Assembly: GCA_038212275.1 (NCBI GenBank)
Contig: JBBQUR010000003.1
Location: forward strand, 64,001 to 128,000
DNA from: Planctomycetota bacterium
Lineage (GTDB): Bacteria > Planctomycetota > B15-G4
Reading direction: 5' to 3'
Length of the DNA: 64,000 nt
Part shown: positions 1 through 64,000 of the stretch, in pieces
Numbering within the stretch: the stretch's first letter is position 1
How the letters are laid out: each line of letters begins with the position of its first letter
Made by a program: the position numbers and the translations under genes
The notes under the pieces: generated by a model
Database searches by the model: none
What the model saw: only the letters and a program-made list of their open reading frames with translations
Told to the model about the DNA's origin: nothing

Positions 1-281
1 CGCAGCGTGGTCAGGCTGGGAATCCTGGACCCGTTCAGTGCGATGGAGAATCCGTCGCTTTTCCCCGCGTCGGCGAAGAGCTCGATCTCGGCCCTGAGCA
101 GATTCACTGGATCGGTCGCGAGTCTGCCGCCCGTGTCCTTGGGGAGCTGCGTCTCGAGCTTGCCCTCGAGCGCCTTGAAGCTGATGGTGGTCAGAAAGAA
201 AATGATGAGCTGGAACACGACATCGATCATCGGTGTCATGTCGGTTTCGACCGCGCCCAGCAGGTGTCGTTTGCTGCTCAT
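1..281 (-). CDS. exbD: ExbD/TolR family biopolymer transport protein (3' end outside window)
   Basis: Manual translation MSSKRHLLGAVETDMTPMIDVVFQLIIFFLTTISF contains the ExbD MTPMIDVVFQLxIFF transmembrane motif; not in the ORF track because it runs off the edge. Confidence 0.85.
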   Translation of the reverse strand, partial: MSSKRHLLGAVETDMTPMIDVVFQLIIFFLTTISFKALEGKLETQLPKDTGGRLATDPVNLLRAEIELFADAGKSDGFSIALNGSRIPSLTTL

Positions 282-687
282 GCTTGCCGAAGCTCCGCAG
301 GCTGGCCGGCCGAGGGATGGCTCCTGCTGAGGAGGATGCCCATCCAGTCGCCAAGGCGCAGCGGTTATCGAACGCGCTCGCCACGCGCTCGCCAAAGGTA
401 GGGAGGTCGGCGCACAGAGCAACGCGGGAGCATCGCACTCGTCGTGAATCCACGCTGCATCCACGCTGCATTCACGCTGAATCGGCGCTGAATCGACCCT
501 GCGGTGGCTCGGCGCAGGCGCTGCGGCTGCTCGCGGGCGGTGCCGCGGTGGCCCGCTCGCCTGACCTCATGCCGTCGCCCGGCACCAGGTGGAGGGCAGG
601 CGCGACGTGCATGCGCCGCCGTGGCTCTCTAACATGTCGGCCGCCGTGCTTCGGGTGCGCGGTGTCCCCTTGAGTCTGGAGTCCTGC

Positions 688-2841
688 GTGAAGCCGCTTG
701 CCCTCGTCCTGCTTGCCCTGTCGATCGTGCCCGCCTGCGCGTCCTCGCCGGCCACTCCCGCCCGCCCCGCAGAAGGCAAGCGCGCGATGGAGATCGCGGA
801 CTTCTACCGCTGCGCGACGCTGGGCGCGCCCGCGCTCTCGCCGGACGGCCGCCTCGTCGCCTTCAGCGTGAAGCACTACGAACTCGAGGCGGGCACGACG
901 TGGTCCGAACTCTGGCTCATGGACGCCGATGGTTCCGACCTGCGCCAGCTGACGAGCGGCATGAGCAGCGACACGGACCCGGTCTTCTCGCCCGACGGCA
1001 GCAGGCTGCTCTTCTCGTCGTCGCGCGACGGTGGCGGCCAGCTCTGGACGCTGCCCGTCGCGGGCGGTGAGCCGACGAAGCTCACCGATTGGAGCCCCGG
1101 CCTTGGCAGCGCCACGTGGTCGCCCGACGGCCGTTGGATCGCCGCGACGAGCGACCTCTTCCCCGAGTGCGGCATCGACCTCGCGTGCAACCAGCGGCAG
1201 GCGGACGGCCTGGAGAACGGCAAGCTCAAGGTGCACGTCGCCGACGACCTGTACTACCGCCATTGGACGGCCTGGGCCGACGGCCGCCGCACGCACATCC
1301 TGTTGATCGACGCGCGCACCGGGAAGGTGACGAAGGACATGACGCCCGGCGACTTCGAGAGCCCGACCTTCTCGCTCGGCGGCCGCGGCTTCGCGTTCTC
1401 GCCCGACAGCAAGGAGCTCTGCTACCTCAGCAACCACGACGCGGACGAGGCGTCCTCGACCAACACCGACCTCTGGGTCGTGCCCGTCGATGGCGAGATC
1501 ACGCCGACCACGGCGAAGAACATCACCGCGGCGAACAAGGGCTACGACACCGCGCCGCTGTACTCGCCCGACGGCCGCTTCATCGCCTACATCAGCCAGG
1601 AAACGCCCGGCTACGAATCCGATCTGAAGCGCCTCGCGGTTTACGACCGCAGCGCGAAGACGACGCGCTACCTCACGGATCGCAGCAGCTTCGACAACTG
1701 GATCGACGACATGCGCTGGAGCGCGGACAGCCGCACGCTGGTCTTCGAGGCGCAGAACCAGGGCCGCAACCCGCTCTACCGCATTCCCGTCGCGGGCGGT
1801 GCGGCCGTCGAGGTGCTGCGTGACGCGTCCATCAGCGGCTGGGAGCTCAGCGACGGCGGCAACGGCGTCGTGTACACGCGCCGCTCGATCTCGCAGCCCA
1901 CCGAGGTCTTCTCCGCGAGCCTCGTGGCGTCCGACCGGCGGCAGCTGACGACGCTCAATGCAGCGATCGAGGCCGAGGTCGACTTCCGTCCCGCCGAGGA
2001 ACTCTGGTTCGAGGGCGACGGCAACTACAAGGTGCACTGCTTCCTCGTCAAGCCGCACGGCTTCGATCCCTCGAAGAAGTATCCGCTCATCCTCAACGTG
2101 CACGGCGGCCCGCAGTCACAGTGGGCCGATTCCTTCCGCGGAGACTGGCAGGTCTATCCCGCGAAAGGCTACGTCGTCGCCTTCTGCAACCCGACGGGCT
2201 CGACCGGCTACGGCCAGGATCTCACCGACGGCATCACGGGCGACTGGGGCGGCCGCGTCTACCGCGACCTCATGAAGGTGACGGACGGACTCGAGCAGCT
2301 TCCCTACGTCGACAAGGATCGCATGGGCGTCATGGGCTGGAGCTACGGCGGCTACATGACCATGTGGATGCAGGGCCACACGACGCGCTTCCAGTGCATC
2401 GCGTCGATGATGGGCGTGTACGACCTCGAGGCGGAATACGGCGCCACGGAAGAGATGTGGTTTCCGGAGCACGACTTCCGCGGCAAGCCCTGGGACAGCG
2501 GCGACTACGAGACGTGGAGCGCGAGCAACCACGTGAAGGACTTCAAGACGCCGGCGCTCGTGATCACGGGTGAGCTCGACTATCGCGTGCCCTACACGCA
2601 GAGCCTGGCCTACTACACCGCGCTGCGGAAGATGGGCGTGCCCGCGCGCCTCGTCGTCTTCCCCAACGCCGGCCACTGGCCGAGCTGGTACGAGATGGCC
2701 TTCTACTACAACGCGCACCTCGACTTCTTCCAGAAGTACCTCGGCGGCGAGGCCGCGCCTTACGACGTCACCGAGCACGCTCGGAATCTCGCCATCGTGC
2801 CCGGCCAGTCGCCGGCTCACGCGGCGGGGCAGACGCACTGA
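688..2841 (+). CDS. S9 family peptidase (dipeptidyl aminopeptidase/acylaminoacyl peptidase-like), exported
   Basis: SPDG beta-propeller repeats, VHGGP, nucleophile motif GWSYGG, D-YRVP and GH catalytic motifs; signal/lipobox-like N-terminus from GTG 688. Confidence 0.92.
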   Translation: MKPLALVLLALSIVPACASSPATPARPAEGKRAMEIADFYRCATLGAPALSPDGRLVAFSVKHYELEAGTTWSELWLMDADGSDLRQLTSGMSSDTDPVFSPDGSRLLFSSSRDGGGQLWTLPVAGGEPTKLTDWSPGLGSATWSPDGRWIAATSDLFPECGIDLACNQRQADGLENGKLKVHVADDLYYRHWTAWADGRRTHILLIDARTGKVTKDMTPGDFESPTFSLGGRGFAFSPDSKELCYLSNHDADEASSTNTDLWVVPVDGEITPTTAKNITAANKGYDTAPLYSPDGRFIAYISQETPGYESDLKRLAVYDRSAKTTRYLTDRSSFDNWIDDMRWSADSRTLVFEAQNQGRNPLYRIPVAGGAAVEVLRDASISGWELSDGGNGVVYTRRSISQPTEVFSASLVASDRRQLTTLNAAIEAEVDFRPAEELWFEGDGNYKVHCFLVKPHGFDPSKKYPLILNVHGGPQSQWADSFRGDWQVYPAKGYVVAFCNPTGSTGYGQDLTDGITGDWGGRVYRDLMKVTDGLEQLPYVDKDRMGVMGWSYGGYMTMWMQGHTTRFQCIASMMGVYDLEAEYGATEEMWFPEHDFRGKPWDSGDYETWSASNHVKDFKTPALVITGELDYRVPYTQSLAYYTALRKMGVPARLVVFPNAGHWPSWYEMAFYYNAHLDFFQKYLGGEAAPYDVTEHARNLAIVPGQSPAHAAGQTH

Positions 2842-2905
2842 GCAGCAGGCGGTCGCGCCCGGCCCGCGAGCGCCGCATCCCGCGGCGGGCGGTCGAAGGG
2901 TCGGA

Positions 2906-3415
2906 TCAGGGCGCCGCGAGCTTGCCTGTCGCGGGGTCGAGCACGAGCGTGCGCGTGGCGTTGCCCTTGGCCACGGTCACGCTGCCGCCGGCCACCGGCA
3001 CACCCTGACCGTTGAAGATGCCGGCCGTGCCCGTCACGCCGAAGGATGCGGACTCGATGCGCACGCCGCGCGGCTGTTCGCTGCGCGTGAAGTCGACGGA
3101 GTATTCGCCGTGGGTGAGCGGGTCGCGGGCCGGCTGACCGTCCTGCGCCACGACGGCGAAGCGCTCCGTGTCCGGGTCGAAGACCACGCCGTGCGGCACG
3201 CCCAGCGAGTAGGCCAGCGTCTGCGCCGTGATGAAGGCGTCCTTCAGCTGGATCTCCGCCATGTCGAGCGCCGCCGCGCCGCCGTCCGCCGTCGCCGGAA
3301 TGCCCGCCACGGCGACGAGGGTGCCGAGCACGATGACGATCACGAGCAACTCGACGAGCGTGAAGCCACGTTGCCGGGTGCCGCCGTCTGCCGGGCGTGT
3401 GTGCATCGGTGCCAT
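2906..3415 (-). CDS. GspH/FimT-like prepilin-type protein
   Basis: RQRG|FTLVELLVIVIVLG class III signal; IFNGQGVP and LDPATGK-type C-terminus. Confidence 0.8.
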   Translation of the reverse strand: MAPMHTRPADGGTRQRGFTLVELLVIVIVLGTLVAVAGIPATADGGAAALDMAEIQLKDAFITAQTLAYSLGVPHGVVFDPDTERFAVVAQDGQPARDPLTHGEYSVDFTRSEQPRGVRIESASFGVTGTAGIFNGQGVPVAGGSVTVAKGNATRTLVLDPATGKLAAP

Positions 3416-3421
3416 GGACGT

Positions 3422-4419
3422 TCAGTCCTTCCAGTAGTCGGTGATGGGCGTCAGCGAGCCGGGCGATGCGGCGGCCGGCACGGTCGCGAGGAAGACGGCC
3501 TCGCTGGCCCCGCCGAGGTTCAGCGCGGGTGACCATTCCGGCGGCTTGCGATCGAAGCCCAGGCGATCGAGCAGCGTCGAGTTCGCCAGCGTGACCTGCA
3601 TGCCCAGCACGTGCCCCGAGAGGGCGCCCTTCTGCAGCAGCGACACGGAGTGCGCCACGACGTCGCCGTGAATCTGGATGCGCGCGCCCGCGGCGCCGCT
3701 GTTCACGCTGCCCTCGGGCATCAGGATCGCCAGTCCTGGCAGCGCACTCGGCGGATCGATGCGCAAGTTGCCGTCCACCAGCAGCCGCGGCGCGGTCGCT
3801 GCGTCGTAGTTTCCGTAGACCGCCTGATCGAGGACCGACGCGGACATCACGGCGCCGTGCAGCACCACGTCGGCGAGCTGGAGCTCGACGCCGGGGCTGA
3901 TCACCAGCAGGCCCGTGATCTCGGCGTGCTCGATGCGCTGCGACGCCGTGATCTGGTAGCGCGGCAGCGTGCCGTCGTAGAGCACGGCCTGCACCTTGGA
4001 GGCCGAGAGCGTCGGCAGCGATCCGGGCCCGGAGGGCACGGAGCTCGGGCTCTGTCTCAGGGCCAGTTCGGCCTTGCGCCGCGTCCGTCGCCGCCGAAGG
4101 ACTCGACGGACACGACCTGATGGCCGCTCGGCTTGGCGGTCACGGCGACCGTCGCCTCGACCTCGCCGACGGGAACGGTGCCCGCGACCGCGCCGTTGCC
4201 GGAGACGATCGACTGGCGCGCCCAGGCGATGCCCGACGAGGCGGCCTCGCGGGAAGCGAGCAGCGCCGGCGACGCCATGCCGCTGCGGCCCGCGACGATC
4301 ACGTGCCGGCCGAAGGTGGCGACGATGCCGGCCATGAAGGCCACCGCCAGCAGCACGGCGAACAGCGTGAAGCCCGCTGCTCCCGAACGTGTCCTCGGGC
4401 TCTTGCCGCGCGTGTTCAT
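3422..4419 (-). pseudogene. PilX/GspK-like prepilin-type protein, frameshifted near 4080 (real lesion or assembly error)
   Basis: Start ATG 4419 overlaps the upstream stop; AAG|FTLFAVLL lacks Glu5; frame stops at 4057, but another frame reads RRKAELALRQSPSSVPSGPGSL into ORF 3422..4039; total span 998 nt. Confidence 0.65.
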
Positions 4420-4934
4420 GGGTGCATCCACCAGGAGAAAGTCTTGACGAGTTCGTTGTCGTGCAGGACCGAGACGTCGAGCCGGTAGATCAGTGCCGAC
4501 TCGGCCGGCAGGCCCTGCGCCGGATCGTCGGCGGTCGGTGTCGACAGATCGTTCAGTGCGTAGATCGACAGCGCGACCGATTGCCGCCAGCCCGTGAAGC
4601 CGCTGGCCACGGTCCCGTCCGCAAGAATCGGCGGCGAGAAGCTCGCGTTCACGAGCGAGTCGAGCGCGACGACGGCCACGCCGCTGGTGGCGCCGGTCGT
4701 TCCCGAGGGCGTGCGCGGCAGGCCGTCGGCAAGCGTCTGGATCTCCTGCGCCAGGAAGGCCGCGGGCCCGGCATCCTGCGCGTATGCAGCCTTGGTGCGG
4801 GTCAGCGCCGACATCGACCACGTCGCGCCGACGAAGGCCGTGCCGATCACGAAGGCGGTGATCAGCAGCTTGGCCATCGTGAATCCGGCCTGGCGCGCCC
4901 GGAGGGCCGGCAGGTGCCTGGCTTGCGGTGTCAT
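4416..4934 (-). CDS. PilV/GspI-like prepilin-type protein
   Basis: RQAG|FTMAKLLITAFVIG class III-like signal; ATGA overlaps with both neighbours. Confidence 0.7.
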   Translation of the reverse strand: MTPQARHLPALRARQAGFTMAKLLITAFVIGTAFVGATWSMSALTRTKAAYAQDAGPAAFLAQEIQTLADGLPRTPSGTTGATSGVAVVALDSLVNASFSPPILADGTVASGFTGWRQSVALSIYALNDLSTPTADDPAQGLPAESALIYRLDVSVLHDNELVKTFSWWMHP

Positions 4935-6475
4935 GGGTCGAGCTCCGCCGTTTCGCCATGCACGGCGCCGAGCCATTCACCCGGAACGCTGGCCTGACTG
5001 GTGATGCCGGTCGATCCGCTCGCGCTCTGCCCGTCGTCCATCGCCAGCGTCAACGAGACCTTCGAGACGGGTTCGTGCTCGACGGTGCGGGAGATGCGCT
5101 GCAGGCCCTTCAGCTTGAAGGGCACGGATGCGGCCGCCGGCTGCAATGCGCCGTAGGCCGAGATGGCCTGGGCCACGCCGGTGTTGCTGGCCGAGCCGAG
5201 ACTTCCCGCGCCGACGAACACCACGCCGGGACCCGCCATGCTCAGCACGAGCGTGTAGGCGCGGCCGGGGAGGATCATCGCGCCGAGCGGCGAGATGTCG
5301 AAGGCGAACTCGACCGGCGTGGCATTGAGGTTCAGCGTGTAGACGCTCGTCGCCGACCAGTGATCGCCGCAGGAGCCGAAGTAGTCGCCGTGGGCCAGGT
5401 GCGCGTCCACGGCGGACGGCGAAATCGTGATCGAGTGGGCGTTGGCCGGGTTGCCCGGCGGCACGTGGCACATGACGACCTTGCCGGAGGCCGTCGTCGC
5501 CGCACATTCCGCCGCACCGTGGTTGTGAGTCGTGTGCGTGCTCATTCCGATGCCGGTGGCTACCCAGCTCGCGCTGCCGAGCGGGAGCGCCTGCGACACC
5601 AGCGTCATCGAAGCCAGCTGCGGCCCCACGGGGCGCGCATCGTCAGGTGCCCGCGCCTCGAAGAGCTGGATGGTCACGTCGGGATACACCTGCGTATCGG
5701 GCTGGGCCGAGCAGGCTCCCAGCAGGTCGCCGTGGGCCAGGTGGGCACTCAGCGCATTGATGCTGATGTTCAGCGAGTGGGCGTTGCCCGGGTTTCCCGG
5801 AGGCACGTGGCAGATCTGCACCTTGTGTCCGCCGCCACCGCCACCGGAAATGGCAATGTTGGGATCGGACGGGATGTTGCCCACATAGGACAGCGAGATG
5901 ACCAGGGTCTCGAGCGCTGCATACACCGTCTTCTCGTCGACACCCTGGACGACGTCGTACTGATCGGGGACGACCGACGACAGCGTGAAGCCGAGCGCCA
6001 GGGGCAGGCCGCTCTCGAGTCCGAGTGTCGTGGGCGAGACGGCGGCGGGCACCTGCCACCAGGTGCGATAGGCATCCACCGGCGTGTCTTCACGCAGCCG
6101 GTGCATGCTCTCCGTCTGGATCGACAGTCCGGCGACGCCCGTGAGCAGCGTGCCGCTCACGCCCGACGGACGCGTCAGGCGCAGCGCGCCGTCGACGACG
6201 GCAAAGCTGGTGCGGCCACCCAGCGCGTCGATCACGTCGAGCTGGGCATCGTCCGGTTGCTCGACCGTCCACGCGTAGCGCGCCATGTCCGTCATGAGGG
6301 CGACGGCTTCTTCGGGGCCCTGATCCGATTCCGCTCGCACGGCCTCGACCTCGCGGCCGAAAAGTCCAAGCGCCTGCGAGAGGCCTGCCACGACCATCGA
6401 CGTGATGGCGGCCACCGCAAGAAGTTCAACCAGGGAGAATCCGGCCGCTGATCGCCGCTGCACTGCCTGCGCCAT
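4931..6475 (-). CDS. PilW/GspJ-like prepilin-type protein with two CHxPPGNP His/Cys motif repeats
   Basis: AAG|FSLVELLAVAAI; two copies of KVxxCHVPPGNPxNAHS...AHLAHGDxxGxC. Confidence 0.75.
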   Translation of the reverse strand: MAQAVQRRSAAGFSLVELLAVAAITSMVVAGLSQALGLFGREVEAVRAESDQGPEEAVALMTDMARYAWTVEQPDDAQLDVIDALGGRTSFAVVDGALRLTRPSGVSGTLLTGVAGLSIQTESMHRLREDTPVDAYRTWWQVPAAVSPTTLGLESGLPLALGFTLSSVVPDQYDVVQGVDEKTVYAALETLVISLSYVGNIPSDPNIAISGGGGGGHKVQICHVPPGNPGNAHSLNISINALSAHLAHGDLLGACSAQPDTQVYPDVTIQLFEARAPDDARPVGPQLASMTLVSQALPLGSASWVATGIGMSTHTTHNHGAAECAATTASGKVVMCHVPPGNPANAHSITISPSAVDAHLAHGDYFGSCGDHWSATSVYTLNLNATPVEFAFDISPLGAMILPGRAYTLVLSMAGPGVVFVGAGSLGSASNTGVAQAISAYGALQPAAASVPFKLKGLQRISRTVEHEPVSKVSLTLAMDDGQSASGSTGITSQASVPGEWLGAVHGETAELDP

Positions 6476-6665
6476 GGGAATGACCTTCGGGAAGTTCCTG
6501 CTCCAGCGACAGGGGCAGTTCGCATTCCCGGAGTGGTGACTTGAGTCGCCTGCCGATCTCCACGCCGCAGCCGGCTGGGCCCGAGGGCGCGCTTGTCGGT
6601 CGGGCGGTCGGAGGCGCAGGGCGAACGCGCCGGTCGGAAGCGCAGGTCGGGAGGGCCGGGCGCCG

Positions 6666-7667
6666 TTACGGCGTCACGGCCTTGACCGCGTTGCTCAGCG
6701 ACACCCCGTGGGGCCCCGCGATGTCCTGGATCGCGAACTGGAAGTAGAGCGTCGTGGCCGACGGGATGCCGGCGGGCCAGATCCATGGAAGTGTGAGCGC
6801 GCCCGAGGCATCGGTCCCCAGGGTGAACATCGCGGTCACCGGCACCGTGGCGAGCACGCCGCCCTTGAACGGCGTCGGCGTGCTGGCCAGCGACAGGAAG
6901 AGCACGGCCAGCGACGACGGCCGTGCGTTCAGCAGCGCGAGATTCCCCGACGAGCCCGCCGCCAGCGTGCCCGTGCCGAGGAGGCACGGAATTCCCGTCA
7001 CGCCGCCGAGCCCGAAGCCCAGAGTGGTCCACGGCCCGCTCGCCGTCGGCCCGGTTAGCAGGCTCACGTTGTCGAGGAACTCGGTGTCCGGGCCATTCAG
7101 GTACTCGGCGCGGATGTACAGGTGCTCGACTGCGGAGAGCACGCACTGCATCTGCTGGGCGCTGGCCGGCGGCCCGGCGATGGCGCCGACCGTCCAGCCC
7201 GTTTCGGACATCGGGATGGAGAAGTGCGTGAAGGCCGGAACCGGCGCGCCGCCGAGCGCGTGCACCAGCGTCAGTCCGCCGCCGATGAGCAGGACGTCCT
7301 CCTGCGTGAAGGCCGGGTAGGTGCTGGAGTTGGCGAGGTCGAGTTCCAGCGAACCGCCGTAGGCAGCCGAGCGATCGCCGAGATAGGCGGCAGGTGCCAC
7401 CCAGTACTGGGCATTGCCTGTCTGCCCCGATCCATCGGGGTCGTTCAGTTTGATGTAGCCGCCGAGACTGGAGACCCAGGTGGGTGAGTAGGTCCCGAGA
7501 ATGGTCGGAGGGAGTGCGCTCGGATAGGGGAGCGTGATGCTCAACCAACCCTCCGCGCCGGAAACGAAGCTGCTCTCGGCGAGTGGTGCGCCGGGGACCT
7601 GAGCCTCCGCGCGCGCCGTGACGAGCGCCGCCGCGGCAAGGACGAGGGACGGGATGATACGCGGCAT
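6666..7667 (-). CDS. Secreted protein with laminin B (IV)-like domain and conserved C-terminal domain
   Basis: Signal peptide ARAEA|Q; YWVAPAAYLGDRSAAYGGSL...LYIRAEY...LDNVSL resembles laminin B; GGAGG RBS. Confidence 0.7.
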   Translation of the reverse strand: MPRIIPSLVLAAAALVTARAEAQVPGAPLAESSFVSGAEGWLSITLPYPSALPPTILGTYSPTWVSSLGGYIKLNDPDGSGQTGNAQYWVAPAAYLGDRSAAYGGSLELDLANSSTYPAFTQEDVLLIGGGLTLVHALGGAPVPAFTHFSIPMSETGWTVGAIAGPPASAQQMQCVLSAVEHLYIRAEYLNGPDTEFLDNVSLLTGPTASGPWTTLGFGLGGVTGIPCLLGTGTLAAGSSGNLALLNARPSSLAVLFLSLASTPTPFKGGVLATVPVTAMFTLGTDASGALTLPWIWPAGIPSATTLYFQFAIQDIAGPHGVSLSNAVKAVTP

Positions 7668-7808
7668 GCTGGCCTCCGGAATTCAGGTGTGTTGGAGGGC
7701 CAGCTCCTCGCCGAGCCCTGAGACTTCATCGGGAGTCGGCCGAGAGTGTGACAGGGCGGGCGCGCGGCCCGTAGACCCTGTCGTGGCCGCGGCCGGACCA
7801 GAAGCGCA

Positions 7809-9128
7809 TCACCTTCCCGGCTCGTGCTCCGGCTCCGTCGGAAAATCCTCCGGCGAGGGGCCCGTCAGCGCGGTGGGGTGGCCCACATACCACTGGTAGG
7901 TGGCGGTCCAGCGCTTGTCCGCGACGAAGTCGCCGGCCTTCAGGCGGCCGCCGAACTCGCGCGCGAGGTCCAGCATCGGGTCGTGCACCGGCTGCGCCAG
8001 CACCCAGGTCGACCACTCGCGGTCCAGCGCAGCCAGGTCGATGCCCTCGAACACCCGCGCCGTGGACTCTGCGAAGTTCTTGCTGTCCTTGAAGTCAGCG
8101 AGCAGCTTCGGGATGAGCTCGCGGTAGCGCTTGTCCACGTGCTGCATGAGGAAGTGCACCATCGACCAGCCTTGCGCGTACGACGCCGCGGGGTTGACGT
8201 AGTACTGCTTCTGCCCGTAGCCGAGCATGGTGCCGAAGCCGACCGTGGCGCCCTCGGCCATCGCGCGGCGCAGCGTGCGCAACCGGAGTGCGTTGAGTTC
8301 GCCGAGGCGGTAGCCGTGCGTGGCGTCGCGATCGCCGTCGCGCGTGGCGGTGGAGAACCAGTCGCCGATGCCCTCGTCCAGCCAGGCCGGCATGTCCACG
8401 ACCGACACCGTGTAGGCGCGGAAGTACTGGTGCCAGCCCTCGTGCGACAGCACGCGCGCCGTGTCCATCGTCCAGGCGTCGGTGATGGCCTCGAACAGCG
8501 GGTCGAGGCGCTGGCGATCGGAAAGCGAGAGCCGGTCCGCGACGCCGATGCGCAGCCCGATCTGCGCGGGCACGTCGCGACTGCCGAGAATGACACCCGT
8601 GTCGAAGGCGACCAGCTCGCCGTGCTCCGGGTCGAAGTAGGCGGCACGGGCGTCGCCCTCCTCGTCGCCGGAGTAGCGCAGATACTCGTCGCGATCGCGG
8701 AAAATCTTCAGCACGAAGTCGTCCTGCGTGCGACGCATCGGCAGGAAGCGCTGGTAGAGATCGAGCATCGCCTCGAGGTGCGCCGCGAGCCGGGTGGCCT
8801 TCACCTTCCCGACCTGGCTCTGCACCTGATAGTGCGCCGTGTTGATCACCACCCAGCCCTCGGGCGGCCGGCTCTTGCCCCACTTGCCGGGGCGCACGAC
8901 GTCGTCGGCCGCGGCACGCGGGGCCGCCGGCACGCAGGCGCGCGCCTCGGGCGCTGCAAACACTGCGATCAGCGCGACTGGGCCGACCGAGCCGACCGAG
9001 CCGGCCAAGCATGCGAAGGCGATCAGCCCGACCGAGCCGAGCGAGCCGAGCGAGATGGCCGAGGCGAGCGAGATGGCCGAGATGGCCGAGGCGACCAGGC
9101 TCCACACGGCGAGCACCGGGCGGCGCAT
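7809..9128 (-). CDS. DUF1570-like zincin metallopeptidase (HEGWH), paralog 2
   Basis: SHEGWHQY, PAWLDEGIGDW, YAQGWSMVHFL motifs. Confidence 0.75.
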   Translation of the reverse strand: MRRPVLAVWSLVASAISAISLASAISLGSLGSVGLIAFACLAGSVGSVGPVALIAVFAAPEARACVPAAPRAAADDVVRPGKWGKSRPPEGWVVINTAHYQVQSQVGKVKATRLAAHLEAMLDLYQRFLPMRRTQDDFVLKIFRDRDEYLRYSGDEEGDARAAYFDPEHGELVAFDTGVILGSRDVPAQIGLRIGVADRLSLSDRQRLDPLFEAITDAWTMDTARVLSHEGWHQYFRAYTVSVVDMPAWLDEGIGDWFSTATRDGDRDATHGYRLGELNALRLRTLRRAMAEGATVGFGTMLGYGQKQYYVNPAASYAQGWSMVHFLMQHVDKRYRELIPKLLADFKDSKNFAESTARVFEGIDLAALDREWSTWVLAQPVHDPMLDLAREFGGRLKAGDFVADKRWTATYQWYVGHPTALTGPSPEDFPTEPEHEPGR

Positions 9129-9131
9129 CTC

Positions 9132-10400
9132 TCAGATCCCCGGCGCGCAACGGGCGGGGACTGCGCCCGGCGGGCGGGGCGGGTTGCCGGGCGCGCCCTC
9201 CGGAGTCTCGCCGGCGGGCGTGTCGACGGCGGGCTCCGCGGGGTGCTTCACATGCCATGTGTAGACAGTGAGCCAGCGCTTCTCGCCGGTGAAGTCCTCC
9301 GGTTTGAGGCGGCCGCCGAATGCGCGCGCCAGTGTCCGCAGCGGATCGACCGGCTTCTGCTCGAGCGCCCAGCTGATCCAGGCCTTGTCCAGCGCGTCCA
9401 TGTCGAGGCCCTTGAAGACCTTGGTCGTGGACTTCTGGAAGTTCTTGCTGTCCTTGAAGTCCTTGATGAACTTCGGGATCAGCTCGCGGAAGGCCGGCGT
9501 CTCGTTGTGCATCAGGAACTGCACCATCGACCAGCCCTGCGCGTAGTAGACGCCGGGATTCGCGTAGTACTCCTCCTGGGCGAAGCCGAGCAGCTTCTGG
9601 AAGCTGACGGCCGCGCCGTCGGTGAAGGCGCGCTGCAGCGTGCGCATGCGGCCCTGGTTGATGTCGCCGAGCCGGTAGCCGCTGGCATCGCCGTGCTGCT
9701 CGTCGCGCGAGGCCATGAAGAAGTAGTCGCCGATGCCTTCATCGATCCACGCCGGCATGGTCACGATGGACGTCGTGTAGAAATGGAAGTACTGATGCCA
9801 GCCCTCGTGCGACAGCACGCGTGCCGTGTCCATCGTGTAGGCATCGGTGATCTCCTCGAAGAGCTCGGCGATCCGCGTCCGCTCTTCCGGCGTGAGGTCC
9901 TTCTCGGCTTCGGGGGTGAGGCCAAGCTGGGCCGGGATGTCGCGCTTGCCGAGGACGACCCCCGTGTCGTAGCCGACGAGCTCACCGGCGCCCTGGCTGT
10001 AGTAGGCGACGGCGCCGCCGTTACCGCCGTAGTCCACGAAGGCCTGCCGGTCCTTGAAGAGCTTGAGCACGAAGCCGTCGAGCTTCCGGTGCGTCGGCAG
10101 GAAGGATCGGTAAAGGTCGAGCATGGACTCGAGGTGGGCGGCGAGGGCCACGGCCTTGTCCTTCCCGCACTGGCTTTGCACCTGGTAGTGATCGGTCTCG
10201 ACGACCACCCAGCCCGGCGGCGCCTTCTTCGGGTTCCACTTGCCGGGACGCACGACCGGATCGCCGAGCGCGCGCGCGGCTTGAGTCGCCAGCAGGAGCA
10301 CCAGCAGCGCCGCGGCAAGACGCGCCACGCTTGCTCGCGACGCGCTCGTTCCGCGCGCGAGTGGCGCGGCTTGCGACGAGGCGTTGCGCGAAGCGTCCAT
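9132..10400 (-). CDS. DUF1570-like zincin metallopeptidase (HEGWH), paralog 1
   Basis: Signal peptide; SHEGWHQY, PAWIDEGIGDY, YAQGWSMVQFL; start may be downstream. Confidence 0.75.
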   Translation of the reverse strand: MDASRNASSQAAPLARGTSASRASVARLAAALLVLLLATQAARALGDPVVRPGKWNPKKAPPGWVVVETDHYQVQSQCGKDKAVALAAHLESMLDLYRSFLPTHRKLDGFVLKLFKDRQAFVDYGGNGGAVAYYSQGAGELVGYDTGVVLGKRDIPAQLGLTPEAEKDLTPEERTRIAELFEEITDAYTMDTARVLSHEGWHQYFHFYTTSIVTMPAWIDEGIGDYFFMASRDEQHGDASGYRLGDINQGRMRTLQRAFTDGAAVSFQKLLGFAQEEYYANPGVYYAQGWSMVQFLMHNETPAFRELIPKFIKDFKDSKNFQKSTTKVFKGLDMDALDKAWISWALEQKPVDPLRTLARAFGGRLKPEDFTGEKRWLTVYTWHVKHPAEPAVDTPAGETPEGAPGNPPRPPGAVPARCAPGI

Positions 10401-10539
10401 GCTATAGTCCGCCGTCCTCTGGCAGCGCAGGGGTGGGCGCCGCCGAGTCGAGCGGGTCCCCTGCGGTGTGTGCGGCCTGCGGGCTGGTTCCCACCGACGC
10501 GCAGCGCGGGGTCAGCATAAGTCTTCCGCCCTGGAATGG

Positions 10540-12747
10540 ATGCCGATGGCGCTTGGTGTTGGTGGCAAGTGGTCCAAGGAACAGAGCAGCGAGCTCTACA
10601 ACCTGTCCGGCTGGGGCAGCCCCTACTTCTCGATCGCGGAGGACGGCGCGGTGCAGGTGCACCCCGCGGGTCCCGGCACGCCGACGGCGTCGCTGCCTGA
10701 CATCATCGCGTCGGCCAAGCGCCAGGGCATGTCCCTGCCGCTGCTGCTGCGCTTCGACGGCATCCTGCGTGAGCGCCTCAAGGTGCTCTCGGGCGCCTTC
10801 CGCAGCGCCGCCGAGGAGTACGGCTTTCCGGGCCGGCACCGGCCGGTCTATCCCATCAAGGTGAACCAGCAGCGGCACGTCGTGGAGACGCTCCTCGAAG
10901 CGGGGCGCGACATCGGCATGGGCCTGGAGGTCGGCAGCAAGCCGGAGCTGCTCGCCGTCGTGGCGCAGCTCGACCGCCCCAGCCTGATGATCTGCAACGG
11001 CTACAAGGACGAGGCCTACATGGAGATGGCCTGTCTCGCGGTGCGCCTCGGGCACGAGGTCGTCGTGGTCATCGAGAAGCCGTCCGAGATCGAGACCTTC
11101 TCGCGTGTCGTCGATCGCGAGGGCCGCAACGCGGCGCCCTTCGTCGGCCTGCGCAGCCGCCTCGCGACACGCGGCAGCGGCCGCTGGGAAAGCTCCTCGG
11201 GCGACCGCGCCAAGTTCGGCCTCTCGGCGGCGCAGCTCGTGGAGGCCGTGGGCTGGCTGCGCGACGTGAACCTTCTGGATCGCGTGCGCCTGCTGCACTT
11301 CCACATCGGCAGCCAGATCACGGCCATCCGGCCGTGGAAGGACGTGCTCAAGGAAGCCGTGCGGCTCTTCGTGGAGCTGCACCGCATGGGCTGCCCGCTG
11401 GACCTGTTCGACGTGGGCGGCGGCCTCGCCGTGGATTACGACGGCAGCCGCACGCGCTTCGACAGCTCGATGAACTACACCGAGCAGGAGTATGCCAACG
11501 ACGTCGTGTGGCACATCCACGATGCATGCACGAAGGCCGGCATCAAGAGCCCGGACATCGTCACGGAGAGCGGCCGCGCGCTCGTGGCGCACCACTCGGT
11601 CATGGCGGTGGAGGTCATCGGCGTGTCGCGGCTCTCGCGCGACGGCGTCATCGAGAAGGCCGGCCGCAACGAGAGCGACATCCTGCAGGAGGTGCGCGAC
11701 AATCTCTCGCGCCTCACGCGCAAGAACATGCTCGAGGTCTATCACGACGCCGTGAGCCTGCGCGAGGAGATGCTCTCGCGCTTCAACCTCGGCCTCGTGG
11801 ACCTTCCCACGCGCGCGCTGTGCGAGAACATCTTCTTCGCCACCTGCGACCGCGTCCTCAGCCTCGTGCGCACCCTGGACTACGTGCCCGACGAGTTCTC
11901 GGGCCTCGAGAAGCAGATCGCCGACACCTACTTCTGCAACTTCTCGGTCTTCCAGTCGGTGCCCGACCACTGGGCCATCCGCCACGTCTTCCCGTGCATG
12001 CCGATCCAGCGCCTCAACGAAGAGCCCACCGTGCGCGCCGTGCTGGGCGACATGACCTGCGACAGCGACGGCAAGATCGACCGCTTCCCGCACCAGCGCG
12101 ACGAGAAGCAGACGCTCGAGGTGCACACGCTGAAGCCCGGCGAGAGCTACGTCGTCGGCATCTTCCTCGTCGGCGCCTACCAGGAAATCCTGGGCGACCT
12201 GCACAACCTCTTCGGCGACACCGACACCGTGCACGTGGACTTCGACGCGGCCGGCAACGTGAAGATCGTGGACCGCCTGCAGGGCGAGCCGGTGGGCAAG
12301 GTGCTCTCCTACGTCGGCTACGACGAGGGCTGGCTGATGGCCCGCTACGACCGCTCGCTCGCCAAGCTGGTGGAGAAGGGCGACCTCACCCAGGCCGAGG
12401 CCGAGGAAGTGCGCGACGACCTCGTGAGCGGCCTGCGCAGCAACACCTACCTCACCGCGCGCTCGGTGCGCGCCGTGCGCCAGGACGACTTCGCGGAAAT
12501 GGACGTGGGCCCGACGGACAGCGGCCCGGCCGGCGGCTCAGGCGCGTCCGGCCCTGCGACAGGCAACGGCCACGTCGGCAACGGCTCCGGCGGGAGCAGT
12601 GCAGGCGCGACCAGCACCGGCGCGACCAGCACCGGTGGCGCGCAGGCAAGCGGCCTCCGCGGCGGCGCGATGGGTCTCGGCGGCACGACGCTGCCCACTC
12701 CGCCGAGCGCACCGCCCGCCGGCTCCCGCGAGCCGGTCGGGCGCTGA
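10540..12747 (+). CDS. speA: Biosynthetic arginine decarboxylase
   Basis: VYPIKVNQQ PLP-lysine motif, GLEVGSKPEL, HFHIGSQI, DVGGGL, TCDSDGKID, GAYQEILGDLHNLFGD; low-complexity C-terminal tail. Confidence 0.96.
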   Translation: MPMALGVGGKWSKEQSSELYNLSGWGSPYFSIAEDGAVQVHPAGPGTPTASLPDIIASAKRQGMSLPLLLRFDGILRERLKVLSGAFRSAAEEYGFPGRHRPVYPIKVNQQRHVVETLLEAGRDIGMGLEVGSKPELLAVVAQLDRPSLMICNGYKDEAYMEMACLAVRLGHEVVVVIEKPSEIETFSRVVDREGRNAAPFVGLRSRLATRGSGRWESSSGDRAKFGLSAAQLVEAVGWLRDVNLLDRVRLLHFHIGSQITAIRPWKDVLKEAVRLFVELHRMGCPLDLFDVGGGLAVDYDGSRTRFDSSMNYTEQEYANDVVWHIHDACTKAGIKSPDIVTESGRALVAHHSVMAVEVIGVSRLSRDGVIEKAGRNESDILQEVRDNLSRLTRKNMLEVYHDAVSLREEMLSRFNLGLVDLPTRALCENIFFATCDRVLSLVRTLDYVPDEFSGLEKQIADTYFCNFSVFQSVPDHWAIRHVFPCMPIQRLNEEPTVRAVLGDMTCDSDGKIDRFPHQRDEKQTLEVHTLKPGESYVVGIFLVGAYQEILGDLHNLFGDTDTVHVDFDAAGNVKIVDRLQGEPVGKVLSYVGYDEGWLMARYDRSLAKLVEKGDLTQAEAEEVRDDLVSGLRSNTYLTARSVRAVRQDDFAEMDVGPTDSGPAGGSGASGPATGNGHVGNGSGGSSAGATSTGATSTGGAQASGLRGGAMGLGGTTLPTPPSAPPAGSREPVGR

Positions 12748-12839
12748 CCGCCTGACGCTGCCGGTCGCCTGCCTCCGGAACGGCCCGGTGGATCCTCCGG
12801 CCTCGATGACCGATCGTGGCTCGCACGGAGAATGCTGCC

Positions 12840-13640
12840 ATGTCCGGCGATGAAGCCCTCGTGCTGCTCGTGTCGGTCCTGCTCGGGCCGCTGGCGTGGG
12901 GCCTGTGGTTCTGGCGACTCTCGGGCCTGGACCGGACTGGCCGCCGTCGCCCCGTGATGGAAAGGCTGCTCGCGGTGCTCGCGGCCTGCGCCGCGGGCCT
13001 GCTGGCCGTGCTGCTCACGCTGGCCGCGCACGACGTGCGCGACTCCTTCGCCTACATCTGCCTGTATCTGCTGCTCGGCTCCGCGTGGTTGCGCATGTCC
13101 GAGCGCTGCCTGCCGTGGTTCGGCTTGAGCGTGCGCGACGACCTCGTCGAGCGCGGCAACGACGTGGTGCTGCCCGCGCTGGCGGGATTCCTCGGCGCGA
13201 TGACGCTGGCCTACGCGGGCGCCAACATCGGCGATGGCCCGGGTTGGTGGGTGGTCGTCGTCTGCGCGGGCCTCGCATCGCTGGCGGTGCTCCTGGCGTG
13301 GGCGGCGCTCGAGTGCTTCGCATCCGTCGCGGAGCAGGTCACGGTGGAGCGCGATCGCGCGGCGGGCTGGCGCCTCGGCGGCTTCCTGCTCGCGTGCGGC
13401 GCCATCGCGGGCCGCGCCGTGGCCGGCGACTGGATCTCCGCCGACGCGACGCTTCGCGACTTCGTCTTCCGCGCATGGCCATTGCTCATGCTGCTCGTCG
13501 CGGCGCTGCTGGTGGAGTTCGCCGCGAGGCCACGACCGGACCGCCTGCGGACGTCCTTCGCCGGGCTGGGCGCACTGCCTGCCTGCGCCTATCTCGCCCT
13601 CGCCGCAAGCGCCATCGCGGCCGAAGGCTGGCCGGCATGA
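12840..13640 (+). CDS. DUF350 (YjfL)-like multi-pass membrane protein
   Basis: About 8 hydrophobic segments; internal duplication DLVERGN / QVTVERD; context upstream of a GSP-synthase-like gene. Confidence 0.6.
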   Translation: MSGDEALVLLVSVLLGPLAWGLWFWRLSGLDRTGRRRPVMERLLAVLAACAAGLLAVLLTLAAHDVRDSFAYICLYLLLGSAWLRMSERCLPWFGLSVRDDLVERGNDVVLPALAGFLGAMTLAYAGANIGDGPGWWVVVVCAGLASLAVLLAWAALECFASVAEQVTVERDRAAGWRLGGFLLACGAIAGRAVAGDWISADATLRDFVFRAWPLLMLLVAALLVEFAARPRPDRLRTSFAGLGALPACAYLALAASAIAAEGWPA

Positions 13641-14974
13641 GTCCGACCGCGACAGCAGACACGGGCGCCTTGCCCGGCGCACCCGCAGAACCGCGCACTG
13701 CAGACGCTGATCCGGCGGCGCTGTTCCTGCCGCCGGACCAGGCTGCCTCCCCGTGGTGCCAGGTGGCGTCGCTCCCTCCGGCGGACTTCGCGCGCATGCG
13801 GCGGCGAGCCATCTTTGAATGCTTCAAGTGGGACCCGCAGGTGCATGACGGCGGCACGTTGTCCGCCGCGCCACTCGTGCTGCGGCGTTCGGCGTGGGAT
13901 GAACTCGTGCCGCTTGCCGAAGCGCTCGCACGCGAACTCGCCGCAGCCGAGGCAGAACTCGTCGGCCGCCCGGACCTGCACCGGCGGCTCGGGCTGCCCG
14001 GTGGCGTGCGGGCCGCGCTCCGCGAGGCCGCGCGGAGCGGCCCGACCACCGGCGCCGCGCGCCTCGTGCGCTTCGACTTTCACCACACCGAGCAGGGCTG
14101 GCGCATCTCGGAAGCCAACTCGGACGTGCCCGGTGGCTTGAACGAGGCCAGCGGCCTGCCCGTGCTCTTCGCGCCGCACCATCCTGGCACCGCGGCCGTC
14201 GGCGATCCGGTGGCGCGCTACGTGGAGGCGCTGCTCGCCGCTGCGGGACCGTCCCCGACGATCGCCTTCGTCCACGCGACGGCGTACAGCGACGACCAGC
14301 AGATGCTCGCCTGCGTGGCGCAGTCGCTGCGTGCAGCCGGCGCGACGACGCACTTCGCCAGCCCCGCGCACCTGCGCTGGCGCGACGGCCGCGCGTGGCT
14401 CGTCGCCGACTGGTGGGAGGGACCGCTCGATCTGGTCGTGCGCTTCTTCCCCGGCGAATGGTTGCCCGGCCTGCCGCGAGGCTGCGGCTGGCGCGGGCTC
14501 TTCGCCGGCGGCCGCACGCCCGTCACCAACCCGGCCACCGCGCTGCTCACGCAGTCCAAGCGATTTCCACTCGTGTGGGATGCGTTGCGCACGGAGCTGC
14601 CTGCGTGGCGCGCGCTGCTGCCCGAGACGCGCGATCCGCGCGACGCGCCGTGGCGCCGCGACGAGAGCTGGGTGCTCAAGCCCGCGCTCGGCCGCGTCGG
14701 CGACGGCATCGGGCTGACCGGAGTCGTGCCGCCGCGCGAGCTGCGCCGCATCCGCCGCGCCGCAACGTGGCATCCGCGCGAGTGGGTCGCGCAGCGACGC
14801 TTCGCATCGCAGCCGCTGCTGCACGAGGGCCTCCCGCGCCACGCCTGCCTCGGCGTCTACACCATCGACGGCCGCGTGGCCGGCGCCTACGGCCGCGTCG
14901 CGACCCGGCCGCTCATCGACGGCGACGCGCAGGACGCCGCCGTGCTCGTCACGGACAGCGTGCTCCGATGGTGA
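13637..14974 (+). CDS. Glutathionylspermidine synthase-like ATP-grasp ligase
   Basis: RFDF, ISEANSDVPGG, QSK, WVLKPALGRVG, VAQ motifs; ATGA overlap. Confidence 0.85.
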   Translation: MSPTATADTGALPGAPAEPRTADADPAALFLPPDQAASPWCQVASLPPADFARMRRRAIFECFKWDPQVHDGGTLSAAPLVLRRSAWDELVPLAEALARELAAAEAELVGRPDLHRRLGLPGGVRAALREAARSGPTTGAARLVRFDFHHTEQGWRISEANSDVPGGLNEASGLPVLFAPHHPGTAAVGDPVARYVEALLAAAGPSPTIAFVHATAYSDDQQMLACVAQSLRAAGATTHFASPAHLRWRDGRAWLVADWWEGPLDLVVRFFPGEWLPGLPRGCGWRGLFAGGRTPVTNPATALLTQSKRFPLVWDALRTELPAWRALLPETRDPRDAPWRRDESWVLKPALGRVGDGIGLTGVVPPRELRRIRRAATWHPREWVAQRRFASQPLLHEGLPRHACLGVYTIDGRVAGAYGRVATRPLIDGDAQDAAVLVTDSVLRW

Positions 14975-15885
14975 ACCTGTCCTGCTACACCGCCTGGGCG
15001 CCCGAGGACGGTCTCTGGTCGCCATGGGTGAAACCGATTCTCTTCGCGCAAATGCCGGACGTCGTGGCCCCGGCGGATGAGCTGCCCGATGAGTCGCCCG
15101 GTGCAATGCCCGGTGCAATGCCCGGCGCGGTGCCCGGCGCGGTGCCAGCCGCGGTGCCAGCCGCGGTGACTGGTACGCCGAGCACGATGCCGAGCGACGG
15201 ACAGCTCGCCGTTGCGAGCACGCCGCCTGCTCCGACGCCTGAAGCCGCGCTGCTCGGCGTGCCGGGCCTGCCGGCGATGTCCTTGCGTGAAGCTCTCGTG
15301 CTGGACCTCCCCGGCGAGGAGAGCATGGACCTCGCCTACGTGTTTGCGCGGCGCGGCTTCCGTCCCGTGCCGCTGTTCAACGGCACGAGCGGCCCGAAGC
15401 CCGTCGTGGACGTGCACCGCATCATGCGCGGCCTGCAGCGCGGTACCGTCGCGCTGCGGGCGCTGCCGCTGCGTCCCGACGCGCCGCCGGCCTTCCTCCT
15501 CGATGCGCTGCGCAACGGCAGCGCGCTCGCCGTGGCGCCCGGCCGCTACGACAATCGCTGGGTCGTGCTCCCGCAGGACATGCCCTCCGGCAGCTTCCTC
15601 GCGCGCCACGGCATCTCGCACGTCACGCTCGTGCGCCGCGGCGGCCTGCAACCCGCTCCGGACCTCGCACACATTCTGCTGCGCTGGCAGGAGGCCGGAC
15701 TTCGTCTCTCCGTCGTGGATCTGGACGGCCGCCTGGCTGCACACGAAGTGAAGGTGGCCCGGCCATCGCGGTTCCGCACGACCTGGTACGCCGCCATCAC
15801 GCTGCTCGGCCTGCGTCGCAACAACATGGGTGGCTTCGGCGCGCCGATCCCGGAGCAGGTCGCGCAGAGCGGCTGGTACGCATGA
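14968..15885 (+). CDS. Conserved hypothetical protein
   Basis: Overlaps upstream stop; globular motifs WSPWVKP, FRPVPLFN, YDNRW, GGFG. Confidence 0.7.
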   Translation: MVNLSCYTAWAPEDGLWSPWVKPILFAQMPDVVAPADELPDESPGAMPGAMPGAVPGAVPAAVPAAVTGTPSTMPSDGQLAVASTPPAPTPEAALLGVPGLPAMSLREALVLDLPGEESMDLAYVFARRGFRPVPLFNGTSGPKPVVDVHRIMRGLQRGTVALRALPLRPDAPPAFLLDALRNGSALAVAPGRYDNRWVVLPQDMPSGSFLARHGISHVTLVRRGGLQPAPDLAHILLRWQEAGLRLSVVDLDGRLAAHEVKVARPSRFRTTWYAAITLLGLRRNNMGGFGAPIPEQVAQSGWYA

Positions 15886-15904
15886 CTCGTGCGACAGCGC
15901 GCGT

Positions 15905-15955
15905 CGGCACGGCGCACCGCGCACCGCGCACGGCGCACGGCGCACGGCGCACGGC
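15905..15955. repeat. Heptamer tandem repeat (GCACSGC)n
   Basis: Read directly from the sequence. Confidence 0.8.
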
Positions 15956-15968
15956 GGCGCGTTGGTGA

Positions 15969-16181
15969 CTAGCCGCCCGGCGCGGGCCAGTTGCGGCGCC
16001 CGAGTTCGGCCGCGAAGGCGCAGGCTGCCCGCAAGTCCTCGCGCGTGAGCTCGGGGAAGTCCGTGAGCAGTTCGTCGGTGCTCAGCCCCGCGGCGAGCTG
16101 GTCGAGCACCTCGAAGATGGTGAGTGGCAGTCCGCGGATGCAGGGCTGCCCCTCACGGGTGCCCGGTTGAACGGTGATCAT
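15969..16181 (-). CDS. DUF433 family (antitoxin-like) protein
   Basis: ITVQPGTREGQPCIRG...LAAGLSTDELLTDFPELTREDLRAACAFAA; GAGGAG upstream. Confidence 0.85.
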   Translation of the reverse strand: MITVQPGTREGQPCIRGLPLTIFEVLDQLAAGLSTDELLTDFPELTREDLRAACAFAAELGRRNWPAPGG

Positions 16182-16480
16182 GCAAGTGACTCCTCGATGC
16201 GGTGGGCGGCGCAGTGCGCTGCGGCTTGCGCCGTGGCGTCGGCACGTTGTGGTCGACGGCTCGAGGTCGCCGGCGTTACGGACGTTGTCGCCGGCCAGCG
16301 GCGTGTGGCGCCCGTGAGCAAAGACCGGCACCGCAGGCGTGCGAGGCCGTCGCGCCGCGGATAGGCTGCAGGCCGCGGGGCAGCTCCGCACGAGACACCC
16401 GTCGGCGGCGCCGCCGCGACGGCGCGGCACACGCACAGCGCAGACTTGACGGAGCAGCGGACATGGACGGCCGTTCGGGC

Positions 16481-17650
16481 ATGCGGCAGCCGGGCGTGGT
16501 CACTCGCGCGAGCGCCGCGCCCGTGAGCGCCACGTCGGAGGTGCTGCGCTCGCTGCCGAAGCTGGACCTGCACTGCCACGTCGATGGGGCGGCGCGGCCC
16601 GGCACGCTGCTCGATCTGGCACGCAGCGCCGGCATCGCGCTGCCGGCGCGCAGCGTCGAGGAGCTGCTGCCGCACGTGCGCGTCGCGCCGGGCAGCCGCT
16701 CGCTGGACGACTTCCTCGCGACCTTCGAGGCCTTCTATCCGGTGCTGCGCACGCCCGGTGCGATGGGGCGGCTGGCCCAGGAACTCGTGGAGGACGCGGC
16801 GGCTGACGGCGTGATCCACCTCGAAGCGCGCTTCTGCCCTGCACTTCAGGCGCACGGTCCGGACCCGGACGCGCGGACTGGACAGCGCGGTGTGGCCGGC
16901 GGTGGCCGCGCCGAGGCATCCGAGCGAGCCGACGCACGGGCCGGGACTGACGCCGCGCGTCGCCGCGCCGAGGATGTGCTGCGCGAGACGCTCGCCGGGC
17001 TTGCCGCCGGCGCGCACACCACGGGCCTGAGCGTCGGCGCCATCGTGTGCTGCTACCGCGGCCTGGGCCTCGCGCAGAACGAGGATCTGGTGCGCCTGGC
17101 GCTCGCGTACGCGGATCGCGGCGTCGTCGGCGTGGATCTCGCGGGACCGGAGCGCTTCTCGGGCGCGCATCTCGCGCCGCTGTTCCGGCGCGTGGCGGAC
17201 GCGGGCCTGCCCATCACGGTGCACGCCGGCGAAGCGGCGGGCCCCGAGTCGGTGCGCGAGGCGCTCGACCTGCTGCACGCGCGCCGCATCGGGCACGGCG
17301 TGGCGGTGGCGCGGGACGCGGAGCTGCAGCGCCGCGTCGCGGACGCAGGCATCGCGCTCGAGTGCTGCCTCACCAGCAATCTGCAGACGGGAGCCGTGCC
17401 GTCGCTCGCAGTCCATCCCTTCGACGCACTGCGCCGCGCGGGCGTCGCGGTCACGCTGAACACCGACGACCCGTCAGTGTGCGGCACCACGCTCTCCGCG
17501 GAGCTGGCGCTGGCGCAGCGCACCTGGGGCGACGATCCCGCCGCGCTTGCCGCGCTGCAGCACGCCTCGGCCGACGCGGCCTTCGTGGAGCCGTCGCGCC
17601 GCGCCGCGCTGCATGCGGCCATCGCCGCGTGGACCGAGGCATCCGGGTGA
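16481..17650 (+). CDS. add: Adenosine deaminase family protein
   Basis: LPKLDLHCHVDG, GVDLAGPE, TVHAGE, RIGHG, LNTDDP; start uncertain (16463/16481/16523). Confidence 0.9.
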   Translation: MRQPGVVTRASAAPVSATSEVLRSLPKLDLHCHVDGAARPGTLLDLARSAGIALPARSVEELLPHVRVAPGSRSLDDFLATFEAFYPVLRTPGAMGRLAQELVEDAAADGVIHLEARFCPALQAHGPDPDARTGQRGVAGGGRAEASERADARAGTDAARRRAEDVLRETLAGLAAGAHTTGLSVGAIVCCYRGLGLAQNEDLVRLALAYADRGVVGVDLAGPERFSGAHLAPLFRRVADAGLPITVHAGEAAGPESVREALDLLHARRIGHGVAVARDAELQRRVADAGIALECCLTSNLQTGAVPSLAVHPFDALRRAGVAVTLNTDDPSVCGTTLSAELALAQRTWGDDPAALAALQHASADAAFVEPSRRAALHAAIAAWTEASG

Positions 17651-17654
17651 TGCG

Positions 17655-17710
17655 GTGATCCGATGCACCGATGCGCCGATGCACCGATGCGCTGATGCGC
17701 TGATGCGCCG
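17655..17710. repeat. Octamer tandem repeat (YGATGCRC)n
   Basis: Read directly from the sequence. Confidence 0.8.
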
Positions 17711-17783
17711 CTTGCCGTAAGGCGTCGGCAGGGCTCGATGTTAAGGTAGGCGTCGCGAAGACCCAAGATTCAAGGAGCCCGTC

Positions 17784-18062
17784 ATGGAACTCTCGGATGT
17801 CCTCATCATCCTGCTGGTCGCAGGCGTCTGCGGCGCGATCGGGCAATCGATCGCCGGCTTTTCGCGCGGCGGCTGCCTGGTCTCCATCGCGCTGGGCTTC
17901 ATCGGCTCGATGCTCGGCGTCTGGATCGCGCGCTCGATGGATCTGCCCGTGCTCTTCGCGCTCGACATCGGCGGCAAGTCCTTCCCGATCGTGTGGTCGA
18001 TCATGGGCGCGGCCCTCTTCGTGGCCGTGCTCGGCCTGGTGTCGGGTCGCAAGAAGGACTGA
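17784..18062 (+). CDS. GlsB/YeaQ/YmgE (transglycosylase-associated) small membrane protein
   Basis: Three Gly-rich TM helices, GFIGS..G, WSIMGA; AAGGAG RBS. Confidence 0.85.
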   Translation: MELSDVLIILLVAGVCGAIGQSIAGFSRGGCLVSIALGFIGSMLGVWIARSMDLPVLFALDIGGKSFPIVWSIMGAALFVAVLGLVSGRKKD

Positions 18063-18179
18063 GCGGCAATCCGACATGGCTTCGGCGCTTCGGCGCTTCC
18101 GCGCCTCGTTTCGTCGGTGGTCCGATGCGCCGTCGAGACCCGGCTGTCCGCGGTTGCCGCAGGCCGTTAGCATCGCGCC

Positions 18180-18524
18180 ATGAACCAGCCGAGCCTCTAT
18201 GTCGATGGCGCGCGCCTGCCGTGGCGCGACACGCCCTGCGCCGGCGTCGCGTGGAAGAAGCTGCACTTCGACGCCGCGAGCGGTCGCTCCGCCGTGCTGC
18301 TGCGCTTTGCGCCCGGCGCGCGCTACGACAGCCACCGGCATCCGCGCGGTGAGGAATACCTCGTGCTGGAAGGCAGCCTGCAGGACGGGGGCAGGAGTTG
18401 GGGTGCGGGCAGCTGGGTCTGTCATGCGCCGGGCTCCGTGCATGCACCCTCCAGCATCGACGGCTGCGTCGTCTTCGTCTCGCTGAGTGCGCCGATCGAG
18501 ATCGTGGGGCCGTCGGCCTCGTGA
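18180..18524 (+). CDS. ChrR-like cupin domain protein
   Basis: LLRFAPG..HRHPRGEEYLVLEGS...APGSVH. Confidence 0.85.
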   Translation: MNQPSLYVDGARLPWRDTPCAGVAWKKLHFDAASGRSAVLLRFAPGARYDSHRHPRGEEYLVLEGSLQDGGRSWGAGSWVCHAPGSVHAPSSIDGCVVFVSLSAPIEIVGPSAS

Positions 18525-18600
18525 GCGCTGTGCTCGCCGTGCTCGCCGTGAACGCCGTGAACGCCGTGAGCGATGTGAGCGATGTGAGCGATGTGAACGC
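18525..18600. repeat. 9-mer tandem repeats (CGCCGTGAA / CGATGTGAG)
   Basis: Read directly from the sequence. Confidence 0.75.
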
Positions 18601-18621
18601 GGCGGGGACGAAGGGCGTGCG

Positions 18622-20424
18622 ATGACGGAGCACTTCAACTTCGCGCGCGACGTCTTCGATGCGCACGCCGCCACCGACCCGTCGCGCCTCGCGCTGCTCT
18701 GGGTGAACGACGCAGGCGCCGAGGTGCGGCACTCCTTCGGCGAGTTGTCGGAGCGCAGCCGGCGACTGGCGCACGCTCTGCTTGCCCGCGGGCTGCGACC
18801 CGGACAGTCCGTACTGCTGCTGCTGCCGCGGCGCGTGGAGTGGTGGGAGGCGCTTCTGGCCTGCCTGCGCGCGGGCCTCGTCGCCAGCCCGGCCACGACC
18901 CAGCTGACCGAGCGCGACCTGGCGTCGCGACTCGCGGCTGCGGAGATCGCGGCCGTGCTCACCGACGCCGACCTCGCGCCGCGCGTGGATGCCGCGCTGG
19001 CGCTCTCTGGTCGGCACGTCACCCTCAAACTGGTGACGGACGGCGACGCGTCCTCCGCGGCGGACATCCTCGCCCGCGATCGCTCGGCCCCTGCAGCAGC
19101 AGGCACCGCCTTCTCGCCCGCTGCGCATGCCGCGCCCGTCGCGCCCGCTGCGCCCGCTGCGCCCGTCGCGCCCGTCGCGCCCGCTGCGCCCGCTGCGCAT
19201 GCCGCGCATGCCGCGCACGTCGCCGCTGCGACCGGTGCCGCGCCCGCCGCGCCCGCCGGGGGCGTGGCGTGGACGTCGTGGGCAGCCATCGGCGCCGACG
19301 ATGCGCCTCGCGAATGGGTCGCCACCGACACGCGCGCCGAGGATCCCGCGCTGCTCTTCTTCACGTCGGGCACGACCGGCGCACCGAAGATGGCGCTGCA
19401 CACGCAGGAGAGTTACGGCCGCGGCCATCGCATCACGGGCGAGCTCTGGCTGGGCCTGAACGTCACGGATCTGCACTGGAATCTCTCCGACACCGGCTGG
19501 GCCAAGGCCGCGTGGAGCAGCTTCTTCGGGCCGTGGATCTGCGGCGCAGCGCTCTTCGTGCACCACACGCCGCGCTTTTCGCCGCGCGCGACGCTGGAGC
19601 TGCTGTCGCGCCATCCGATCACGACGCTCTGCGGCGCGCCGACGAACTTCCGGCTGCTCATCCGCGAGGACCTCTCCGCGTTCCGCTTTCCGCACCTGCG
19701 CTCGTGCACCGCCGCGGGCGAACCGATCAATCCCGAGGTGCTCGCCGTGTGGGAAGCTGCGACGGGCGTGCCGATCCGCGACGGCTACGGCCAGACCGAA
19801 ACCGTGCTGTGCATCGGCAACCTGCCGGGCGAGGTGCTGCGCCCCGGCTCGATGGGCCGGCCCGCGCCAGGCTGGGAGATCGAGATCCTGGACGAGCACG
19901 ACGCGCCCGTGCCGCCCGGCGTCGAGGGCGAGATCGCCGTGCGCTGCAGGCCGCGCCGGCCGCTCGGTCTGTTCGCCGGCTACTGGCGCGACGCGGCGCG
20001 CACCGAGGCCGCCTTCCGCGGCGACTTCTACTGCACCGGCGACCGCGCGCGGCGCGACGAGGACGGCTACGTCTGGTTCGTCGGCCGCGCGGACGACGTG
20101 ATCAAGAGCAGCGGCTATCGCATCGGCCCCTTCGAGGTGGAGAGCGTGCTGCTCGAGCACCCGGATGTCGTGGAGTCCGCGGTGGTGGGCGTCCCCGACG
20201 CGCTGCGCGGCCAGCTCGTGAAGGCCTTCGTGGTGCTTTCTCCGGAGGCCGCGGCGCGCGTGGCTGCACGGCCGGACGCGCGCGGGGCGCTCGTCGCGGA
20301 ACTGCAGCGCTTCGTGCAGGAGCGCACGGCGCCCTACAAATATCCGCGCGAGATCGACTTCGTCGCGGAGCTGCCCAAGACCGTGAGCGGCAAGATCCGC
20401 CGCGTGGAGCTGCGCGGGGGCTGA
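18622..20424 (+). CDS. Medium-chain acyl-CoA synthetase (AMP-binding)
   Basis: FNFARDV, FFTSGTTGAPK, SDTGWAK, YGQTET, GRADDVIKSSGYRIGPFEVES, LPKTVSGKIRR. Confidence 0.93.
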   Translation: MTEHFNFARDVFDAHAATDPSRLALLWVNDAGAEVRHSFGELSERSRRLAHALLARGLRPGQSVLLLLPRRVEWWEALLACLRAGLVASPATTQLTERDLASRLAAAEIAAVLTDADLAPRVDAALALSGRHVTLKLVTDGDASSAADILARDRSAPAAAGTAFSPAAHAAPVAPAAPAAPVAPVAPAAPAAHAAHAAHVAAATGAAPAAPAGGVAWTSWAAIGADDAPREWVATDTRAEDPALLFFTSGTTGAPKMALHTQESYGRGHRITGELWLGLNVTDLHWNLSDTGWAKAAWSSFFGPWICGAALFVHHTPRFSPRATLELLSRHPITTLCGAPTNFRLLIREDLSAFRFPHLRSCTAAGEPINPEVLAVWEAATGVPIRDGYGQTETVLCIGNLPGEVLRPGSMGRPAPGWEIEILDEHDAPVPPGVEGEIAVRCRPRRPLGLFAGYWRDAARTEAAFRGDFYCTGDRARRDEDGYVWFVGRADDVIKSSGYRIGPFEVESVLLEHPDVVESAVVGVPDALRGQLVKAFVVLSPEAAARVAARPDARGALVAELQRFVQERTAPYKYPREIDFVAELPKTVSGKIRRVELRGG

Positions 20425-20436
20425 CTCGTCCGTCCC

Positions 20437-21087
20437 TCAGAAGGCGCCGCGCACGGACCACCACAGGTCCACGTAGACGTTGCCCCACCAGTGGGTGCGC
20501 AGGAACTCGGCCGGGAACTCCGGGTTGCCGATGTAGGGCCGCAGCACGTAGGCGAACTGCGCCGCCACGAAGAAGTAGAGCGTCGGCCACGCGAGCAGCG
20601 CGATGCGGTGCCGCGGGTTGGACGCGATGAGCGGGCGGTAGTGCCGGGTCAGCGTCTGCTGAGCGCCGAGGAGCGCCAGCGCGAACATCGCCGCGTTGGC
20701 CAGCTTGGCCATGTGGTAGTTGCTGGTCGTGGCGTAGCAGAGCGCCGTGATGGGCGAGAGCGAGGCGAGGCACACCGCAAAGGTGGCCTGCGCGGAGAGG
20801 ATGCCGCGGAAGGCCGCGCGGAAGTCGTCGCCGAGACCGAGCACGAGGTTCACGACGTAGAAGTTGGGCAGGCACACGAGCGAGGCGATGACGACGAGCA
20901 GCGGCACCTTCGCGGCGGAGGTCGCCGACTGCGCAGGCAGGCCGCCGTAGCTGCCCATGACCGCGCCGTACAGGGCGCCCGCAAGAAGCAGGATGACCGC
21001 GAGCCGCCACCACGGCACGGAGCGGCCTCCGACTCCGTGCAGCCCCTTGCCGCGCAGCAGGCCGTCGATGTCCAGCGAGGGCCGCAA
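20437..21087 (-). CDS. Conserved membrane protein (AKVPLL...LRPYIG), paralog 2
   Basis: 5-6 TM segments; motifs shared with upstream gene; TTG start 1 nt after upstream stop. Confidence 0.7.
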   Translation of the reverse strand: MRPSLDIDGLLRGKGLHGVGGRSVPWWRLAVILLLAGALYGAVMGSYGGLPAQSATSAAKVPLLVVIASLVCLPNFYVVNLVLGLGDDFRAAFRGILSAQATFAVCLASLSPITALCYATTSNYHMAKLANAAMFALALLGAQQTLTRHYRPLIASNPRHRIALLAWPTLYFFVAAQFAYVLRPYIGNPEFPAEFLRTHWWGNVYVDLWWSVRGAF

Positions 21088-21088
21088 C

Positions 21089-21835
21089 TCAGCGCCAGTG
21101 GTCGCCCATCGAGTTCAGGATGAACTCGAAGAAGTTGGACCAGCGCGGCCGGAGGAGCGCGAAGGGCAGCTGAGGATTGCCGATGAAGGGCCGCAGGATC
21201 CAGGCCATCTGCGCGCCGACCGCGCCGAAGATCAGCAGCCAGACGCGCACGATGCGCCGGGCGCGTCCGCTCTCCTCGGCGGCGGCGCGGCGTTCGTCGG
21301 CGCTCGCATGCTCGTCGATGGCGCCGGCCGCGCCGCCCGGAAAGACCGCGTTGATCGCGCGGTTGAGGAAGGCCAGACCGACCATGCCCGCGATGCCGCA
21401 GAAGATCACGTTGAGCAGCACCATGAAGCCGTGGCTGTCGGTGGAGAGCGTGAAGAAGGCGGTGATCGGCCCGAAGCTGGCGAGCACGCCGAGCATCACC
21501 GCGATGGCCGCCACCAGGAGGCGCAGCATCTGCTTCATCCCGAGGCGCGAGTTGGCCAGCGCCGCGAAGACGTAGAGCGACGGAAAGGTGACCAGCAGCG
21601 TGAGCAGGAAGAGCAGCGGCACCTTGGCCGCCGTGGCCGCGACGGCCCAGCCGGTGTGTTCGCGCCCGCCCATCGCGGAGTAGAGGCCCATGCACGCGCC
21701 GTAGACGCCGCCGAGCACGACGGCCGCAAGGATGAGCTTGCGCGCCGGCATCTCGACGCGCCCGCCCTGCAGCTCGTCCTTCTTCGTGAACTCGCCGCGC
21801 AGCAGGCGGTCGAGGTTGGAAAACCACTGGCTCAT
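21089..21835 (-). CDS. Conserved membrane protein (AKVPLL...LRPFIG), paralog 1
   Basis: LDRLLRG, YGACMG, AKVPLL, QMAWILRPFIGNP. Confidence 0.75.
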   Translation of the reverse strand: MSQWFSNLDRLLRGEFTKKDELQGGRVEMPARKLILAAVVLGGVYGACMGLYSAMGGREHTGWAVAATAAKVPLLFLLTLLVTFPSLYVFAALANSRLGMKQMLRLLVAAIAVMLGVLASFGPITAFFTLSTDSHGFMVLLNVIFCGIAGMVGLAFLNRAINAVFPGGAAGAIDEHASADERRAAAEESGRARRIVRVWLLIFGAVGAQMAWILRPFIGNPQLPFALLRPRWSNFFEFILNSMGDHWR

Positions 21836-22053
21836 GCGCTGCTCTCGCAGTGAGGACACGACGACACGTCGACACGACGACACGTCGACACCTGGCTGCG
21901 AGCTGGCCGCAGGCGCAGGGGCGATCGTGAAGCGGGACACGCCGCTCCGAACCCTCATGCGCCGAAGGCCGCCCGGACCGGACAGGAAAATCCGCGGGCA
22001 GCGCGTCTCAGGGCTCGGCGCGCCGGCAGCGCGAGCGCGCCGAGCCGTGTGTG

Positions 22054-25000
22054 TCAGTTGCCCTGCGGCGCGAGATCGAGCTCCTCGAGCACGCCGGCGC
22101 GGTAGCTCGGCGATTCGATGGTCGCCAGGGCCGCATCGAAGTGCGCCCGCAGGGCGGCATCGGTCAGCGCCTCGGGCGGCACGCTGGCCAGCACCTCGGC
22201 CATCGCGGCATCGCCGTCGATGCCCCGCGCGGCGGCGTCGAGCAGGTCGCCGAGTGCGGCGCGCGGCAGGTCATCGTCGCCGAGGAAACTCTGCAGCGTC
22301 TCCGCGAGGTAGGCGTCGGAGTCGATGGAGGCCAGCGCCACGAGCACCGCGGCGCGCACCGAGGCGTCGGAGAGTGCCCGCGCCGGGAGCTGCTGCAGGA
22401 CGTCCGCAAGACGCGCATCACTCTCCACCGACGTCGCGGCGGTCGAGAGCAGCGCCGCCAGCGTCTCGCCCTTGACGCCGCGCTGATCGAGCAACGGCGC
22501 GATGACCTCGGCGCGGTATGCATCCGAGCCCACGGTGTCGAGCGCGGCGAGGAAGGCCGTCCGCACCGCCGGGTCGCGCAGCCGCGTGCCGGGCACCTCG
22601 GCCAGCACATCGGCGGCGCATGAGTCGGACTCGAGGCCGCGTGCCGCGCTCTGCAGTGCTGCCACGAGGACGGTGCCGTCCACGTACTCGCCGCTCAGCA
22701 GGCTTTCCAGCACCTGAGCCTGATACGCGTCGGACTCCAGGCTGTCCACGGCAGCGAACAGCGGGCCTGCGAGATCCGGGTCGGCCAGCAGTTCGGCGCC
22801 CACCTCGTCGAGCAGGTCGGCGAGGAAGGCGTCCGACGGCAGGTCGGTGCCCACCTGCGACAGGGCGGAGGCCGTGTCGGCCGCGTCGAGTTCGTGCTCC
22901 GTGAACAGCGTCTCGTAGAAGCCGGCGCGCGTCGATTCCTCGGGCATCGCGGCCACTTCCGCCAGCACGGCGGAGATGCCGCCGTGATTCAGCAGCCAGT
23001 CGATGCGCTGCGACGTGAACATGCCGGTGTGCGCGAGGACGCCCGGCATCAGCCGGTCGAGCTCTGCCTGCAGCGCGGGCGCATCGGCCGGCGCGCCGGC
23101 AAGAGTGCCCGACAGCGACCACAGGCTCACGCCGTTCTCGTCCTCGCCGCCGCCCGTGACCACGATGCGGTCCGTGGCGCCGTCGTGCGTGCGCTCGACG
23201 ACGAGTTCCGCGCCGTCGCCGACGTGCGAGAGCTTCGTGCCGGTCTCGTCGGAGTCGAGACAGTCGCGCTGCGTCACGTGATAGGTCTCGCCGCCCTCGG
23301 TCCAGTTCCACGCCTGGTACCCGTCGAGGCGCCACATGTCATGGTCCTGCATGCCCATGGACACTCCCCACGCTCCCGCATTGCTCTCGAAAGCGTCGGA
23401 GTCGAAGGGATCGGCCTCGGACCACTCGCCGGGCGATGCCGGAAGCGGAGGCGCGGCGGCCCGTCCGGCCCGAGCCCCACGGGGAGGCAGGGGCGCACGC
23501 GCCGGCGCCGCGGCGCGGGCGGGCAGTGCTGCAGGCGATGACTGCGGCATGCGCACGACCACCGCGGCCGTGGCAGCCAGCGGCGCTGCCTGCGCAACGG
23601 GTGACAGCGCGGACCTCGCGATCCCGGCGCGCGGTGCGGCGCGGGCAGGCACACCCGCCACGGCGTGAACGGAGCCGGCCTGCTGCGGCGGAATCGCGCC
23701 GGTCGCTGGCCCGTCCTGAATAAGCATGACGGCGCCGCTCGGCGTGGTGATCTGCATGCCCGGTGCGTGGGCGCTTCCGTCATCGATCATGGCCAGCTGG
23801 TAGGTCTGGTTGGCGTCGGCAAGCGCCTCGTCGGATGCCGCCGCGCGGGGGCCGTCGCCGTTCTCTGTCGTCGGCCGACCGAAGCCCCGCTGGTTCATGA
23901 CCTGCAGGGTCCGGGCATCGGGGGGCGGAGCCGTGTTGTCCACGGGCTTGCCCTGCACGCAGGCCAGTGCCAGCACGAGCGTGACGGCGACGGCGCCGGC
24001 GGCCAGCGTGCGGCGGCCCGGCAGCGCGCGGCGGTCGCGGCGCTCGTCGAGCACGGCGAGCAGGCGGCCCTCGAGCTGGCTGCGCCGCGCCATCGCGAGC
24101 GTGGCGAAGCTGCCGGTCCATCCGGTCTGGCGCGTGCGCGCGATGTCGAGCAGGTGTCCCGCGTAGTCGCTCGCACGATTGCCGGCGGCCAGCACGCGGT
24201 CGTCGCAGGCGTGCTCGCGCTGCTGGCGCAGGCGGCGCGCGCCGAGCCACGCCAGCGGCTGATACCAGTACAGCGCGCAGGCCACCTGCGCGAAGACCTG
24301 CGTGAGCCAGTCGCCGCGCTGGATATGCGCCAGCTCGTGCAGCAGCACCTGGCGGCGGCGCGGCGCGGACCAGTCCCCGGCATCGGCCGGCAGCAGGATC
24401 ACCGGATGCGCGTGGCCCCACGTCATCGGCACGACGGGGCCGTCGGCGATGAGCAGCGTGACGCGGCGCCTCAGCGACAGCTCACCGGACGTGCGCGAGA
24501 GCAGGGCGAGCCACGCCGGGTCAAGCACCGGCCTGGCGGCGCGCGCCATCGCACGGGCTCGCAACAGGCCGACGCCCGTGAGCACCAGCACGAGCGCAGC
24601 GCCGGCGGCCCATGCCAGCGTGAGCCAGGCACCGACGCTCCAGCGCGAGGCCGGGCGGCTGGCGTGCGACGCCGTCGCGCCGGCAGTGCTGCGTGCGGCG
24701 CGCTCTCTGTCGCCCGCAGAGAACTCACGCGGCGCGGCGTCGTCGGCCTCCGCAGCCGCACGAACGGCCAGCGCATCCGAGCGCTGGTGCAGCGGCACGC
24801 GCGCGGCGGGCGGGGCGTCGACGCGTGGGACGGAGCGTCTGGAAGCCAGCGGCATGGCCGAGGGCGGCGTCATGGCCGGGGCCGTCGTCGTCGCCGGCGT
24901 CGGCGTCGGTGCCGGCGTGGACGACGTGGCCTCTCCGAACCATGTGCCGGACTGCGCCAGCGCGGCCGGCAGCGGCAGCTCGACGGAGACTCGCGGCAGC

Positions 25001-25236
25001 AGTGGCAGCAGCAGCACCAGGGCCAGCGCGCCGCCGAGCGCGAGCTGCCAGTGCGCGTGGCGCGTGGCGGCCGAGGCGCGGCGCAGCACGGCGTCCACGG
25101 CCAGGGCGATGAGCAGCAGCAGGCCGCCCTTGAGCGCGAGGTCCGGGAGCAGCGCGGTGAGCCCGCGGAACATGCTGCCGAGCGAAGCGGACAGGCCGGG
25201 CAGGTCGAGCGAGAGCACGGAGGTCAGCGTGTGCAT
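22054..25236 (-). CDS. BlaR1-like M56 family metallopeptidase sensor with C-terminal helical repeats
   Basis: SAATRH, VPMTWG, LLHELAHIQRGD, YWYQPLAW, REHACDD; about 8 SDAY-type repeats at the C-terminus. Confidence 0.88.
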   Translation of the reverse strand: MHTLTSVLSLDLPGLSASLGSMFRGLTALLPDLALKGGLLLLIALAVDAVLRRASAATRHAHWQLALGGALALVLLLPLLPRVSVELPLPAALAQSGTWFGEATSSTPAPTPTPATTTAPAMTPPSAMPLASRRSVPRVDAPPAARVPLHQRSDALAVRAAAEADDAAPREFSAGDRERAARSTAGATASHASRPASRWSVGAWLTLAWAAGAALVLVLTGVGLLRARAMARAARPVLDPAWLALLSRTSGELSLRRRVTLLIADGPVVPMTWGHAHPVILLPADAGDWSAPRRRQVLLHELAHIQRGDWLTQVFAQVACALYWYQPLAWLGARRLRQQREHACDDRVLAAGNRASDYAGHLLDIARTRQTGWTGSFATLAMARRSQLEGRLLAVLDERRDRRALPGRRTLAAGAVAVTLVLALACVQGKPVDNTAPPPDARTLQVMNQRGFGRPTTENGDGPRAAASDEALADANQTYQLAMIDDGSAHAPGMQITTPSGAVMLIQDGPATGAIPPQQAGSVHAVAGVPARAAPRAGIARSALSPVAQAAPLAATAAVVVRMPQSSPAALPARAAAPARAPLPPRGARAGRAAAPPLPASPGEWSEADPFDSDAFESNAGAWGVSMGMQDHDMWRLDGYQAWNWTEGGETYHVTQRDCLDSDETGTKLSHVGDGAELVVERTHDGATDRIVVTGGGEDENGVSLWSLSGTLAGAPADAPALQAELDRLMPGVLAHTGMFTSQRIDWLLNHGGISAVLAEVAAMPEESTRAGFYETLFTEHELDAADTASALSQVGTDLPSDAFLADLLDEVGAELLADPDLAGPLFAAVDSLESDAYQAQVLESLLSGEYVDGTVLVAALQSAARGLESDSCAADVLAEVPGTRLRDPAVRTAFLAALDTVGSDAYRAEVIAPLLDQRGVKGETLAALLSTAATSVESDARLADVLQQLPARALSDASVRAAVLVALASIDSDAYLAETLQSFLGDDDLPRAALGDLLDAAARGIDGDAAMAEVLASVPPEALTDAALRAHFDAALATIESPSYRAGVLEELDLAPQGN

Positions 25237-25238
25237 GT

Positions 25239-25628
25239 TCAGCGTCCTTCCTTGCGGGCCCGCTCGATGAGCTGGGCGAGGTGATCGAGTTCGGAGGCGT
25301 CGAGCGGGCGCGACTTCAGGTCGAGCAGCGCGGCCATGGTCTGGCTCGCGCTGTCGTCGAAGAAGGTGCGCACGAGCTGGCGCAGCGCCGACTGGCTGGC
25401 GCGCTCGCGCGTGACGATGGGGAGGAAGACGTAGCGCGGGCCGTCCTGCTCGTGCTTCAGGTGGCCCTTGTCCTCCAGCACGCGCAGCAGCGCGCGCACA
25501 GCCGAGTAGCTCGGCGGGTCGGGGATGTTGTCCGTGACCTCCTGCGCGGTGGCGCGGCCGCGGGCGTAGATCACGTCCATGATCTGGCGCTCGCGGCGCG
25601 AGAGGGTGTGCTGCTTGGGCTGGGCCAT
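25239..25628 (-). CDS. BlaI/MecI/CopY family transcriptional repressor
   Basis: LSRRERQIMDVIY, SYSAVRALLRVLEDKG, LVRTFFD. Confidence 0.92.
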   Translation of the reverse strand: MAQPKQHTLSRRERQIMDVIYARGRATAQEVTDNIPDPPSYSAVRALLRVLEDKGHLKHEQDGPRYVFLPIVTRERASQSALRQLVRTFFDDSASQTMAALLDLKSRPLDASELDHLAQLIERARKEGR

Positions 25629-25775
25629 GACGATCTCTCCCGAGGCGCGGCCGGCGGCGCCCGCGCGTGCTGTCGAACCATCTCGCCGCGCTCCGCGGCA
25701 CGGCGAGTCTGCTGAAAAGAGCCGGCCCGGGACTCTCCCTCCCGGACCGGCTCAAAGGAGCCGGGCTCTGCCCGA

Positions 25776-25812
25776 CTGCTGCTTTTCCAGCAGAGTGCTA
25801 AGAAACTAGCAC
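25776..25812. promoter_or_regulatory. Two tandem 18-bp palindromes, putative BlaI operator
   Basis: CTGCTG-CTTTTC-CAGCAG (25776-25793) and GTGCTA-AGAAAC-TAGCAC (25795-25812), upstream of the blaI-like gene. Confidence 0.6.
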
Positions 25813-25934
25813 CATGTCCGGCGCGGCGTCAAGGGGCGAAATCCGAAGCGCTCTCCAGCGCGAGCATCGCCCGGTTGTCCGCCACGGCCCGGGCCGCCAT
25901 GCTGGAGCTCGCGCCGGAAGATCGTGCGGGAGAG

Positions 25935-27766
25935 ATGTGCATGGCACAGACGAGTGCGCTGAAGCGAGGCCTCGCCGTCGTCGGCGTGCTGCTGATCATG
26001 CTCGCGCTCGGCTGGTGGGTGCTGCACACGGACGGATCCGATATTGGCGTGCGTGCCGCCCCGCTGACGAAGCCGTCGACACGCGAGGCCGCGGCCGCGA
26101 ATCTTCCGGCGCCGGCCGCTTCGCCGCCGCTGGTCGTCACGCCGCTCGTTCTCGACGCGATGTCGCCGACCACCACGCGCTCCGCCGAGTCCGCGAACGA
26201 CGGCATCCCCTCGGGCTCGCTCACCGTGCGCGTGCGCTGGTCGGATCGCAGCGTGGCGGCGGGCATCAACCTCAGCGTCATCGACTGGCACCGCCCCAAC
26301 GCGACGGAGCTGGTGCTGCGCGCGACGACGGATGCGGCGGGCGAGGCGCACTTCGCGCGCGTCGCGGCCGGCAGCCTTTTCGTGCAGCCGGATCGCTGCG
26401 ACGGCGTCATGGTGACGCTGCCGCCCGGCGAGGAGCAGCTCGTCGAGCTGGTCATCCCGCCGGGCTTCGCGATCGTCGGTCGCGTCGTGGACGAGCAGGG
26501 TACCGGCATCGCGGACGCGGTCGTGTCGCTGTCCGACCCAGGCACCTACGACCTCTGGCGCGATCTCTCCCGCACCGATGCGCGCGGCGACTTCCTGCTG
26601 CGCGACGCCGGCTCATCGCGTTTCGTCTGCGCGCGCGCCGGGGGCTACAGCGCCTCCGACACGCTCGACGTGTCCGCGTGGGCCGACGGCGACGCGCTGG
26701 AGATCGTGCTGCGCGCGCCGTGCGGCGCCGTGCTCGCCGCGGCGAGCCGATCGGCGGCGCGTGGGTGGTGCTCTATCCGGCCGACGATGCGAACGTCCAG
26801 CACGAGCGCTCGTCCTTCGCTGTGACGGCGGCGAACGGCTCGTTCACGGCGCTGAGTGTCGACTGGCCGGTCGTGGACATCGACATCAGTCTTTCGCCAG
26901 GCGGCGTGCCCGCGCTCGTGCTCGAGAACCAGGAGCGCTGGACCGGGCAGCGCGCGTTCCACGTGCCGTGGTCCAAGGGCGCGGGCAACGTCGTGCGTGG
27001 CCGCGTCGTCGGCATGCTGGTCGAGCCGAGTGAACTGCTGACCGTGGGCCTCCGGCGTCGTGAGGATTCGGGCGCGCGCGGGGTGACCTCGGTGTGGCCC
27101 AACGGCCGCTTCGAGGTGCAGAACCTTCCCGACGGAGAGTTCGTGCTCGGCGTGTGGCTCGGCGATCTGCAGGTGCTCGCATGCGCTGTCGAGCTGCGCG
27201 GCGGCGCCACGGTCGACCTCGGCGATCTCGTCGTCCTCACGGGCGGCCTCGTCGTGCGGCCGGCGTTCGTCGGGCTGTCCGCGGTCCCCGCGCTGAGCAA
27301 CGTGAGCGTGCGACTGCACGCGACCGACGGCCTGGAGCGGACGTACAAGCTTGCCGCCGACGGCGCCGCATGGGTCACCAGCGGGGTGATCGTCGGCGAC
27401 TATGAGCTGACCATCGGCTACCCCGAACTGGGAGTCGTGCGCCGGCCGGTGACGATCGAGGCCGGCGCGCCGCAGCATCTCTCCGTGGACCTGCGCCCGG
27501 GGGCGATGGTGACGATCAGCGCGTGCGGCGCCGGATTGAAGCTGCTTGGCGAAGTGGGGCGCATCGAAGTGAGAGAGCCCGGCGGCAGCTTCCTCGGCGG
27601 CCAGTCAGGCACCGAGGACAGCACGGGCTGCATCGAGCTCACGAAGCGCCTCGCCGCCGGCCGCTACATCGTCGCGATTCTGTCGGGCGAGGACATCCTC
27701 GCTACGCGCGACCTCGACGTGCCCACAGATGTGCGCGAGCAACGTGTCGACATCGAGCTGCCCTGA
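25935..27766 (+). pseudogene. Carboxypeptidase-regulatory-like domain protein, internally deleted and frameshifted near 26727
   Basis: N-half (VRVRWSDRSVAAG...IVLRAPCG) and C-half (GEPIGGAW...) are in different frames; both align with the intact paralog 27932..30298. Confidence 0.75.
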
Positions 27767-27931
27767 GGCTGCCGGATCGCGGACGCTTCTGCGATACTCG
27801 CGACGCGGCTTCTGTCGCGCACGCCGCAGGGAGCACGGGAGCGAAGTGATGTCGGGGAATATGGCCACGCGAGTACCAGTCTCTCGAGTCTCGCGCGCCG
27901 CGCGAGCTACGCGAGCCAGGCGAGCCAGGCG

Positions 27932-30298
27932 ATGAGCAGCCGCACCGCACAGCGAGCGCCGCTTGTCGTGGCCGGCGTGCTGCTGCTCGCCGCGTTGCTC
28001 GCGCTGCTGTGGTGGTTGCTTGCCGACTCGCCGCGGGGCGATCGGCCGGAAAGAGCCGCGACGCTGACGGCGCCGGAAGCCGGAGCCGCTCCGGTGCCCT
28101 CGCTTCCCGCGCCCGCGCCCGCGCCGCGCGAGTCGCTGCCCGCGGCGGCATCGCCGGCGGAGGACGCGCCGACGTCTGTAGTCTCGCTCGCGGTGCGGCC
28201 CGCTGGCAGTCTGCTCGTGCGCGTGCGCTGGCCGGACCGGAGCGTCGCGGCCGGCATCGGCGTCGTGGTCATCGACTGGCACCGCCCCAACGCCACGGAG
28301 CAGAGGCTGCACGCCACGACGGATGCGGTGGGCGAAGCGCACTTCCCGCACGTGGCCGCAGGCTCTGTCACAGTGGACCTGGACCGCTGCGAGGGCACGA
28401 CGATCGAGCTGGCCCCCGACGAGGTGCAGCTCGTGGAAATCCTGATCGCCCCTGGCGTCGACATCGAAGGCCGCGTGGTGGACATGCACGGCGAAGGAGT
28501 CGCCGACGCAATCGTCTCGCTGTCGGACTGCTTCGCCTACCTGGACTGGCAGGATATCGCGCGCACCGACGCTGACGGCGGCTTCGTGCTGGTGCATGCG
28601 GCCGCGACGCGTTACGTCTGCGCGCGCGCCGATGGTTTTTCGGCCTCGGACACGTACGCGGTCTTCGACTTCCATAAGGGTGACCCGCTGCAGATCGTGC
28701 TGCGCGCGCCGTGCGGCCAGGTCGTCGGCACGGTGAAGGGCCCCGACGGCTCGGCCGTCGTGGGTGCATTGTTATCGCTGGGCGAGCAAGGCTGGCCTCA
28801 GCCGGGCGGGCCCACAGAGCACGTTCCGATGGGGCCGCTGGGCCGTGATGCCGAGTCCGATGCGGCCGGCGCCTTCCGCTTCGGCAGCGTGCCGCCCGGG
28901 CACACCACGCTCTCGGTCCGCGCCGCCGGTTTCGCACCGCTGACGATGCAGCTCCAGGTGCCCGCGCAGCAGGAGACGCCGGCCGAAGTCGTGCTGTCGC
29001 CAGGCTGCTCCGTGACAGGGCGCGTCACCGACGAGTCGGGGCGCGCTGTGGAAGGCGCGTTGGTCACGGCGAGTCGCAATTGGGTTAGCCCGGGCGTCGC
29101 CACGCTGAGCGACGCGCAGGGTCGCTATCTCCTTCAGGACATCGCGCCGGGCAAGCGCTCGTTGAACGCCTGGCATGAGCGGGCTGGCAAGGTCACGGGG
29201 ACAGTGGCGTGCAGCCTCGACGCGATCGCGGAGTGGAATCCCGTCTTGCAAGCCGGCACGGTGCTGCAGGGGCAGGTGATCGGTCGCGGCGGCGAGCCGG
29301 TGGCCGGCGCGTGGATTTCGCTCAGCCCGTCGGGTGCTGCCGAGAACACGTCAATCTCCTCCGCGACCACCGAGGCGGATGGGAGATTCACGGCACTCAA
29401 CATCAAGGGCGACCCCGTGGATGTTGAGATCAGCGCCGTGCCCGAGCAGGGCCCGCTGGTCACCCTGAAGGACCAGCCACGGTGGTCCGGCCAGCGCGTC
29501 TTCCAGATACCGTGGTCGGCGGATGCTGCCAACGTCGTGCGCGGGCGCATCCCCGAGGCTCGCGGCGCTCTGGGCGCGGAGTTCAGGGCGGCGCTGTCAT
29601 GGAGTGAAGATCGTCCCGGGCTGATCTGCCAAGCGCGCGTCGACGACGACGGCAGCTTCGAGTTGGGCAACCTGCCCGATGGCAGCTTCACATTCAGCGT
29701 GCGGCTCGGCTCCAACGAAATGCTGCAGCGCCCGCTCGTCCTGTCGGGCGGCCGGGTGACCGATCTCGGCGACCTGAAACTGGTGCTGGCCCGGCTCGTC
29801 GTGCGGCCGGTGTTCGTGGACTTTCCACAGGCGCCGGCCATGGAGTCCGTCAGCGTCGAGGTGCGCTCCGCGGGCGGTCCGCCCGCGAGCTGGCGACTCT
29901 TGCCGGAAGGCGATGCCTGGGTCGCTGCAACCATCACCCCCGGCGACTACGACCTGAGTCTCTCGGGTCCTGGCATCGGCTCGGTGAAGAACAAGGTGTC
30001 GGTTCCCGAGGTGGCTGAGCATGAGGTTCACGTGGAGCTGCAGCGCGGCATGAACGTGACCCTCAAGGTGTGCGGCAAGTCCATCGTGGGCTGCGTGGCC
30101 GTGCTGTCCCTGCCGGGCGCGGGGCCCGTCGTGAGGCTGGGCGGGAGGATCGACAGCGACGGCTGCATGCTTTACGACGCCTGCCTTACGCCGGGCCGCT
30201 ATCAGGTCGAACTGCGCTTCATGGGCAATCTGCTGAATGCGCATGCGTTCGACGTGTCCGCGCAACCTCAGCAACTCGTGAGCTGGACGGCGCCGTGA
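27932..30298 (+). CDS. Membrane-anchored carboxypeptidase-regulatory-like (beta-sandwich repeat) protein
   Basis: N-terminal TM; repeated GRVVD..G..V.GA / TDADG.F / PG.Y modules. Confidence 0.8.
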   Translation: MSSRTAQRAPLVVAGVLLLAALLALLWWLLADSPRGDRPERAATLTAPEAGAAPVPSLPAPAPAPRESLPAAASPAEDAPTSVVSLAVRPAGSLLVRVRWPDRSVAAGIGVVVIDWHRPNATEQRLHATTDAVGEAHFPHVAAGSVTVDLDRCEGTTIELAPDEVQLVEILIAPGVDIEGRVVDMHGEGVADAIVSLSDCFAYLDWQDIARTDADGGFVLVHAAATRYVCARADGFSASDTYAVFDFHKGDPLQIVLRAPCGQVVGTVKGPDGSAVVGALLSLGEQGWPQPGGPTEHVPMGPLGRDAESDAAGAFRFGSVPPGHTTLSVRAAGFAPLTMQLQVPAQQETPAEVVLSPGCSVTGRVTDESGRAVEGALVTASRNWVSPGVATLSDAQGRYLLQDIAPGKRSLNAWHERAGKVTGTVACSLDAIAEWNPVLQAGTVLQGQVIGRGGEPVAGAWISLSPSGAAENTSISSATTEADGRFTALNIKGDPVDVEISAVPEQGPLVTLKDQPRWSGQRVFQIPWSADAANVVRGRIPEARGALGAEFRAALSWSEDRPGLICQARVDDDGSFELGNLPDGSFTFSVRLGSNEMLQRPLVLSGGRVTDLGDLKLVLARLVVRPVFVDFPQAPAMESVSVEVRSAGGPPASWRLLPEGDAWVAATITPGDYDLSLSGPGIGSVKNKVSVPEVAEHEVHVELQRGMNVTLKVCGKSIVGCVAVLSLPGAGPVVRLGGRIDSDGCMLYDACLTPGRYQVELRFMGNLLNAHAFDVSAQPQQLVSWTAP

Positions 30299-30323
30299 GG
30301 CCTCCGTCGTCCGGCCGCAGCGC

Positions 30324-30893
30324 TCAGCCCGTAGCAGGCAGCGCGGCCGCGGACGGCAGCGCGACGATGTCCGGCAGGTGGCGAAAGCGTTCGTTCCAGT
30401 CGAGGCCGTAACCGACCACGAAGAGGTCCGGGATGACGAGACCGCGGAAGTCTGCGTCGATCGGCACGGCGCGGCGGCTGGGCTTGTCCAGCAGCGTGGC
30501 GATGCGCACGCTGCCGGGGCCGTGCGACAAGAGCTGCTGGCGCACGAGCGTCAGCGTGCGGCCGGTGTCGAGGATGTCGTCGACGAGCAGCACGTGCTTG
30601 CCGGCGACGTCGGAGGTCGGCGCGAGCAGCAGCTTCAGTTCGCCGGGCGAGGTCGCGTCGCCGCGGTAGCTGCTCGCGAGCACGACGCCGAGGCGCAGCG
30701 GCAGGTCGAGGCGCCGGATGAGATCCGCCGCGAAGACGATGCCGCCGTGCAGCACCGCGATGACGACGAGTTCCTCGCTGCCGTAGACCGCGGAGATCTC
30801 GGCCGCGAGGCGATCAACGGCCGCGGCAATCTCCCGGCCGGTGTAGAGCACCTGACTGCCAGGCGGCAGCTGCGTGAGCGACATGACGCTCAC
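30324..30893 (-). CDS. hpt: Hypoxanthine phosphoribosyltransferase
   Basis: VLLVDDILDTGRTL, LLDKPSRR, FVVGYGLD. Confidence 0.93.
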   Translation of the reverse strand: MSVMSLTQLPPGSQVLYTGREIAAAVDRLAAEISAVYGSEELVVIAVLHGGIVFAADLIRRLDLPLRLGVVLASSYRGDATSPGELKLLLAPTSDVAGKHVLLVDDILDTGRTLTLVRQQLLSHGPGSVRIATLLDKPSRRAVPIDADFRGLVIPDLFVVGYGLDWNERFRHLPDIVALPSAAALPATG

Positions 30894-31912
30894 GGCTTCT
30901 TCGCCCTCGAAACTCCCGCCGCTCCGGCCGCGCCGCCGCCCGGTCCGCCGTACCCGCCATGACCACCGGCAAGGCCAGCACTCTGTCCCGGCACGTAGCC
31001 CTTGCCTGTGCCCGCGCCGCCGCTGAGGTTGCTCCCGCCGCTGGCGGCGACCACGCCCGCGCCGTGCGCGCCCGCGCCCAGCGCCGCGCCGCCCCCGAGT
31101 CGCGGCAGCGCGCCGGCGAGCAGCGCCTGCAGCGTCGCGACATTGGCTGCGCTGCTGCGCAGCACTTCCTCGTGCCGGAGCGGCCGGTCTTCGAGGCCAG
31201 CCGCCATGTTGGTCACGTTGGCCAGGCCTCCGACGCGCATGCCGCGCTGCCGCGCGACGAGCACTTCCGGCACCATGGACATGGACACGACGCGCGCACC
31301 GCAGGCCCGCGCCATGCGCACCTCGGCCGGCGTCTCGTAGGACGGCCCGTGAAAGTGCGCGAGCACGCCGCGGCTGCAGTTCACCTTCGCCAGCACGGCC
31401 GTCTCTTCGAGGATGCGCAGCGCCTCGGGGTCGTAGGCGGCCGTCATGTCGGGGAAGCGCGGTCCGAGGCGCGGGTCCTCGTCGCCGGCCAGCACGTTGA
31501 CGCCCGAGAAGTTGATGTGATCCTCGACGAGCATGATGTCGCCGGGCTTGAGTTCAGCAACCGTGGATCCGACGGCCGACGTGACGAGCAGCGTGTGCAC
31601 GCCGAGCAGCGAGAGCAGCCGCACCGGCATGGCGACCTCCGCGAGCGAGCGGCCCTCGTAGATGTGGATGCGGCCGCAGAGCGCGAGCACCGGCACGCCG
31701 CTCGCACGCCCGTAGAGCAGCGCGCCCGGATGGCCCGCGGTGCGCGTCACCGGCATGCCCGGAATGTCCGCGTACTGCAGATACTGCGGGCGCTCGAGGC
31801 TGTCGAGCGCCTCCGACAGGCCGGAGCCGAGCACGACGCCGATGGGCGCGCGGCCGAGCTTCTCGGCCACGACGTCCGCGGCCCGCGTGAGCATCTCGTA
31901 CTGGGAGACCAC
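30890..31912 (-). CDS. punA: Purine-nucleoside phosphorylase (trimeric type) with Gly-rich tail
   Basis: GVVLGSGL, GRIHIYEG, DHINFSG, GPRFPDM, GPSYETPAE, TNMAAG; GTG 31912 preceded by GGAGG. Confidence 0.88.
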   Translation of the reverse strand: MVSQYEMLTRAADVVAEKLGRAPIGVVLGSGLSEALDSLERPQYLQYADIPGMPVTRTAGHPGALLYGRASGVPVLALCGRIHIYEGRSLAEVAMPVRLLSLLGVHTLLVTSAVGSTVAELKPGDIMLVEDHINFSGVNVLAGDEDPRLGPRFPDMTAAYDPEALRILEETAVLAKVNCSRGVLAHFHGPSYETPAEVRMARACGARVVSMSMVPEVLVARQRGMRVGGLANVTNMAAGLEDRPLRHEEVLRSSAANVATLQALLAGALPRLGGGAALGAGAHGAGVVAASGGSNLSGGAGTGKGYVPGQSAGLAGGHGGYGGPGGGAAGAAGVSRAKKP

Positions 31913-32079
31913 CTGGCGCTGCCTCCGTCCGGGACCACGGGCTGGATCGAGCGCGGGCATGATACCCGGTGGCCGCGACCGCTGGACGCGGGAAGCGGGC
32001 CGATCGCGCGGCTATCATCCGCCGCTCGCGCCCTTCCTGCCTGCGTGCCCCCACGGGAGCACGGGAGACCACCCGCACC

Positions 32080-34053
32080 GTGAAGCAGCCCGACCTGCGC
32101 ACCTTTCTCGACAAGCTCCGCGCTCACGGCGAGCTGCTGACGGTCGAGAGCGAGGTCGACACGGAGCTGGAAATCGCGGCCATCGCCGACCGGGTGAGCC
32201 GGGCGGTGCCGCCGGCCGGCAGTGCGCCCGGGTCTGCCGGAGACGGCAACAAGGCGCTGCTCTTCACCCACGTGAAGGACAGCCGTTTTCCGGTGCTCAT
32301 CAATGCGCTGGGCAGCGAGCGGCGCATGAACCTGGCCTGCGGCGTGGAGCGACGCGAGCAGCTCGAGCACCTCGTCGGAGATTTCCTGGAGCAGATCGAG
32401 AGGCCGCGCACGACGCTGCGCGAAAAGCTCGGCGCGCTGCCGCTGCTCGGGCGGCTGGGCAAGCTCTTTCCGCGCTACCGCGGCAACGGCCCCTGCCAGG
32501 ACGTCGTGCACGAAGGCGACGACGTCGATCTCTTCGAGCTGCCCATCCTCAAGACCTGGCCCGACGACGGCGGCCCCTACGTGACGCTGCCGCTCGTCTT
32601 CACCAAGGACCCGCTCACCGGCGCGCGCAACTGCGGCATGTACCGCCTGCAGCGCTACGACCGGAACACGCTGGGCTTCCATGTGCACACGCACCACACG
32701 GCTGCCGATCACCTGCGCAAATTCGCGGCGCTGGGGCGCGAGAAGATGCCCGTCGCGGTGGCCATCGGCGCCTCGGCCGCCACGGTGTTCGCCGCCGTCG
32801 CGCCGCTGCCCCCGGGCGTGGACGAGCTGCTCTTCGCGGCCTTCCTGCAGGGCACACCCGTGGACCTCGTGCACTGCCGCACCGTGCCGCTCGAGGTGCC
32901 CGCGCGCGCGGAGTTCGTGATCGAGGGCTGGGTCTCCGTGGACGAGAAGCGCCGCGAGGGCCCGTTCGGCGATCACACGGGCTTCTACAGCCTGGCCGAC
33001 GACTATCACGTGCTGCACGTCACCGCGATCACGCACCGCAAGGACGCCATCTGGCACACCACGGTGGTGGGTCCGCCGCCGCAGGAAGACTGCTGGATCG
33101 GCGCCGCGATCGAACGTCTCTTTCTGCCGCTGCAGCGCAAGCTCATGCCCGAAGTCATCGACATGCGCCTGCCCTTCGCGGGCGTGTTCCACAACCTCAT
33201 GCTGCTGAAGATCCGCAAGGACTACCCGGGGCAGGCGCACAAGGCGGCGCACACGGTGTGGGGCCTCGGGCAGGCCATGTTCACCAAGGTGGTGGTCGTC
33301 TTCGACGAGGACGGCCCGGACCTGCGCGACGATACGGCGCTGGTGGGGCTGCTGCTCGCGCGCCTCGATGTCTCGCGCGACCTGGAGTTCGTGCTCGGAC
33401 CGACGGAGACGCTGGACCACGCGAGCCGCGCGCTGCACTTCGGCAGCAAGGTGCTGGTGGATCTCACGCGCGCCTTTCCCGGCGAGCCCGGGCGCCGCGG
33501 CGTGGACCCGCGCGCGGCAGGCGGCTCGATGAGCGGGGCGATGAGCGGCACCATGAGCGGCGCGCCGCGCGAGGTGAACGAGGCCGCGGTGCTCGCCGCG
33601 CTGCGCCAGATTCCCGGCGTGTCCGACGCGGCGATTCTCTTCGGCGGAGCGGTCGTCGTGGCGGTGGAGAAGGTGCGGCCGTCCGTGCCGCGCGTCACGA
33701 TCGAGGCCGTGTGGAACCTCGGCGAGCGTCAGGCCTGCGCGTCGGTGACGGATCGCGTGCTCGTCGTGGACAAGCACGAGCGCCTCGACGACCCGGTGCG
33801 CCTGCTCTGGCTCATGCTCTCGCACATCGACCCCGAGCGCGACGTCGAGCGCGCCAGCAATCCGCGCCCCGATCTCACGCTGCGCATGGACCCGGGCTGG
33901 CACCCGCGCCGCCTCGGCGTGGACGCGACCTCCAAGTCCGCGCTCGACGGTTTTCAGCGCGCGTGGCCCACCGAGCAGCTCCACCCGGAGCGCCTGCTCA
34001 ACAAGATCGCCAACCACTGGTCGTCGATGGGCCTGCCCGGCGAGATGCCGTGA
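32080..34053 (+). CDS. UbiD-family decarboxylase (menaquinone biosynthesis MqnL/SCO4490-like)
   Basis: LPILKTWPDDGGPYVTLP, NCGMYRLQ, EGPFGDHTGFYS, TVVGPPPQED, duplicated C-terminal UbiD module. Confidence 0.88.
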   Translation: MKQPDLRTFLDKLRAHGELLTVESEVDTELEIAAIADRVSRAVPPAGSAPGSAGDGNKALLFTHVKDSRFPVLINALGSERRMNLACGVERREQLEHLVGDFLEQIERPRTTLREKLGALPLLGRLGKLFPRYRGNGPCQDVVHEGDDVDLFELPILKTWPDDGGPYVTLPLVFTKDPLTGARNCGMYRLQRYDRNTLGFHVHTHHTAADHLRKFAALGREKMPVAVAIGASAATVFAAVAPLPPGVDELLFAAFLQGTPVDLVHCRTVPLEVPARAEFVIEGWVSVDEKRREGPFGDHTGFYSLADDYHVLHVTAITHRKDAIWHTTVVGPPPQEDCWIGAAIERLFLPLQRKLMPEVIDMRLPFAGVFHNLMLLKIRKDYPGQAHKAAHTVWGLGQAMFTKVVVVFDEDGPDLRDDTALVGLLLARLDVSRDLEFVLGPTETLDHASRALHFGSKVLVDLTRAFPGEPGRRGVDPRAAGGSMSGAMSGTMSGAPREVNEAAVLAALRQIPGVSDAAILFGGAVVVAVEKVRPSVPRVTIEAVWNLGERQACASVTDRVLVVDKHERLDDPVRLLWLMLSHIDPERDVERASNPRPDLTLRMDPGWHPRRLGVDATSKSALDGFQRAWPTEQLHPERLLNKIANHWSSMGLPGEMP

Positions 34054-34841
34054 GCGCGACGCGGGGCGGATCGGCCGCGCGCCCGTCTCCGGCCGCGCAC
34101 GCCCTGCGGCCGCTGCCTCGCGAGTTCTTCGAGCGGCAGGTGCTGGTCGTCGCGCGGGATCTGCTCGGGCGACTCATCGTGCGCCGCGTCGGACGGACGC
34201 TGCTCGTCGCGCGCATCGTGGAGGTGGAGGCGTACGGCGGGCTGGGCACGGATCCGTCGGCGCACAGTTTCCGCGGCGAGACGCCGCGCTGCCGCGTGAT
34301 GTTCGGGCCGGCGGGACACGCCTACGTGTATTCCACGCACCAGGGCCGCTGCTGCCTCAACGTCTCGGCCGTCGGCGACGCGCGCGGGCAGGCCGTGCTG
34401 CTGCGCGCCGCCGAGCCGCTGCACGGCGAGCAGGCCATGCGCGCCGCGCGCCTCGCCGGCCTCGCCGACGGGCCGACCCGCACGCGCCTGCTCGCCGGCC
34501 GCGCGCCGCACGAACTGCTCTCGGGCCCGGCGCGCCTGTGCACGGCGCTGGGCGTGGACCGCCGCCTCGATGGCGCCGACCTGTGCCGCGACGACGGCCC
34601 GCTCTGGATCGCCGATGCTCTCTCCGGCGCCGACAGCGGTGCGGCGGACGGCTTCGGCCCCGGTGCCGATCCCGGGGCCGCAGTGCGTGCGGTCTGGACG
34701 CCGCGGGTCGGGCTCAATCCGAAGAGCGCGTCCTTCGGCTGGCACTGGCGCAGCTTTCTGGCCGACTCGCGCGCCGTGAGCGCGCCGCGCGGGCTGAGCG
34801 CGGCGACGCGCCGGCCCGCACCGGCCGCCATCCGTCGCTGA
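34050..34841 (+). CDS. DNA-3-methyladenine glycosylase (MPG/AAG family)
   Basis: VARDLLG, IVEVEAY, MFGPAGHAYVY, AVLLRA, GPARLCTALG, TPRVG. Confidence 0.9.
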   Translation: MSATRGGSAARPSPAAHALRPLPREFFERQVLVVARDLLGRLIVRRVGRTLLVARIVEVEAYGGLGTDPSAHSFRGETPRCRVMFGPAGHAYVYSTHQGRCCLNVSAVGDARGQAVLLRAAEPLHGEQAMRAARLAGLADGPTRTRLLAGRAPHELLSGPARLCTALGVDRRLDGADLCRDDGPLWIADALSGADSGAADGFGPGADPGAAVRAVWTPRVGLNPKSASFGWHWRSFLADSRAVSAPRGLSAATRRPAPAAIRR

Positions 34842-34891
34842 CGACCGCTTCGCCAGCAGAGGCTGCGGCCTGTGATATCGTTCGCGGCCTC

Positions 34892-36490
34892 ATGCGCCAG
34901 CGCAGCACGTTCCGGAAGGCCTTGCCGCGGCGACGCAGCGGCCCGAAGTGCGCGGTGCTCATGCTGGCTCTGTGTTTCGCGACCGGCTGTTCGCACCACG
35001 AACCCGCGGCGCCCGGCGAGCACGACGCCGGACAGCCCGCCGGACAGCCCGCCGAGCAGGCCGCCGAGCAGGCCGCCGAGCAGGCCCGCAAGCTGCCCAA
35101 CATCGTCGTCTACCTGGTGGACACGCTGCGCGCGGACCGGCTCGGGATCTACGGCAATGCGCGCGACACTTCGCCGGCCATCGACTCGCTCGCCTCGCAA
35201 GCCGCGGTCTTCGAGCATGCCGCCTCGCAGGCGCCGTGGACGTTGCCCTCGGTGACCAGCCTCTTCACGGGCACGTACCCCAGCACGCACCACGTGGTGA
35301 GCAACTTCGACAAGCTGGGCCTGCAGGCCGAGACGCTGGTCGAGTTCATGCGCGCGCGCGGCTACTACACCGTCGGTTTCGTGGCGAACACGCTGGGCGG
35401 CAAGGGCGGCGGCCTCGACCAGGGTTACGACGACTTCCACGAGCAGCAGTCGGTGCACGACCTGACGGCGGAGCAGGTCGCGGCCGGCGCGCTCTCGATG
35501 CAGCCGCTGTACGACTGGGCCTCGTCATGGGACGGCCGCCAGCCCGTGTTCGTGTACGTGCACACGGTGGAGCCGCACAATCCGTGGAATGGCGCGCCGC
35601 GCAGCCGTGCGCCCTGGTTCACCGGCAGCGAGGCCGACAAGAAGCATCTCAACGACATCCTGCCGGAGCAGCGCGGGCTCATCGCCGCGCGCAACGCCGG
35701 CACGCTCAAGCCCGCCGACGCCGAGCGGCTGGCCGCGCTGGACACCGAGGTCGCGGGCCGCGTGCAGGACGCGATGGATCTTTACGACGGCGACGTGCGC
35801 CAGGCCAGCGACAACTTCCGCCGCCTCATGGGCATCCTCACCGGCTGGCCGAGCTGGGACTCCACGGTGGTGGTGTTCCTGGCGGACCACGGCGACGAGT
35901 TGTACGAGCACGGCAACTGGTTCCACGGCCAGTCGCTGTTCGAGGAAATGATCCACGTGCCGCTCATCCTGCGCATTCCCGGGCTGACCGATGCCGGCGT
36001 GCGCCTGACGCAGCCCGTGTCCGTGATCGACGTGCCGCCGACGCTGGCCGAACTCATCGGCGCGCCGCCGCTCGCGCAATGGCAGGGGACGTCGCTGCTG
36101 CCGCTGCTGCGCGCCGCGCACGACGGCACGACGCCGCCCGAAGCGCCAGCAGTGCTGAGCATGCGCATCAACGTGGATCGCAGGCTGGGCGGCGAGCGCG
36201 GCGACCGCGAGACCGTGCTGCGCAGCGGCGACTGGAAGCTCATCGTGCACTACGACACGAGCCGCGCGAGCCTGTTCGACCTGGCCGCCGATCCGGGCGA
36301 ACAGCACGATCTCTCCGCGGCGGAGCCCGAGCGCCTCAAGGCCATGCTGCTGCAGGTGCAGAAGACGATGCAGACGCTGCCGGCAGGGGACCTGCGCGCG
36401 ACGACGCCCGACGCTCCCGGCATGGACGCGGAGAAGCGCCGGCACCTCGAGGAACTCGGCTACATCGACGGGCAGGGCAAGCCCCGATAG
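34892..36490 (+). CDS. Sulfatase-like (alkaline phosphatase superfamily) lipoprotein
   Basis: PNIVVYLVDTLRAD, APWTLPS, EPH, ADHGD, HG, IHVPLI, LFDLAADPGE, LEELGY. Confidence 0.85.
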   Translation: MRQRSTFRKALPRRRSGPKCAVLMLALCFATGCSHHEPAAPGEHDAGQPAGQPAEQAAEQAAEQARKLPNIVVYLVDTLRADRLGIYGNARDTSPAIDSLASQAAVFEHAASQAPWTLPSVTSLFTGTYPSTHHVVSNFDKLGLQAETLVEFMRARGYYTVGFVANTLGGKGGGLDQGYDDFHEQQSVHDLTAEQVAAGALSMQPLYDWASSWDGRQPVFVYVHTVEPHNPWNGAPRSRAPWFTGSEADKKHLNDILPEQRGLIAARNAGTLKPADAERLAALDTEVAGRVQDAMDLYDGDVRQASDNFRRLMGILTGWPSWDSTVVVFLADHGDELYEHGNWFHGQSLFEEMIHVPLILRIPGLTDAGVRLTQPVSVIDVPPTLAELIGAPPLAQWQGTSLLPLLRAAHDGTTPPEAPAVLSMRINVDRRLGGERGDRETVLRSGDWKLIVHYDTSRASLFDLAADPGEQHDLSAAEPERLKAMLLQVQKTMQTLPAGDLRATTPDAPGMDAEKRRHLEELGYIDGQGKPR

Positions 36491-36594
36491 CGCGGCGGCC
36501 CGACGATCCCGGCACGGCGCAGGCCGCGTCGCGTCGCACCGCGGCCGAGGCTCGCCGGGTGACAGCAGCCGGCCGGCCGGGGCACACTGGGGCG

Positions 36595-37809
36595 ATGTCC
36601 CTGCGCTCCGAGATCAATGCCGACGTGCCCGTGGCGCAGCCCGGCGAATTTGCTCCGCTGCAGCTCTCGCCCTCGCTGCCGATCTGGCCGCCGGTCGTGC
36701 TCGCGCCGATGGCCGGTGTCACCAATCCGCCCTTCCGCGCGCTGTGCCGCCGCCAGGGCGCCGGGCTCTACGTGGCCGAGATGCTGCACGCGCGCGGGCT
36801 CACCGAGGGCAACGCCTCCTCGCTGAAGATCGCCTCCTTCGGCAGCGACGAGGCCGTGCGCTCCGTGCAGATCTTCGGCGCCGACCCGGCCGAGATGGCC
36901 GACGCGACGCGCTACCTCGTGAACGAGCTCGGCGTGCATCACGTCGACATCAACATGGGCTGCCCGGTGCGCAAGGTGACGGTGCGCGGCGGCGGCTCGG
37001 CGTTGTGCGCGCGCCCGGAGCTCATGGCCGCAGTGCTGCGCGCGGTGGTGGCCGCCGCGGGCAGCGTGCCGGTGACGATCAAGGTGCGCCTCGGCCTCGA
37101 TGAGGACCGCATCACCTGGCCCGACGCGCTGGCCGCCGCCTCCGGCGAGGGCGCGCGCTGGATCGGCGTGCACGCCCGCACCGCCGCGCAGCTCTACTCC
37201 GGCCACGCGCGCTGGGAAGAACTGGCGCGCATCAAGGACGCCGCGCGCAGGCTGCCGGCGCCGGACGGCGCTACCGGCGACGGCTTCCCCGTCCTCGGCA
37301 ACGGCGACGTCTGGGAGGCGTGGGATGCGCTGCGCATGCTGCGCCTCACCGGCTGCGACGGCGTCATCATCGGCCGCGGCTGCCTCGGTCGGCCGTGGTT
37401 GTTCCGCGAGCTGGCCGACGTGTTCGACGGCCGCCAGCCGGGCGAGCCGCCGGCGCTGGGCGAGGTGCTCGCCATCCTGCGCGAACACGGCCAGCTCCTC
37501 GCGGAGTTCTTCGGCGAGCGGCACGGCGTGCGCGAGCTGCGCAAGTGGTGCGCCTGGTACACGAAGGGTTTCGAAGGCAGCGCGCGCGTGCGCGACGCGC
37601 TTCAGCGCATCGAAACGCTGGCCGAGATGGACGGCTGGCTCGCGCAGATGGATCCGTCGCTGCCCTTCCCGCGGAGCGCGCTGCGCGTCACCCGCGCCAA
37701 GCGCGGCGGCGCGCAGGACAAGGTGGCGCTCCCGCACGGCTGGCTGGACCTCGCGGAGCGCGAGCGGCGGGAACGGCCGGCGGATGCAGAGTCGGCCAAC
37801 CGCCCGTGA
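36595..37809 (+). CDS. dusB: tRNA-dihydrouridine synthase B
   Basis: LAPMAGVT, DINMGCPVRKV, HARTAAQLYSG, GNGDV, IGRGCLGRPW. Confidence 0.9.
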   Translation: MSLRSEINADVPVAQPGEFAPLQLSPSLPIWPPVVLAPMAGVTNPPFRALCRRQGAGLYVAEMLHARGLTEGNASSLKIASFGSDEAVRSVQIFGADPAEMADATRYLVNELGVHHVDINMGCPVRKVTVRGGGSALCARPELMAAVLRAVVAAAGSVPVTIKVRLGLDEDRITWPDALAAASGEGARWIGVHARTAAQLYSGHARWEELARIKDAARRLPAPDGATGDGFPVLGNGDVWEAWDALRMLRLTGCDGVIIGRGCLGRPWLFRELADVFDGRQPGEPPALGEVLAILREHGQLLAEFFGERHGVRELRKWCAWYTKGFEGSARVRDALQRIETLAEMDGWLAQMDPSLPFPRSALRVTRAKRGGAQDKVALPHGWLDLAERERRERPADAESANRP

Positions 37810-37879
37810 CCGATCCGGCGAGCAGCCGGCGCTCGAGCCGCACTCGGCGCGCCACGCGGCATCTGCAACAATCCCCCGC

Positions 37880-38437
37880 GTGACTCCTGATCCGACGCGA
37901 CTGCCTCCCGACCGGCCCGTGAGCGGCGCGCCCGGCGCGCCGCCGCTCTTCCTGCCCGACGTGGCGTTCCCGCCGTACCGCTTCGTGCCGGGGCACACGA
38001 AGCATCCCTTCGCCCAGGTCGGCGGCTATGCGTATGGCGAGCGGCCGGCGCCGCCGCCCTTCGTCGCGCGCGACGACTGGCGCGCCAACGCCGCGTTTCT
38101 GCGCGGCTGCGACTTCTTCAATCGCGGCTGGTGGTGGGAGGCGCACGAGGCGTGGGAGTCTTTCTGGCATGTGGCCGAGGGGCGCGACCCCGCGCAGCAC
38201 GCGCTGCACAAGGCGCTCATCCAGCTGGCGGCCTCGGCGCTGAACCGCGAGCGCGGGCACGACCGCGGCGCGGACGAACTGCTCGTCACTGCGCTCGGCG
38301 GGCTGCAGCGCGCAGCGCTGGAAGCCGGCGGCGCGCAGCTGCTGGGCCTCGACCTCGACGCGCTGGCCCGCGATGCGCAGCATCACCTCGCCCGACCGAC
38401 CGCCGCGGTGAACGGCTTCTACATCGTCCCGCGCTGA
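37880..38437 (+). CDS. DUF309 family protein
   Basis: FFNRGWWWEAHEAWESFW, ALIQLAA. Confidence 0.8.
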   Translation: MTPDPTRLPPDRPVSGAPGAPPLFLPDVAFPPYRFVPGHTKHPFAQVGGYAYGERPAPPPFVARDDWRANAAFLRGCDFFNRGWWWEAHEAWESFWHVAEGRDPAQHALHKALIQLAASALNRERGHDRGADELLVTALGGLQRAALEAGGAQLLGLDLDALARDAQHHLARPTAAVNGFYIVPR

Positions 38438-38614
38438 GGAGTGCGGGCCGTCGTGATCGCCGACTTCGGCTGCGACGGCGGGTGCGTGCGTCACGAAAGT
38501 GTGTCAACTCTCTGCGCACGGGCAGCCGATGAAGCCCGCCGCCAAGGCGAGGGGAAAGCGACTTGGTGCCGACGAGCGAACGTGCGCCGCAGGGTCGGTA
38601 GACTACGAACTCCC

Positions 38615-38920
38615 ATGCCAGCCACCCCCCGCATCCCCGTCCCCCGCGAACCGCTGGCAGCACTCTGCCTCCGCCACCACATCCGCAAGCTTTCCTTCTT
38701 CGGCTCCGTACTGCGCGACGACTTCGGTCCAGCCAGCGACATCGACATCCTCGTCGAGTTCGACCCGGAGTTTCCGGTGGGCTTCCGGATCTTCGACGTC
38801 GAGCAGGAACTCTCGCAGCTCTTCGACGGCCGCCGCGTGGACATCGTCAACCCCAAGTATCTGAACCGGCACCTGCGGGATCGCGTGCTCGCCGACGCGC
38901 TCGTCCAATATGCGGCATGA
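38615..38920 (+). CDS. MNT (minimal nucleotidyltransferase) antitoxin
   Basis: FFGSVLRDDFGPASDIDILVEF (GSx10DxD), GRRVDIV. Confidence 0.9.
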   Translation: MPATPRIPVPREPLAALCLRHHIRKLSFFGSVLRDDFGPASDIDILVEFDPEFPVGFRIFDVEQELSQLFDGRRVDIVNPKYLNRHLRDRVLADALVQYAA

Positions 38921-39257
38921 CGACCTGGCCTACGTGCGCCACATGCTGGATCAGGCCGAGCTGGCTGTCTCGATGCTCGGGCACAAGACGTGAGCCCAGT
39001 TCGATGCCGATGACACCCTTCGACTCGCGCTGACCCATCTGGTGCAGACCTTCGGAGAGGCCGCTGGTCGTGTGTCTCCTGCCTTTCGCGGGCGCTGTGC
39101 CGAAGTGCCTTGGGAGCGCGTGATCGGCATGCGGCACCGCATCGTCCACGACTACCTGGACGTGGACTTCGACATCGTCTGGGATGTCGTGAAGCTGCAC
39201 CTGCCCGCACTGATCGCGGTGTTGAGGATGCGTGTCATCCCCGAGGCCGAACGCTAG
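38910..39257 (+). pseudogene. HepT/DUF86 HEPN toxin with in-frame TGA at 38991-38993
   Basis: MRHDDLAYVRHMLD...HKT*AQFDADDTLRLAL...GEAA...MRHRIVHDY (Rx4HxY). Confidence 0.85.
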
Positions 39258-39475
39258 CCTGTGCATGCAGTGAAGCCCTCTCCGCGGCTCACAAGCCGCG
39301 GCCCCGTTGAGGCCGCAGCCCAAGCGCCAGCGGACAGGGGAGCACTTCGCGCTGTGCCGTCCCATGGCTGCCCCGACAGCCTGGAACGGGTCGCCCATCA
39401 GCGGAGTTCATGGCAACTCCCGAGCCGCAGGGCGCGCGCGTTGATTTCCCGCCGCTTGTCCCTTTCGATGGCGGG

Positions 39476-40594
39476 ATGAGCGCCGCATCGCAGCCGCCGC
39501 AGGTGCCCCGGCTGCGCCGCCCGCGCCGGCCGCGCCGGCCGCGCCTCGCGGAAGCCGGGCTGCTGCTCGTCATCGTCGCGCTGTGCACGCTGCTGACGCT
39601 TGCGGCGGACACGCTCGTGCTGCACGGCGAGTCGATGAACGCCTTCCTGCGCGTGGACAACCTGCTCGCCAACGTGGCCACGCCGATGTCGTGGATGGCG
39701 ATCATGGCGCTGGGCGCGACCTGCGTGATCATCGCGGGCGGCATCGACATTTCGGTCGGTTCCATCTTCGGGCTGTCGGCGCTGGGCACGGCCGCGGTGC
39801 TGCAGGAACTGCCGGCCGATGCGAGCGCGTGGCTCGTGCTGCCGCTCGCGGTCGGCGTGGCTCTGGGCATCGGCGCGGCGTGTGGTCTGCTCAACGGCGT
39901 GCTCGTCGTCGGACTGCGCCTGCATCCCTTCATCGTCACGCTGGGGACGCTGTCCATCTTCCGCGGGCTGGCGCTCGTCGCGGTGAAGGCCAAGACGCTG
40001 CCTTCGCTCGGGCAGCAGTTGCCGGTCGCGCTCACCTCCGACGGCATCGGCGCGCGCGTCGCGCTGGGCGAGCACTCCTTCGTGCAGCCGGTGCCGATGC
40101 TCGTCATGCTGCTGTGCGCCGGGCTCGCGTGGATCTTCCTGGCGCACACGGTGGGCGGGCGCGAGGTGTACGCCGTGGGCGGCAATGCGGAGGCGGCGCG
40201 TTTCGCGGGCCTGCCCGTCGGGCGCATCACGCTGCGCGTCTACGTGATCTCCGGCGTGTGCGCCGGCATCGCGGGCCTGCTCTCCTGCGGCTTCTATCAA
40301 TCCGCGAACACCGCAACGGGCGAGGGCTACGAGCTCTCCGTCATCGCGGCGGCGGTGGTGGGCGGCGCGAGCATGGCCGGCGGCCGCGGCACGGCGCTGG
40401 GCGCGCTGCTCGGCGCGCTGGTCATCAAGCTCATCGAGAACGGCATCGACATCCTGCGCGAACTGCCGCTCGGCTTCGCGACGCTGCCGCTCGGCAAGGA
40501 GTACGGCAAGATCATCATCGGCGTGGCGATCCTGCTGGCCGTCGCGATCGATCGTGTCTCGGAGCGCTGGCGCCGCGGCGAGCCGTCGTCGTGA
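39476..40594 (+). CDS. Monosaccharide ABC transporter permease (RbsC-like)
   Basis: GGIDISVGS, PFIVTLG, GREVYAVGGNAEAA, GYELSVIAAAVVGG. Confidence 0.92.
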   Translation: MSAASQPPQVPRLRRPRRPRRPRLAEAGLLLVIVALCTLLTLAADTLVLHGESMNAFLRVDNLLANVATPMSWMAIMALGATCVIIAGGIDISVGSIFGLSALGTAAVLQELPADASAWLVLPLAVGVALGIGAACGLLNGVLVVGLRLHPFIVTLGTLSIFRGLALVAVKAKTLPSLGQQLPVALTSDGIGARVALGEHSFVQPVPMLVMLLCAGLAWIFLAHTVGGREVYAVGGNAEAARFAGLPVGRITLRVYVISGVCAGIAGLLSCGFYQSANTATGEGYELSVIAAAVVGGASMAGGRGTALGALLGALVIKLIENGIDILRELPLGFATLPLGKEYGKIIIGVAILLAVAIDRVSERWRRGEPSS

Positions 40595-41139
40595 AGCCCG
40601 AGGAACGCGCGGCGCGCCGCCTCTTCATGCGCGTGGCGCGCGTGCTCATCGGCGCCGTCATCCTCGTGGCGCTGGCTGGCGCGGTGCTCTGGCTGCGCGC
40701 GGCCTTTCATCCGTGGACCGACCACGACCTGCCCGACGTGCGCGCGCGGCACGCCGTGCTGCACCTGCAGAACGAGACCGCCGCGCCGCTCGCGCTTGCC
40801 TGGCGTCGCGCCGCCGCCGCGGACTCCGCGCCGGGTCCGTGGATCGACCTGCCGCCGAATCCGGCGCTTCCGGCGGGTGTCGTCGAGTCGCGCGGCTACC
40901 GCCTGCTCGCGCCGCTGCCCGCGGACGCCGCAGCCGCGGGCACGCCGATCGAACTGCGCCTCACGCAGGCAGGCGACGAGCGCCTGCTGCCGCTCTGCCC
41001 TCGCGCCGCCGAGCACCTGCGCCTGCGCATCGATGAGACGCGCGCGCTGCACCTGCAGTCCGGCCGCGCAGGCTGGTGGGGTGCGCCGGACTTCGGCGCG
41101 GAACTCCCGCTCGACGCGACAGCTTCCGCGCCACGCTAA
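40591..41139 (+). CDS. Hypothetical membrane-anchored protein
   Basis: GTG overlaps permease stop; N-terminal TM. Confidence 0.55.
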   Translation: MKPEERAARRLFMRVARVLIGAVILVALAGAVLWLRAAFHPWTDHDLPDVRARHAVLHLQNETAAPLALAWRRAAAADSAPGPWIDLPPNPALPAGVVESRGYRLLAPLPADAAAAGTPIELRLTQAGDERLLPLCPRAAEHLRLRIDETRALHLQSGRAGWWGAPDFGAELPLDATASAPR

Positions 41140-41232
41140 GGCGCCACGCCAAGGCGCTGCGCTCGCGCGCGGCGCCACTCCACATCGCGACGAGACCTCG
41201 ACATGGCGCCGCGTCGCGTGTGCCGATGCACC

Positions 41233-41442
41233 TCAGCCCTTCGCGGGCTCGTCGACGTCGCAGTCGTTGATCCACTGCACGTGGTCGGTGTTGAGGACGG
41301 CCGAGGCGCAGTCGATGCCCTGAGCCTTGAGATTCGCGGAGCGGCGCGCCAGCCAGGTGTGCGCTTGCTCGAGGCTTTTCGCGGCGGCGTAGTGCACGGC
41401 AAAGGTGCCATCGTCGAAGGCGACGGAGACGGCGAGGATCAT
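41233..41442 (-). CDS. Small hypothetical protein (69 aa)
   Basis: MILAVSVAFDDGTFAVHYAAAKSLEQAHTWL...; GGAG about 8 nt upstream; GC3-biased codons; fills an intergenic gap. Confidence 0.5.
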   Translation of the reverse strand: MILAVSVAFDDGTFAVHYAAAKSLEQAHTWLARRSANLKAQGIDCASAVLNTDHVQWINDCDVDEPAKG

Positions 41443-41598
41443 GGGCGGAACTCCGAGGAGCCTGGGAACGAAGGGTGCATCGTGACGGGTGCTGCGGGTG
41501 CGCGACCGATCCGCGTGCCCGCCGATTGTGGGCCACCGGACCCCGGCGCGCCAGTCGAGCCGCACGCTCCCGCGGCGGGCTGTGTCATGATGCGCACC

Positions 41599-42651
41599 AT
41601 GCAACAGCTCACGCGCCGGTCTCTCCATGGCCGCGCTGCGACGGCATGCCGCGGCGCGCTCATCACCACGCTCTCGCTCGCCGTCTTCGGGCTCGGCGGT
41701 TGCGGCGACGGCACGCCAGCGACGGATGCCGCATCCGGCCACGCCGCGTCGCCGCGCCGGCTCGTCATCGGCCTCGTGGCCAAGAGTCAGAGCAATCCCG
41801 TGTTTCAGGCGGCGTATGCCGGCGCCAGGGCTGCGGCGGCGGAGCTGTCGGCCTCGCGCGGCATGGACATCGTCGTGGACTGGCAGACGCCCGCCGACGA
41901 GGACGCCCAGAAGCAGGCGCAGGCCATCGAGCAGCTCGCGCGCGCGGGCGCGGCCGGCATCGCGGTGTCGTGCAGCGACGCCAACACGCTGGCGCCCGCG
42001 ATCGACAAGGCCGTGGAACTCGGCGCGGTGGTCATGTGCTTCGACAGCGACGCGCCCACCAGCAAGCGCTTTGCCTTCTTCGGCACCGACGATGTCGCGT
42101 GCGGCGAGGCGGTCATGTCGGAGCTTGCCGCCGCGATGGGCGACAAGGGCGTCATCGCGATCCTCGCCGGCAACTCCTCCGCGCCCAATCTGCAGCACCG
42201 CGTGGACGGCGTGCGGAAGGAGCTGGCCAGGCACCCGCAGATGTCGCTGCTCGCCGACGGCGTCTACTACCACCCCGAGACGCCCGAGCAGGCGGCCGAG
42301 ACGCTGCAGCGTGCGCAGTCGAATCATCCGGAGATCGGCGGCTGGGCGCTGGTGGGCGGCTGGCCGCTCTTCACGCGCGGCGCGCTGCCGTGGGAGCCGG
42401 GCACGGTGAAGCTGGTCTCGGTGGACGCGTTGCCCGCGCAACTGGACTACCTCACCAGCGGCCACGCCGAAGTGCTTCTCGCGCAGGACTGCTTCGGCTG
42501 GGGCCATCGCTCCGTGACCGTCCTGGTGGAGAAAATCCTCGATGGCAGGACGCCCGACGGCGCGCCGCGCCTCATCGACCCGCTGACCCGCGTGCACAAG
42601 TCCGACGTCGCGGAGTGGAACGGCAAGTGGAAGGCGTGGCTCGGCAGGTGA
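41599..42651 (+). CDS. Sugar ABC transporter substrate-binding lipoprotein
   Basis: Lipobox GLGGC, KSQSNPVF, FDSDAP, GTDD, VDAL, Q..FGWG. Confidence 0.9.
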   Translation: MQQLTRRSLHGRAATACRGALITTLSLAVFGLGGCGDGTPATDAASGHAASPRRLVIGLVAKSQSNPVFQAAYAGARAAAAELSASRGMDIVVDWQTPADEDAQKQAQAIEQLARAGAAGIAVSCSDANTLAPAIDKAVELGAVVMCFDSDAPTSKRFAFFGTDDVACGEAVMSELAAAMGDKGVIAILAGNSSAPNLQHRVDGVRKELARHPQMSLLADGVYYHPETPEQAAETLQRAQSNHPEIGGWALVGGWPLFTRGALPWEPGTVKLVSVDALPAQLDYLTSGHAEVLLAQDCFGWGHRSVTVLVEKILDGRTPDGAPRLIDPLTRVHKSDVAEWNGKWKAWLGR

Positions 42652-42726
42652 GCGCGGCGAGCGGAGCGGCCGACGAGCGCACGGTGGGGCGATGGGGGCG
42701 ATGGGGGCGGTGGGAGCGATGAGCGC

Positions 42727-44415
42727 ATGATCGAGCTGCGCGGCGTCGGCAAGCACTTCGGCGGCGTGGCGGCGCTGGAGGATGTGAGCCTGACGATCGT
42801 GCGCGGCGAGTGCCACGCGCTCATGGGCGAGAACGGCGCGGGCAAATCCACGCTGGGGCGCCTGCTTGCCGGCATTCACCGGCTCGATCGCGGCGAGCTG
42901 CTGCTCGACGGCGAGCGCCGCGACTTCCGCTCGCCGCGCGATGCGCTGGACGCCGGCATCGCGATGGTGCACCAGGAGCTGGCCTTCGTGCCGGAGCTGT
43001 CCGTCGCCGAGAATCTGTCGCTGGGCCGCATGCCGCGGCGTGGGCCGTTCACGGATCGTGCGGCGATGGAGAGCCGCGCGCGGGAGCTGCTCGCGCGTGT
43101 CGGCGCGGACCTCGACGTGCGCGCTCCGGTGCGCTCGCTGTCCACGGCGCAGGAGCAGCTCTTGCAGATCGCCGCGGCGGTGGGCAGCGGCGCGCGCGTG
43201 ATCGTCTTCGACGAGCCCACGTCGTCGCTGGCCGAGGCGGAGGCGCGGCGGCTCTTCGCGCTGATCCGCGAGTTGCGCGCGGAGGGCGCGACGATCCTCT
43301 ACGTGAGCCACCGCATGCCGGAGGTCTTCGCGCTGTGCGACCGCCTCTCCGTGCTGCGCGACGGCCGCCTCGTCGCGACGCGCGACGTGGCCGCGACGAA
43401 CACCGACGAGGTCGTGCGCCTCATGATCGGCCGCGACCTGCCGGCGGCGGCCGCCGGACCCGGCTCGCGCGACGCGCTCGACGCGCTCGACGGGCGCGAT
43501 GGGCGCGATGCGCGCGGCGTGGGCGTGCCGGAGGCGCTGCCGCGCGAGCTGCTGCGCGTGGAGGCACTCGCGTCGCCCGGGAAGTTCGCGGGCGTGAGCT
43601 TCACGCTGCGCGAGCGCGAGATCGTCGGCCTCGCGGGCCTCGTCGGCGCGGGGCGCAGCGAGGTGGCGCGCGCGCTGTTCGGCCTCGACCCGGCCGCGCG
43701 CGGCGGCATCACCGTCGCGGGGCGCGTGCTGCCCACGCGCGCGTCGCGGCGCACGCCGCGCCTCGCCATCGACGCCGGCCTCGCGCTCATCCCCGAGGAC
43801 CGCAAGCGCCAGGGCCTCGTGTCCTCGATGGGCGCCCGCATGAACTGGTCGCTGCCGCTGCTCGCGCGGTTGCGCTGGAGGCCCTTCGGCTCGCGGGCCG
43901 CGGCCGGTGCGGACCCGCCGGCCGGCGCGGACCCGCCGGGCGCTGCGGACCCGCCGGCCGGTGCGGACCCTCCGGGCGGCGGCAGCGCATGGCGTCTGCT
44001 GGACCGCCGCGCCGAGCGCGAAGGCGCCGCCGCCGCGCTCGCGCCACTGGCGGTGAAGATGGCCTCGCTCGACACGCCCGTCGCGCAGCTCTCCGGCGGC
44101 AACCAGCAGAAGCTCGTGCTCGCGCGCTGGCTCTCCACCGGCGCGCGCGTACTCCTCGCCGACGAGCCGACGCGCGGTGTGGACGTCGGCGCCAAGGCGC
44201 AGATCCACGCGCTGCTGCACGATCGCGCCGCGCAGGGCCTGGCCGTGCTGCTCATCTCGAGCGAGCTGCCGGAACTGCTCGCGCTCTGCGACCGAGTGCT
44301 CGTCATGCGCGGCGGCCGGCTCGTCGCGGAGCTGTCGCGCGGGGAGTTCAGCGAGGAGTCGCTGCTCCGGGCCATGGCGGGGGTGGATGCGGCGCTCTCG
44401 TCGCCCACGCCTTGA
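42727..44415 (+). CDS. Sugar ABC transporter ATP-binding protein (RbsA/XylG-like)
   Basis: GENGAGKSTL, DEPTSSL, PEDRKRQG, LSGGNQQK, DEPTRGVDVGAK. Confidence 0.95.
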   Translation: MIELRGVGKHFGGVAALEDVSLTIVRGECHALMGENGAGKSTLGRLLAGIHRLDRGELLLDGERRDFRSPRDALDAGIAMVHQELAFVPELSVAENLSLGRMPRRGPFTDRAAMESRARELLARVGADLDVRAPVRSLSTAQEQLLQIAAAVGSGARVIVFDEPTSSLAEAEARRLFALIRELRAEGATILYVSHRMPEVFALCDRLSVLRDGRLVATRDVAATNTDEVVRLMIGRDLPAAAAGPGSRDALDALDGRDGRDARGVGVPEALPRELLRVEALASPGKFAGVSFTLREREIVGLAGLVGAGRSEVARALFGLDPAARGGITVAGRVLPTRASRRTPRLAIDAGLALIPEDRKRQGLVSSMGARMNWSLPLLARLRWRPFGSRAAAGADPPAGADPPGAADPPAGADPPGGGSAWRLLDRRAEREGAAAALAPLAVKMASLDTPVAQLSGGNQQKLVLARWLSTGARVLLADEPTRGVDVGAKAQIHALLHDRAAQGLAVLLISSELPELLALCDRVLVMRGGRLVAELSRGEFSEESLLRAMAGVDAALSSPTP

Positions 44416-44430
44416 ATTCCTGGCCGCGCC

Positions 44431-44547
44431 TCAGCAGTGCTGGAGCGCCAGGTAGACGACGGCGAAGAGGATGGCGGTGCCGAAGCAACCGCCACCGAAC
44501 TTCCAGGAGATGAGGCCTGCCAGCAATCCGCGTCCGGCGTTGTTCAT
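44431..44547 (-). CDS. Small membrane protein, 38 aa
   Basis: MNNAGRGLLAGLISWKFGGGCFGTAILFAVVYLALQHC*; GGGAG RBS; below the ORF-track cutoff. Confidence 0.7.
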   Translation of the reverse strand: MNNAGRGLLAGLISWKFGGGCFGTAILFAVVYLALQHC

Positions 44548-44758
44548 GGAAGTCACTCCCGCGCACGAGTCTCGCTGTGGCGCTGCCGAAAGTGAACCGC
44601 GCATTCCCGCCGACGATGCGCTTCTCCGTCCGCCCTCGAGGCGGCGAGCAAGGCGGCGAGCGAGGCGACGAGTGAGCCGGCGAGTCAGCCGGCGAGTCAG
44701 CCAGCGAGTCAGCCGGCGCTGCCCAGCGCGAGGCCGCTCTCACAGCGCGAGGCCGCGC

Positions 44759-45676
44759 TCACGGCGTGAGGCAGCTCACCCCGTTGCTTGCCGCGAAACC
44801 CTTCGGGCCCGCCGGATCCTGGATCCAGCTCTGGAACCAGAGGCTGACGAGGCCGGGGATGCCGACGGGCCACGTGCCGGGCAGCACGAGCGCGCCGGCG
44901 CCGCTGGTGGGGAAGGGGCCGAGCACGAGGTCGGGGCTGGGCACGAGCACGCCGCCCTTGAAGGGCGCGTTGGCGGCGCTGAAACCGATGAAGAGCCAGC
45001 TCGCGGCGGCGGACTTTGCGGAGGTCAGCGAGAGCGTGACCGGGTCGCCGCCAAGGCCAAGTCCCACGCCCGTCAGGGTCGGCAGGCCGGCCGTGCCGGC
45101 GAGCGCGCCGCCGACGCTCTTCCACGTCGCCACGACGGTGAGCTGCACGCCGAGGTCGCCGTCCGGGTCGGAGTTGTCGGCCCACTTGCCGTCGTGGTTG
45201 CCGACGAAGAGGTGCGTGGCGCCCGCGGGAATCTCGATGATCGCGTTGGCCTGGATCGCGCTGGTGATGCGGAAGTCCTCGGGCACATCGGTGGGCTGAC
45301 CGCCGGAGGCCGTGGGAGAGGAGATGAACTCCGGCCCCGCGTCGATCGCGTCGGGAATCCGGTGCAGCAGCTCCGGGCCCAGGATCACCGGGCTGCCGCT
45401 GAAGATGCCGATGAGGCTGAGGATCGTGTCGCCTGAAGGCCCGTTGTCCATGTCGCCCACACCCTGCATGAGCAGCGACTGGCCGGGCACCGCGCCCAGG
45501 CCCGCAAGCGCGATCGGCGTCGCGGGCACCGCGCTGTCGCTGGCCGCGATGTGCAGGTAGGCATCCTTCGGCCCGAGCGGGATGGTGAAGGTCTGGGCCC
45601 TGGCGGCGACGGGCGCGCTCCACGCGGCGGCGAGCAGAAGAGCGGGCACGATCAGGTGGTTCTTGCGGAGTCGCAT
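44759..45676 (-). CDS. Secreted protein with conserved C-terminal domain (shared with 6666..7667)
   Basis: Signal peptide ARA|Q; IPAGATHLFVG..D..WADNSD beta-domain; PFKGGVL...WFQ.WIQDP.GP.G...SNG C-terminus. Confidence 0.75.
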   Translation of the reverse strand: MRLRKNHLIVPALLLAAAWSAPVAARAQTFTIPLGPKDAYLHIAASDSAVPATPIALAGLGAVPGQSLLMQGVGDMDNGPSGDTILSLIGIFSGSPVILGPELLHRIPDAIDAGPEFISSPTASGGQPTDVPEDFRITSAIQANAIIEIPAGATHLFVGNHDGKWADNSDPDGDLGVQLTVVATWKSVGGALAGTAGLPTLTGVGLGLGGDPVTLSLTSAKSAAASWLFIGFSAANAPFKGGVLVPSPDLVLGPFPTSGAGALVLPGTWPVGIPGLVSLWFQSWIQDPAGPKGFAASNGVSCLTP

Positions 45677-45810
45677 GGCGGAGCCCTCGGGGAAGGAAAC
45701 GTGGGGCGCGGGGGTCAGAGTGGGCGCGCCCTGATCATGGCATCGGAAGTCCCCGGTGTGTGTGACTTGGTCCCGTGTCCGGACGTGAGGTTTTCTTCAG
45801 GGATCAGCCG

Positions 45811-46440
45811 ATGTCCGACCCGTTGCGCACAGTCCCGACTCTCCGCCGCGCCCTGGCCGGGGCGGCAGTGCTCGCGCTTGTGGCGGCGCTGCTTGTCAGC
45901 CGGATCGAGTGGCGCGCCGCGGGCGGTGATCCGGGCGCGATGATCGACGGGGCCGACGGTTTCGACAGGGCTGACGTGGTCGACGTGGTCGACGGGGTCG
46001 ACGGGGTCGACGCAGCTGGCGACCTCGAGCCGCGGGATCTGCGCGCCGCAGCGTTCAGCCAGCGGGAGGTGCTCGGCAGCGTGGCCGAGGTCGTCGTGCG
46101 CGAGGGCGATACGGCGGTCGTGAATTTCGTCGTGCCGAGTGGCGCGATCGTGCGCGGCGTCGTGCTCTTGGGCGAACGTCCGCTGCCCGGCGCCGTCGTC
46201 TACCACAGGCCTTTTCTCCAGGGGCTGTGCCAGCAGGCCTGGAGCATCCTCTGCGCCACGGCGCCAGACACCGTGATCACCGGCTCCGACGGGCGCTTCA
46301 CGCAGTCGGTCCCCTACGGCCGGGAGCTCGCCTTCTGGGCCGTGGCGCCTGACGGTTCACGGAGCGCGGAAACCCGACTCACCCTCAATACCGGCACGAC
46401 CTTCGATGTCGAATTGGCCGTGTCGAAGAGAAGGCCGTGA
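45811..46440 (+). CDS. Short carboxypeptidase-regulatory-like protein (possibly truncated paralog)
   Basis: N-terminal TM; VRGVVLLGERPLPGA...TGSDGRF aligns with LRGQVLAGDTPIAGA...SDTEGRF of the next gene. Confidence 0.55.
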   Translation: MSDPLRTVPTLRRALAGAAVLALVAALLVSRIEWRAAGGDPGAMIDGADGFDRADVVDVVDGVDGVDAAGDLEPRDLRAAAFSQREVLGSVAEVVVREGDTAVVNFVVPSGAIVRGVVLLGERPLPGAVVYHRPFLQGLCQQAWSILCATAPDTVITGSDGRFTQSVPYGRELAFWAVAPDGSRSAETRLTLNTGTTFDVELAVSKRRP

Positions 46441-46529
46441 TGCACACGGCGTTATGATCCGCAGGTCGCGCGTCACGAATGGCGGTCCGCGCGGACAGAC
46501 CTGGACGGCTCGGGGACGGCGGCGGCTTC

Positions 46530-48291
46530 ATGACCAGGACGCGCGAGACCCGCACGACGCTTGCCCGGGTCCTCGGCGCGGCGGTCCTGCTCGCCATGCT
46601 GCCGGTGCTCGCCGTGTGGTGGATCGAAGGCGACGGCGCGGGACAGCACGCGTCGGTCGGCGTGCTCTCTCTGCACGATGCTGCCTCGAACGGAACGCAG
46701 GTTGATGAGGTCGTGCGCCTGCGCGAGCCGCCGTCCACGCAGCCGCTTCGGGCCCCGGCGCGCGCTGCGATCGCGCCGCAAGTCGACGCCTTCGGCGCGC
46801 GGCTCGAGGAGCAGGGCTTCTTCTCCGGCGTGCCGCGCGCGTGGCTCGTGCCTTCTCGCATCATCGGTCGCGTCGTCGACGAGCGCGGCGCTCCGGTGGT
46901 CGGCGCGATCATCCAGCTCATGCCCGATGAAGCGACACTCGGCGTGGTGCGCCAGGCCGTCGGCTCGCTGCCGCCCGCGCGCCCGTCGGCATCGTCCGGC
47001 GCCGACGGGCGCTTCACGCTGGAGACGTGGCATGGCCTGCCGGGCGCGGGCATGCTGCCGCTCTCGTCCGGCAAGGGGACGCCCGCCGTGTCCATCACCG
47101 GCCCGACGAGTGCGACGCTGCGCGTGCGATGTCCCGGCTGGCGATCGGGCGTGTCGGATGTCGGCACGCAGGTGCTGCGCGCGGGCGCCGTGGTCGAGGG
47201 GCGCGTCGTGGACGGTGAGGGCCGTCCGTTGGCGGGTCTGGTCGGGCCGCGTGGAAGTCTCGCGCCTCGATGAGCTCGGCGCGGCGACGTCCTGGCGCAG
47301 AGCCTCGTTCGACAAAGAGGGGATCTTCGTCTTTCGCGGCTTGCGGCCCGGCGACTACGACACCCGGACATCCGAGGACGAAAACCCTGGCCCCGGTGTC
47401 CGCGTGATCGCGGGGCAGACCACGGAGGTTGACATCGTGGTGCCGCGCCCGCCGCTGCTGCGCGGACAGGTGCTCGCCGGCGACACGCCCATCGCCGGCG
47501 CACGGATCCAGTACGAGTTTCCGCGCAGCGCGGCCCCGGAAGACTGGGACGTGATCGCCGATGGAGGGAGGGCGCTCGACACGGCACGCAGCGACACGGA
47601 AGGGCGCTTCCTGCTGACGATTGCCGGCGCAGGCTCCATCACCGTGTGGGCGAGCATGAGCGGCGGCGGCGCGTCCGCGACCGTGCCGCTCACCGTCGCG
47701 CAGGATCAGGAGGCGACCGTCGTGCTGCGCATGGGTGCGGGGCGCCTGCAAGGCAGAGTCGTCGAGGCGATTGGCGGCGCTCCGGTGCACGGCGCGAAGG
47801 TGGGTGCAGGCAACTCCTTCGTCGCCGTCGACGCCGACGGCCGCTTCGACCTCTCGCACCTGCAGCCCGGCGAATACACGCTGCGCGCCGAGGCTCCCGG
47901 CCATCTGCCCGCCGCTTCCGCGCCGCTGATGCTGGCAGGCGACGAGACCGTGTCGGATCTCCTATTGGAACTCGTGCGCGCCGCAAGCCTGATCGTGACC
48001 GTGCTCGGGCCCGACGGCTTTCCCGTGGACGGCGCGCTGACCGTCGTCGCGTGGCCCGTCGACGGCGCCGTGCTGAGGCCCTGGAAGGACCTCCGCACGC
48101 AAGCCGGCAGCGTGACGATCGACTCGCTGCCGGCCGGCAACTACTGGGTCGGCCTTCCCGGGTCGGCCGCCCTGCAGTTCGCGCCGAACACTTCGATGGA
48201 CGATCGCGTCGACAACCGCGTCCCCGTGACGCTCGTGCCGGGCCAGACGCATGAAGTGACCCTGCACGTTGCGGAAGGCGCCGCTCGATGA
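46530..48291 (+). pseudogene. Carboxypeptidase-regulatory-like domain protein, frameshifted near 47240
   Basis: First frame runs TM...GRVVDGEGRPLAG then stops at 47273; another frame continues RVEVSRLDE...FRGLRPGDY to 48291. Confidence 0.65.
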
Positions 48292-48411
48292 ACGGCGCGC
48301 GCCGACAGCGCACGACGCTTGCCTGGGTGCTCGGGGTCGGCCTGCCCGTGCGCGCCGCGACCATCGCCCCTGATGCCCGGGCGCGCTCCGGTCTGTAAGC
48401 TCTGCGGCCCC

Positions 48412-50625
48412 GTGACACTCCTCGTTCTCAACGACGTCCACAAGCACTGGCCCGGCCGCGACCTGCTCGAGGGCGCGTCGCTGCAGATCGATCCGGGCGA
48501 GAAGATCGGCCTCGTGGGGCCCAACGGCGCGGGCAAGACCACGCTGCTCAAGCTCATCATCGGCGAGGACGAGCCCGACGGCGGCAGCGTCACGCTGCGG
48601 CGCGGGGCGCGGCTCGGCTACGTGCCGCAACGGCCGGAGTTTCCGCGCGGCGTGACGGTGCGGCAGCACGTCGGCTCGGGCCTCGCGGAACTGCTCGCGG
48701 CGCTCGCGGAGCATCATCGTGTCAGCGAGGCGCTCTCGCACGGCACGCACGAGGACCGCGGCGAGCACGCGCTGGACGAGGCCGCGCTGCTCAAGCTCAT
48801 CGAGGAGCAGGACCGCCTCGGGCATCTCATCGAGACCCTCGGCGGCTGGCACGTGGAGAACCGCGTCGAGCAGGTGCTCGCGGGCGTCGGCCTCGCGCCG
48901 GGCCTGTGGGACCGCGAGGCCGCCACGCTCTCGGGCGGCGAGAAGAGCCGCACCGCGCTGGCGGCCGCGCTCGTCGGCGGGCACGAACTGCTCATCCTCG
49001 ACGAGCCCACCAATCACCTCGACCTGCACGGCATCGAGTGGATCGAGGAATACCTGCGCACGCTTTCCGGCGCCGTGCTCATCGTGAGCCACGACCGCCG
49101 GCTGCTCGACACCTCGGTGGACGCGATCGTCGAGCTGGAGCACGGCACGCTGTCGCGCTACCCCGGCGGCTACACCAAGTATCTGCGCCTGCGCGCCGAA
49201 CGCTACCTCGCCGAGCGCCGCGCCTGGGATGAGCAGCAGGAATACATCCGCAAGGAAGATGCCTTCATCCGCAAATACATGGGCGGCCAGCGCACGACGG
49301 AAGCGCGCGGCCGCCGCACGCGCCTCGCCAGCCTCAAGCGCCTGCCCGAGCCGCGCCACGACGTGCGCGCGCCGGTCATCCGCCTGCCGCCCGCCGCCGA
49401 GGGCGGCGAACTGGTGCTCGAAGCGCGTGAGCTGTCCGGCGGCTACGCGGCAGCGCCGGGAGGCAGCGCTGCGGCCGGTGGCACCGGTGCGTCCGGTGCT
49501 CGCGCTGCGCTCGGCGCGACCGGCGCGCGCGCGGCGGCCGGCAAGGCGCGTGCCCTGTTCGCCGGAGTGGACCTGCGCGTCGACAAGGGCATGCGCATCG
49601 GAATCGTCGGACGCAACGGCGCGGGCAAGACCACGCTGCTCAAGATTCTCGCGGGAAAGATGGCGCCGCTCGCGGGCGAGCTGCGCACCGGGCACAAGGC
49701 CGCGTGCGGCTACTACGACCAGGAGACCGCCGGCCTGCTGCACGACGGCACGCCGATGACCGAGATCCGCCGCGACCACGCGCTCATGGTGGACGGCGAG
49801 GTTCGCAGCTGGCTCGCGCGCTTCCTCTTCCGCGGCGACGACGTCGAGAAGGACGTGTCGAAACTCTCGGGCGGCGAGCGCGCGCGGCTCTCGCTGGCCA
49901 AGCTGGTGCTCAACGGGCCGACGTGGCTCGCGCTGGACGAGCCCACCAACCACCTCGACCTGCCCGGCCGCACCGCGCTGGAGGAAGCGCTCTCGGAATT
50001 CACCGGCGCAATGCTCTTCGTGAGCCACGACCGCGCCTTCCTCGACGGCCTCTGCACGCACATCATGGAAGTGGGCAACGAGGACGACCCGGTGGACCCT
50101 GGCGACGCGCCCGAGGCCGCGCGCCACCCGCCGCGCCGCGTGCGTCTCGTGCTCGGCAACTACAGCGAGTGGCACGCCCGCGTGCTGCGCGAACGCGGCG
50201 AGCGCCAGGTGCAGCGCAAGGAGGACGGCCCGCGCACGTCTGCGACGCCGAGCGCGTCGGCGGCGGCGGTGCCTGCAGCGGCTGCCTCCGCGCGAGCCGC
50301 GAAGGACGAGACGTCCGCGAAGTCCGCCCCGTCAGCGAAGCCCGAGAAGGCTGAGAAGGCCGAGAAGGCTGAGAAGGCCGAGAAGGCCGCCGCGAAAGTG
50401 CCCGCCGCATCGTCCGGCCCCGAGCGCGTGCGCAACCCGTTCCGATTCAAGCAGCTCGAGGCGCGCATCATGGAGCTCGAAAAGGAGCTGAAGCTGCTGC
50501 ACGCGAAGATCGCCAGCCCCGAGGTCTACCTCGCGCCCGACAAGTTGAAAGTCACCGGCCAGCGCCTCGCCGTCGTCGAGCAGGAACTCGCCGCGGCGAA
50601 CAGCGAGTGGGAGAACTGGGGGTAG
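48412..50625 (+). CDS. ABC-F family ATP-binding protein (Uup/YheS-like)
   Basis: Two ABC cassettes (GPNGAGKTT/LSGGE/DEPTNHLD twice), no TM, C-terminal coiled coil. Confidence 0.93.
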   Translation: MTLLVLNDVHKHWPGRDLLEGASLQIDPGEKIGLVGPNGAGKTTLLKLIIGEDEPDGGSVTLRRGARLGYVPQRPEFPRGVTVRQHVGSGLAELLAALAEHHRVSEALSHGTHEDRGEHALDEAALLKLIEEQDRLGHLIETLGGWHVENRVEQVLAGVGLAPGLWDREAATLSGGEKSRTALAAALVGGHELLILDEPTNHLDLHGIEWIEEYLRTLSGAVLIVSHDRRLLDTSVDAIVELEHGTLSRYPGGYTKYLRLRAERYLAERRAWDEQQEYIRKEDAFIRKYMGGQRTTEARGRRTRLASLKRLPEPRHDVRAPVIRLPPAAEGGELVLEARELSGGYAAAPGGSAAAGGTGASGARAALGATGARAAAGKARALFAGVDLRVDKGMRIGIVGRNGAGKTTLLKILAGKMAPLAGELRTGHKAACGYYDQETAGLLHDGTPMTEIRRDHALMVDGEVRSWLARFLFRGDDVEKDVSKLSGGERARLSLAKLVLNGPTWLALDEPTNHLDLPGRTALEEALSEFTGAMLFVSHDRAFLDGLCTHIMEVGNEDDPVDPGDAPEAARHPPRRVRLVLGNYSEWHARVLRERGERQVQRKEDGPRTSATPSASAAAVPAAAASARAAKDETSAKSAPSAKPEKAEKAEKAEKAEKAAAKVPAASSGPERVRNPFRFKQLEARIMELEKELKLLHAKIASPEVYLAPDKLKVTGQRLAVVEQELAAANSEWENWG

Positions 50626-50654
50626 GTGATGGGATCGGTACGCGGAGCCCGGGC

Positions 50655-51116
50655 ATGACCGGGCGAGACAGACCCGACACGCCCGGCGCACCCGATGCGT
50701 CCGACGCCCACCCGCTGCACCCCGCCTACTTCACGACGCGCTTCCACACCGAGGCCGCGGTGCCAGCGTGGCCCGCAGAGTTCGTGATCCTCTCCGCCTG
50801 CGCGACGACAGGTGAGACGTGGTCCGCGGAGCGCACGGCGCAGGCCGACCGCGCGCTCGAGAGCGAGTTGCGCGAGCGCAGCACGTGGGTCGTGCGCATC
50901 ACCGGTTCTTCCCCGAGCGGCGACCACGCCGAGCCGAGCTGGGCCGCGATTCTGCCGCTACCCGACGCGCTCGATGTGGGCCGCCGCTTCCTGCAGGACG
51001 CGCTCTACATCGTCCGCGGCGATGCCCTTTCCGTGACGCGCTGCAGTGACGATGCGCCGCTCGTCCACGTGGGCTCCTTCGCGGCGCACCTCGACCAGCC
51101 TCGCGCAGACCACTGA
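50655..51116 (+). CDS. DUF3293-like protein
   Basis: AY..T.F, FVILSA, G.SP.GDHAEPSW, GRRFLQDA. Confidence 0.7.
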   Translation: MTGRDRPDTPGAPDASDAHPLHPAYFTTRFHTEAAVPAWPAEFVILSACATTGETWSAERTAQADRALESELRERSTWVVRITGSSPSGDHAEPSWAAILPLPDALDVGRRFLQDALYIVRGDALSVTRCSDDAPLVHVGSFAAHLDQPRADH

Positions 51117-51119
51117 GGT

Positions 51120-52124
51120 TCAGCATCGCAGCCCGGCCGCATCGCGCCGCTCCACGAAGGCTTCCGGCTCGACCGCGCCCGGCGCGTAGACCAGTGTGAC
51201 CAGCGCCTCGGCGGCGCCGGCGCACACCTCGCCCACCGCGCGCGCGCGGGCCGCGAGCGCACCCTTGCGATCGGCCTTGTGGGGATCCTTGCCGTAGAAC
51301 GCCCCGCCGCCGATGGGCACGCCGGGCCCCGCGCCATCCACGACGAGCTTCTTGCCCGACAGCCCGTTGTCGCCGTGCGGCCCGCCGATGGAGAAGTCGC
51401 CCGCACCGTTGAGGTGCAGGTGCGCGGAGTCGAAGCGCGCCACGCCGGGCAGTGCCGCCTCCAGCTCCGCGCAGCCCGCGCGGATCACCGGCACGAGCAG
51501 CCGATGCTGCTCCTCGTACGAAAGCCCCGGCACGTGCTGGATCGAGAACACCAGCCGTGTCCAGGTGCACGTGAGCCGATGCCCCGCGGGAAACGTGTTG
51601 TCCCCCTGCAGCACCGGCAGCAGCTTGAAGTCCGGGCCGAAGGTCTGCGGCGCATGCTGCTCCCGCCATCGGCGCACGTGCTCTCCGAGGCGCAGCGCGA
51701 GCCAGTGCGCGGGCGGCAGGTAGTCCGTGCCCGCGTTGCCGCAGGCGTAGCCGACGCAGATGGCCTGGTCGTCGGAGAGGTGGCGCATCTCGCGCTCGTC
51801 CTGCGAAAGTGCTTCGGCGCACAGATCGTGCGTGACGATGAGCCGCTCCGGGTCGGGCGACCACAGGCCGCCGTAGCCCGCCGCGCGATACGCGGCGCGC
51901 GCGAAGCGCGGCAGGAACTCGTCCGGGTCGCCCGGGCCGTGCGGCCCCGCGGCGATGCGCCCGGTGACGAAGACCTTGTCGGTGGACACGGCCACCTCCA
52001 CGCCGACGAGCGCATCGGGATCGATGGCAATCGCGTGCTGCACGCAGGCCTCCGCGATGGCGTCGGCCAGGCGGTCCGGGTGACCCGGCGAGACGTATTC
52101 GGCGCAATGAACGGTGCGGGACAT
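51120..52124 (-). CDS. metK: Divergent methionine adenosyltransferase (MetK-like)
   Basis: AEYVSPGHPDRLAD, DDQAICVGYA, GGPHGDNGLSGKKLVVD, GGGAFYGKDPHKADR; AAGGAG RBS. Confidence 0.85.
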   Translation of the reverse strand: MSRTVHCAEYVSPGHPDRLADAIAEACVQHAIAIDPDALVGVEVAVSTDKVFVTGRIAAGPHGPGDPDEFLPRFARAAYRAAGYGGLWSPDPERLIVTHDLCAEALSQDEREMRHLSDDQAICVGYACGNAGTDYLPPAHWLALRLGEHVRRWREQHAPQTFGPDFKLLPVLQGDNTFPAGHRLTCTWTRLVFSIQHVPGLSYEEQHRLLVPVIRAGCAELEAALPGVARFDSAHLHLNGAGDFSIGGPHGDNGLSGKKLVVDGAGPGVPIGGGAFYGKDPHKADRKGALAARARAVGEVCAGAAEALVTLVYAPGAVEPEAFVERRDAAGLRC

Positions 52125-52156
52125 GCGAGGTGACTCCTTGGGGACATGCGGCGCGC

Positions 52157-53566
52157 TCAGGCGCCGCCGAGATCGGGAAGCAGTTCGACGTGGCGCGCTG
52201 CGGGAGCAAGGTCGTTGTGCGACGCGGCGCCGAGCGGCCGGTACAGGCCCACATACAGCGCCGTGCCGAGGCTGGTGAACGCGTCGGGCGCGACCGCGCC
52301 GACGTAGCCGTCGGTGATCAGCACGGTGCGCCGCGGCCGGCGCGTGCGCGGCAGCGCGGCGAGGTGCTGGAGGACGCAGCGGATGTCGGTGCCCAGCGTG
52401 TTGGCGAGGCGCTGACGCAGCAGATCCTGCGGCGACACCTCGCCGATCACGGTGCTGAACACGAAAAGCCGGATCGCGCGCGCCCGGTGCAGCGGCGCCA
52501 GCGCGCCCGCGAGTGGCCGCAGCGCGGCAGCCATCGAGCCGCTCACGTCCAGATAGACGTGCGCAACGGGCAGCGGTTCGCGACGCGTGCGCGGCGCGAG
52601 ACAGCTCCCGCGGTAGAGCAGCGGAGCGGCGCCGGTCAGCCGCCGCAGCGCGTGGGCGCGCCGATCGCCGGCCTGCGGCAGCACCGTTTCGATCTCCAGC
52701 GGCTGCACGGAGTGGAGCAGGCGGCGGCTGCCGTGCCACGCGTGCTGCTGCAGGCCGGCACGCGCCAGCAGGCGGCGGATCGCGGCGCGCAGCGCGCGCG
52801 TCGGGTCGGCCGGGGCACCGAGCATCCAGGACTTCACGGGGCGCCCCGTGTCGCGCCCGCCGAGGCGTTGCCGCGGAGGCGGCCAGCCCTCGACGACGCG
52901 GCGCAGCACGTCGCGCAGCGTCGCGTCGCGCGTCGCGGAGTCATCCCGCACGCCGTCACCGTGCTCGCCTTCGTGGTCGCCGAGCAGCACGGGCGATGTG
53001 TCCTCGCCGTCGTCGAGCAGCGCGGTGAGCAGCTCGAAGATCTCGTGGTACGTGATGTCGCCAGTGCGCCCGTAGAGCAGGTCGTGGATGCGGCGCTCCT
53101 CGGGTCCCGCGTCGGCGGGCAGCGGCTGCGGGCGTTCGGGCCAGCCGGGCGCCGGGCGCAGCAGCCGCCCGGGGAACTCCTCCCATGAGTTGAGCGCCTG
53201 GAAGAAGGACGTGAACTCGCGCCCCGGAAACTGCTGGCAGAGCAGCGCGTTGATGACCGCGTCGAAGGCGAGGTTGTGCGCGAGCGTGGCGCGCGGGAAC
53301 AGCCGTGTGTGCCCGAGCACCACGTGCTGCAGCTCGTGCATGACCAGCAGGAAGAGGTGCTCGTCCGTCCGGCACGACGCCTCGATGAAGCGCGGATTCA
53401 GCAGCATCCGCGGGCGCTCGACGCACTCGATGGCGGCGGTGGGCACGTCCTCCGTGCAGGCGATGTCCACGAGCGAAAGGAGCTTCTCCATCTGGTAACT
53501 CGCGGCCGGGATCACGGAGTAGATGCGCGCGCGCAGCCGGGCGGCGTCGGAGTCGTGCGTGGTCAT
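52157..53566 (-). CDS. DUF2201-like HExxH metallopeptidase + VWA domain protein
   Basis: MHELQH, NLAFDAVIN, MIDAS YLDVSGSM, GTD, LITDG. Confidence 0.85.
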   Translation of the reverse strand: MTTHDSDAARLRARIYSVIPAASYQMEKLLSLVDIACTEDVPTAAIECVERPRMLLNPRFIEASCRTDEHLFLLVMHELQHVVLGHTRLFPRATLAHNLAFDAVINALLCQQFPGREFTSFFQALNSWEEFPGRLLRPAPGWPERPQPLPADAGPEERRIHDLLYGRTGDITYHEIFELLTALLDDGEDTSPVLLGDHEGEHGDGVRDDSATRDATLRDVLRRVVEGWPPPRQRLGGRDTGRPVKSWMLGAPADPTRALRAAIRRLLARAGLQQHAWHGSRRLLHSVQPLEIETVLPQAGDRRAHALRRLTGAAPLLYRGSCLAPRTRREPLPVAHVYLDVSGSMAAALRPLAGALAPLHRARAIRLFVFSTVIGEVSPQDLLRQRLANTLGTDIRCVLQHLAALPRTRRPRRTVLITDGYVGAVAPDAFTSLGTALYVGLYRPLGAASHNDLAPAARHVELLPDLGGA

Positions 53567-54264
53567 GGCGTCCCCTCGGGTTGCCGCGCGCCGGGGTGTG
53601 GCTTCGGAGCCGCGGCCGCCCGACGCCTGCGCGTCCGGACTTGCGCGGTGAGAAAACGCGGGTCATCCACCGCGAGGTCGGCCTCGAAGAGGTGACGCCA
53701 GGTGCGGTCCGGCGCACGCGACGCGATGGAGAGTGCGCCGACGCGCCGCTCGAGCACCGCGAGGGTGAGCGCGAGGTCTGCGCACGGTGCCCAGACGTCT
53801 CCGGGAGCCCAGTCTTCGGGTGGAAACCAGCCCATGAGCACGCCGCTCGGCCTGCAGCGCGATGCCCCGTGCTGTCCTGCCGCGTCCGCCGCGCATGGCG
53901 CGGAGTCGAGCAGCGCGCGATCGAGGCAGCCGGCGCGTGTGGCCGAGGCGAGCAGGCGCTCGATGCTGCCCTTCCAGCGTCTCTGCGCCTTCCGCACCAG
54001 CGCGGCGCGCAGGGAGGATGGCACGGGTCCGTATCTGGCAATCTCTTCGCGTGTTGCCATGCTGGTCGGAGCGGACGCGCGCGCCGGCACTGCCGCATTC
54101 GCCACCAACCTGGCGGCGCGCGCTCGCGGAGCCGTGTCCAGCAGGCCCTGCGCGAGCAGCGCATGCGCGAGGCTGAACACCGTCACCCGTCCCCAGACCG
54201 GCTTCTGGAGCGACGTGACCTGCGTGCGCGGGGGCGCGCTCATGTTGTGGAGCCACGTCGTCAT
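53563..54264 (-). CDS. Hypothetical protein
   Basis: ATGA overlaps at both ends within the operon; no family recognised. Confidence 0.55.
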   Translation of the reverse strand: MTTWLHNMSAPPRTQVTSLQKPVWGRVTVFSLAHALLAQGLLDTAPRARAARLVANAAVPARASAPTSMATREEIARYGPVPSSLRAALVRKAQRRWKGSIERLLASATRAGCLDRALLDSAPCAADAAGQHGASRCRPSGVLMGWFPPEDWAPGDVWAPCADLALTLAVLERRVGALSIASRAPDRTWRHLFEADLAVDDPRFLTAQVRTRRRRAAAAPKPHPGARQPEGTP

Positions 54265-55847
54265 CGCGGGCCCTCGACGGACAGGCGTTCCGCGAGGCGC
54301 AGGCGCTGCCAGAGTTGCCGGAAGGTGTCGAGCACGCGCTGCGGCGTCGTCGTCCCGAAGCCATCCGGCAGGAGCGACTCGAGCAGATTGCGGGCATAGC
54401 CGTTGTGCACGCGTGCCGGATGGCCGTCGTCCACCGGCAACTCGGCGGCGAGGCGACCGATCTCGCGCGCCGTGTTCACCTGCGCGGCCGACACCGACAG
54501 CGAGCGCACCGCGGGCTGCAGCGCGCGCCGCGCGTCGCGCGCCAGCGTCTCGAAGGCGGTGGCGTGCAGGCGCCCGTCGCGGTGCAGCGCGAGGTGCAGC
54601 GCCAGGGCCACGGCCGTGCGGCGCGCGGGCTCCGTCACCGACGCGACGCCGTCGAGCACGAGCGGCGTCAGCTCGTCGGCCCCGAAGCCGGGCAACTCGA
54701 TGGCGCGGAGCGCGCGCTCGAGCGGGTCGGGCGTGGCGAGGAGCGCGCGCCACGGGTCGTCGTCGGCCAGGCCGCTGAGCTTCCACGCGTGGCGGTGCAG
54801 AGCGAGCAGCGCGGCGCGGTCTGCACGGCCGTGTCGCGCGAGCTCCGGGTCACCGTGCAGGACCGCGAGCCACAACGATGTGTTCCAGTCCACCTCGCCG
54901 ATGGGCGCGGTCGGATGTGCGGCGCGTTGCAGCGTGACGCGCGCTGCCTGCAGCGCGAGCGCCGAGCGCAGCAGCATCGTCAGGCGGCGCGTGGAGAACG
55001 CCGGCTGCTTGCAGGCTTCGCGCTGCGCGGCCAGCGCGAGGAAGTAGTTCGCGAGACGGTCCGGCACCGAGCGCGAGAAGGCCGCGAACAACTGCTCGGC
55101 TCGCGCCACAAGATCCGGCAACTCCACCGGAAACTCGTGCCGTCCGTGGAACTGGTCGAGCAGGATCGAGCGGCGCTCGTGATCCGTGAGGTCGGCCCAG
55201 GTCGGCACCTCGACGAGGAAGGCAAAGCGGTCCGCGAGCGCAGGGTCGAGCGGCTCGGCGCCGAGATAGGCGTCGTCGTCCGCGCCGTCGGCATCGTCCG
55301 CGGCGGGCGGATTCATGGCCGCCCAGCGGTAGCGCAGCTTCTCGAGCAGCACGCCCTGCACGCGCCGTTCGTGCACGATCGGGAACAGCTTGTTCGCGAG
55401 GTCCGGCCGGCAGCGCGACAACTCGTCGATGAACACCACCTCGGCGTCCCAGATCGCCGTCGGCGTCGCGATGTAGCGCAGGTGGGTAGCGCTTTCGTCG
55501 GGCACCGGCACGCCGACGAGGTCGTCGTAGTTGAGCAGGCTCGCGTTGTAGAAGCGGTACTCCAGGCGCAGCGCCTGCGCCAGCCGCTCCAGCAGAAAGC
55601 TCTTGGCCGTGCCGTGCCGCCCGATGAGCAGCATCGGCTCCGCGCTCGCGAGCGCCGCGAGCACGACCGGCTCGAGCGCGGTCCAGCCGTGCAGCCCGAG
55701 AGGCTCCGTGAGCAGCGAGGGGATGCACATCGTGGGTCGCACCTGCGCCTCGTCTGGCGCCAGAAGGGGCGTCGGCGGGGGCGCCGGTGCGGCCGCGCCA
55801 TCGGATCCGGCTGCGGTCCGGGCTGCAGTTCGGACGCGCGGACTCAC
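54261..55847 (-). CDS. MoxR-type AAA+ ATPase
   Basis: Walker A GRHGTAKS, Walker B VVFIDE, AAMNP, PLDPALADRF, STRR; GTG overlaps upstream stop. Confidence 0.88.
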   Translation of the reverse strand: MSPRVRTAARTAAGSDGAAAPAPPPTPLLAPDEAQVRPTMCIPSLLTEPLGLHGWTALEPVVLAALASAEPMLLIGRHGTAKSFLLERLAQALRLEYRFYNASLLNYDDLVGVPVPDESATHLRYIATPTAIWDAEVVFIDELSRCRPDLANKLFPIVHERRVQGVLLEKLRYRWAAMNPPAADDADGADDDAYLGAEPLDPALADRFAFLVEVPTWADLTDHERRSILLDQFHGRHEFPVELPDLVARAEQLFAAFSRSVPDRLANYFLALAAQREACKQPAFSTRRLTMLLRSALALQAARVTLQRAAHPTAPIGEVDWNTSLWLAVLHGDPELARHGRADRAALLALHRHAWKLSGLADDDPWRALLATPDPLERALRAIELPGFGADELTPLVLDGVASVTEPARRTAVALALHLALHRDGRLHATAFETLARDARRALQPAVRSLSVSAAQVNTAREIGRLAAELPVDDGHPARVHNGYARNLLESLLPDGFGTTTPQRVLDTFRQLWQRLRLAERLSVEGPR

Positions 55848-56068
55848 GAGCGTACCGCCGCGGTCGGCTGTGCCAGGTGCGCGAGGAGTGCGTCGCGCAG
55901 GAGGATGGCCTCGTCGCGCCGCTGCGTGCGCAGCGATCGGCGCACGCGGCGGACCCGGCCGTCAAGCGTCTCGAGCGTGTAGTGGATCCACCAGACGCCG
56001 TGGTTGTTCCACAGGTGGTGGAGCGGATTGCCGCCGGTGATGCGGAGGGACAGGCGCGCTGCGCGCAT
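55844..56068 (-). CDS. Small basic conserved protein (NPxHHLWNNxGxWW)
   Basis: 74 aa; AAAGGAA RBS; first gene after the riboswitch. Confidence 0.7.
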   Translation of the reverse strand: MRAARLSLRITGGNPLHHLWNNHGVWWIHYTLETLDGRVRRVRRSLRTQRRDEAILLRDALLAHLAQPTAAVRS

Positions 56069-56095
56069 GGTGCGTGTTCCTTTCGGTCACGCACC
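56069..56095 (-). promoter_or_regulatory. RBS-sequestering hairpin (putative riboswitch expression platform)
   Basis: Transcript GGUGCGUG-ACC-GAAA-GGAA-CACGCACC-AUG: 8-bp stem abutting the start codon with the SD inside. Confidence 0.55.
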
Positions 56096-56164
56096 AGAAA
56101 CACGGCCGCGCGTCGTCGCGCTGTCGTCGGAAGTTTCGTTCGCCGGGGCGCTCACGCCCCGCGC

Positions 56165-56260
56165 GCATCCCTCCGGCGTACGCCGCCGGAGGAAACCACC
56201 TTGGCCTTCCGGGCCAGGTTGGCCGACCCCTCCCGCGAGGGAGGAGCCGTTCCTGATGCT
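56165..56260 (-). ncRNA. SAM-I (S-box) clan riboswitch, variant
   Basis: P1 GCAUC/GAUGC; J1/2 AGGAA; P2 CGGCUCCUCCC-UCGC-GGGAGGGGUCG; P3 CCAACCU-GGCC-CGGAA-GGCC-AAGGUGG; P4 CUCCGGCG-GCGUA-CGCCGGAG; metK-like gene downstream; TAGAGT -10 box at 56268-56273. Confidence 0.75.
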
Positions 56261-56378
56261 GGTGCGGACTCTAACCTGCCGCGCCGGATCGCGCACCGGT
56301 CATGTGTGTCATGAAATCCGGTGCGGCCGGCAGCCCCGCTCCCGTGTCACGGCGCTGACAGAATGTGTGCCCGCTGGT

Positions 56379-56411
<33 letters not shown>

Positions 56412-57020
56412 TGGATCTGCCGTTCCGGGACATCGGGAGCATGATCCTGCGCCTGCAGCTGCGCGATGATCGGGGCGCGCGGGGCATCGGCCTGCTCGAG
56501 CGGCCCCGCACTCATCTGCCGGCGGTCTTCCGAAATCATTCCCCGTCGGGGGCTCGGCGGCGCCGTGCGCCGGGCGGCGTGACTTCCACGTCCACGCTGG
56601 TCTCGCCGTCGCCGGCCGCGCTCTTCAGCACGATGCGCGCGGTCCACCATTCGCGAGTGTCGAAGTCGCACCTGGCGACGTAGCGCAATCTGCCGCGCGA
56701 CACAACGGCGACACCGGCGGAGATCCAGCGCCGGGGCGGGGATGAGCGCGTGGCCGTCGTGCTGTCCGCCAACTCGGCCATGGCCCACCTCTGCCATGAC
56801 ATCGGACGAATGCTCCTGCAGAGCCGGGAATGCGCGGCCGGGGAGCCAGGGTGATCGACCGGCTCGCCGCGGATCCCCGGCTCCAACGTGGCGTGGAGCA
56901 GGCGCTCGTCGATCTCGGGGAGCGTTTCCGCCTGGAGCCGGGCAGCGGCTTCGCCTCCGCGTGCTCAACGCACGAAGACCGAACGATGACGCGGCGAGCC
57001 GCGCTCGTACAAATCCCTTG

Positions 57021-57521
57021 CTATCGTTTTCGACGCATCGCGGCGGGTCGCGATCTGGTTGCGACATCGCGCGTCCGCAGCTCGACATGGCAGCCCAGCA
57101 CGCCCAGCAGCTCGATCAGTTGCCGCAGCGACGTGCGTGGTTTGCCGGTGTCGAGCACTCGGTAGAGCTGAGCAGCCGAGGTGCCGAGTCGCCGGCAGAT
57201 CTCGCGGTGGGAGAGGAGTGTCTTTTCCATGCGCCGCTGAGCCTCCAACGTCAGCTCATAGGCCAAGATGTCCGCCATGAAGGCCGGGTCCTTGTTCTCG
57301 TCGAGGACAGCATCCAGGTGGAGCGATCCCTCGCGTCCCGAGGCGAGCTCGTACGTGAAGGCCTCGCGCCCGAGTTCCGGGTCCACGTAGACGCGGACGA
57401 TGCGGTCCCTGGAGGTCGGCTTCGGTGTGACCTTGGCGTAGGGAAAGCGCAACAGGCCCTTGGGTGTCGCGACCTCGAAGGCCTTGCTGCGGTTGTTGGC
57501 GCGCACGCTGCGGATCTTCAA
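57021..57521 (-). CDS. Putative antitoxin: DUF2442-like N-terminus + C-terminal HTH
   Basis: TTG start overlapping upstream stop; HTH SHREICRRLGTSAAQLYRVLD. Confidence 0.7.
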   Translation of the reverse strand: MKIRSVRANNRSKAFEVATPKGLLRFPYAKVTPKPTSRDRIVRVYVDPELGREAFTYELASGREGSLHLDAVLDENKDPAFMADILAYELTLEAQRRMEKTLLSHREICRRLGTSAAQLYRVLDTGKPRTSLRQLIELLGVLGCHVELRTRDVATRSRPAAMRRKR

Positions 57522-57712
57522 AGCTGGCCCTCGGCAACGAGTTGCTCGATGACCCGACGGACGCGCCTGCTCGCGTGTCCGCTGATCGGACGAAGTCTTT
57601 CCAGGTCCCATTTCACGAGCAGGATCCTCCGGAAGTCGACGTGCACATGCCGTGGGTCGTGGTCACCCTTCCATGTGAGGAAGATGTCACCCGCCCGTCG
57701 GATCTTCGACAT
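57518..57712 (-). CDS. Putative toxin, DUF4160-like
   Basis: 64 aa with DHDPRHVHV motif; coupled to the HTH gene. Confidence 0.65.
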   Translation of the reverse strand: MSKIRRAGDIFLTWKGDHDPRHVHVDFRRILLVKWDLERLRPISGHASRRVRRVIEQLVAEGQL

Positions 57713-57719
57713 CGCAACC

Positions 57720-57746
57720 GTTACCTCCCGTGATAACGCTTGTCAA
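57720..57746 (-). promoter_or_regulatory. Putative TA promoter/operator
   Basis: Perfect TTGACA (57741-57746) followed by imperfect palindrome GTTATC-N6-GGTAAC, which includes GGGAGG. Confidence 0.45.
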
Positions 57747-57782
57747 CCTGCACGCCCTTTTGACTTCTCGATTGCTCGATGA

Positions 57783-57824
57783 CACGGCTGCACGGCTGCA
57801 CGGCTGCACGGCTGCACGGCTGCA
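57783..57824. repeat. Octamer tandem repeat (CACGGCTG)x5
   Basis: Read directly from the sequence. Confidence 0.85.
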
Positions 57825-57962
57825 TGGGCGGGCCATGCGCCGGTTGCGTCGCAGCGACGATGGCCCACGCATCAGGCAGGGAAGGGGCCGAGCGGCTGGG
57901 GTTACCTCAGCGCAGCGAGTCCGCCAACGGATACCCGGGAGACACCCGACGTGAGCTTCGGC

Positions 57963-59528
57963 TCAGCTCGCCGCGAGAATCCGCCGTGCGCCCTTCGCCA
58001 GGCTCGATTCGAAGGACGCACGCCGCACGGCGCGCGCGCGGCGGCGCTCGGAGGATTGCAGCTCGTGGCGCAGTGCGGCGGGGAGCAGGTCGGTGATCGC
58101 GTCGCACTCCACGCCGCCCTTGTGCGCGTGGTCGAAGCCGGCCAGCGCGCGGTCGTAACCCTGCTGGCCTGGCACGCGCTTGCAGCCGTGCACCAGCGCG
58201 GCGACGACCTCGGCGCGGTCCGCGAGCGTCAGCGACGGATGCGTCGCGATGCGCGCGCCCCAGTCGTCGAAGCAGGGCCCCAGCGGCAGCAGCAGATCCG
58301 GGCTGCCGCGCAGGCAACGCGCCTCGCGCAGCGGGTAGTGGCGATGTCCCTCGGACGCGAGCAACTCGCGGTAGAGCGCACCGGCCTGCAGGAAGGCGCC
58401 GCCGTAGCGGGCGTGGCCGGCGGCCGGCGCCTCGCCGCCGACGAGCGCAGGGCCGCTGCGCACGAGGTCGCCGTAGCGATCCTTCTGTGCGGCGCCGACG
58501 CGCTTGCCGCTCTTCGCGGCGAGGCCCTGCATGACGTCGCCGGCATTGTGCGTGAGGATCGCGGCGAGCTGCAGCAGCGCCAGCTCGCGCCCCGGCTTCG
58601 CCGCGCAGGCGAGAAACACGGCGGCTTCGCGCGACAGCTCCGCATCGATCTCGTGCTCGAAGCGCGCCGCGCCAGGCTCGTCGCCCGCCGCGAGCAGGCC
58701 GAGCATGCCGCCGCACAGGACGGAGAGCCGCTCTCCGTCGTGCCCGGAAACGACGTCCGGGAGGCTCGTGCCGATCGCACGCGCGTCGCTCGCGTCGGCG
58801 AAGCCTGTTCCCGTCCGTTGCGCGGTCACGACTGCGGTCGTCGACGCCGACGCACTTGCCGCGCCCGCCGCGCCCGTCGCGCCCGACACGCCCGACACGC
58901 CCGACACGCCCGACACGCCCGACACGCCCGACACGCCTGCCTCGACCCAGCGCGCGCTGATGCCGCGGATGTCCCAACCGGCCAGCGCGAGCGCGAGCTC
59001 GACCATGCGCGCCAGTTCCTCGGGAGGCTGGTCCTCGAACCAGAGCGCATGGCGGATCTTCGCGTCCACGTCGGTGGGCACGTAGCTCGCGACGGAGGCC
59101 CAGTGCGCGGCGAGGCACAGCGCGAAGTAGTCGGTGCGCGACGCGGCGTCGGGCAGCGCCGTCGCGACGAGCAGTTCCGGCCGGCGCGAGTGCGCCATGA
59201 GGATGCGCCACCAGCCCAGCGGATGCGCGCCGAGGTCCGACAGCCGCACGCCCTGAGGCACCGAGGCATCGTCCGGCAGACGGCCGGCGTCGGGATGGCT
59301 GCCGTCGAACAACCACGGCGCCGCGACATGCACCAGGCCGACGAGCGTGCGCGGCCCGATGAACCCGCCGAAAGCACCGGACGGCTCCGGCGAGGGTGCG
59401 TCGGCCGAAGGATTCGGCACGGGCGCAACCGTCGGCGGGGGGCGAGAGGTCGGCCATCGGCTTCCGGCTGCGGGACGGTGGAGCGCCTGCGGATCTCGCT
59501 GGCGCGCGGCGGCGAGCGAGTGTGTCAA
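57963..59528 (-). CDS. Conserved hypothetical helical protein with His motifs
   Basis: Long GC3-biased ORF; AAHW...PTDVD, SGHDGE, THNAGD, EGHRHY; start uncertain. Confidence 0.65.
   Translation of the reverse strand: MTHSLAAARQRDPQALHRPAAGSRWPTSRPPPTVAPVPNPSADAPSPEPSGAFGGFIGPRTLVGLVHVAAPWLFDGSHPDAGRLPDDASVPQGVRLSDLGAHPLGWWRILMAHSRRPELLVATALPDAASRTDYFALCLAAHWASVASYVPTDVDAKIRHALWFEDQPPEELARMVELALALAGWDIRGISARWVEAGVSGVSGVSGVSGVSGVSGATGAAGAASASASTTAVVTAQRTGTGFADASDARAIGTSLPDVVSGHDGERLSVLCGGMLGLLAAGDEPGAARFEHEIDAELSREAAVFLACAAKPGRELALLQLAAILTHNAGDVMQGLAAKSGKRVGAAQKDRYGDLVRSGPALVGGEAPAAGHARYGGAFLQAGALYRELLASEGHRHYPLREARCLRGSPDLLLPLGPCFDDWGARIATHPSLTLADRAEVVAALVHGCKRVPGQQGYDRALAGFDHAHKGGVECDAITDLLPAALRHELQSSERRRARAVRRASFESSLAKGARRILAAS
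58872..58937. repeat. In-frame 9-mer repeat (GCCCGACAC)n encoding GVS
   Basis: Read directly from the sequence. Confidence 0.85.
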
Positions 59529-59560
59529 ACTCCGCGCCCGTCCCGCGAGGAGTTGCCGCG

Positions 59561-61171
59561 ATGCGTCACGTGCCGAATGCCTGCCTGCTGGTTTCGCTGC
59601 TGCTCACAGCGTGCAGCGCGCCCGCCACCGACGCCGGATCTGCACATGCTGCCGGGCCCGCCGCCGACACCGCGCGCTCAGGCGCGGCCTCGGTCGGCTC
59701 CGCGCAGGCAGGCGCCGCTGCGGCGGCCGATGCGCGCGGCCCGGCAGCGGCGCGCGCCGACTTTTCCGAGAAGCCGGAGACGATCATCGTCGCGGGGCGC
59801 GTGCCGGCGGCGGACGTCGAGGCCTATCGCCCCGCCGTGACGGCGCTCATCCGCGAGGCGCTGGTGAACGGGCAGGCATACACGAAGCTGGTGTCCTTGT
59901 GCGCGACGGCGCCGCACCGTCTGTCCGGATCACCCGGCGCGGCGGCGGCCGTGGAGTGGGTGCGCAACACGCTCGTCGCGGACGGCATGGAGAACGTCAC
60001 GCTCGATCCGTGCATGGTGCGGCACTGGGTGCGCGGCGACGTCGCGGAGCTGGTCGTCGTGGCCCCGCCGGAGCTGGCCGGCGAGAGCTTTCCGATCCTC
60101 GCGCTCGGCGGCAGCGTGGCCACGGAAGAGCCGGGACTCTCCGCGGAAGTCGTCGAGGTCACGAGCTGGGAGCAGCTCGACAGGCTGGGCGGCGCCGTTG
60201 ACGGCAAGATCGTCTTCTTCAACCGGCCGATGGATGCCTCGCTGCTCTCGACGGGCGCGGCCTACGGCGGCGCGGTGGACCAGCGCGGCCGCGGAGCCAG
60301 CGCGGCCGCACGGCTGGGCGGCGTCGGCGCGATCGTGCGCTCGATGACCACGCGCCTCGACGACTTTCCGCACACCGGGGCGATGGGCTACGCCGAGGGC
60401 GTGCCGAAGGTGCCGACGGCCGCGGTCTCCACGCTCGGCGCGGAGCGACTCTCGCTCATGCTGCGCAGCGGCGCGAAGGTCTCGGTGCGCCTGCGCCTGA
60501 ACTGCGAGACGCTGCCCGACGCGCCGTCGGCGAACGTGCTCGGCGAAATCGTCGGCAGCGAGCTGCCCGACGAGGTCGTCGTCATCGGCGGGCATCTCGA
60601 CTGCTGGGATGTCGGGCAGGGCGCGCACGACGACGGCGGCGGCGTGTGCCAGTCGCTCGAGGCGCTGCGCCTCATCAAGGCCACCGGCATGAAGCCGCGG
60701 CGCACGATCCGCGCCGTGGCCTTCATGAACGAGGAAAACGGCGGGCGCGGCGCGGAGGCCTACTACGAGCATCACCTGCCGGCAATGGACAAGCACGTGC
60801 TGGCGATCGAGACCGACGGAGGTTCGTTCACGCCGCGCGGTTTCTCCGCCAGCGCGCAGGGCGAGTCCTTCGAGCGCCTCGCGGACATCGCCGCGCTGCT
60901 CAGCGAGACCGGCATCACGTGGTTGCGCCCGGGGAGCGGCGGCGCGGACGTGGATCCGATGCGCGCCAGCGGCGTCACCGTGATGGGCTACAGCTGCGAC
61001 GGCCAGCGCTACTTCGACCTGCACCACAGCAACCGCGACACCATCGACGCCGTCAGCCCGCGCGAGATCAACCTGAGCGCCGCCTGCCTCGCCGCCATGG
61101 CCTACGTCGTCGCCGACATGGAGGCACCCCTGCCCCGCACGCCGCCCCCCGCACCCGCCACGGATGACTGA
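59561..61171 (+). CDS. M28 family peptidase (carboxypeptidase Q-like) lipoprotein
   Basis: Lipobox LLTAC, GGHLDCWD, GAHDDG, NEENG, YFDLHHS..DT; PA domain. Confidence 0.9.
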   Translation: MRHVPNACLLVSLLLTACSAPATDAGSAHAAGPAADTARSGAASVGSAQAGAAAAADARGPAAARADFSEKPETIIVAGRVPAADVEAYRPAVTALIREALVNGQAYTKLVSLCATAPHRLSGSPGAAAAVEWVRNTLVADGMENVTLDPCMVRHWVRGDVAELVVVAPPELAGESFPILALGGSVATEEPGLSAEVVEVTSWEQLDRLGGAVDGKIVFFNRPMDASLLSTGAAYGGAVDQRGRGASAAARLGGVGAIVRSMTTRLDDFPHTGAMGYAEGVPKVPTAAVSTLGAERLSLMLRSGAKVSVRLRLNCETLPDAPSANVLGEIVGSELPDEVVVIGGHLDCWDVGQGAHDDGGGVCQSLEALRLIKATGMKPRRTIRAVAFMNEENGGRGAEAYYEHHLPAMDKHVLAIETDGGSFTPRGFSASAQGESFERLADIAALLSETGITWLRPGSGGADVDPMRASGVTVMGYSCDGQRYFDLHHSNRDTIDAVSPREINLSAACLAAMAYVVADMEAPLPRTPPPAPATDD

Positions 61172-61264
61172 CCGCGCCGCCCGCCCGCGCCCGTGCCCGC
61201 GCCCGCGCCCGGCCGCGACCGATGGGCCCGCTTGCGACGGATGGCGACCCTCATGCCGCGGGAT

Positions 61265-61297
61265 GTGTGATGTAGAGGCACTGCCTCAACATCACAC
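61265..61297. promoter_or_regulatory. 33-bp near-perfect palindrome
   Basis: GTGTGATGTAGAGGCA-C-TGCCTCAACATCACAC, 15/16 arm match. Confidence 0.5.
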
Positions 61298-61344
61298 GAG
61301 TGACGCGAGTCGCACGCGCGCTTCGGTCCGACCTCCGCCCGATG

Positions 61345-61415
61345 CGGCCGAACGTGGCCGAACGTGGCCGAACGTGGCCGAACACGACCAAATTCGGCCG
61401 GATTCGGCCGAACTG
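61345..61415. repeat. Decamer tandem repeat (GGCCGAACGT)n
   Basis: Read directly from the sequence. Confidence 0.8.
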
Positions 61416-61522
61416 GGCCTCCCACGTGGGCTCGACACGAAGGAAGCGCCGGGGCTTCGGTTAGACTCATGTCTTCGCATTCACAGTCGCGGCGGTCCGC
61501 TGCCGAAGAAGTCGAGGTGAAG

Positions 61523-62146
61523 ATGAAGCGCCTCCCGTCCCTGCCGACCCTGCTGCTCGCCCTGGTGGCGGGCGCCGGTGCCCTTGGCTGTTCGGGCATG
61601 AGCGACTTCCTGTCGGGCTCCGGCTCGTCGACGCCGCCGGTCGCGCAGTCTCCGGCCGAGCGGCCGGCTTCGGCGCGCGCCGACATCCTCGCCTCCGATG
61701 CCTCCGCGCAGCAGCTGGAGGATCTGACGACCGCGCTCGCACGCTTGAACGCGACGCAGGCCCAGTTGCAAGTGACCTTGCAGGACCTGCAGGCGAGTGC
61801 GGCGACGCAGGCCGAGGCCGCGCGGCTTTCCACGATGGAGATCCAGGTGGCGCGGCGTGAGGCCGTGCTTGCGATGGTCGTGGCCGTCACGCTCAGCGTC
61901 GTCGTGCTGCTGCTCGCGGCCATCCTCATCGGTCAGCGCGTGCAGATGAAGCGCGCGGCGCGGGCGCTGGCCCGGGCCGAAGCCGGGGCCGACACTTCGC
62001 CGGATTCCTCCTCGACGCAGGCCGCACACGTCCACGCGAAGGATGGCCAGGAAGGCAAGGACGGCAAGGACGGCATGACCGCCCCGCGCCGTCAGCCCGA
62101 CGGCAGCAATGTCGCGCGGCTGCGCAAGCGCCCCCCGGTGGGTTAG
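61523..62146 (+). CDS. Hypothetical lipoprotein with coiled coil and C-proximal TM
   Basis: Lipobox ALGC, GAGGTG RBS, heptad-like segment, hydrophobic helix. Confidence 0.6.
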
Positions 62147-62156
62147 TCTCCGGCGC

Positions 62157-63464
62157 ATGACGCGCCGACGACCCGCCCGTTCTTCACGCCCTGCCTCGCG
62201 CGCCTCGCGCGCCTCCCGCGTCTCGCGCGACGCTTTCGATCCCACGCCCGCGGATCGCTTCAGCTTCGGCCTGTGGACCGTCGGCAATCCGGGGCGCGAC
62301 CCGTTCGGCCTGCCGACGCGGCCTGTGCAGGATCCGTGCGCGCTCGTTGCGGGCCTCGCGGCGTGCGGCGCCTGGGGCGTCAACCTGCACGACAATGACC
62401 TGTTGCCGTTCGGGGTCGGCGCCGCCGAGCGCGAGCGCATCCTGCGCGAGTTCAAGGCCGCGCTGCGCGAGCACGGCCTCGTCGTGCCGATGGCCACCAC
62501 CAACCTCTTCGGGCACCCGGTCTTCAAGGACGGCGCCTTCACGAGCAACGACCCGTCGGTGCGCGCCTTCGCGCTGCGCAAGACGATGGACGCGCTGGAC
62601 CTCGGCGCGGAACTGGGCGCGAAGCTCTTCGTCTTCTGGGGCGGGCGAGAAGGCAGCGAGGCCGATGCCTGTCGCGACCCGCGCGCCGCGCTGGGACGCC
62701 TGCGCGATGCGGTCGACTTCCTGTGCGCCTACGCGACCGAGCAGCGCTACGGCATGCGCTTCGCGCTCGAGGCCAAGCCCAACGAGCCGCGCGCGGACAT
62801 CTACCTGCCCACGACGGGCCACATGCTGCACTTCATCTCCACGCTCGCGAAGCCGGAGATGGTCGGCGTCAACCCCGAGGTCGCGCACGAGACCATGGCC
62901 GGGCTGTCCTTCGCGCATGGCGTCGCGCAGGCGATGGAAGCCGGCAAGCTCTTTCACATCGACCTCAACGCGCAGAAGATCGGGCGCTACGACCAGGACC
63001 TGCGCTTCGGCAGCGAGGACCTCAAGGGCGCCTTCCTGCTGGTGCGGCTGCTCGAAGGCACGGCCAGCGTGCACGTCGGCAAGGCCGAGCGCGCGCGAGC
63101 CGCCTCGCGCGGCGCCTATCTCCGCTACGACGGCCCGCGGCATTTCGACGCCCACGCCTACCGCAGCGAGGACATGGACGGCGTGTGGGACTTCGCCCGC
63201 GGCTGCATGCGCACCTACAAGCTGCTGGCCGCACGCGCGACCGCCTTCGATGCCGATCCCGAGGTCAAGGAGCTCATCGCGAACGCGGGCGCCGCCGACG
63301 CGCGCATCGCCTCGTCGACCGAGGAACTGCTGCACGGCTTCACGCGCCGCAAGGCCTCGGCCCTGCGCGCGCTGCCGCTGGACCCCGACGCCCTCGCCGC
63401 GCGCGGCCTGCGCTACGAGCGCCTCGACCAGCTCCTCACCGAGCACCTCCTCGGCGCGCGATGA
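62157..63464 (+). CDS. xylA: Xylose isomerase (class I, actinobacterial/Thermus type)
   Basis: [51 protein letters not shown]. Confidence 0.95.
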
Positions 63465-64000
63465 CGCCGCTGTATCTCGGCCTCGATGTCGGAACGCAGG
63501 GCACCAAGGCGCTGCTCGTCGAGGGCGAGAGCGGCGCTGTGATCGCGCGGGCGGGCGTGGCGACGGCGCTCATCGAGGGCCTGCCGTCGGGCGCGGCGGA
63601 GCAGCATCCCGAGACCTGGGTGTCCGCCGTGCACGAGGCGACGGCGGACGTGCTCGCCGCGGCCGCGCGCAGCCTCGGCCTGTCGGTCGCTGCCATCGCG
63701 GCGCGCGTCGCAGGCGTCGGAGTGTCGGGCCAACAGCACGGGCTCGTGGTGCTCGACGAACACGGCGCCGTGCTGCGCGCGGCGAAGCTGTGGTGCGATA
63801 CATCCACTGCGCCCGAGGCAGCGGAATTGGCGGCGGCGCTCGGGCGGCCGGTGCCGACGGGCTTCACGGCGAGCAAGCTCCTGTGGCTCGCCCGGCACGA
63901 GCCGGCGACGTGGGCTCGCGTGCGCCGCGTCCTGCTGCCGCACGACTACCTCAACTTCGTCCTCACCGGCCGCGCGACGATGGAGGCCGGCGACGCCTCG
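63461..64000 (+). CDS. xylB: Xylulokinase (partial)
   Basis: [49 protein letters not shown] overlap with xylA. Confidence 0.92.

Follow-up and report, generated by a model that had tools for sequence, protein, structure and literature searches.

A SAM-aptamer-led cassette joining a MoxR-type AAA+ ATPase and a predicted zincin–VWA protein to a MetK paralogue in a Planctomycetota bacterium

Why should a MoxR-type ATPase and a VWA protein share an operon with a MetK-like protein, behind an RNA that resembles a SAM riboswitch? SAM riboswitches are classic regulators of genes for methionine and SAM, and MoxR/VWA pairs are known to act as dedicated helpers of single enzymes. The locus that raises this question belongs to a Planctomycetota bacterium (GTDB B15-G4; assembly GCA_038212275.1) and lies in what we call the window, that is, the whole stretch of 64,000 nt analysed here, corresponding to positions 64,001-128,000 of contig JBBQUR010000003.1.

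Layout and distribution of the operon

A preliminary description of this DNA had proposed five same-strand genes, and both their number and their positions are borne out by the ORF listing, which places all of them on the minus strand. Specifically, from its 5′ end the presumed operon encodes a 74-aa basic protein (55844-56068), a MoxR-like AAA+ ATPase of 528 aa (54261-55847), a 233-aa protein here called protein X (53563-54264, with the start taken at the ATGA), a predicted zincin–VWA protein of 469 aa (52157-53566) and a MetK paralogue of 334 aa, MetKL (51120-52124). The overlaps joining the first four genes were read in the sequence as proposed (GTGA at 55844-47, ATGA at 54261-64 and at 53563-66), and the 32-nt gap ahead of the MetKL gene, said to hold a ribosome-binding site, contains AAGGAG.

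The cassette recurs with the same gene order in PVC bacteria, in other lineages and in metagenomes, the MetKL gene lying directly 3′ of the VWA gene in 39 of the 44 loci where the flank measures 600 nt or more. The gene-neighbourhood check proposed earlier has thus revealed co-occurrence in the same order across phyla, and this recurring order in related loci argues that the adjacency is more than chance. Within a sample of the phylum, the VWA protein was found in 7 of 401 genomes, and in 7 of these 7 the ATPase and MetKL genes adjoin it; among same-family genomes, the cassette was present in one of ten others, which makes its distribution patchy. One scan of environmental sequences returned at least 542 relatives, and a single relative emerged from 2.9 million viral contigs, a result which is uninformative either way.

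Convergent with the operon, a DUF3293 gene (50607-51116, plus strand; Pfam 37.3 bits) ends 4 nt from the MetKL stop. A database protein (P0114) is an in-frame MetKL–DUF3293 fusion, and in locus L051 a DUF3293 gene is found two genes past MetKL; judging from these three cases only, the DUF3293 protein may be an accessory partner of MetKL. In locus L004, MetKL is followed on the same strand by a gene for a metA-type homoserine O-succinyltransferase. Conflict genes were observed near the cassette in three loci, namely DndB with a DndC-like gene (L009), DarT with Macro (L072) and a Schlafen/AlbA_2 regulator (L068), and the 89 flanking ORFs scanned are mostly ordinary metabolic or unknown genes. 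A TA pair had also been claimed next to the operon in the window: one member has a weak DUF4160 match (21.6 bits, cut-off 23), and the partner has no family match.

In conclusion, the operon is a conserved yet undescribed accessory cassette; in agreement with what had been stated beforehand, no description was found in the papers searched.

The leader RNA and its predicted switching

At the gathering threshold, Rfam returned no match anywhere in the window. In E-value mode, the SAM-I/IV model RF01725 gave 25.1 bits (E 0.15) at 56125-56264 on the minus strand, the gathering scores being 41.1 for RF01725 and 44.4 for the SAM-I model RF00162. With R2, a purpose-built covariance model, the window aptamer reached 82.3 bits (E 2.4e-17), and the SAM-I-clan aptamer, closest to SAM-I/IV and made of a four-way junction P1-P4 and a 3′ hairpin, is placed at 56128-56264 (minus strand). 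Over 56 homologous leaders, 95.4% of the cells are paired and compensatory changes mark 29 of the 35 pairs, in an alignment fitted to the model itself and therefore biased towards the structure; slid-partner controls were paired in 35-48% of the cells, compared to the above value at the true register. The helices P1, P2 and P3 around the conserved core are supported by this covariation. Because covariation extends over 56 leaders, we accept the aptamer although its Rfam score is below gathering: by comparative evidence, the leader RNA is a real SAM-I-clan aptamer. The S-box-like RNA noticed earlier upstream of the operon therefore stands, on both the R2 score and the covariation.

This variant has in common with SAM-I/IV (RF01725) and SAM-I (RF00162) a P1-P2-P3 core carrying CAUCAAGAG, GCCAACC and AAGGUGGC. 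The 3′ hairpin of SAM-I/IV is also found in the PVC variant which, unlike SAM-I/IV, adds a P4-like hairpin inside the junction, a SAM-I feature. The variant aptamers of relatives score 31.9-37.5 bits with RF01725, all those reported being under gathering, and the variant class accounts for the majority of leader aptamers, with 56 R2 matches, every one on the operon strand. An aptamer, either variant or canonical SAM-I, precedes the cassette in 53 of the 66 loci that offer 700 nt or more of upstream sequence. In other clades, RF00162 is found at or above gathering in the same operon position (L085, 59.8; L082, 58.1; L068, 56.9; L055, 45.4 bits) or just under it (L095, 42.1; L080, 41.2; L062, 39.5). 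In the host genome, no further SAM-I, SAM-II or SAM-IV riboswitch was detected beyond that of the cassette, and this single riboswitch, taken together with the patchy spread, is more easily reconciled with a mobile accessory trait than with core metabolism.

The expression platform (56069-56127, minus strand) was delineated by sequence reading and constrained folds. The segment CUGGUGCGUG has two possible partners, CGCACCAG at the aptamer 5′ edge or CACGCACC directly before the AUG, and the pre-AUG hairpin is kept in related leaders. The constrained fold with P1 formed and the hairpin present gave -122.6 kcal/mol, and that with the long-range helix and the hairpin open -118.2 kcal/mol. The window leader itself carries no U-run terminator; of 48 leaders, at least 22 have a terminator hairpin and U-run 25-45 nt past the aptamer, and the terminator stems carry CCUGAU, complementary to the P1 strand CAUCAGG. 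From the intrinsic terminators in many leaders we infer an OFF switch, which in this genome, too, would turn the operon off at high SAM, the proteins probably being made when SAM is scarce. The expectation of expression at low SAM, already voiced in the preliminary description, is consistent with the aptamer and with these terminators.

Just upstream of the -35 region, at 56305-56312 on the minus strand, lies a conserved ATGACACA box (consensus TATGACAC). Of 25 related loci encoding the 74-aa protein, 21 have the box 45-56 nt 5′ of the aptamer, as does the window, while none of the 24 loci devoid of this protein have it at that position, four of them having it further upstream. Such a pattern suggests that the TATGACAC box is a candidate operator, which the 74-aa protein would bind. 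Homologues of this protein occupy the same position in 32 loci. Its AF2 model is a beta-beta-beta-alpha fold (pLDDT 80.9), for which VIA gave tied best matches (Z 4.0-4.5), among them integrase arm-type domains but also PX domains: Z 4.4 for 3jtz (rmsd 2.4 over 50 residues), 4.0 for lambda Int and 4.5 for PX domains. Foldseek gave no match to the model at E<0.001, and Pfam DUF6538 matched the sequence with E 0.024. The 74-aa protein, which the cassette of this clade encodes, is possibly an Arm/AP2-type DNA binder.

The ATPase, the zincin–VWA protein, protein X and MetKL

The 528-aa protein matches Pfam AAA_5 (49.5 bits, cut-off 22) and is extended C-terminally by about 300 aa; nine ATPase homologues all retain the residues of Walker A (G76..G79..K82) and Walker B (D141 E142). 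Both the family score and the motifs identify it, at the sequence level, as a MoxR-type AAA+ ATPase (AAA_5). In a profile comparison, midasin (9e-11) and RavA (9e-4) came closest to it among solved sequences, no CbbQ or NorQ structure being matched at E<0.01, and against Pfam bpMoxR it scores 23.6 bits, under the cut-off of 27. The 469-aa protein likewise falls under the Pfam cut-offs of DUF2201_N (17.5 bits, cut-off 23.2) and VWA_CoxE (19.4 bits, cut-off 26.4). Across 47 sequences it has an invariant set of residues made up of H77, E78, H81 and H86 of the zinc motif HELQHVVLGH (HExxHxxxxH), D340, S342, S344, T372 and D419 of a complete MIDAS (DxSxS..T..D), and in addition T418 and G420; this pattern points to a zincin-like peptidase domain and, C-terminal to it, a VWA domain whose MIDAS is complete.

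Protein X belongs to no known family, and in 62 of 62 loci the ATPase and VWA genes flank a gene of 127-255 aa. Its N-terminal motif reads L-H-N-M-S-A-P-P-R-T, and Met8 is the sole invariant column among 28 protein X sequences; the codons ahead of Met8 vary synonymously and hence behave as coding. The AF2 model (pLDDT 73.8), compared with the PDB, gave 0 Foldseek matches and a best VIA Z of 2.2. In the clade that lacks MetKL, the N-M-S-A-P-P-R portion is degenerate (L052, L055, L060, L069 and L072); protein X of L068 retains a Met at the place of Met8, and that of L103 retains the motif without MetKL.

MetKL scores above the cut-offs of the S-AdoMet_synt N and C domains (45.9 and 58.8 bits) and under that of the M domain (24.8 bits, cut-off 29). 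With the NCBIfam metK equivalog TIGR01034 it reached 135.5 bits, the cut-off being 309.4, while a canonical metK on another contig of the same genome scored 578.8 bits. The search for a separate canonical metK, suggested at the outset, detected one above 500 bits elsewhere in all six carrier genomes examined, the host and 5 of 5 others. MetKL is not the housekeeping metK, and in all six carrier genomes examined it is an extra copy.

All 22 homologues compared keep its catalytic motifs unchanged. MetKL shares with canonical MetK the motifs GHPD(K/R), the E of the K+ site, DQ, GPDxK, GGPxGD, GKKxxVD and GGGAxxGKDxxKxDR, whose residues we take to be catalytic, and, judging by these conserved motifs and its predicted three-domain fold, it is a member of the MetK superfamily. 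Unlike in canonical MetK, GAGDQG is changed to S-D-D-Q, the Glu of GGEITT, a presumed contact of the methionine amino group, is replaced by Arg in 90% or more of the 22 MetKL sequences, and the last ~50 aa are absent from the clade of the window MetKL. Since close homologues of 334-356 aa exist, the 334-aa MetKL is, on this comparison, a naturally short form. In addition, the gating-loop region is replaced; in MetK the gating loop senses the methionine moiety, according to a published study (PMC3793261).

A Type IIG R-M enzyme takes the place of MetKL in one clade, the riboswitch, ATPase, protein X and VWA-peptidase being kept. All three variants are located behind a SAM aptamer (L052, R2 77.6 bits; L055 and L068, RF00162 above gathering). 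Because of this replacement, the ATPase/X/VWA-peptidase trio cannot be regarded as bound to SAM synthesis itself.

Possible roles of the cassette and comparison with known systems

Our best explanation, advanced tentatively and held as a whole with somewhat less than even confidence, is that the operon is an accessory, horizontally spread trait encoding a low-SAM-induced, client-specific AAA+/VWA remodeller which serves a back-up SAM-synthetase-like enzyme. SAM scarcity would lift the OFF state of the riboswitch and the operon would be expressed; the ATPase and its VWA partner, a remodeller or activase devoted to one client as CbbQ-CbbO and NorQ-NorD are, would assemble, activate or recycle MetKL, with protein X and the peptidase domain joining the remodelling cycle. 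MetKL, with its catalytic core intact and its methionine/gating pocket remodelled, would give the cell another way of making SAM, or a closely related sulfonium compound, when SAM is in short supply. SAM binding, the protein–protein contacts and the MetKL product are all presumed in this scheme. Gene order, aptamers, covariation, terminators, the separate metK, the invariant residues and the metA gene of L004 count for this explanation; it is weakened by the AAA_5/VWA activase analogy spanning only part of the cassette, by the clade with a Type IIG enzyme in place of MetKL, by the lone riboswitch of the host genome and the patchy spread, and by the unaccounted need for three helper proteins for one extra synthetase.

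The chance adjacency of a housekeeping metK and an unrelated MoxR/VWA pair, preceded by an RNA that is no riboswitch, would agree with the window RNA being under the Rfam gathering threshold, but it is refuted, to near certainty, by the order in 39 of 44 loci, the separate canonical metK, the covariation and the above-threshold SAM-I aptamers of other clades. Unlikely, though still to be taken seriously, is a role in anti-phage defence or counter-counter-defence, where a fall in SAM, caused for example by a phage SAM lyase, would be the alarm signal to which the riboswitch responds; the operon would supply a replacement SAM synthetase unrecognised by phage inhibitors, or a Type IIG enzyme in one clade, and the AAA+/VWA-peptidase/X trio would remove or sense a phage factor. 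Low-SAM induction of a SAM-consuming R-M enzyme follows a signal logic and not a metabolic one, and every Type IIG variant stands behind a SAM aptamer, yet these variants form one clade and perhaps reflect a single event. The patchy, phylum-crossing distribution, the riboswitch unique to the cassette in the host genome and the own metK kept by every carrier genome examined also suit defence, as do the conflict genes of L009, L072 and L068, against which most of the flanking ORFs are ordinary metabolic or unknown. Moreover, no PADLOC family matched the five proteins (PADLOC-DB 2.0; no convincing match, the best being marginal, E 0.0018 over 32 residues), and transcriptional induction may lag behind infection.

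In a more specific form, which we regard as slightly less likely still, the riboswitch would serve as an alarm for infection or stress, and loss of SAM would de-repress a portable immune-type module with a constant AAA+/VWA-peptidase/X core and an interchangeable last gene, either a MetK paralogue restoring SAM or another sulfonium, or a Type IIG enzyme; bolder still, MetKL would adenosylate the invariant Met of protein X. Apart from defence, it is conceivable, at quite a low probability, that MetKL is not a SAM synthetase and adenosylates a different thioether, Met8 of protein X being one possibility, or yields some other sulfonium compound, the zincin domain processing protein X while the ATPase/VWA pair drives the cycle. 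In favour of this, MetKL has altered the methionine side of its pocket and left the ATP/triphosphate motifs intact, protein X has no invariant residue other than Met8, and the motif is degenerate in the MetKL-less clade. However, motif loss and MetKL loss coincide in one clade only, perhaps through a single event, L068 keeps the Met and L103 keeps the motif without MetKL; a Met near the start could also partly reflect alternative initiation, though the upstream codons behave as coding.

The cassette unites a SAM riboswitch and a MoxR/VWA pair around a second, altered SAM synthetase-like enzyme, and travels with its own riboswitch into genomes showing no other. If the tentatively favoured activase explanation is true, SAM synthetases can need an ATP-driven activase. 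Were the alarm reading true, SAM depletion would be used as a danger signal, and the cassette would be the first system of the defence type under the direct control of a metabolite riboswitch; were MetKL to act on another substrate, the MetK fold would have been turned to a new use.

In CbbQ-CbbO (Rubisco activase) and NorQ-NorD, an AAA_5 MoxR-type ATPase and a VWA-MIDAS partner serve one adjacent client enzyme. The likeness of the cassette to them is one of architecture alone: a Walker-intact AAA_5 ATPase, a full-MIDAS partner and a presumed client in the same operon. To our knowledge, the AAA_5/VWA activases described so far have neither a peptidase domain nor protein X, whereas the VWA partner of the cassette bears a predicted peptidase domain with an invariant HExxH, every locus examined adds the novel protein X, the place of the client is taken by a MetK paralogue or, in one clade, by a Type IIG R-M enzyme, and control is by a SAM riboswitch. 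MoxR-vWA ternary conflict systems (Pfam bpMoxR), reportedly described by Kaur, Burroughs, Iyer and Aravind in 2020, resemble the cassette in having a MoxR-like ATPase, a VWA protein and linked genes, as well as in their patchy spread; unlike them, the cassette is devoid of a beta-propeller or VMAP-type partner and carries a SAM enzyme in the effector position.

A conserved operon and its surroundings

ORF calling in the window bore out exactly the five minus-strand genes proposed in the preliminary description, namely p74 (55844-56068, 74 aa), a MoxR-like ATPase (54261-55847, 528 aa), protein X (53563-54264, 233 aa), a VWA-peptidase (52157-53566, 469 aa) and the MetK paralogue MetKL (51120-52124, 334 aa). 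The overlaps described between the first four genes are likewise found in the sequence (GTGA at 55844-47, ATGA at 54261-64 and 53563-66), as is the 32-nt spacer with AAGGAG that precedes the MetKL gene.

Scanning species-representative genomes for MetKL gave 10 loci, all in MAGs of Planctomycetota, Lentisphaerota and Verrucomicrobiota. The order ATPase, X, VWA-peptidase, MetKL is the same in all loci whose contig extends far enough, and in this set p74 is also present in the four of four loci that extend beyond the ATPase start. The VWA-peptidase is encoded by seven of 401 sampled genomes of the window's phylum, its own genome counted, and is adjoined by the ATPase and MetKL in all seven carriers; within the family of the window's genome, only one of ten other genomes encodes it. 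A metagenome scan with the ATPase alignment as query gave at least 542 relatives, of which the best 80 loci were kept and pooled with 11 genomic loci. The resulting 91 loci, from which L005 had been removed as lying on the same contig as L020, hold near-identical, non-independent pairs (L042/L043, L082/L085, L089/L091, L035/L037 and L020/L025). MetKL lies directly downstream of the VWA-peptidase gene in 39 of the 44 loci with at least 600 nt beyond that gene. The single relative on viral contigs is a decayed cassette without MetKL. In conclusion, these data firmly define a conserved accessory operon. No description of it was found in the literature searched, subscription journals and supplements lying outside the search; the mention of MoxR in PMC545781 concerns a Fur site. 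In a Terrimicrobiaceae MAG (L007, 4460-6218), the ATPase gene is broken over two frames, either by a frameshift or by an assembly error.

Convergent to MetKL is a DUF3293 gene (50607-51116, plus strand, 37.3 bits), its end and the MetKL stop codon being 4 nt apart. The database protein P0114 joins a MetKL homologue and a DUF3293 domain in one reading frame, and at L051 a DUF3293 gene lies two genes past MetKL; DUF3293 may be a sixth, facultative component of the cassette. The neighbouring TA pair of the preliminary description could not be confirmed: a 64-aa ORF (57518-57712, minus strand) has a sub-threshold DUF4160 match (21.6 bits against 23), and the 196-aa ORF that overlaps it (57021-57611, minus strand) has no family match. 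The repeat ATGACACA was rejected as a terminal or att repeat, having one other copy in the window (41581), with at least two copies in 17 of 100 shuffles. The window also encodes a 521-aa protein with a (GVS)n run and no family match (57963-59528, minus strand) and an ABC-F protein with an (EKA)n run near its C-terminal arm (48319-50625, plus strand).

Leader RNAs and the promoter box

At the gathering threshold, Rfam gave no match in the window or in six related loci. In E-value mode, the SAM-I/IV model RF01725 matched the window at 25.1 bits and L007, L009, L008, L022 and L021 at 31.9-37.5 bits, each match lying on the operon strand directly ahead of the first gene. The structure derived from unguided MAFFT/RNAalifold leader alignments was wrong, and was replaced by a hand-set structure and iterated Infernal models. 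Specifically, a four-way junction (P1-P4) with a 3' hairpin was set on two near-identical leaders, and the covariance model was searched, rebuilt from 30 matches and searched again. Searching 701 kb, the second model found 56 sites. Each is on the operon strand and precedes p74 or the ATPase gene, and the genome's canonical metK locus has none. Across the 56 sites, in an alignment fitted to the model and hence favouring the structure, 95.4% of cells pair, compared to 35-48% for slid partners, and compensatory changes appear in 29 of the 35 pairs. Another explanation for so wide a gap to the slid controls, and for so many pair types, is hard to find.

At the same position, the SAM-I model RF00162 scores over its gathering score in L085, L082, L068 and L055, and slightly under it in L080, L062 and L095. 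All together, a SAM aptamer is present in 53 of the 66 loci with at least 700 nt upstream, and the operon is firmly predicted to stand behind SAM-sensing RNAs of at least two classes. In the window's own genome, our variant model matches the cassette site only, RF00162 and RF00521 have no match, and RF00634 reaches only 19.8 bits, elsewhere; as the genome is otherwise without a SAM riboswitch match, this one seems to go with the cassette. In L102 (581-658, plus strand), some 550 nt ahead of the ATPase gene, there is a SAM-II (SAM_alpha) match below threshold (31 bits against 36); none is reported for its near-identical counterpart L101.

At least 22 of 48 leaders carry a GC-rich hairpin and a U-run 25-45 nt past the aptamer, and the terminator-like stems hold CCUGAU, the complement of the P1 strand CAUCAGG; the predicted geometry of these leaders is that of a classic OFF switch. 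The U-run is absent from the window leader, in which CUGGUGCGUG can pair in two ways: with CGCACCAG, at the aptamer's 5' edge, or with CACGCACC, which immediately precedes the AUG. Constrained folding gave -122.6 kcal/mol for the state with P1 and the hairpin ahead of the AUG, and -118.2 kcal/mol for the state in which that hairpin is open and the long-range helix has formed. We infer that SAM may repress the window's operon translationally or through Rho; judging from the leaders, repression of the operon by SAM is likely.

With leaders of less than 100 nt upstream excluded from the count, 21 of 25 p74-encoding loci, and also the window, have a TATGACAC box at a distance of 45-56 nt ahead of the aptamer; two further loci have TATGACAA in the box position. 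The box is missing from that position in all 24 loci without p74, four of which have it further upstream; in place of it, these 24 loci show TTGACA-N17-TATAAT-like promoters. The p74 model is a beta-beta-beta-alpha fold (pLDDT 80.9). The structures closest to it are tied at Z 4.0-4.5 and include, beside integrase arm-type domains and an AP2 domain, PX domains as well; Foldseek gave no match at E<0.001. The protein is a reasonable candidate for an autoregulatory DNA binder. Just upstream of the promoter region, a tandem repeat of about three copies of GGTGCTGGAGCT (56378-56410, minus strand) falls within ORF 56309-57088.

MetKL and the loci that lack it

The N and C domains of S-AdoMet_synt match MetKL above cut-off (45.9 and 58.8) and the M domain below it (24.8), while TIGR01034 gives 135.5 bits against a cut-off of 309.4. 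The preliminary description had raised the question of a separate canonical metK; one is present (578.8 bits) on another contig of the same assembly (4.65 Mb, 40 contigs, 91% complete). In each of five other carrier genomes, a canonical metK (507-583 bits) accompanies a paralogue of 130-150 bits, so that both occur in six of the six carriers examined. MetKL is not the housekeeping metK.

Kept across 22 MetKL sequences are GHPD(R/K)LAD, E43, DDQ, GPDxK, GGPxGDNGLSGKK..D and GGGA..GKD..K.D, and it is a firm prediction from these sequences that the operon encodes an additional enzyme of the MetK fold whose catalytic core is intact. Most members have 370-385 residues; those of the window clade, with 334-356, are a natural short form. 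NCBI labels relatives 'methionine adenosyltransferase domain-containing protein'. Among longer proteins, P0121, P0122, P0123 and P0125 are apparent VWA-peptidase/MetKL fusions. Pairwise alignment of P0121 and P0123 showed that the VWA part breaks off into an Arg/Pro-rich stretch ahead of MetKL; these two are probably frame-shifted read-through and were not counted as fusions. P0124 (806 aa, on a 2.8-kb contig) is an apparent fusion of a SNF2-related helicase to the middle and C-terminal domains of a MetKL homologue.

The five exceptions among the 44 loci are L052, L055, L068, L072 and L103. In the first three, a Type IIG restriction-methyltransferase of 1165-1281 aa takes the place of MetKL, starting 14-85 nt past the VWA-peptidase gene (L052 6068-9604, L055 9574-13416, L068 7064-10558), with matches to Eco57I, MmeI_Mtase and TaqI_C and to PADLOC REase_MTase_IIG (1e-53 to 1e-109). 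All three have a SAM aptamer upstream; that of L052 is of the variant class, those of L055 and L068 are canonical SAM-I. In L072 the VWA-peptidase gene is followed by a 230-aa protein with faint CBS/HepT matches only, then by DarT and a Macro protein; in L103 it is truncated. In a quick ATPase tree of 85 rows, L052, L055, L068, L060, L069 and L072 form one clade (SH-aLRT 93), and the replacement of MetKL may for this reason be a single event.

What the cassette may do

That the core of riboswitch, ATPase, protein X and VWA-peptidase has a role beyond SAM synthesis is argued most strongly by the Type IIG clade. One reading, which we rank second and consider unlikely, is a defence or counter-defence module triggered by SAM loss. 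Conflict and repair genes do occur in the flanks, including DndB, DndC-like, DarT with Macro, ADP-ribosylglycohydrolase and PD-(D/E)XK with UvrD genes; across 89 ORFs of 25 loci the flanks are mixed, many genes are ordinary, and a PADLOC scan of the operon proteins gave no convincing match. Among SAM- or methionine-related genes, a metA-type homoserine O-succinyltransferase lies directly after MetKL, on its strand, in L004 (9171-10064, plus strand), and a SAM-dependent O-methyltransferase follows it on its strand in L023 (10223-10876, plus strand). DndB and a PAPS-reductase/DndC-like gene stand upstream of the cassette in L009 (1003-3573), and DarT and the Macro-domain protein downstream of it in L072 (10854-12559).

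A changed MetKL substrate, possibly Met8 of protein X, is ranked third and seems to us improbable. The Glu of the canonical GGEITT motif contacts the methionine amino group; at least 90% of the MetKL sequences have Arg in its place. MetKL also differs from canonical MetK in a shorter stretch in place of the gating loop, which senses the methionine moiety according to PMC3793261. Protein X (127-255 aa) is present in 62 of 62 loci examined; its homologues share a mean identity of 18%, and Met8, within L-H-N-M-S-A-P-P-R-T/S, is the sole invariant column. The codons ahead of Met8 vary synonymously, a start codon lying 6-8 codons upstream; the clade that lacks MetKL has a degenerate form of the motif. 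Family scans gave no match to protein X. Its fold had 0 matches in a Foldseek search of the PDB and a best VIA-wide Z of 2.2, and nothing in the ESM Atlas exceeded 0.76. Complex prediction with two MetKL copies and protein X scored 0.00, which is evidence neither way.

The remaining reading concerns the ATPase and the VWA-peptidase. In family scans the ATPase reaches 49.5 bits with AAA_5 (cut-off 22) and 23.6, under the cut-off of 27, with bpMoxR, and it matches RavA weakly; Walker A and B are invariant among its homologues, and among solved sequences it is closest to midasin AAA domains and to RavA. The 469-aa VWA-peptidase has weak matches to DUF2201_N (17.5) and VWA_CoxE (19.4), and HExxHxxxxH and the full MIDAS are invariant in 47 sequences. 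Our first-ranked reading of the three, held tentatively, is that the two would form a remodeller in the style of CbbQO and NorQD, serving a back-up SAM-synthetase-like enzyme.

Follow-up and report, generated by a model that had tools for sequence, protein, structure and literature searches.

The closest described systems are the SAM riboswitches of the SAM-I (S box, RF00162), SAM-IV (RF00634) and SAM-I/IV (RF01725) classes. In the available text of PMC6890682, the SAM-I/IV class is described with an unsplit P2, without PK-1 and with a P4 helix, and it has P5 and PK-2 in common with SAM-IV. The 2010 description included variants without an internal loop in P2 (available part of PMC2864571), and the accessible figure text of its supplement draws P4-I (3–23 nt), P4-IV and a pseudoknot, gives ARGAG as the J1/2 consensus and labels A45, G11, U7, U88, U57 and G58 as contacts. 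The solved SAM-I/IV example is env87 (PDB 4L81, as cited in the available passages of PMC5393176 and PMC8525861), for which the accessible portion of PMC8525861 names U4, G8 and A25 as SAM contacts. A literature search on SAM riboswitches combined with planctomycetes returned only the 2010 survey, and the search combined with verrucomicrobia returned none.

Here we analysed the window, that is, the whole 64,000-nt stretch of DNA from a Planctomycetota bacterium, for which a preliminary description made from the letters had proposed a minimal SAM-I variant. The element found at this locus is real and is a divergent SAM-I/IV riboswitch, a known class. Very probably it is a switch of this class that shuts off translation when S-adenosylmethionine (SAM) is plentiful, and the first gene under its control encodes a protein of 74 amino acids.

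A divergent SAM-I/IV riboswitch with a complete layout

The element lies on the minus strand, with the aptamer at 56259–56128 and the expression platform extending down to the AUG at 56068. Scanning of the whole window at the Rfam gathering thresholds gave no match. In a permissive scan of 55900–56450 (551 nt), RF01725 was the best Rfam family (25.1 bits, E 0.092), and its alignment at 56264–56125 covered all 99 model positions from end to end. The expectation that covariance models would score the element weakly was right, as 25.1 bits is under the curated gathering score of 41.1 bits for RF01725, and this low score counts against the SAM-I/IV assignment. In the 4.65-Mb genome the window locus was the only RF01725 match. 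For RF00162, 150 of 227 candidates in the genome were scored and none matched at E ≤ 10. RF00634 gave no match at the window locus, its sole match in the genome being a weak one on another contig (19.8 bits). Among the SAM-I, SAM-IV and SAM-I/IV models, the locus was matched by SAM-I/IV alone, below the gathering score. The fold energy of the leader was 4.3 sd better than that of 200 shuffles, none of which was as good (0/200).

The aptamer is made up of the following parts, in the order of the transcript:

56259–56255 with 56169–56165, minus strand: P1, GCAUC paired with GAUGC (from the RF01725 alignment and pair counts on the six-leader alignment described below)
56254–56250, minus strand: J1/2, AGGAA (from the sequence)
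56249–56239 with 56234–56224, minus strand: P2, an unbroken helix of 11 bp with a 4-nt loop
56223–56213 with 56205–56195, minus strand: P3, CCAACC...GGUGG, with an AA/U internal loop and a 7-nt terminal loop
56192–56184 with 56178–56170, minus strand: P4, a 9-bp hairpin inside the junction
56164–56142, minus strand: P5, a bulged 9-bp hairpin 3′ of P1
56141–56134, minus strand: linker GAACGAAA, between P5 and the 3′ strand of PK-2
56211–56206 with 56133–56128, minus strand: PK-2, P3 loop CGGAAG with CUUCCG (from complementarity and covariation)

Read on the minus strand, P1 GCAUC/GAUGC, J1/2 AGGAA, the plain P2 and the four-way junction are all present as the preliminary description had given them, and its proposal of a SAM-clan aptamer is borne out by RF01725 as the best family together with the full SAM-I/IV layout. 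The P2 helix has no internal loop, its 4-nt loop is variable, and J3/4 consists of two nucleotides, UU. Other parts of that description have to be revised. The CCAACC...GGUGG of P3 exists as a sequence, but it is the ordinary consensus of the SAM-I/IV model and not a special compensatory change. The AGGAA of J1/2, which had been set against AAGAG, departs from the family consensus ARGAG at the last base alone (A for G). A pseudoknot had been judged not to be evident; PK-2 as well as P5 were overlooked, and both covary. A P4 within the junction, the external P5 and the PK-2 pseudoknot give the element the complete SAM-I/IV layout, which is at odds with a minimal SAM-I variant devoid of a pseudoknot.

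With the SAM-I/IV class the window element shares P1, a J1/2 with the conserved G, a plain P2, the P3 AA/U loop, a P4 in the junction, a P5 after P1, an AACGAA-type linker, a PK-2 that joins the P3 loop to the 3′ tail and, within the same subclade, an association with metK. The env87 RNA, as given in the available part of PMC5393176, has the same order of elements, AACGAA linker included. The window element differs from the class in its P4, whose 9-bp, 23-nt hairpin is at the upper end of the 3–23 nt drawn in 2010, and in its P5, which has 9 bp and a bulge whereas that of the class has 3–5 bp. The final base of J1/2 is A in the window and G in the consensus, which counts against the assignment. 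Moreover, the 3′ strand of PK-2 is not the ribosome binding site in the window, where a separate downstream hairpin is the sequestering structure. SAM-I has the four-way junction P1–P4 and the same binding-pocket nucleotides, but the window element lacks the kink-turn or internal loop of P2 and PK-1 (its P2 loop is variable and its J3/4 short, as noted above) and carries P5 and PK-2 instead. In SAM-IV, too, a P5 hairpin follows P1 and PK-2 joins the P3 loop to the 3′ tail; according to the available text of PMC6890682 SAM-IV lacks P4 and has P2 split into P2a and P2b with a PK-1, whereas P4 is present and P2 unsplit in the window.

Covariation in related leaders and the extent of the subclade

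A blastn search of 61 related genomes found the leader in five genomes besides the window's own. With the pseudoknot counted, the structure on the alignment of these six leaders comprises 49 pairs. Of the cells, 93.8% were paired, and 21 of the 49 pairs were changed on both sides, so that covariation, which the preliminary description had suggested looking for in homologous leaders, was found. None of 500 shuffles equalled this result and the slid controls were 39–52% paired, although the shuffle controls overstate the support because the leaders are mutually related. Pairs changed on both sides numbered 8 of 11 in P2, 7 of 9 in P4 and 3 of 9 in P5. All cells of the six PK-2 pairs were paired (100%), and three of the six were changed on both sides. 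P1 and eight of the nine P3 pairs were invariant and hence gave no covariation in this alignment; since the binding pocket is expected to stay constant, this invariance says nothing either way. Among 35 distinct metagenome leaders, 29 had a helix of at least 5 bp between the P3 loop and the tail directly after a GAAC(A/G)AA linker, with 16 different helix sequences. At the level of sequence, covariation and conservation establish the predicted helices, the pseudoknot and both of the alternative pairings of the expression platform that are described below.

A covariance model built from the six-leader alignment (R1) detected the element in 6 of the 42 genomes of the order, the window's own counted, at 117–161 bits. 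In a 151-genome sample of the phylum it reached two further families at 93 and 82 bits, which have the same layout with different P2, P4, P5 and pseudoknot sequences. A weak R1 match of 31.6 bits in genome G020 reads like coding sequence and was dropped, and the other matches below 30 bits (G183, G060 and a second G020 site) were left out.

An exact-pattern scan with one genome per species returned at least 121 loci. Most of the matches listed were from Proteobacteria and had a short hairpin of 12–18 nt that separates P3 from the 3′ strand of P1. In this short form the external hairpin is short as well, the linker is of the AACGAA type and the tail can pair with the P3 loop; the layout is the same as that of the window, with P4 and P5 shorter in Proteobacteria. 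The Planctomycetota/Planctomycetia records among the matches listed had a long P4 (25–29 nt) and a long P5, as in the window. Five pattern matches (L047, L085, L144, L149 and L151) resembled coding DNA and were rejected. All nine short-form loci scored pass the RF01725 gathering score (55.7–77.4 bits). None of the 11 long-form loci of the Planctomycetota type does, which counts against the SAM-I/IV assignment, as does the lack of any SAM-clan match at E ≤ 1 for 10 of 20 representative metagenome leaders. When 20 representative leaders of the small gene were scored, eight passed (41.8–48.0 bits) and two were just under the gathering score; these passing leaders provide a continuum that joins the window element to accepted members of the family. 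As a separate observation, a record from a Xanthobacteraceae MAG (L056) contains tandem RF01725 matches at 1469–1571 and 1658–1763 (73.9 and 64.5 bits).

Conserved contact positions and the probable ligand

In the window, the U of P1, the G at position 3 of J1/2 and the first of the two As in CAACC correspond to U4, G8 and A25 of env87, the contacts named in the accessible portion of the structural literature, and all three are invariant in the six leaders. Aligned to the model consensus, the P1 U, the J1/2 G and the P3 AA/U loop with its flanking C-G are invariant in the six leaders as well. In two other records (L091 and G084), a riboswitch of the same subclade directly precedes canonical metK. 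Since the contact positions are kept and the same subclade precedes canonical metK, SAM is the likely ligand.

The members of the subclade have AGGAA, UGGAC or CCGAG in J1/2 and not ARGAG, they score under the RF01725 gathering score, and the small protein that is regulated has no known SAM link. These features would suit a derivative of SAM-I/IV that keeps the fold and senses SAH or another adenosyl or methionine derivative, but such a change of ligand is improbable, because all contact positions reported in the available parts of the cited papers are kept, members of the same subclade stand before canonical metK, and, for leaders of the same gene, the scores form a continuum up to accepted RF01725 members.

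Genes downstream of the riboswitch

The genes that follow the element on the minus strand are:

55844–56068, minus strand: gene of the 74-aa protein, weakly DUF6538-like with an integrase-arm-like predicted fold; first regulated gene
54261–55730, minus strand: MoxR-like AAA+ ATPase (Pfam AAA_5, 5.8e-13)
52157–53566, minus strand: DUF2201_N putative metallopeptidase-like and VWA protein (weak Pfam matches below the cut-off)
51120–52124, minus strand: divergent MetK-like (SAM synthetase-like) paralogue with the Pfam S-AdoMet_synt N, M and C domains

The MoxR-like gene likely starts at ATG 55730, in a frame open from 55847, and its product is 51% identical, from 55712, to the homologue in genome G033. 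The VWA/DUF2201-like protein is 49% identical to its G033 homologue. Between the MoxR-like and the VWA/DUF2201-like genes, the stretch at 53567–54260 (minus strand, about 690 nt) showed no similarity by tblastn to residues 1–261 of the G033 homologue, which is longer. This stretch might represent an N-terminal part that has diverged, a small gene of its own or a frameshift. The MetK-like paralogue scored 135.5 bits with TIGR01034 against a cut-off of 309.4, and the canonical metK of this genome is located on another contig (C4:195458–196570) with 569.9 bits. The small gene is missing from this position in G033, where the riboswitch directly precedes these three genes in unchanged order, so that MetK-like operons are preceded by the riboswitch both there and in the window. 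The MoxR-like, VWA-like and MetK-like genes may be controlled together with the first gene. The gene order MoxR-like, VWA/DUF2201-like and MetK-like, as at 51120–55730, is conserved in a genome from another family of the order (L170, 236–5047).

The 74-aa protein and its linkage to the leader

No link to methionine or SAM is known for the first regulated gene, and this counts against the reading of the element as a SAM switch. The product of the gene matched no Pfam family at E ≤ 0.01. It belongs to a sharply conserved family, with 15 invariant positions in 26 sequences. The few named members are hypothetical proteins from Verrucomicrobiota or Opitutales. With DUF6538, 8 of 10 members matched at E ≤ 1 (best 4.5e-4), and the top relative reached 26.1 bits against a cut-off of 27; a literature search on DUF6538 found none. 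The AlphaFold model of the protein (pLDDT 81.4) has four strands and one helix. Foldseek matched no PDB structure at E ≤ 0.001, and a structural search with VIA-align gave Z scores of 4–4.7 at most, in which the integrase arm-type 3jtz_A (Z 4.5), lambda Int (Z 4.0–4.2) and an AP2 domain were tied with PX domains. The nearest named language-model clusters were integrase N-terminal DNA-binding domains (0.89–0.90), and a profile search of the PDB sequences returned CgnE alone (E 0.23).

Like the arm-type domains of tyrosine integrases (DUF6538, Arm-DNA-bind), the protein is predicted to have four strands and a helix, and it matches the HPI and lambda integrase arm domains weakly in structure. It differs from them in that the domain occurs alone, or fused to an AAA_5 ATPase or a receiver domain, and in that all profile matches are under the curated cut-offs; in the searches run, no fusion to a recombinase catalytic domain was found. 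The fusions consist of P0055 and P0056 (624 and 591 aa), in which the domain is at the N-terminus of a MoxR-like AAA_5 ATPase, and P0052, in which it is joined to a receiver domain and PF14332. The N-terminal extension of P0055 resembles read-through of the riboswitch region. An arm-type DNA-binding fold, as suggested by these model-based comparisons, is a lead and not a finding.

A metagenome scan based on the protein, in which the RNA was not consulted, confirmed 559 of 600 candidates as relatives, and 80 loci were kept. R1 matched on the strand of the small gene at 54 of the 80 loci and at 51 of the 70 with at least 300 nt of upstream DNA, and the median distance from the end of the match to the small gene was 106 nt. 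By eye, a related aptamer was recognized at eight of the remaining 19 of these 70 loci, and seven were without one. At six loci (L175, L176, L195, L208, L219 and L240) the small gene is preceded, on its own strand, by a tRNA gene about 400–600 nt away.

This tight coupling of small gene and leader, seen at 51 of the 70 loci with enough upstream DNA, and the resemblance of the modelled protein to a nucleic-acid-binding domain could also fit a structured leader that senses no metabolite and is, for example, bound by the small protein itself (autoregulation through the RNA) or by another factor, its resemblance to SAM-I/IV being inherited but unused. We consider this very improbable. The binding-pocket positions and PK-2 are strongly conserved, the same type of RNA stands before metK and AAA genes without the small gene (L091, G084 and G033), and at five loci the small gene is kept although no aptamer is present.

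Putative promoter and translational expression platform

The control region of the SAM-I/IV riboswitch contains the following features:

56268–56296, minus strand: putative promoter, with a -35-like GTGCGC at 56296–56291, a 17-nt spacer and a -10-like TAGAGT at 56273–56268
56101–56127, minus strand: variable spacer hairpin between aptamer and expression platform
56091–56100, minus strand: switching segment UUUCUGGUGC, which can pair with the P1 5′ strand and J1/2 (56259–56250) or, as the 5′ arm 56096–56088, with the start-codon region
56066–56096, minus strand: sequestering hairpin, 56096–56088 with 56076–56068, with the SD GGA (56080–56078) in its loop and the AUG at 56068–56066

TAGAGT is present upstream of P1 as had been noted, at a spacing of 8 nt and not 7. 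From this -10-like box the transcript is predicted to start at about 56263–56260. A strict sigma-70 promoter scan returned none; a TTGCxx-17-TAnnnT layout is also found in the related leaders.

The spacer hairpin folds as such in the window, and in the alignment its length and sequence vary among the leaders, with L007 missing it. The sequestering hairpin is part of the MFE structure and has nine pairs that cover the spacer and the A of the AUG. In the six leaders it was 98.1% paired, and four of its nine pairs were changed on both sides. The start-codon hairpin of the preliminary description is accordingly present, with nine pairs in place of 8 bp and with the GGA of the SD in the apical loop. 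The alternative pairing of the switching segment (56100–56091) with 56259–56250 was paired in 95% of 60 cells, compared with 27–50% when slid. Its P1 5′ strand/J1/2 side is invariant in the close set, and covariation was sought in more distant leaders. A complement of at least 8 nt to the leader's own P1 5′ strand and J1/2 was present downstream of the aptamer in 33 of 48 distinct metagenome leaders, in which the two sides of the anti-sequestor change together (GCAUUCCGA with UCGGGAUGC, GCAUCGGGAA with UUCCCGGUGC, and CAUCACGA with UCGUGAUG). Sequestor and anti-sequestor pairings are thus both supported, in agreement with the translational expression platform that had been claimed.

When P1 was enforced, the energy was -121.1 kcal/mol and the hairpin was closed; when the alternative helix was enforced, it was -119.6 kcal/mol and the AUG region was open, so that the two conformers are nearly isoenergetic. 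A pairing swap between a closed-AUG and an open-AUG conformer is the usual logic of a translational off-switch. In the bound state, SAM would fix P1 and the PK-2 pseudoknot, and the freed 56100–56091 would form the 9-bp hairpin over the spacer and the AUG of the 74-aa gene, on which the ribosome could not start. In the unbound state, the P1 5′ strand and J1/2 (56259–56250) would pair with 56100–56091, leaving the hairpin open for translation. The direction of the switch, with SAM turning translation off, is inferred from these pairings. Transcription termination was set aside because there is no U-tract after P5. Three terminator-like sites were rejected, as they are on the other strand and are a mere mirror image of the start-codon hairpin.

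A different anti-sequestrator had been suggested in CGCACCAG (56266–56259). This segment is indeed complementary to CUGGUGCG (56097–56090), but in six homologues only 72.9% of the cells were paired, with no compensatory change and no better than shuffles, and three pairs were broken in three to five of the six. It lies at or before the predicted transcript start, and the conserved alternative partner of the 5′ arm of the hairpin is the P1 5′ strand with J1/2. A minimal SAM-I variant without peripheral tertiary contacts, using this 8-nt complementarity from a start further upstream of 56266, which the present data would allow, therefore has next to no likelihood in view of this pairing record, the start predicted by the -10-like box at 56273–56268, the covarying PK-2 and P5, and the lack of any RF00162 match at E ≤ 10 among the 150 of 227 genome candidates that were scored.

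A DNA box upstream of the putative promoter

Upstream of the putative promoter of this SAM-I/IV leader lies a further element:

56306–56312, minus strand: DNA box ATGACAC (consensus cTATGACACa), 9 nt upstream of the -35-like hexamer

Of 83 parsed leaders, 67 carried the ATGACAC box on the upstream side of P1, at a distance of 40–80 nt. In the metagenome upstream regions (L173–L252), the 350 nt before the small gene contained it at 61 of 70 loci, compared with 0 of 63 and 4 of 65 control stretches. The cTATGACACa box occurs in either orientation, a short way ahead of the -35 for the small gene. Five small-gene loci without an aptamer retain it, and it is absent where metK or the AAA gene directly follows the riboswitch. 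This box is a possible operator. In the genome the ATGACAC 7-mer has 166 copies, approximately the number given by a rough reckoning from base composition, and in a search for a box regulon the promoter-like layout was found at the window only, with none upstream of canonical metK. We considered reading the box as part of a leader peptide, in a frame of 13 codons whose end falls in the -10 box, and rejected this because the peptides are unconserved and both orientations of the box occur. Three copies of a 12-nt unit GGTGCTGGAGCT lie at about 56375–56411 (minus strand), immediately before the promoter region; these repeats form a Gly-Ala run in the ORF 56309–57088, which has no Pfam match.

It is conceivable, though on balance unlikely, that there is a two-layer circuit of which the riboswitch forms the RNA half. 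The riboswitch would gate production of a small DNA-binding regulator, a domesticated integrase-arm domain, and this regulator would bind the cTATGACACa box beside its own promoter and work with the MoxR-like ATPase, its fusion partner in some organisms.

Significance

The riboswitch class is already known, and what is new is the gene context of riboswitch, 74-aa protein and DNA box. A Planctomycetota-type subclade of SAM-I/IV lies under the Rfam threshold (0 of the 11 loci tested pass), and SAM regulation is consequently under-counted in these phyla; in genomes of the same phylum, R1 recovers leaders of the subclade at 82–161 bits. Long P4 and P5 helices are tolerated by the class, which also includes a member with a separate sequestering hairpin in place of the PK-2 strand. 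An uncharacterised, widespread small protein is flagged as part of a SAM-responsive gene set, and the MoxR-like/VWA-like/MetK-like operon is flagged in the same set. The two-layer circuit, if true, would be placed across bacteria of the Planctomycetota and Verrucomicrobiota types, and the SAM level would be relayed through an undescribed protein family to transcription or to the MoxR/VWA/MetK-like machine.
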